This document shows positions 1 to 18,969 of a DNA stretch of 18,969 nucleotides, in pieces. The stretch's first letter is position 1. Each line of letters begins with the position of its first letter. The notes below the pieces were generated by a model. That model saw only the letters and a program-made list of their open reading frames with translations. It searched no databases and was not told the DNA's origin. The translations under genes and the position numbers were made by a program. This DNA comes from Chthoniobacteraceae bacterium (GTDB taxonomy: Bacteria > Verrucomicrobiota > Verrucomicrobiia > Chthoniobacterales > Chthoniobacteraceae), in contig JANNXQ010000096.1 of assembly GCA_031409655.1 (NCBI GenBank), forward strand, positions 1 to 18,969, read 5' to 3'.

Positions 1-136
1 GTGCGTAAACCCTCCCCTGGGCGCGCTGGGCCTCTTTTTGGGGGGGGGGCGGGGCGCGTGGGGGCGGTGCCCCCCGGGGACGGCGGCGCTCCCAGGGCAT
101 TCCCGGGGCATGGAAGCTGCCCCTCGACTTGGCACC

Positions 137-1012
137 ATGCGTTTCCTCGCCGCCTTTCTCGCTTTCCTCGCGGCCACCATCCTTCGCGTCGCCGCAGACT
201 CTGGCGGGCTGAAGGATGTGCCCTTTACGCATCTCTCGGATCGCACGGTATCGCCACTCGGTCAGGCGGCGCTGGCGATCCGCCCGACGGAGTGGCGCCA
301 CGCGGAGTCGGCGCATTTTGTGTACCACTACTTCCAGACTTTCGTGGCCGGGCCGGTCTCGACGGAAGCGGAGTTTTACTACGGTTGCATCACCAAAGAG
401 CTGGGCAAGGATAGCGCGCAGTGGGAGCGGAAGTGTCACATTTTCGTCTTCGAGAAAGCGGAAGACTGGCAGCAATTCCAGGTGCGCGGGCGGCTCGATC
501 CGTGGACGGGCGGACTGCATGCGCTGGGTGAGCTTTTCGTGATCCGCAATCCGCAATTCCGCTGGCAGGGCCACACGCTCGGGCACGAGATCACGCATCT
601 GGTGATCTACCGGTTCTATGGCAATGGCGTGCCACGCTGGCTGAATGAAGGCTTTGCGGAATACGCGGGGGTGCGGGCCTATGCTTCCTTCAACCGCGCG
701 CGCGGCTATCGCGCTCGACCGACGTCACAGTCGGTCGAGCCGGCGAAATTCATCCCGCTCGCGCAACTGACCTCAATGCTCGATTACCCCGCGGACCCGG
801 ACGCCGTGCTCACTTTCTACGATGAATCCGAACGTCTGGTGCGTTTCCTGAGCGCGGCGGACAAGCGCGGGTTCGGCATTTTTCTGGAAGCGATCGCACA
901 GGGCAATCGCACCGAGACGGCGCTGAGCAAAGGATTCGGTTCGCGGTTTCCGAGCTTGGAGACCTTGGAGCGTGAGTTTAAGGCTTACGCCTCCAAGGAC
1001 CATGCTCCGTAA
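137..1012 (+). CDS. Secreted Peptidase MA-like (gluzincin) zinc-binding protein, paralog 1
   Basis: HEITH motif followed by PRWLNEGFAEY (HEXXH plus downstream E). ATG at 137 opens a hydrophobic signal peptide MRFLAAFLAFLAATILRVAA; ATG at 110 is an alternative start. Confidence 0.8.
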   Translation: MRFLAAFLAFLAATILRVAADSGGLKDVPFTHLSDRTVSPLGQAALAIRPTEWRHAESAHFVYHYFQTFVAGPVSTEAEFYYGCITKELGKDSAQWERKCHIFVFEKAEDWQQFQVRGRLDPWTGGLHALGELFVIRNPQFRWQGHTLGHEITHLVIYRFYGNGVPRWLNEGFAEYAGVRAYASFNRARGYRARPTSQSVEPAKFIPLAQLTSMLDYPADPDAVLTFYDESERLVRFLSAADKRGFGIFLEAIAQGNRTETALSKGFGSRFPSLETLEREFKAYASKDHAP

Positions 1013-1937
1013 GAACCGCCGCTCACTCTTCCTCGCCGCACTCGGTGTACTGAGCGGTGCGACATGGGCGCAGGTCCCGGCGGCGACTCCGCGGTCGCTC
1101 TTTGGACAGCCGGCGGTGAGTGCGGCGCCGCGCGAGGTAAAGCTGGTGGAGAAGCCGTGGGAGGCACTCTCGGACAAGGAGCCTCGCGACAAGGGCAAGC
1201 TGGCGCTCGGCATCGCGCCGGAAAAATGGAAGCACGCCGAGACGGACAATTTCATCCTGCACTACCGGCGCGCGACGGAAGCGCAGAAGGTGGCTCGCGA
1301 GGTGGAGTACAATCTCTGGCATGTGGCCACGGCGCTCGGGGCGACGAAGGATCGCTACTCGCGGCGGTCGCACGTTTTCATCTTCGAGGACGATGAGGAG
1401 TGGAAGAAGTTCAAGGGGCTGCTCGGACCGAATGGGCTCACGTGGGCGGCGAGTTTCGCGGTGGGCGATGAGCTTTTTCTGAATGTGCGCGGAAGCAACG
1501 GCGGCGGCTTTGAGTCCCAGACGCTGGCCCACGAGACGACGCACGCGGTGGTGGCGCGACTCTTCCGCGGGCGACGCTGGCCGCTGTGGCTGAATGAGGG
1601 TTTTGCGGAATACATGAGCGGCGCGAGTGTGGCGGCGCGGAAGGGGCAATCGGCGAAACGCTTTCAGCGCGCGCTCGGTGGTGCGGAGATGCCGCTGGGG
1701 ACGCTGGAGTCGATGACGAGTTATCCCGAAAGCGAACTGGAGATCGGGCAGCTCTACCAGACGTCGGAGAAGTTCGTCCGCTTCCTCATGAATGAGTTTC
1801 CGAAGGATCGCTTCGTGAAGTTCATTGACGCCGTGCTCGATGGGAAAAGCATGCAGGTCGCGGTGCTGGAAATCTACTTGGATAAGGTGAAGGACTGGGA
1901 TGCTTTCCTGCGGCGCTACGAGCGCTTCACAAAGTGA
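1002..1937 (+). CDS. Secreted Peptidase MA-like (gluzincin) zinc-binding protein, paralog 2
   Basis: HETTH...PLWLNEGFAEY. Shares W(R/K)HAE..(H/N)F..HY and H(I/V)F(V/I)FE blocks with the upstream gene. ATG at 1002 overlaps the upstream gene end. N-terminus MLRKNRRSLFLAALGVLSGATWAQ is a signal peptide, possibly twin-arginine. Confidence 0.8.
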   Translation: MLRKNRRSLFLAALGVLSGATWAQVPAATPRSLFGQPAVSAAPREVKLVEKPWEALSDKEPRDKGKLALGIAPEKWKHAETDNFILHYRRATEAQKVAREVEYNLWHVATALGATKDRYSRRSHVFIFEDDEEWKKFKGLLGPNGLTWAASFAVGDELFLNVRGSNGGGFESQTLAHETTHAVVARLFRGRRWPLWLNEGFAEYMSGASVAARKGQSAKRFQRALGGAEMPLGTLESMTSYPESELEIGQLYQTSEKFVRFLMNEFPKDRFVKFIDAVLDGKSMQVAVLEIYLDKVKDWDAFLRRYERFTK

Positions 1938-3052
1938 TGGCCGCGGCGAAACCGAGCACCCAGGCGGCGATTCGCGCGATCGTCGGCACCGACGAGGCGG
2001 AGATCAAACGCGCCGCGAAGGCGCTCGCCGATGAGCTTTCGCCGGGCGGGGATTTCGGCGCGGACATCATCGATGGGACGGCGGACAATGCGGACGCTGC
2101 GGTGGGGAAGATCCACTCGACGATCGAGGCGCTGAACACGTTCGCCTTTTTCGGCGGCGAAAAACTGGTGTGGCTGAAGAGCGCGAACTTTCTCGCGGAT
2201 TCGCAGATGGGCGGCGCGCAAGGGGTGCTCGAGGCGCTGGAGATTCTCGCGGCGACGCTCTCGGGCGGCCTGCCAGATGGCACGCGCTTTCTCCTGAGCG
2301 CGATCGGCGTCGATAAACGGCGCACTTTCTACAAGACGCTCTCGAAGCTCACGAAGGTGGAGATCTTCGACAAACTGGACACCGGCAAGAGTGGCTGGGA
2401 GGAGGACGCGGCGGCACTCGTGGAAAAACTCGCGGCCGATCGCGGCCTGCAAATCGCGGGGGATGCGCTGCAGCTCTTCGTGCTCAGCACCGGCGGCGAA
2501 AGGCGCGTCTGCGAGAGCGAGATGGACAAGCTGGACCTCTACCTCGGCACCGCCCGGCGCAGCCTGCGGGTGGACGATGTGCGGCTCCTCGTCCCGGTGT
2601 CGAAAGCCGGCGTGATCTTCGAACTCGGCAACGCCCTCGCCGCGCGCGAGCTCCCGCGCGCGCTCGAGTTGCTCGATCAGTTGATGTTCCAAGGCGAGAG
2701 TGCCATCGGCATCCTGCTCGTCGCCGTCATCCCCACGGTGCGCAATCTCCTCGTCGCGCGCGACCTCCTCACTCGCCACAAGCTCCAGCGCCCGGCGCAG
2801 GCGTTCTTTTTCGGCAAGACGCTCGAACGGCTCCCGCCCGAAGCCATCGCCCATCTGCCCCGCAAAAAGGACGGATCGATCAACACCTACTCGCTCGGCA
2901 TCGCTGCCATGCATGCGCACCGGTTCAGCCTGCCGGAGTTGCGCACCGCCCTCGGCTCGTGCCTCGATGCCAATGTCCAGCTCGTCACCTCCGGCCTCGA
3001 GCCCAAGGTCGTCCTCAGCCAGCTCATCGTCCGCATTTGCACCAAGCCATGA
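1937..3052 (+). CDS. holA: DNA polymerase III subunit delta
   Basis: T.AFFGGEKLVWLK, DKRRTFYK, SEMDKLDLY and IFELGNAL motifs, ~370 aa, typical of HolA. TGATG overlap with the upstream gene. Confidence 0.9.
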   Translation: MAAAKPSTQAAIRAIVGTDEAEIKRAAKALADELSPGGDFGADIIDGTADNADAAVGKIHSTIEALNTFAFFGGEKLVWLKSANFLADSQMGGAQGVLEALEILAATLSGGLPDGTRFLLSAIGVDKRRTFYKTLSKLTKVEIFDKLDTGKSGWEEDAAALVEKLAADRGLQIAGDALQLFVLSTGGERRVCESEMDKLDLYLGTARRSLRVDDVRLLVPVSKAGVIFELGNALAARELPRALELLDQLMFQGESAIGILLVAVIPTVRNLLVARDLLTRHKLQRPAQAFFFGKTLERLPPEAIAHLPRKKDGSINTYSLGIAAMHAHRFSLPELRTALGSCLDANVQLVTSGLEPKVVLSQLIVRICTKP

Positions 3053-3056
3053 TCGA

Positions 3057-3220
3057 GGAAAACTCGAAATCCGAAGCGCGAAGTTCGAAACAAACGGAGC
3101 CGAAATGGCGGGAAGGATGGAAACCGATGGCACCCGACCTCGCAGTTTATTGCTGCCCGCGTTTTCCAGCCTCTTTCCCCTTTTTGTTTCGAACTTCGAG
3201 TTTCGAGCTTCGAGCTTTCC
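3057..3220. repeat. 38-bp inverted repeat built from heptamer (..TCGAA-like) units
   Basis: 3057-3094 GGAAAACTCGAAATCCGAAGCGCGAAGTTCGAAACAAA closely matches the reverse complement of 3183-3220; 88-bp spacer. Confidence 0.8.
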
Positions 3221-3224
3221 CAAG

Positions 3225-3584
3225 ATGTCGCCCATCGCCCTCGCGCTCCTGATCGGCGCCCTCAGTGGAGTCGTCGCCGCGCTCTGCGGCGTCGGGGGCG
3301 GGATCATCATGGTCCCGTTCTTCGTCGTGCTCCTGGGGATGCCGCAAAAAACCGCCGTCGCCACCTCCCTCGCCGCCATCGTCCTCACGGCCCTGCTCGC
3401 CTCCGCCCGTAATCACCTGAACAGTATGATCGATTGGCGGGTCGCGATCGCCGCTGGACTGGCCGGTGCCGTGGTCGCTTGGTTCGCCGCCGATCTGCTC
3501 AAGCACCTGAGCAATGCCACGCTGACGCGGATCTTCGCCATCCTGCTCATCTTCTCGGGAGTGAGAATGCTTTTCCAAAAGTAG
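3225..3584 (+). CDS. Short (half-size) TauE/SafE family permease
   Basis: G.LSGVVAALCGVGGGIIMVP...GMPQKTAVATSLA signature; 119 aa, hydrophobic. ATG at 3225. Confidence 0.85.
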   Translation: MSPIALALLIGALSGVVAALCGVGGGIIMVPFFVVLLGMPQKTAVATSLAAIVLTALLASARNHLNSMIDWRVAIAAGLAGAVVAWFAADLLKHLSNATLTRIFAILLIFSGVRMLFQK

Positions 3585-3624
3585 GACTGCTAATCAAACC
3601 GCTCAATCACATGGATTCACTGCT

Positions 3625-3679
3625 AAATAAATTTTCTTAACAAAAAGGTGTTGCACTCTCACAGATGGCAGAGCATTCT
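3625..3679 (+). promoter_or_regulatory. Sigma70-type promoter with AT-rich UP-like element
   Basis: TTGCAC (3651-3656), 17-bp spacer, CATTCT (3674-3679), preceded by an A/T tract in a GC-rich background. Confidence 0.55.
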
Positions 3680-3685
3680 CTGCTC

Positions 3686-3760
3686 GTAGTTTTTAAAGAT
3701 TGTTCTGGGGGGAACATCAGCCCTTCGTAGCCATTCGGTTGCGGGGGGCTGAATTTTTTT
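3686..3760 (+). ncRNA. Candidate small RNA (unassigned family)
   Basis: Lies between the promoter and an intrinsic terminator. Contains hairpin TGTTC-TGGGGG-GAACA (3701-3716). No credible ORF. Confidence 0.45.
3717..3760 (+). terminator. Intrinsic terminator
   Basis: 16-bp stem (with GU pairs) TCAGCCCTTCGTAGCC / GGTTGCGGGGGGCTGA, loop ATTC, followed by ATTTTTTT. Confidence 0.75.
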
Positions 3761-3862
3761 GGGGACATGCCTCCCGGTTTGGCAGTTTTGGAGAGCGTGT
3801 CCGCCGAGGCCCTGAATTCGACCTTCCCGAGAGCCCGCCCCACCTGAGAGCTTCCGCTGCGG

Positions 3863-4642
3863 ATGCCCACTGCGCCCCTCTCGTTTTCCTCTTTCGCTTC
3901 CACGCTCACCCCGTCCCAATGGCTGCTGGCGATCCTCGGGGCCGTCGGGATCGGCGTGGCGAAGAGCGGTTTCTCCGGCGTCAGCATGCTGCACGTGCTG
4001 GTCTTCGCCTATCTCTTCGGGGCGCGCGATTCCACTGGCGTCGTCCTCCCCATGCTCATCGCCGGCGACATCCTGGCCGTCTTCGCCTTCCGCCAGCATG
4101 CCCGGTGGGAATACATCCGGAAAATGCTGCCGCCCGCGATTGCCGGAATCGTCGTGGGCTGGTTGCTCATGCACCGGCTCTCCGAGACCGCCTACAAGCC
4201 GCTCATCGGCACGATCATCCTCGCGCTCACGAGCCTCCAACTCCTCCGACTCGCCCGCCCCGCCCTCTTCGACCATGTGCCCCACAGCGCCTGGTTTGCC
4301 TGGGGCATGGGCCTGCTCGCAGGGAGCACCACCATGCTCATCAATGGTGCCGGACCCATCATGGCCCTCTACTTCCTGGCCGTAGCCCTGCCGAAGTTCG
4401 AACTCGTCGGCACCAGTGCCTGGTTCTTCCTCATCGTCAATTGCCTCAAGATCCCCTTCAGCGCCAGCCTCGGCCTGATCCACACCGACACGCTCCTCCT
4501 GAACGCCACTCTCATCCCCGCGATCGCCGTCGGCCTCTTCGCCGGACGCTGGCTCGTGCGCCGCATCGCCCAGCGCCTTTTCGATACCCTCCTGCTCATC
4601 TTCGCGGCCGTCGCCGCCCTGCGTCTCATCGGCATTTTTTAA
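3863..4642 (+). CDS. Sulfite exporter TauE/SafE family permease
   Basis: 259 aa multi-TM protein; GVAKSGFSG, STGVVLPMLIAGD, TTMLINGAGPIMALY and WFFLIVNCLKIPF motifs. Confidence 0.88.
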   Translation: MPTAPLSFSSFASTLTPSQWLLAILGAVGIGVAKSGFSGVSMLHVLVFAYLFGARDSTGVVLPMLIAGDILAVFAFRQHARWEYIRKMLPPAIAGIVVGWLLMHRLSETAYKPLIGTIILALTSLQLLRLARPALFDHVPHSAWFAWGMGLLAGSTTMLINGAGPIMALYFLAVALPKFELVGTSAWFFLIVNCLKIPFSASLGLIHTDTLLLNATLIPAIAVGLFAGRWLVRRIAQRLFDTLLLIFAAVAALRLIGIF

Positions 4643-4681
4643 GACTCGCCGCTTCTTCGTCCCCCGGTACCTTCCGCGATC

Positions 4682-5089
4682 ATGCTCCTGAAATTTCTCG
4701 CCCAATACCGCGACGCCGGCCTTCTTTTCCTGCGTATCGGACTCGGCATCGCCTTCGTCATCCACGGACTGCCAAAGCTCACTGGCGGCCCCAAGGTTTG
4801 GAAAGCAATCGGTGGCGCGATGGGCCAACTCGGGATCGATCAATGGCCGGAAATGTGGGGCTTCCTCGCCTCCGTGACCGAAGGCATCGGTGGCGTCCTC
4901 CTCGTCCTCGGCGCCTTCTACCGGCCCACCTGCCTTCTGCTCACCTTCACCATGTTTATCGCCACCCTGCACCTCAGCGCGGGAAAAGGCAGCGATTTCA
5001 AAGCCTACGCCCACCCTCTGGAGCTTGCCGTCGTCTTCTTCGGCCTCGCCTTCATCGGCCCCGGAAAATTCTCCGTGGACAAAGACTGA
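4682..5089 (+). CDS. DoxX family membrane protein
   Basis: GLLFLRIGLG...HGLPKL...E..GG.LLVLG...R...GPGKFSVD pattern, 135 aa. Confidence 0.9.
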   Translation: MLLKFLAQYRDAGLLFLRIGLGIAFVIHGLPKLTGGPKVWKAIGGAMGQLGIDQWPEMWGFLASVTEGIGGVLLVLGAFYRPTCLLLTFTMFIATLHLSAGKGSDFKAYAHPLELAVVFFGLAFIGPGKFSVDKD

Positions 5090-5097
5090 AAAAGACC

Positions 5098-5125
5098 TTG
5101 CACGAGAGAACTGCGCCGCTAGTTT
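5098..5125 (+). promoter_or_regulatory. Putative tRNA promoter
   Basis: TTGCAC-N16-TAGTTT ending 14 bp upstream of the tRNA. Confidence 0.5.
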
Positions 5126-5139
5126 TGCGTTTCACAAAT

Positions 5140-5220
<81 letters not shown>

Positions 5221-5260
5221 AAGCGGCTCGCAGACAACAGTTTGCGAGCCGTTTCTTTTT
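5221..5260 (+). terminator. Element-supplied intrinsic terminator for the tRNA
   Basis: AAGCGGCTCGCAGAC-AACA-GTTTGCGAGCCGTTT then CTTTTT. Confidence 0.8.
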
Positions 5261-5300
5261 GACCGTGGAAGTCGGTGAAATCCCTCTGAAATGGCGGTTT

Positions 5301-5345
5301 ATGCACCGAAATGCACCGAAATTTGCCGGGGTAGTTGCCGGGGTA
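5301..5345. repeat. Putative integrase arm-type sites (TTGCCGGGGTA x2) with adjacent ATGCACCGAA x2 tandem
   Basis: AAATTTGCCGGGGTAGTTGCCGGGGTA (5319-5345) is identical to 14269-14295 at the other end of the element. 10-bp tandem at 5301-5320. Confidence 0.75.
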
Positions 5346-5392
5346 AAATCTGACTTTTTCCAAGGGCACCACGAAGCGAAGGGCGGAAATCG

Positions 5393-5463
5393 AGGCACCC
5401 CGGCAAATCCACAGTTGCCGGGGTAGCCACTGGCGGCAGGCACCAGGGCGAAGGCGGGCCAGG
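5393..5463. repeat. ~70-bp imperfect direct repeat, copy A (contains CCCCGGCAA-N8-TTGCCGGGG palindrome)
   Basis: Similar to 6061-6137, including the downstream GGCACCA.GGCGAAGGCG. Confidence 0.8.
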
Positions 5464-5554
5464 GTAAGGCCGCTGCCGATCTCCGCTCGAATGGGCATCG
5501 GGGGTGCCATTCTTTTCGACCGATCACCAGCCGGCGAGGCCGATCAATGCTTGG

Positions 5555-5729
5555 TTTGTGGGCTTGTGGTGTTGTTGCCGGCTTCTCCGGTCGCGCCCGC
5601 TGACCTTCCTCCGTTCTGAACTCGTGCCCTTCCTCTCTCTTTCTTCCTTACGGAAAGAACACCACAAGCCCACAAATCTAGTGTTTAAGCGGGTCGGCGG
5701 CCTGGTGTTCGTCGTGGTCTTGTGGGCTT
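5555..5729. repeat. Iteron-like repeats, putative replication origin
   Basis: Perfect 19-bp inverted repeat TTTGTGGGCTTGTGGTGTT (5555-5573) / AACACCACAAGCCCACAAA (5658-5676), third partial copy at 5714-5729, pyrimidine tract between; downstream of the helicase-like gene. Confidence 0.6.
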
Positions 5730-6060
5730 TTGTCGGTGCAAAAGGGACATGAAGTGTCACGAACGAGGGGCAAAGGGGCAACCATGACAGGGCGAGGGGG
5801 CACGAACGGGACAAAGTGTCATGACATGGTGTCATCAACTTTTTGGAAGTGTCGCGTGCGAATAGGGTAAGCGACGCAGTAACTGATGGCGGGGCGTGTG
5901 CCCGAAAAGATTCCTTACCGGGGGGAGGGTAGGCGGCACTAGTCGTATTCCACGAGACGTGGTTTTGCTGGCGTTCGTTCCGGCGAACGCCGTCGAGGGG
6001 CGCGGGGAGCGCGGGCAAACTCGTGTTTGGCGGCTTCTCTGGCGCGAGCCAAGCTCGCAG

Positions 6061-6137
6061 AGGCAACCCCGGCAAATCCGCAGTTGCCGGGGTAGGCCGC
6101 TCGCGACGGCACCATGGCGAAGGCGAGGCGGCGCAGG
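6061..6137. repeat. ~70-bp imperfect direct repeat, copy B
   Basis: CCCCGGCAA (6067-6075) and TTGCCGGGGTA (6084-6094); just past the helicase-like gene stop. Confidence 0.8.
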
Positions 6138-6148
6138 CCGGCACGCTG

Positions 6149-7741
6149 CTACGCGGTCGCGTCGTCGAGGAAATGCACCACGTAGCGGCTTCCGCTGGCG
6201 GCGGCACGTCGGCCAAACTCGAAACGGCGTCCGCGCGTGTCGGTGAAGACGCGCCCGCGCAGCTTGCGCAGTTTGTGCCCAAGGGCTTTGCGTTCGTCGC
6301 GACACTCGAAAGGCAGCACGTCGTCGAGCGTCCCGGCTTCGCGCAGGGCATCGAGGATTTCGTCGGTCGTGAGTTCTTCGCCTTGCACGAGGGGGCCGGC
6401 GAGCTTGCACAGCGCGGTTTCGAGGGCGCGTCCGGCTTCGTCGCCACCCATCGGCCAATCGACAATCCGCGCGAAGGGATTGGCGAGGCCAGCGGCGACG
6501 CACACGCTGCCCACGAGGGCGGCGTAGGCTTCAAACGACGACAGGCGGGCGTCGCGGCAGTGCGGCATCCCACAGTCGCGCCAGTGGCGCAGCATCGCCC
6601 ACAGCGCGGCGCAGGCGTGGGCACGATAGGCGGCAGAGAAAAGGACGGTGTTCGTCATCGGGTCGGCAATCTCGCGTTCGCTGGCCTTTTCACCGGCACT
6701 CAGGAACACCACGAGGCTTCGCCGGGGCAGGTCTTCCGCGAGCTTTAGGTGGTTGCCGGTCGCGAACACTTGCCACGAGTTCGCGCACTTCACGCGCGTG
6801 CTTTGCCCCTTCACGCGCGGCGTGTGCGTGGGCGAGGAAATGAAATGGTTCAGGTCATTCGAGGCGAGGTTTTGCACGTCGTCGAGGAAGACGTAGGCCG
6901 CGCCCGCGAGCGCGGCGGCGTCGAGCACGTTGCGCAGTTCTTCGTCGGATTTCGGTTTGCTGTCTTCCTCCGTTTCGCCATGCGTCGGCGTGAGGATCGC
7001 GCGCACGAGCGTCGATTTCCCGACTCCAGGCTGATTGCCGATCACGAGCACGAGCGGGCGCACGGCACCGTGCGGCAGCAGATTCACGGCGAACACGCCG
7101 AGCATTGCAGCGGCGAACGCGGAGAAGCTGCGCCGGGTGAAAAGGTCGCCAGTTTCGGCGAAGGGGAAGCCGGCGAATCTTCCGTCGAGCCATGCGTGCG
7201 CGTCTTCCAAAGGCCAGTCGCGCGCGAAGTCGAGCACGGGCACGGTGAAGGTGCGCGTTGCGGGGTGGTAGCCTTCCGGCAGCAGGTCGAGCGTGCGGTC
7301 GGCATCTTCGCCGCGCCACGTCGGCAGGCGCAGCAGGTTCACGCCGCGCAGCTCGCGGACGTGGGCGCGGAGTTCGTCGCTGGCTAGGATGCACAGCGCG
7401 AGGTCTTGCCGGGCGTTCACGGTGCGGCGTTTGTCGCCTTCGCCATCGTGGAAGGTAAAGAATCGCTGGTGCCAACTGCGCCAGCGGGTCGGCGTCATCG
7501 GCTGCACTTCGCCGGTCGTGTCGTTCACGGTCACGAGAGATTCACCACGGCGGAAAAGCGGGGCGTTGCGCAGGCATTGCCCCACCGCGAGGCACAGGGC
7601 GGCAGTGGGCTGATTGATCGCGATGGACGGCAGGCTGCGCCCTTCACCGGGCGCAGGTGCGCCCGTGGCGGCGGCGAGTTGGGGCAGCTTCGCGCGGATT
7701 TCGTCGGCACCGTCGGCGGCGTGGTGGTCGTCGGTGTTCAT
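6149..7741 (-). CDS. P-loop NTPase, putative replicative helicase (SF3-like) with probable C-terminal winged helix
   Basis: Walker A GNQPGVGKST, Walker B YVFLDDV, sensor-like FATGN, RR finger (DLPRRSL). ATG at 7741 forms an ATGA overlap with the primase stop; 530 aa. Confidence 0.8.
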   Translation of the reverse strand: MNTDDHHAADGADEIRAKLPQLAAATGAPAPGEGRSLPSIAINQPTAALCLAVGQCLRNAPLFRRGESLVTVNDTTGEVQPMTPTRWRSWHQRFFTFHDGEGDKRRTVNARQDLALCILASDELRAHVRELRGVNLLRLPTWRGEDADRTLDLLPEGYHPATRTFTVPVLDFARDWPLEDAHAWLDGRFAGFPFAETGDLFTRRSFSAFAAAMLGVFAVNLLPHGAVRPLVLVIGNQPGVGKSTLVRAILTPTHGETEEDSKPKSDEELRNVLDAAALAGAAYVFLDDVQNLASNDLNHFISSPTHTPRVKGQSTRVKCANSWQVFATGNHLKLAEDLPRRSLVVFLSAGEKASEREIADPMTNTVLFSAAYRAHACAALWAMLRHWRDCGMPHCRDARLSSFEAYAALVGSVCVAAGLANPFARIVDWPMGGDEAGRALETALCKLAGPLVQGEELTTDEILDALREAGTLDDVLPFECRDERKALGHKLRKLRGRVFTDTRGRRFEFGRRAAASGSRYVVHFLDDATA

Positions 7742-8880
7742 CGGGGCGCGAGGTCGAGGATGGGCGCGGCTTTCGCGGCGGGGTTGAGCCACACGAGGCG
7801 TTGCGGGTAGGGCCGGTCGTAGTGTAGCAGGTAGCCGTCGCGGTCGCGTTTGCCGTGGCGCAGGCAGCCGGGTAGGCGCGAGAGGCGCACGGCGGAGAGT
7901 GCGCCACCGTCTGCGCCGAGCGGGCACACGATGGGCAGCAGGTCGTCGCGCACGGCATCCCATGCGGCTTTGCTCTCGGCGTTCACACGCACCAGGGCGT
8001 GAACGCTGCGCCCTCCGCTCGTGTAGGCCGCGACTATGGGAAAGGGCAGTTGCACGAGTGCGCGCAGCCACAGGTCGGCGGGGGCTTCGTCGCTTTCGAG
8101 CACGAGGTAAGGCCAGCTCGTAACGCACGCGGCGTGTCGCCGGCCAAGTTGCACGAGGCCGGCCGCATTTCGGTTGTTCGCGTTCGGCAGCCATGCGCCC
8201 GTCACGGGTTGCACGAGCCACCACACGCCTTCCGGCGCACCACTCGGCAGCGGCGACGGCACCGCGCGCACGCCGGGCACCGCGGCGAGCCGGTAGGCAC
8301 CGCGCGACGGCTCGAAAAGGAAGTCGCCTTGCGAGAAATTCCGCGTGAACACGAGCACCCGGTCGGCGGGCGCATAGAGCGCAGAGAGGAAGGCGGCAGC
8401 CGTGGCGACGCCTTGCTCGTGCTCCGCTGGCACCGGCACGGGCGAACGGTCGGCGAGCCAATCGAGCGTCACGACGACGGGGCACCGGGCGGCGAAGTCG
8501 GCGAGCCTGGGCGCGTCGTAGGGCGGGCGTTTCGGCGCACGCGGCGGCACTGGTGCCGCTGGCACGTCTGCGCCGAGCACGGGCGCGGCAACGGCACCGG
8601 TGCCGTTGCTCTCGGCAATGGCGATGCGGCGGCGCAGCTCGTGATTGAAGGCTGCCACGAGGTCGGCGCAGCTCGCGTGAACGCAATGCGCGGTCGGCAC
8701 ACCGTCGAGCTTCACCACGAAGTCACGCCGGCCATTGCGCCCCGTGTGCCGATCTTCACCAGGGCACTTCGCAAAGCCGTCACGATCGAGGGCGCAGCCT
8801 AGCAGTTCGTGCGCAATTTTGGATCTCAGCGCGAGGTCAACCACGGGGCGCGTCTCCCGTTCCTGCCAAGCGTTCGTCAA
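7738..8880 (-). CDS. Putative AEP-superfamily (RepB-like) DNA primase with N-terminal zinc finger
   Basis: CPGEDRH...HCVHASC Zn-binding motif; YLVLESDE, YTSGGRSVHALVRV and RLSRLPG match AEP motifs I-III. Start uncertain (TTG 8880 or GTG 8844). Confidence 0.78.
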   Translation of the reverse strand: MTNAWQERETRPVVDLALRSKIAHELLGCALDRDGFAKCPGEDRHTGRNGRRDFVVKLDGVPTAHCVHASCADLVAAFNHELRRRIAIAESNGTGAVAAPVLGADVPAAPVPPRAPKRPPYDAPRLADFAARCPVVVTLDWLADRSPVPVPAEHEQGVATAAAFLSALYAPADRVLVFTRNFSQGDFLFEPSRGAYRLAAVPGVRAVPSPLPSGAPEGVWWLVQPVTGAWLPNANNRNAAGLVQLGRRHAACVTSWPYLVLESDEAPADLWLRALVQLPFPIVAAYTSGGRSVHALVRVNAESKAAWDAVRDDLLPIVCPLGADGGALSAVRLSRLPGCLRHGKRDRDGYLLHYDRPYPQRLVWLNPAAKAAPILDLAPR

Positions 8881-9199
8881 TGAGCCGGATAGCTTCCATG
8901 AAGCATCGGCGAAGATGGTGAAGCAGGGCCACGCGGGCCTTGGCTACGGCTTCTTCGCGCGGCAGCAGGCGGGCGAGGTCGGCCAAGTAGCGGCGTGAGT
9001 TGTTGTCGAATTCGACGGCGAAGAAAAAGCGGGCGGCACCGCCCATTGTGTCTGTGCCGGCGGCATTGTCGGGGCTGCGAAAAATGGGAGAGAGCAAAGC
9101 GCAGAGTTGCCAGGCTGCCACCACGTCGGGCGGGTAAGGGTTGGCGGGCGCGGGCGGCAGGTCGTCGCCGGCATCGGCGGGAAAGAGGTCGTCTTTCAT
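8837..9199 (-). CDS. Hypothetical protein (120 aa)
   Basis: Fills the gap between the HTH and primase genes with tight spacing; ATG at 9199. Confidence 0.6.
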   Translation of the reverse strand: MKDDLFPADAGDDLPPAPANPYPPDVVAAWQLCALLSPIFRSPDNAAGTDTMGGAARFFFAVEFDNNSRRYLADLARLLPREEAVAKARVALLHHLRRCFMEAIRLIDERLAGTGDAPRG

Positions 9200-9203
9200 G
9201 GCC

Positions 9204-9437
9204 TTAGACGCGCGCTTTGATTGTGAACTGTTTCGCAATAGCCGCTGCACAGTCGCGGGGATTAAAGAACGTGCGCCTTCCGACCTTCACCACGGGAATC
9301 AATCGCTGGCGTTGCCATTGTCGCCACGTTCTGAGGCATGGTCGCGACGACGAATCAGGGAAGAGAATTTCGAGGGCGGCATCGGGGCCGACAAGGCCGG
9401 TGGGTGGGTTCGGTTCGGTGTTGGTAGGCAGTGACAT
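9204..9437 (-). CDS. Excisionase/AlpA-like MerR-type winged HTH protein
   Basis: 77 aa; LRTWRQWQRQRLIPVVKVGRRTFFNP resembles the excisionase 'IP..KVGR...F' wing; heads the replication operon. Confidence 0.8.
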   Translation of the reverse strand: MSLPTNTEPNPPTGLVGPDAALEILFPDSSSRPCLRTWRQWQRQRLIPVVKVGRRTFFNPRDCAAAIAKQFTIKARV

Positions 9438-9478
9438 GCACCTAGCTTCCCAAACGCCGGCAGCCACAGCGGCGGGGC

Positions 9479-9596
9479 GCAAAGCCGCACACCGTCACGC
9501 AATCGACGGCGCGCAACACGGGGCAAAATCTCCCCGGCGAGGCTGTGTCTGTCAGCGGTTCGCCGGCAAAGCCACGGCAGAAGGTCGCAAAGCCGC
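9479..9596. promoter_or_regulatory. GCAAAGCC(G/A)C direct repeats upstream of the xis-rep operon
   Basis: Copies at 9479-9488, 9566-9575 and 9587-9596. Confidence 0.5.
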
Positions 9597-9599
9597 GAC

Positions 9600-10367
9600 T
9601 TACTCGCCGCGAGGGTGTGCAAGCGGTTTTCTTCGCCTCACTGCACGTTTTTTCTCTTCGCCGCGCAGAAGATTCCCCTTCGTGCGTTTCATGTTTTCCC
9701 TCGCCAGTCGGTCACGCCAATAGGCGAATTCGCGATGGATGTGCGGGACGAAAAGGGAGTTGGGCCAATGGTCGGTTTCGACGCGGCGAAGGAATTTGTT
9801 CACGCGCTCGTCAGCGTCTTCAACCTCCCGGCACTCCATGCCTTTTTCAGTCGTCACGAATTCATGGCCTAGCCAGCCGAATAGGAAGGCACGAAAGAGT
9901 CCGGCACCGCGCAGCTTCACGCCGCGAACAACTACACCGTCGCGGCATTGGCTGTTGAGCAGGGCCATGAATCGCTTGTGCGGCATCGGGTATTTTTCCG
10001 CGTCAGGATCGAAGCCAATCAGCTTCACCAGGTCGGCGTGTTTGATTTCCTCCCGTTCCCGCCATTTGTCGTGTTCGGCGAGGTCGGCGCGTTCCTCTGC
10101 AAGAACCTGCGCGCACTCCCAAACGAGCCGCAATGCTTCGCCGGCACCTTCGCGCGTCTTGGGGAGGTTGAGCGTGCCGATCAAAGCCGCGAGTTCGGCG
10201 GGGGTCAGCTTCGGGCGATGCTCGACGGCGAGCCGAAAAAGCGGCGTGACGGGCAAGTGACGCGCCATCTTGCTTGAACCGTGGGTGAAGTATTCACGCG
10301 GCGGCAGTGGTTCGCTTTTTCCGCGCGTCGGTTTCGCCTTTTTCGTCTTGGGCTTCATCGGTTTCAT
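9600..10367 (-). CDS. Hypothetical protein (255 aa), basic termini
   Basis: Co-oriented ORF with protein-like composition; ATG 4 bp after the TGA of integrase-end copy R3; no family recognised. Confidence 0.7.
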   Translation of the reverse strand: MKPMKPKTKKAKPTRGKSEPLPPREYFTHGSSKMARHLPVTPLFRLAVEHRPKLTPAELAALIGTLNLPKTREGAGEALRLVWECAQVLAEERADLAEHDKWREREEIKHADLVKLIGFDPDAEKYPMPHKRFMALLNSQCRDGVVVRGVKLRGAGLFRAFLFGWLGHEFVTTEKGMECREVEDADERVNKFLRRVETDHWPNSLFVPHIHREFAYWRDRLARENMKRTKGNLLRGEEKKRAVRRRKPLAHPRGE

Positions 10368-10371
10368 GGGT

Positions 10372-10471
10372 TCACGCGGCAGTCATCCGCACCACTTTCG
10401 AGGCGTTATGCCGAACAGGTTGCACGATGTGCCGGAAGTCATTGCGCTTCGTCGGTGGTGGCGAGGGTGAG
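10372..10471 (-). repeat. R3: degenerate copy of the integrase 3' end
   Basis: Encodes ...DFRHIVQPVRHNASKVVRMTAA*. About 76 of 100 aligned columns match the integrase end (manual alignment), including an exact 23-bp block. Confidence 0.88.
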
Positions 10472-10478
10472 CCGCGCG

Positions 10479-11609
10479 TTATTTTTTTAAGGCCGCAAAT
10501 AACTTGGCAGCGAGATCTTGAGCTTTGACTCGCATTGATGGCGAGAGGACAGATTCCATCTGGGATAAGTTCGCTTTTGCGTGGGCGTTCCCGAGGGCCG
10601 TAGCGACGCTCGTCCATGCGTAAGCCTTGCGCGCGTTTTTGAGCACGCCTGCACCAGTCGCGTATCGCACGCCAAGATTATACTGAGCTTCGGCGTGTCC
10701 TTTTTCGGCGGCTTTCTTATACCACTCACATGCCTTGCGGGCGTCTTTTGGCACGCCCTCTCCCTTTGCATACATCACGCCGAGGTTGTTTTGGGCGTCG
10801 GTATGTCCTTGTTTAGCGGCTTTCTCGTACCACTCACAAGCCTTGCGCGCATCTTTGGGCACGCCATCTCCCGTTCCATAAATCGCACCGAGATAATATT
10901 GCGCTACGGCGTGGCCTTGTCCGGCGGCTTTCTCATACCATTGACATGCCTTGCGCACGTCTTTGGGGACGCCCTCCCCGGTCCCGTGCATTACACCAAG
11001 ATTATAGTGCGCCCCGGTATGTCCTTGGTTGGCGGCTTTCTGATACCACTCACATGCCTTGCGCGCGTCTTTGGGCACGCCAGTTCCCGTTCCATACATA
11101 AAGCCGAGGCTACACTGCGCGCGCGCGTCACCCTGTTCAGCAGCCTTAGTGTGCCACTCGTGGGCCTTGGCCTCGTGTTTGGGAACGCCCTCACCATTTG
11201 CGTATCGCACGCCGAGATAATATTGGGCAACGGCAAGTCCTTGTTCGGCGGCTTTCCCGTACCATTCACAAGCCTTGCGCGCGTCTTTTGGCACGCCTTC
11301 CCCCGTTTCATACATCACGCCGATATTATGCTGCGCCCCGCTGTGTCCTTGTTCTGCGGCTTTCTTATACCACTCACTGGCCTTTTGCGCGTCTTTTGGC
11401 ACGCCGTTTCCGTTCGCGTACCTGTGCCCCAAGATGAATTGCGCTAGGGCATACCCCTGGCATGCAGCTTTCTCATACCACTCGCATGCTTTCCGCGCGT
11501 TCTTGTGCACTCCCTCGCCATTCGCGTACATCAAGCCGAGGTCACACTGTGCGTGGGGATATCCGAGATTAGCGAACACCTTGGTAGCGATAAGCGCGTC
11601 AGCGAGCAT
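10479..11609 (-). CDS. Sel1-like repeat (SLR/TPR) protein, 9 repeats
   Basis: 36-aa repeats AQY.LG.MY..GEGVPKDARKACEWY.KAA.QG; 108-bp DNA periodicity; lower GC than its neighbours. Confidence 0.95.
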   Translation of the reverse strand: MLADALIATKVFANLGYPHAQCDLGLMYANGEGVHKNARKACEWYEKAACQGYALAQFILGHRYANGNGVPKDAQKASEWYKKAAEQGHSGAQHNIGVMYETGEGVPKDARKACEWYGKAAEQGLAVAQYYLGVRYANGEGVPKHEAKAHEWHTKAAEQGDARAQCSLGFMYGTGTGVPKDARKACEWYQKAANQGHTGAHYNLGVMHGTGEGVPKDVRKACQWYEKAAGQGHAVAQYYLGAIYGTGDGVPKDARKACEWYEKAAKQGHTDAQNNLGVMYAKGEGVPKDARKACEWYKKAAEKGHAEAQYNLGVRYATGAGVLKNARKAYAWTSVATALGNAHAKANLSQMESVLSPSMRVKAQDLAAKLFAALKK

Positions 11610-11667
11610 TGCAGTTTCCGCAAGGGATCAGTAGCGTTTGCCTGTTGCGCAGTTCACAGGAAGTTCC

Positions 11668-11906
11668 CGTACTCAATCCCCTTGGCTACGTCGGTGAAAT
11701 GGTTTCTCAGCTCGCGCACGATGGTTGTCTTTACTGTGGTACAAGCGTGTCTCACAAGGGCCGGGAGGTCAACGGCGTTCGCCCGGCCGCGTCGCGCGGT
11801 CATGCGCACCACTTTCGAGGCTTTGCCGGCACCGGGCGGCAGAATGCGCCAGAAGTCTTGCCCTTCGTCGGTGGTGGCGGGGTTGAGGTAGTGCCGGCGC
11901 AGCATG
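11668..11906 (-). repeat. R2: 239-bp copy of integrase 3' end + TA promoter + antitoxin 5' fragment
   Basis: Ungapped match to 12541-12779 (offset 873 bp), ~32 mismatches by manual count (~87%). Integrase stop TGA>CGA; antitoxin ATG>GTA. Confidence 0.93.
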
Positions 11907-11920
11907 GCGAGCGCGGGCCG

Positions 11921-12367
11921 CTACGGCTTCACCTTCAACCCGGCAGCCTTGGCGAGCTTGCGCTGGCGCGCGTCGAACGAGAGGAAGATTTTCGCGCCCG
12001 ATTCGAGAGCGAGCGCGACGTGCAAGAGGTCAATGGTGCGCTGGCCTTCCGTCGCCGCGTGCTTCTCGCTCAATTCGTCGGCGCGGCGGAAAACATCCGT
12101 CCACCCGGCAGGCGTGTGAACGAGCAAACCGTCGCGCAGGTCGTCGTCGATTCGATGGAAGGCCGCACGCCTTTCGCTATCGGAAATCTCACCGCGACCG
12201 GCAGCGTTGCGCAGGGCATTGCGTGCTTCGATGCGATGCAGCGGGGTGAACAGCAACGGCTCGGCGGTGCGGGCCATGTAGGCGGCAGCGTCCGCACTGC
12301 GGGTGTCATTGGAGACGAGAGAGACGAGAAAACTCGAATCCGGGTAGGAGTTCGTTTCCATCGCCAC
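11921..12367 (-). CDS. vapC: PIN-domain toxin, type II TA system
   Basis: YPDSSFLVSL, IEARNAL, RTIDLLHVALA and FLSFDARQ carry the PIN acidic residues; abuts the antitoxin stop. Confidence 0.92.
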   Translation of the reverse strand: MAMETNSYPDSSFLVSLVSNDTRSADAAAYMARTAEPLLFTPLHRIEARNALRNAAGRGEISDSERRAAFHRIDDDLRDGLLVHTPAGWTDVFRRADELSEKHAATEGQRTIDLLHVALALESGAKIFLSFDARQRKLAKAAGLKVKP

Positions 12368-12607
12368 TCAATCGCGCAAATCCGACCACAGCTTTTCCGT
12401 CGCGGCTTTCGACATGCCTTTGCCGACGGGCGGGAACGCTTTCAAGCGCGCTGCCCAATCCACCTTGCGCGGCTTGGTGGGCTTGGCCGGGGCGAGCGTG
12501 GCGAAGGCCGTGCCGTTGCGGGTGATGGTCACGGCTTCGCCGTGTTCAATCCACTTGGCTACGTCGGCGAAATGGTTTCTGAGGTCGCGCACGGTGGCTG
12601 TCTTCAT
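12368..12607 (-). CDS. Phd/YefM family antitoxin
   Basis: MKTATVRDLRNHFADV...GEAVTITRNG..FATLAP, 79 aa, directly upstream of the PIN toxin. Confidence 0.92.
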   Translation of the reverse strand: MKTATVRDLRNHFADVAKWIEHGEAVTITRNGTAFATLAPAKPTKPRKVDWAARLKAFPPVGKGMSKAATEKLWSDLRD

Positions 12608-12608
12608 G

Positions 12609-12645
12609 GTGATACAAAGGTGTCTCACGAAGGGCGAGAGGTCAA
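12609..12645 (-). promoter_or_regulatory. TA promoter/operator
   Basis: Minus strand TTGACC (-35) and palindrome GTGAGACA-CCTT-TGTATCAC immediately before the antitoxin ATG. Confidence 0.65.
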
Positions 12646-12664
12646 CGGCGTTTCCCCGGCAGCG

Positions 12665-14227
12665 TCACGCGGTCATCCGCACCACTTTCGAGGCTTTGCC
12701 GGCACCGGGCGGCAGGATGCGCCAGAAGTCTTCGGCTTCGTCGGTGTTCGTGAGGTTGAGGTAGTGCCGGCGCAGGATGCTTTCGGTGTTTCCACCTTCC
12801 AAGGCCGCGCGCTCGACGCTCTTTTCCGCACCAACGACGTAGGAGAAAAACGAGTGCCGCAACACGTCGTGTTCCAAGGCAAAGCGGGCGCGAATGTGCT
12901 TCGTCATGCGGTCGGCGTTCGTGGGCCAAATCTCGCCCTCGAATCGGGTCAACCACTGGTGCAAGGCGGGCCGGATGGTCGTCTGCCGATACTGGTGCGT
13001 TTTGCTGATTTCGGGTTGGACGTGGATAACGCCGCGCGCGAGGTCGAGCAGCTTCGCGCGTTCGGGGTGCCGGGCGAGTTTCAGCAGTTCGCCATCGGGG
13101 CCGCTGCGCAGGCCGGCGAAAAGCGCGAGGGCGAAATACTCGGCCATTGCCCCGCCTTCGTAGCTCGCGGCGTAGGCCATGAGTTCGCGAGCCTGCGCCA
13201 CCGTGAGAACGTGCGGCACGCCGCGCCCAAGTTTGAACTTCGCCACGGCAGAGGCGGGATTCTCGGCGCACCAGCGGCGTTGCTTGTCGGCGCACCAGCC
13301 GAGGAAGGTGTGAAGGTCGGCGCGGGCGTTGTTCCAGGTCTTGCGGGCCGCTGCGCTGCCATCCTTCGCGCGCAGGCCGCGCAGGAAGGCTTCCACGTCG
13401 CCCGTGCCGATCTCGTGAACGGCGGGCACCTTCGCGCCCTCGACGCTGGCGACGACGGCAGCAGCCAAGTCGCGGTCGGTGGGCTGGCGCAGGCTTTCGA
13501 TTGCGTCGCGGGCCGCTGCCACGGCATCGCGCAGGGCGGGGTCGAGCTTGCGGCGCAGCAGGCCGGGCACGTCGTCGGCATCTTCGGCAGCCTTGCGCCC
13601 GGCTTCGCGCAGGGCGGGGTCGAGCCGGCGCACGATCTCCGCGAGTGTCGCGGCGCGTTCGCTGCCGATCTCCGCGCGCACCCGGTCGATTTCCGGCCGC
13701 AAATCGGTCGGCAGCAGGCGCAGCGTGGCGAAGCCGATGAACTGCCCCAAAGTCGAGCGGAGTTGCACCAGCGAACGCGGGCGCACGCCTTCGCGCTCGC
13801 GGGCGTCGAGGAAAGCGTCGCGCGCGGCGTCGAGGGCCACGGGGTTGTCAGGCTGCGCGAAGGTGCGCAGGAAGTAGTCCACCGCTTCGCCGAGCGTGTA
13901 GCGTGCGCCGAGCCGGGTGAAGGCGGCTTCCGCTTCCTCGACGTGCGCCTTGGAAAGCCGGGTCACGACGTTGTGCAGGCTGGTGTCGGTGTTCGCCAGT
14001 TCGACGTTCTTCGTGGCAATGAAGGCTTCCGCTTCCTCGCGGGTCTTGAACCGCTTGCGCCCGTGCCGGCCATCGGCTTCGCGCCAGCCTTGCACGAGGA
14101 AGGTCGTCCACGAGTAGCCGTCTTTGCTTTCGATGATCTCGCGAAGGGTGAGGCTGCCGATGGGTTCACGAGCCGCGCGACGGGCGCGGCGCGGGGCGGT
14201 CTTGCGGGGAAGTGTGTTCGCTTTCAT
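12665..14227 (-). CDS. int: Tyrosine recombinase/integrase (520 aa)
   Basis: FAGLR, ISKT, DVLRHSF, GGNT and RRHY catalytic motifs; N-terminal arm-binding-like RKRFKTREEAEAF; adjacent to attR. Confidence 0.95.
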   Translation of the reverse strand: MKANTLPRKTAPRRARRAAREPIGSLTLREIIESKDGYSWTTFLVQGWREADGRHGRKRFKTREEAEAFIATKNVELANTDTSLHNVVTRLSKAHVEEAEAAFTRLGARYTLGEAVDYFLRTFAQPDNPVALDAARDAFLDAREREGVRPRSLVQLRSTLGQFIGFATLRLLPTDLRPEIDRVRAEIGSERAATLAEIVRRLDPALREAGRKAAEDADDVPGLLRRKLDPALRDAVAAARDAIESLRQPTDRDLAAAVVASVEGAKVPAVHEIGTGDVEAFLRGLRAKDGSAAARKTWNNARADLHTFLGWCADKQRRWCAENPASAVAKFKLGRGVPHVLTVAQARELMAYAASYEGGAMAEYFALALFAGLRSGPDGELLKLARHPERAKLLDLARGVIHVQPEISKTHQYRQTTIRPALHQWLTRFEGEIWPTNADRMTKHIRARFALEHDVLRHSFFSYVVGAEKSVERAALEGGNTESILRRHYLNLTNTDEAEDFWRILPPGAGKASKVVRMTA

Positions 14228-14268
14228 CTCCGTGCATTGTGCTTCCTCTCATCCGTGAGAACAAGCGA

Positions 14269-14295
14269 AAATTTGCCGGGGTAGTTGCCGGGGTA
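14269..14295. repeat. Putative integrase arm-type sites near attR
   Basis: 27 bp identical to 5319-5345. Confidence 0.75.
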
Positions 14296-14330
14296 TAGTA
14301 ACTTTATAGCAAGTAAGCCGATGGTCGTCC

Positions 14331-14381
14331 GGCTCATAACCTGAAGGTCGTAGGTTCAAATCCTACCCCCGCAACCACTTT
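14331..14381 (+). repeat. attR core (duplicated tRNA-Met 3' part)
   Basis: GGCTCATAACCTGAAGG...CCGCAACCACTTT identical to 5170-5220; lacks the tRNA 5' part. Confidence 0.95.
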
Positions 14382-14424
14382 GAGCTTCGTGCAGACTGTC
14401 GTGTGCACTTTTGCCATCGGAGTC

Positions 14425-15834
14425 TCAGCGGACCATTTTCACCGTGAAGGTCGTGGTGTTGTCCAATTCACTGACCACTTTGATACTCCCGCCGTGGGCT
14501 TGCACGATGGCCCGCGTGATCGCGAGGCCGAGGCCGCTGTGGCCGGGGGCGCGGGCTTTGTCGGCGCGGTGGAAGCGCTCGAAGATGTGAGGCAGATCCT
14601 CGGCGGGAATGCCGGGTCCGGTGTTGCTCACGGTGAATGTGGCGGCATCGTCGTCGCGCTTGGTGGTGATCCGGACTTCACCGCCTTCGTGGTTATAGTC
14701 GATGGCGTTGCTCAGTAGGTTGATGACCACTTGCGCTAGGCGCTCGTCGTCGCCTTGGCAGGGTGCGGGGGAAAGTTCGGCGTGGATTTCGATGCGGTGG
14801 CGGTCGGCGAGGGGTCGGATAAGGGAGATGCAGTCTGCGGCGATTTTGGAGAGATCACATTCGTCGCGCCGCATCTGCTCCTGGCCGGCGTCGAGGCGCG
14901 CGAGGGTGAGCAGGGAGTCGATGAGCTGGCGCATGTGTTGCGCAGCGCGCTGGCTGGCTTCGAAGGCTTCGCGGTGTTCTTCGTTCGGGCATTCGCTGGC
15001 GAGGGCGTTTTGCGAGTGCGTGAGGATCACGGAGACCGGCGTGCGAAGTTCGTGCGCGGCATCCGCCGTGAAGCGCGCCTGCTGGGCAAAGGCGGCGTCG
15101 AGTCGGGCGAAGGTCGAATTCAGCACGCTGGCGAGGCGGCCCAGCTCGCTATCGGTGTCGGCAGTGCTGATGCGCTGGGAGAGATCGCCCGCCGCGATCT
15201 TCGCCGCGGTGGCGCTGATCTGATCGATAGGTCGGATCGCCCGCGTGACCAGCCATCCGCCGCCCACCAGTCCCGCGGCCAGCACCACGCCGCCGACTCC
15301 GGCGAGCAACGCGGCGAGCGTGCGCAGATCGGCCTGGTCGGCGGCGATGGAGCGGCCCACGAGCACGCAATCCACCGGCGCGGCGAAGAGGAACGATTCG
15401 CGCAAATCGCCGCGCATCCGCACCGCGGGATTGCGCGCCTGCGGTTGCGGCAGATCGGCGGGTGCGTTCGCGGAAAGCCGGATCGGCTCTTTCCCCCGCA
15501 TCCAGACGGCAAAGTAATATCCCGCACCGTTGGCAAAGAGCGCGGACTGCTCGGGCGTAAGTCGCAGCTCAGAGAGTGGCGCGGGACTTGGTTGCCGCCC
15601 CGAGCCTGGCGGCGCCTGCGGCTCGCGCCGACCTCCAGTCGGGACCGGGCGCGGCGCAGTGCGCAGCGCGACGACCAGTGCCGAGAGTCGCTCCTGCAGT
15701 CCCTCGTCGATCCGCCGGAACTGCCGCGCTCTTTCCAAATGATACGCGGTAAGGCCAAACCCACTCAGCACGGCGACGAGCAGTGCGCCATACCAGAGTT
15801 GCAACCGCCAGCGGAGGGAACGCGGAAAAAACAT
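14425..15834 (-). CDS. Two-component sensor histidine kinase (HAMP-HisKA-HATPase)
   Basis: Two TM segments, FTADAAHELRTP H-box, NLLSNAIDY N-box, GLGLAI G-box. TGATG overlap with the regulator. Confidence 0.95.
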   Translation of the reverse strand: MFFPRSLRWRLQLWYGALLVAVLSGFGLTAYHLERARQFRRIDEGLQERLSALVVALRTAPRPVPTGGRREPQAPPGSGRQPSPAPLSELRLTPEQSALFANGAGYYFAVWMRGKEPIRLSANAPADLPQPQARNPAVRMRGDLRESFLFAAPVDCVLVGRSIAADQADLRTLAALLAGVGGVVLAAGLVGGGWLVTRAIRPIDQISATAAKIAAGDLSQRISTADTDSELGRLASVLNSTFARLDAAFAQQARFTADAAHELRTPVSVILTHSQNALASECPNEEHREAFEASQRAAQHMRQLIDSLLTLARLDAGQEQMRRDECDLSKIAADCISLIRPLADRHRIEIHAELSPAPCQGDDERLAQVVINLLSNAIDYNHEGGEVRITTKRDDDAATFTVSNTGPGIPAEDLPHIFERFHRADKARAPGHSGLGLAITRAIVQAHGGSIKVVSELDNTTTFTVKMVR

Positions 15835-16487
15835 CACGCTTCGACGCAATACCCGTGGCCGCGCCGAGTGACGATGAAGTCGTGGCCGAGCTTCTTGCGC
15901 AGGTTGAAAATGTGCACGTCGAGGATGTTCGAGAGTGTGGATTCGTTCTCGTCGAAAAGATGCTCGTAGAGCGCGGTCCGCGTGACGAGTTCGCCGCGAT
16001 GCAGCGCGAGATATTCGAGCACGACATACTCGCGCGCGGTGAGCGTCACGGGTTCGCCATCGAGCAGCACCGTGCGTGCGGCGGTGTCGATCCGCACGGC
16101 GCCGATCTCGATTCCCGATCGCGCCTGCCGCGCGCCGCGACGGATGATCGCCCGCAGCCGCGCGAGTAACTCGGGGATGTCGAACGGCTTCACGAGATAA
16201 TCGTCCGCGCCGATGTCGAGCCCGCGCACGCGATCCGTCGTGCGGTCGCGCGCCGTGAGCATCAGCACCGGCGTCTTCTTCTTTTCGCGTAAGCGCGTCA
16301 GGACCGCCCAGCCGTCCATCCGCGGCAGCATTACATCGAGCACGATTGCGTCGTAATCCGTGGACTCCGCCTTGAACAAGCCCTCCTCGCCATCGGCGGC
16401 GGTGTCCACGGCGTAGCCCTCCTTGCGCAAAGCCCGCACCAGCCCCGCGAGCAGGTCGGGTTCATCTTCGACAACGAGGAGGCGCAT
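15834..16487 (-). CDS. OmpR/PhoB family response regulator
   Basis: MRLLVVEDE, LDVMLP, GADDYLVKPF, C-terminal winged helix ending TRRGHGY. Confidence 0.96.
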   Translation of the reverse strand: MRLLVVEDEPDLLAGLVRALRKEGYAVDTAADGEEGLFKAESTDYDAIVLDVMLPRMDGWAVLTRLREKKKTPVLMLTARDRTTDRVRGLDIGADDYLVKPFDIPELLARLRAIIRRGARQARSGIEIGAVRIDTAARTVLLDGEPVTLTAREYVVLEYLALHRGELVTRTALYEHLFDENESTLSNILDVHIFNLRKKLGHDFIVTRRGHGYCVEA

Positions 16488-16541
16488 GGTGGGGAGGTGG
16501 TTGTGACTACGCTCGGCGATTTCTGAATATCCCACGCCCAC

Positions 16542-16621
16542 GATGAATGGGAGATGAATGACGGCCCGATAATTGGTGCAGGAAAATGCGGCCGGAGCCC
16601 GCCCATTCATGGGGCATTCAT
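16542..16621. promoter_or_regulatory. Two oppositely oriented OmpR-type direct-repeat boxes
   Basis: GATGAATG at 16542 and 16553, CATTCAT at 16604 and 16615 (both 11-bp period), between divergent genes. Confidence 0.7.
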
Positions 16622-16644
16622 CTGCCACCGCCTACGCTTTGGTC

Positions 16645-18420
16645 ATGAAACCAATTGTCTTCCGTCCATGCCTACTCGTTCTGGCCGTGTTCTCCGTTGC
16701 CGCTGCGTCTGCTCACGACATCAGCGGCGACCCGCATCCTCACTACGATCGCTCGGTGAAGCCGCCGGAGATCATCCTCGCGCAGGCGGCGCCTCAGAAT
16801 CGTGTGCAGGTCGGCGACCGGATGGTGCGGACGAACAAGCCGGCGCAGGCAGCGAGCTTCGAGGCGTTCGCACCGGCAGTGGCGCTGCGGTGGGATGAGC
16901 AGTTCCTCTTTGTGGAAAGCAACGGCCTGCCCGCGCACAAGATGATGGTGGGCATCACCGCTTGGCAGCAGCAGGTGCCGCTGCCGCAGGCTTACAAGGG
17001 CGCGAATGCCTGGCAGATCCCGCTCTCGCCGGTGCCGGCGAAGGAAGTCATCTCGATCAAGAATCGCTTCCTGCGCGGAGCGATCGCCCTCGCGGCGAAT
17101 GGCATCCCGATCTTCAATCCGCAGAACAATCGCGGCGAAGTCTCGCAGGACATCGGCGAACTCGACGAGTGGGGCGGGCACTGCGGGCGCGGGGACGATT
17201 ACCACTACCACGCCGCGCCACTGCACTTGCAGAGCGTGCTCGGGCCGAATCTTCCAGTCGCCTACGCGCTCGATGGGTATCCGATCTTCGGACTCAACGA
17301 GCCGGATGGGTCCGCGCCCGCGGGGCTCGATGCCTTTAATGGCCACACGACCGCGGAGCTGGGTTATCACTATCACGCGTCGAAGAAGTATCCGTTTGTG
17401 AATGGCGGCTTCCACGGCGAGGTCGTCGAGCGCGATGGCCAGGTGGACCCACAACCGCGGGCGGGCAGCGTGCGTGAGGCACTCCAGCCTTTGCGGGGCG
17501 CGAAGATCACGGGCTTCGAATCCACGGGGACGAACAGTTACAAGCTCACTTACGAAGTGAATGGCGAGAAGCGTGCGGTGGCTTATGCGATCCAAGCGGA
17601 TGGGACCTATCCGTTTGAGTTTCAAAATGGCCGCGCGGGCACGACCAAGGAAGTGTACACGGCCCGCCAGCGCGGTCCCGGCGGTGGTGGTGGACGCGGA
17701 CCTCGTCCGGAAGGCGAGCGTGGCGGTTCGCCGCCGCGCGATGGTCGCGGGGGCCCACCCCGGCGCGAGGGCGGCGAACCGGAGCGCCGCGGCGGCCCGC
17801 GCGCCGGAGGGACGCAGGGCGAAGGCTCGAAAATCCCGATGGATGCGCTGAAGAAGCCGGCCGCATCGTTCCTGCTCACGAGCCCCGAGGTCGGCGCCGA
17901 TGGCAGACTTCCCATCGACTACACCGGCGACGGCAGCGGTGCGACCTTGCCACTCGTTTGGAAAGGCGCACCCGCCGGCACGCAGAGCTACGCCGTGGTG
18001 ATGGATCACCTCGCGCCCGGCGATCAGGTGAAATCCTACTGGACGCTGTGGGACATTCCCGCGAGCACGACGATGCTGGAGAAAAATGCGAAAGGCATCG
18101 GAAAACTCGGCACCAGCTTCCGGGGCATGGTCGGCTACGAGCCACCGCACTCGCAGGGCCCCGGAGCGAAGACTTACGTGCTCACCGTCTATGCGCTCTC
18201 CACCCTCCCGCAAATCACCGTGCCGGAGCGCGAAGTCAGCCGCGACGTGCTTCTTACCTCCATGAAGGACAAGGTGCTCGCGAGCGCCTCGCTGAATGTC
18301 ACCTACACTCGCGACGGCTCCGCCGGTAGCCAGTCCGGAGGTCGCCGGCCGCGCGAAAATGAACCGCAGGATCGAGCCGGCGACCGCGCTCCCGGCGAGC
18401 GCCCGCAGTCATCGAGGTAA
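16645..18420 (+). CDS. Secreted YHYH-domain protein fused to a YbhB/YbcL (PEBP) domain
   Basis: Signal peptide; GAIALAANGIPIFN, two YHYH motifs, GR/P-rich linker, then YTGDG..TLPLVWKGAPAGTQSYAVVMDH...YEPPHSQGPGAKTY (PEBP-like). Confidence 0.88.
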   Translation: MKPIVFRPCLLVLAVFSVAAASAHDISGDPHPHYDRSVKPPEIILAQAAPQNRVQVGDRMVRTNKPAQAASFEAFAPAVALRWDEQFLFVESNGLPAHKMMVGITAWQQQVPLPQAYKGANAWQIPLSPVPAKEVISIKNRFLRGAIALAANGIPIFNPQNNRGEVSQDIGELDEWGGHCGRGDDYHYHAAPLHLQSVLGPNLPVAYALDGYPIFGLNEPDGSAPAGLDAFNGHTTAELGYHYHASKKYPFVNGGFHGEVVERDGQVDPQPRAGSVREALQPLRGAKITGFESTGTNSYKLTYEVNGEKRAVAYAIQADGTYPFEFQNGRAGTTKEVYTARQRGPGGGGGRGPRPEGERGGSPPRDGRGGPPRREGGEPERRGGPRAGGTQGEGSKIPMDALKKPAASFLLTSPEVGADGRLPIDYTGDGSGATLPLVWKGAPAGTQSYAVVMDHLAPGDQVKSYWTLWDIPASTTMLEKNAKGIGKLGTSFRGMVGYEPPHSQGPGAKTYVLTVYALSTLPQITVPEREVSRDVLLTSMKDKVLASASLNVTYTRDGSAGSQSGGRRPRENEPQDRAGDRAPGERPQSSR

Positions 18421-18477
18421 GGGCGGCCCGCGGGCAGCAGAAGGAGCGCGCAAGGTGCGCCGATTTGGAGGCGCCAG

Positions 18478-18684
18478 CTTTGGACTGCGGTGACTTGTTA
18501 CCGCTTTGCGGGTGCGGAAGCTTGCTTCCGTGGTGGCGCCCGCTCCGGCCCCGGAGACTCCCGCCCGGGCGGACATTTCGAGCGGAACCAGAAAGCCTGC
18601 CGAAGGCAGCCCGAAGGGGAGCGCCGGGGGGCGCTGGCAACTCCGCGCCGCCAAAAACCGGTGACAAGTCACCGCAGTCCAAAG
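18478..18684. repeat. REP/REPIN-like inverted repeat element
   Basis: CTTTGGACTGCGGTGACTTGTTACCG (18478-18503) and CGGTGACAAGTCACCGCAGTCCAAAG (18659-18684), one mismatch; each arm has an internal palindrome. Confidence 0.8.
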
Positions 18685-18969
18685 AGCTGCGCGCCGCCGA
18701 TCAAATGCGCGCCGCTACTTCCCTTTCCTGGGCCCGGCGACGGGGTCGCGGAAGTCCTGCACGGGGGACTTTTCGCGCATCTGCCCATTCAGTAAACGAC
18801 AACGGAACGAAACGACAACGGGACAGGCCAGAATGGCACTAAGATAAGCCCTCGTTGAATCCGGCGCGATAGCGGTTTCTGTGTGGGATAACGCGCATCT
18901 TATGACGCGGTTGATTGAGTAACTGGTAAAGCTTTGGCCGTCGCTTGCGCGCGCGGGGTTCATTGCGAT

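What the first reader, a model, noticed from the sequence alone, without database searches (positions are those of the whole stretch)
10372..12779. Polarised cargo array delimited by repeated copies of the integrase 3' end
Seen (minus strand): int[R1] - antitoxin - vapC - [R2] - antitoxin remnant - sel1 - [R3] - orphan. R1, R2 and R3 all encode the integrase tail ASKVVRMTA. They share an invariant 17-bp core CGCACCACTTTCGAGGC (12678, 11805, 10388; spacings 873 and 1417 bp) and a CTTCGTCGGTG block. Identity to int falls with distance (~87%, then ~76%). R3 keeps its TGA 4 bp before the orphan ATG, as if it were the ancestral int end. The copies start at or just after the catalytic-tyrosine codon region. 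Inference: cassettes are added sequentially by recombination within the integrase's own 3' end. Each event renews the C-terminus and pushes older ends downstream, giving an integron-like accretion system whose recombination site is the int gene itself. The repeats would also allow loop-out of 873- and 1417-bp circles.
Basis: partly seen in the sequence, partly recalled or inferred. Interest (0 to 1): 0.92.

Follow-up and report, generated by a model that had tools for sequence, protein, structure and literature searches.

The report
Displaced integrase tails stacking cargo genes
Behind the integrase gene of a small mobile island lie two dead copies of that gene's own end, each in front of a different imported gene block; they are recombination scars showing how cargo piles up next to an integrase, probably without a dedicated cassette machine.

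Summary
A 9.2-kb island sits in tRNA-Met (attL 5140-5216, attR 14325-14381). Its integrase (14227-12665, minus strand) is followed by vapBC, tail copy R2, an antitoxin stub plus a Sel1 gene, tail copy R3, then the island backbone.

Comparative data support accretion at the integrase 3' end:
- An independent lake-water contig carries a 96%-identical integrase that abuts the backbone gene directly. It lacks exactly the 2,290 bp between the R1 and R3 cores.
- The tail+vapBC unit recurs in four other Chthoniobacteraceae genomes in different contexts.
- One genome has tail-Sel1-tail-vapBC with no integrase at all.

An integron-like, Int-catalysed mechanism is not supported:
- The integrase's own att site and arm motifs lie at the island ends only.
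- The tails share no hairpin.
- Their 5' borders differ (-38 to -171 nt from the stop).
- 0 of 3 intact relatives carry extra tails.

The best reading is C-terminal displacement, as in Rhs, CDI and T6SS orphan arrays. Incoming tail+cargo DNA recombines through homology in the integrase 3' end and pushes the old tail downstream. This scan has noted the same scar behind housekeeping genes elsewhere. It is a new variant of a known kind, of moderate interest.

The parts
5140..5216 (+). tRNA-Met (CAT), the integration target; attL side of the island
   Evidence: ARAGORN. Its 3' 57 nt are repeated at 14325-14381.
14325..14381 (+). attR: 57-nt copy (98%) of the tRNA-Met 3' part, next to the int 5' end
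   Evidence: blastn. The same partial tRNA copy precedes int in L011-L014.
5323..6094 (.). Cluster of arm-type motif TTGCCGGGGTA (5323, 5335, 5396, 5415, 6065, 6084) at the attL side; two more copies at 14273 and 14285
   Evidence: 10 matches in the window against 0.17 expected; none lie between 6095 and 14272.
12665..14227 (-). Tyrosine integrase, 520 aa, catalytic Tyr489; intact
   Evidence: ORF. Weak SAM-like, XerC/D and phrog_1 hits. Alignment to a PF00589-positive homologue keeps R, K, HxxR and HY.
12665..12779 (-). R1: the live integrase tail (last 38 codons), with the 23-nt core at 12672-12694
12368..12628 (-). PhdYefM-like antitoxin, 86 aa
   Evidence: Pfam PF02604, E 5e-5, below the gathering score. 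78-80% identical homologues sit beside PIN genes in G148, G132 and G125.
11921..12367 (-). PIN-domain toxin (VapC), 148 aa. In four contexts the similarity ends at its stop codon.
   Evidence: Pfam PF01850, E 3.5e-11
11667..11906 (-). R2: orphan tail (from codon 485, stop lost) plus spacer plus the first ~27 codons of a second antitoxin gene
   Evidence: 87% to 12540-12779. Identity is 97% in the mid+core block and 83-85% in the flanks.
10479..11609 (-). Sel1-repeat protein, 376 aa, nine repeats with 108-nt periodicity. G+C is 56% against 61-73% in the neighbouring DNA.
   Evidence: Pfam PF08238, E 3e-105
10372..10471 (-). R3: oldest orphan tail (from about codon 490). It is frameshifted, its core is intact, and its TGA lies 4 nt before the orf255 ATG.
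   Evidence: The joint 10381|12672 in the X5 contig lies in this core.
9600..10367 (-). orf255, the first backbone gene; no known family
   Evidence: No Pfam, PHROG, NCBIfam or PADLOC hit. It directly follows int in the X5 contig.
6149..9482 (-). Backbone: orf92, orf137, primase-like orf380 and a DUF5906 helicase-like ORF
   Evidence: phrog_2597 DNA primase, E 1e-15; DUF5906, E 4e-5. An orf92 homologue and DnaG-type primase plus DUF5906 lie downstream of int in L027.

Best explanation
The region just 3' of the integrase is the cargo slot of a small tRNA-Met island. The island carries int, a primase and a helicase. The slot has grown by C-terminal (3'-end) displacement.

Proposed mechanism: DNA from a related element carries the last part of an int gene plus whatever cargo followed it. 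That DNA recombines with the resident element through homology in the int 3' region. There are two possible routes:
- a single crossover of a small circle (Campbell type);
- one homologous join plus one illegitimate join.
The live int then ends in the incoming tail and is followed by the incoming cargo. The old tail, with the old downstream genes, is pushed downstream, where it decays.

Proposed order of events here:
- First state: int-R3-orf255, the state still seen in the X5 contig.
- Then a tail+antitoxin(+vapC) unit was added (now R2). A Sel1 gene later cut into it by an illegitimate join.
- Last, the R1+vapBC unit was added.

The recombination is most likely host homologous recombination, not Int catalysis. 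Only short, diverged tails are seen because longer repeats would be lost again by the same recombination.

Shown: the repeats, the shared units, the empty form, the identity block around the core, and the lack of att, arm or hairpin features at the tails.
Inferred: the recombination pathway, the donors and the order of events.
For: 1. Repeats are real and non-random.
2. Empty form: run X5 is from another study. Its 6,077-nt contig is colinear with 8807-10381 and 12672-14360. It skips 2,290 bp, and 23 nt fit both sides of the joint. Its int part has 72 differences in 1,689 nt.
3. The tail+vapBC unit occurs in several contexts:
- behind an intact int in G148 (79% over 2.5 kb);
- as a decayed orphan in G013;
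- as a 783-bp unit, 95% identical between G132 and G125, with unrelated flanks on both sides.
In all four contexts similarity ends at the vapC stop.
4. G132 has tail-Sel1-tail-vapBC beside hicB with no int. G057 has an orphan tail in front of a SIR2/TPR gene.
5. R1 vs R2 is 63/65 identical in the mid+core block against 147/175 in the flanks (Fisher p 0.007). R1 vs R3 is 22/22 in the core against 50/68 upstream (p 0.005). This is the footprint of a crossover or conversion in the longest identical stretch.
6. G013's int is 89-96% identical to the window int up to 12724, then 63% over the last stretch, and it is followed by other cargo. So the last codons travel with the cargo.
7. No internal att copy, no arm motif and no shared hairpin at the tails.
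8. [quoted passage not shown]
Against: - No recombination product (circle or deletion joint) was seen in the source-related runs X1, X3 and X4. These are k=31 contigs, which drop rare variants.
- The X5 form could equally be a deletion between R1 and R3, so it does not fix the direction of events.
- The 5' ends of the seven distinct orphan-tail copies I measured lie 38-171 nt before the stop of a 1,563-nt gene, and they start 7-40 nt after the preceding gene's stop. That is tidier than random illegitimate joins predict. My explanation, that long repeats are lost, is an inference.
- The core resembles the tRNA-Met 3' end plus flank at attR (score 24; 4 of 500 shuffles reach it; four comparisons made). 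This leaves room for Int acting on a pseudo-site.
- int and vapBC have diverged roughly in step between the window and G148. So the R1+vapBC link may be old rather than the newest event.
- In G013 the orphan unit lies upstream of int, against a strict polarity.
Confidence: 0.6

Rival explanations
1. One reading: an integron-like platform. Int itself recombines a site in its own 3' end (the 17-23-nt core) with circular cassettes. Each event renews the C-terminus and stacks older ends downstream.
For: - Polarised stack behind int.
- The core is kept intact in R3 while the rest has decayed: 22/22 vs 50/68.
- Three independent similarity breaks fall within about 10 nt of the core's 5' edge: G013 int vs window at 12702, the left border of the G132/G125 unit at 12703, and the X5 joint inside the core.
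- The core resembles the tRNA-Met 3' end at attR (4 of 500 shuffles reach the score).
- Units are compact and appear in a different order in G132.
Against: - The Int's att is the tRNA-Met 3' half. Arm motifs occur only at the island ends, with 0 hits in the array. An arm-dependent integrase is not expected to recombine two arm-less sites; this rests on established knowledge of lambda-type integrases.
- Tail 5' borders differ (-38, -62, -78, -93, -96, -114, -171).
- vapBC is followed by a tail only in the window, in 1 of 5 contexts.
- There is no shared fold: z is +0.5 for R1, +0.3 for R2 and -2.1 for R3 only.
- 0 of 3 intact relatives have extra tails.
- Arrays exist in G132, G125 and G130, which have no int match at E 1e-20.
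- Breaks near the core are also what homologous exchange gives at the edge between conserved int and variable cargo.
Confidence: 0.12
2. Graveyard of tandem islands. Three related elements integrated one after another at tRNA-Met. Later deletions removed the internal att sites, two backbones and most of two int genes, leaving only tails.
For: - Elements of this family do decay at tRNA-Met. G054 keeps only int codons 1-104 beside the tRNA. G013 has a frameshifted int, an orphan tail unit upstream of it, and a second, unrelated integrase fragment downstream.
- Single orphan tails next to chromosomal genes (G057) need nothing more than one deletion.
Against: - No internal tRNA fragment or arm motif is left.
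- Each deletion would have to run from just after a cargo stop codon to the last 40-170 nt of the next int, and this would have to happen repeatedly: R2, R3 and T2 of G132. For random endpoints in a 1,563-nt gene, three tails all within the last 171 nt has p about 0.001, before allowing for how they were found.
- The backbone-proximal tail (R3) is the most decayed, while the int far from its backbone is intact.
Confidence: 0.2
3. Assembly artefact: the R1/R2 join is a wrong path through a 38-nt repeat in a short-read metagenome assembly.
For: Logan k=31 unitigs of X1, X3 and X4 all break at the shared 38-mer, so none bridges it. The window is a MAG contig.
Against: - int-tail-antitoxin-vapC is colinear with an independent MAG.
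- Depths of all pieces in X1 are similar (10-19).
- The only other path would make vapBC an 873-bp circle.
- R3 and its flanks are bridged by one unitig.
- Tail stacks recur in G132.
Confidence: 0.03

Closest known systems
C-terminal displacement and orphan arrays of rhs (also cdiA-CT/cdiI) loci. Jackson et al. 2009, PMC2935791; I read passages only.
   Same: A full-length gene is followed by cut-off copies of its own 3' end, each in front of different downstream genes. The same tips are found attached and detached in different genomes. The proposed mechanism is homologous recombination of a tip plus core fragment, possibly via a circle, with no dedicated integrase.
   Different: The anchor gene here is the integrase of a mobile island, not a polymorphic toxin. 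The displaced part is only the last 12-57 codons after the catalytic Tyr. The cargo is vapBC, Sel1 and defence-type genes, not toxin tips with immunity genes. The whole stack is itself portable between tRNA-Met sites.
Sequential displacement arrays in Vibrio cholerae T6SS clusters. Kirchberger et al. 2017, PMC5361080; I read passages only.
   Same: New modules are added behind a conserved anchor and older genes are shifted downstream. The authors propose homology-facilitated illegitimate recombination, and note that the likeness to integrons comes without evidence for an integrase.
   Different: In those arrays what is retained is immunity genes under selection. Here the retained pieces are non-functional int tails and a mix of cargo.
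Mobile and chromosomal integrons (IntI, attI, attC cassettes); features from established knowledge
   Same: A tyrosine recombinase sits next to a polarised stack of compact, promoter-poor gene units separated by a repeated element.
   Different: The stack lies 3' of int, not 5' at an attI. The repeats are gene fragments without an attC-like fold. There is no IntI-type hit. The integrase has its own tRNA att site.
Defence hotspot between int and psu of P4-like satellites. PMC9122126 and PMC13586616; I read passages only.
   Same: The architecture matches: att, int 5' end, int 3' end, a variable cargo slot, then replication genes. Cargo in relatives is defence-type: a PD-T4-6-like kinase, type I R-M and SIR2. 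In three E. coli P4-type ints compared pairwise, similarity also collapses about 60-120 nt before the int stop.
   Different: The int is not a P4-family integrase: BLASTP E is 4.5. No psu, delta or sid-like genes were found. In E. coli the P4 tail was single-copy in 39 of 39 genomes that hold it, so there are no orphan tails there.
Tandem accretion of islands at one tRNA or tmRNA gene (ICE/CIME accretion; Dehalococcoides ssrA islands, PMC3146451; I saw only the search listing and the abstract start)
   Same: Repeated copies of a gene's 3' end delimit successive blocks of imported genes.
   Different: In those cases the repeated piece is the att target (tRNA or ssrA), regenerated by site-specific integration. 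Here the repeated piece is the integrase gene itself, and no att copy separates the blocks.

Membership tests
Integron | IntI-type integrase | tested here: not met
   Pfam and NCBIfam give only weak SAM-like and XerC/D N-terminal hits and no integron integrase model.
Integron | Cassettes bounded by attC sites that fold as imperfect hairpins | tested here: not met
   DNA folds of both strands: R1 z +0.5 and -0.3, R2 +0.3 and -0.6, R3 -2.1 and -2.1. No shared structure.
Integron | Array starts at an attI site upstream (5') of the integrase gene | tested here: not met
   The array lies 3' of int. The 5' side holds attR and the arm repeats.
C-terminal displacement / orphan array | Intact gene followed by 3' fragments of itself, each preceding different genes | tested here: met
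   R1 is in int. R2 and R3 are orphans in front of the antitoxin stub plus Sel1 and in front of orf255.
C-terminal displacement / orphan array | The same tip+cargo unit is found attached to a full gene in some genomes and detached in others | tested here: met
   Tail+vapBC is attached in G148 and detached in G013, G132 and G125.
C-terminal displacement / orphan array | Relatives without the orphans, with the break in the shared 3' segment | tested here: met
   X5 contig joint 10381|12672, with 23 nt shared. L025-L027 have no extra tails.
C-terminal displacement / orphan array | Driven by host homologous recombination, no dedicated recombinase | not testable with these tools
   Indirect evidence only: the identity block and arrays in genomes without the int.
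tRNA-integrating tyrosine-recombinase island | Direct repeat of the tRNA 3' part at both ends | tested here: met
   57 nt, 98% identical, 5163-5219 vs 14325-14381.
tRNA-integrating tyrosine-recombinase island | Tyrosine recombinase catalytic residues | tested here: met
   There is no direct PF00589 hit. However, alignment A3 to the G053 homologue (PF00589, E 2e-11) keeps Arg, Lys, HxxR-type Arg-His and His-Tyr489. The AlphaFold model was too poor to use (pLDDT 43).
P4-like satellite | P4-family int and psu/delta/sid, alpA and alpha core genes | tested here: not met
   Int vs P4 Int gives E 4.5. PHROGs find only an integrase, a primase and two unnamed families.
Tandem island accretion (ICE/CIME type) | Internal att copies between the accreted units | tested here: not met
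   Only one extra tRNA fragment in the window, at attR. There are no arm motifs between 6095 and 14272.
Type II VapBC toxin-antitoxin | PIN toxin preceded by a small antitoxin gene | tested here: met
   PIN, E 3.5e-11, above the cutoff. PhdYefM, E 5e-5, below the cutoff (23.4 vs 29.8 bits). The genes abut: antitoxin 12368-12628, vapC 11921-12367.

The most novel reading that the evidence does not exclude
The 23-nt core in the integrase tail is a working secondary recombination site. It resembles the tRNA-Met 3' end that this integrase family targets. Int, or Int with a host factor, would use it to capture and release small arm-less circles made of tail plus cargo. That would be a cassette platform built into a mobile island's own integrase gene, and it would explain the tidy unit borders and the intact core in the otherwise decayed R3.
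Probability: 0.1. Interest if true: 0.85.

Novelty: new variant of a known kind. Interest (0 to 1): 0.45.

Why it matters
Cargo and defence genes cluster next to integrase genes in satellites, islands and prophages. How they get there is still open: the P4/P2 hotspot paper says that recombination pathways remain to be validated (PMC9122126, passage).

This locus keeps the scars of the process: old integrase tails left behind each time a new tail+cargo block came in. It shows three things:
- The last codons after the catalytic tyrosine are exchanged together with the cargo.
- The exchange can be additive, so a stack builds up.
- The stack then travels with the element.

A quick look at three E. 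coli P4-type integrases shows the same collapse of similarity just before the stop. The principle may therefore be general, even where no orphan tails are kept.

If Int itself turned out to catalyse the events, it would be a new cassette system. On present evidence it is a portable case of a known recombination scar.

Tried and rejected
- Structure prediction of Int from the 4-sequence alignment gave pLDDT 43, so I did not use it and ran no fold search.
- A PDB sequence search with the Int profile gave 0 hits.
- A Pfam scan of the C-terminal domain alone, at E up to 5, gave 0 hits.
- The metagenome-contig scan gave 5 distant loci (24-50% identity), none with useful flanks, so I did not analyse them further.
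- Core pattern with 1-2 mismatches: I fetched all 7 genomes whose match had 1-2 mismatches (G107, G111, G121, G126, G131, G010, G014). None matched beyond the roughly 23-nt pattern: five gave only 23-24 matching nt and two gave no hit. I dropped them as chance or unrelated.
- Outside the family the core pattern was not found: 0 of 330 genomes of other families in the order sample.
- X1, X3 and X4 showed no joint at the tails. Because they are k=31 contigs, this says nothing about rare circles or deletions.
- A dif/Xer-like reading of GGTGCGCATGA in R2 was considered and dropped. I saw no second Xer arm when reading the sequence, and the dif consensus was recalled, not taken from a tool.
- A promoter-retention explanation for the tails was dropped. 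The TTGACC box and the palindromic operator of the antitoxin lie after the int stop, not in the tail (sequence read).
- Literature: 4 searches found no description of orphan integrase tails delimiting cargo. One further search failed on a term limit. This is not an exhaustive search.

Full report
**What is there.**
The window is one whole contig of a 6.85-Mb Verrucomicrobia MAG. Its close relatives are labelled Chthoniobacteraceae or Chthoniobacterales.

A tRNA-Met gene lies at 5140-5216. The last 57 nt of its sequence recur at 14325-14381 at 98% identity. So 5163-14381 is a 9.2-kb integrated element.

An 11-nt motif, TTGCCGGGGTA, occurs 10 times against 0.17 expected by chance. All copies lie within about 900 nt of the two ends. 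This is the pattern of integrase arm sites.

All element genes are on the minus strand:
- a 520-aa integrase (14227-12665)
- a PhdYefM-like antitoxin
- a PIN toxin
- a Sel1-repeat gene
- a 255-aa ORF of no known family
- small ORFs
- a primase-like ORF
- a DUF5906 helicase-like ORF

The integrase is very divergent. It has no direct PF00589 hit, no PDB sequence match, and an unusable AlphaFold model. It does align with a family homologue that matches PF00589 at E 2e-11. That alignment keeps the catalytic Arg, Lys, Arg-His and His-Tyr, and places the tyrosine at residue 489.

- The 17-mer is present three times, with 0 of 200 shuffles reaching three.
- R2 is part of a 240-nt copy at 87%. It covers the int tail from codon 485, the spacer, and the first ~27 codons of the antitoxin.
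- R3 is a roughly 100-nt copy at 73-76%. It has a 1-nt insertion, an extra Ala codon, and a TGA 4 nt before the orf255 ATG.
- R2 has lost its stop codon.
- Nothing else in the genome resembles the unit.

**Relatives.**
A genome-collection scan and a family-wide search (151 genomes) found intact close integrases in three other genomes: G148, G150 and G067. They also found a contig-truncated one (G097), a frameshifted one (G013) and two N-terminal stubs (G054, G061).

None of the three intact relatives has a second copy of its own tail within the fetched 17-20 kb (0 of 3). What follows int differs in each:
- vapBC in G148, colinear with the window from attR to the vapC stop at 79%
- an antitoxin stub and type I R-M genes in G150
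- the backbone almost directly in G067
- a PD-T4-6-like kinase in G013

So the int 3' flank is a variable cargo slot.

**Orphan tails elsewhere.**
Searches with the tail peptide and with a 23-nt core pattern found further orphan tails, and only within this family. With 0 mismatches the pattern hit G000 three times, G013, G125 and G130 once each, and G132 twice. The reversed-pattern control gave 1 hit in 151 genomes, and 0 of 330 genomes of other families in the order sample matched.
- G132 has, beside hicB and housekeeping genes and with no integrase: tail, Sel1 gene, short tail, antitoxin, vapC.
- G125 has the same 783-bp short-tail+vapBC unit at 95% identity, with unrelated DNA on both sides.
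- G130 has a tail followed by what reads like a transposase start at a contig end (my reading of the translation, not a database hit).
- G057 has a tail without the conserved core, in front of a SIR2/TPR gene.
- G013 has a 57-codon tail plus a decayed vapBC, upstream of its broken int.

In four contexts the similarity of the vapBC unit ends at the vapC stop.

**The empty form.**
I laid public contigs on 8800-14500. A lake-water run from another study (X5) holds a 6,077-nt contig that follows the window through the backbone. The backbone similarity is patchy: for example 60 differences in 356 nt of orf255. The contig runs up to 10381 and then continues at 12672 through the whole int to attR, with 72 differences in 1,689 nt. 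The joint skips 2,290 bp, and 23 nt (the core) fit both sides.

A closely related int therefore sits directly against orf255, exactly as R3 does. The same structure would also arise by deletion between R1 and R3, so the direction of events is not proven.

**Mechanism.**
Several results speak against catalysis by the element's own integrase at its own gene:
- Its att site and arm motifs are elsewhere, and none lies in the array.
- R1 and R2 fold no better than shuffled sequence; only R3 does, weakly.
- The 5' borders of the tails differ: -38, -62, -78, -93, -96, -114 and -171 nt from the stop.
- A tail follows vapBC in only one of five contexts.
- The left border of the Sel1 block is a break inside an antitoxin gene.
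- Stacks persist in genomes that have no close int.

Several results speak for homology-driven exchange:
- R1 and R2 are 97% identical (63/65) in a central block and 83-85% identical in both flanks (p 0.007).
- R3 keeps 22/22 in the core against 50/68 upstream (p 0.005).
- The longest identical runs are 38 nt (R1/R2) and 23 nt (R1/R3).
- G013's int is about 92% identical to the window's up to 37 nt before the stop. It then switches to a different tail allele and different cargo.

This is the pattern described for rhs C-terminal displacement and for T6SS effector-immunity arrays. For those, homologous recombination via a circle, or homology-facilitated illegitimate recombination, has been proposed (PMC2935791 and PMC5361080, passages).

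Earlier notes of this scan report the same kind of stack behind ubiD, ubiG, dnaK, ychF and gltX in other genomes, without any integrase. I did not check those notes, but they fit a general, integrase-independent process.

**What stays open.**
- The tidy unit borders and the clustering of all tail starts in the last 171 nt are only explained by an inference: longer repeats are unstable and are lost.
- The core resembles the tRNA-Met 3' end and its flank at attR. Only 4 of 500 shuffles reach the score, with four comparisons made.
- Three independent similarity breaks fall at or next to the core.

These points keep the Int-catalysed reading alive at about one in ten. A tandem-island graveyard is the other rival. 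Decay at this tRNA is real (G054, G013), but no internal att remnant exists and the required deletions would be oddly regular.

**Comparison with P4-like satellites.**
P4 has the same layout: attP, int 5' end, int 3' end, cargo. The published hotspot lies between int and psu. The window's int is not a P4-family protein.

In complete E. coli genomes, a mid-gene 150-nt piece of P4 int is found in 533 genomes, but the last 150 nt in only 39. It is always single-copy. In three pairwise comparisons of P4-type ints at tRNA-Leu with different downstream genes, identity drops from 79-98% to 53-65% in the last 60-120 nt of the gene. So exchange of the int tail together with the cargo may be common, and retention of the old tail rare.

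**Verdict.**
The accretion reading is partly supported; the integron-like mechanism is not. This is a new variant of a known kind of recombination scar. Its interest is that the docking gene is a mobile element's integrase, which makes the cargo stack portable and offers a trace of how int-adjacent hotspots fill.

Noticed in passing
L043 (phage P4), L046, L047; E. coli genome collection: The last 150 nt of P4 int match 39 of 5,426 E. coli genomes, while a mid-gene 150 nt matches 533. In three pairwise comparisons of P4-type ints with different downstream genes, identity collapses in the last 60-120 nt before the stop. The int tail seems to be exchanged with the hotspot cargo.
   Followed up: partly
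window 11654-11905 (-): R2 has lost the int stop codon. This gives an 83-aa ORF with an ATG start that fuses the int tail, the spacer and the antitoxin N-terminus in one frame. I did not test whether it is expressed.
   Followed up: no
window 5203-5213 and 14364-14374: The arm-type motif TTGCCGGGGTA differs by one base from the tRNA-Met acceptor/T-stem 3' end read on the minus strand (TTGCGGGGGTA). Arm and core sites of this integrase may therefore share a recognition sequence.
   Followed up: no
L031 1-266 (G125:C360) and G125:C307: In G125 the short-tail+vapBC unit is preceded by a piece of a multi-copy repeat, present at 6-7 places per genome in G125, G130 and G132. Its translation reads like an Rhs/YD-type repeat (my recollection, not tested).
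   Followed up: partly
L016 (G054), 7870-10271: A decayed relative. attR and int codons 1-104 are joined to a 43-nt piece matching window 6065-6107, just before tRNA-Met. This internal deletion keeps the int head instead of the tail.
   Followed up: partly
L015 10971-11687 (G013): A 238-aa ORF holds the C-terminal part of a different tyrosine integrase (PF00589, E 2e-6; 29% to the window int). It lies downstream of the kinase cargo and before tRNA-Met. It may be another displaced or decayed int end.
   Followed up: partly
window 10454 (runs X1 and X4): One contig in each of X1 and X4 matches the window from 10454 upward (the 5' part of R3) but continues with unrelated sequence below it. Depth in that bin is raised. 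This is probably another int-tail-bearing element in the same community (tables 2 and 7).
   Followed up: no
window 10624-11571: The Sel1 gene is built of 108-nt units (7 copies, 69-75% alike). Its G+C is 56%, against 61-73% in the neighbouring island DNA, which fits a foreign origin.
   Followed up: no
window 6149-8880 (-): The primase-like ORF (7738-8880) and the long ORF holding the DUF5906 domain (6149-8686) overlap by about 950 nt in different frames. The true start of the helicase-like gene is therefore uncertain.
   Followed up: no
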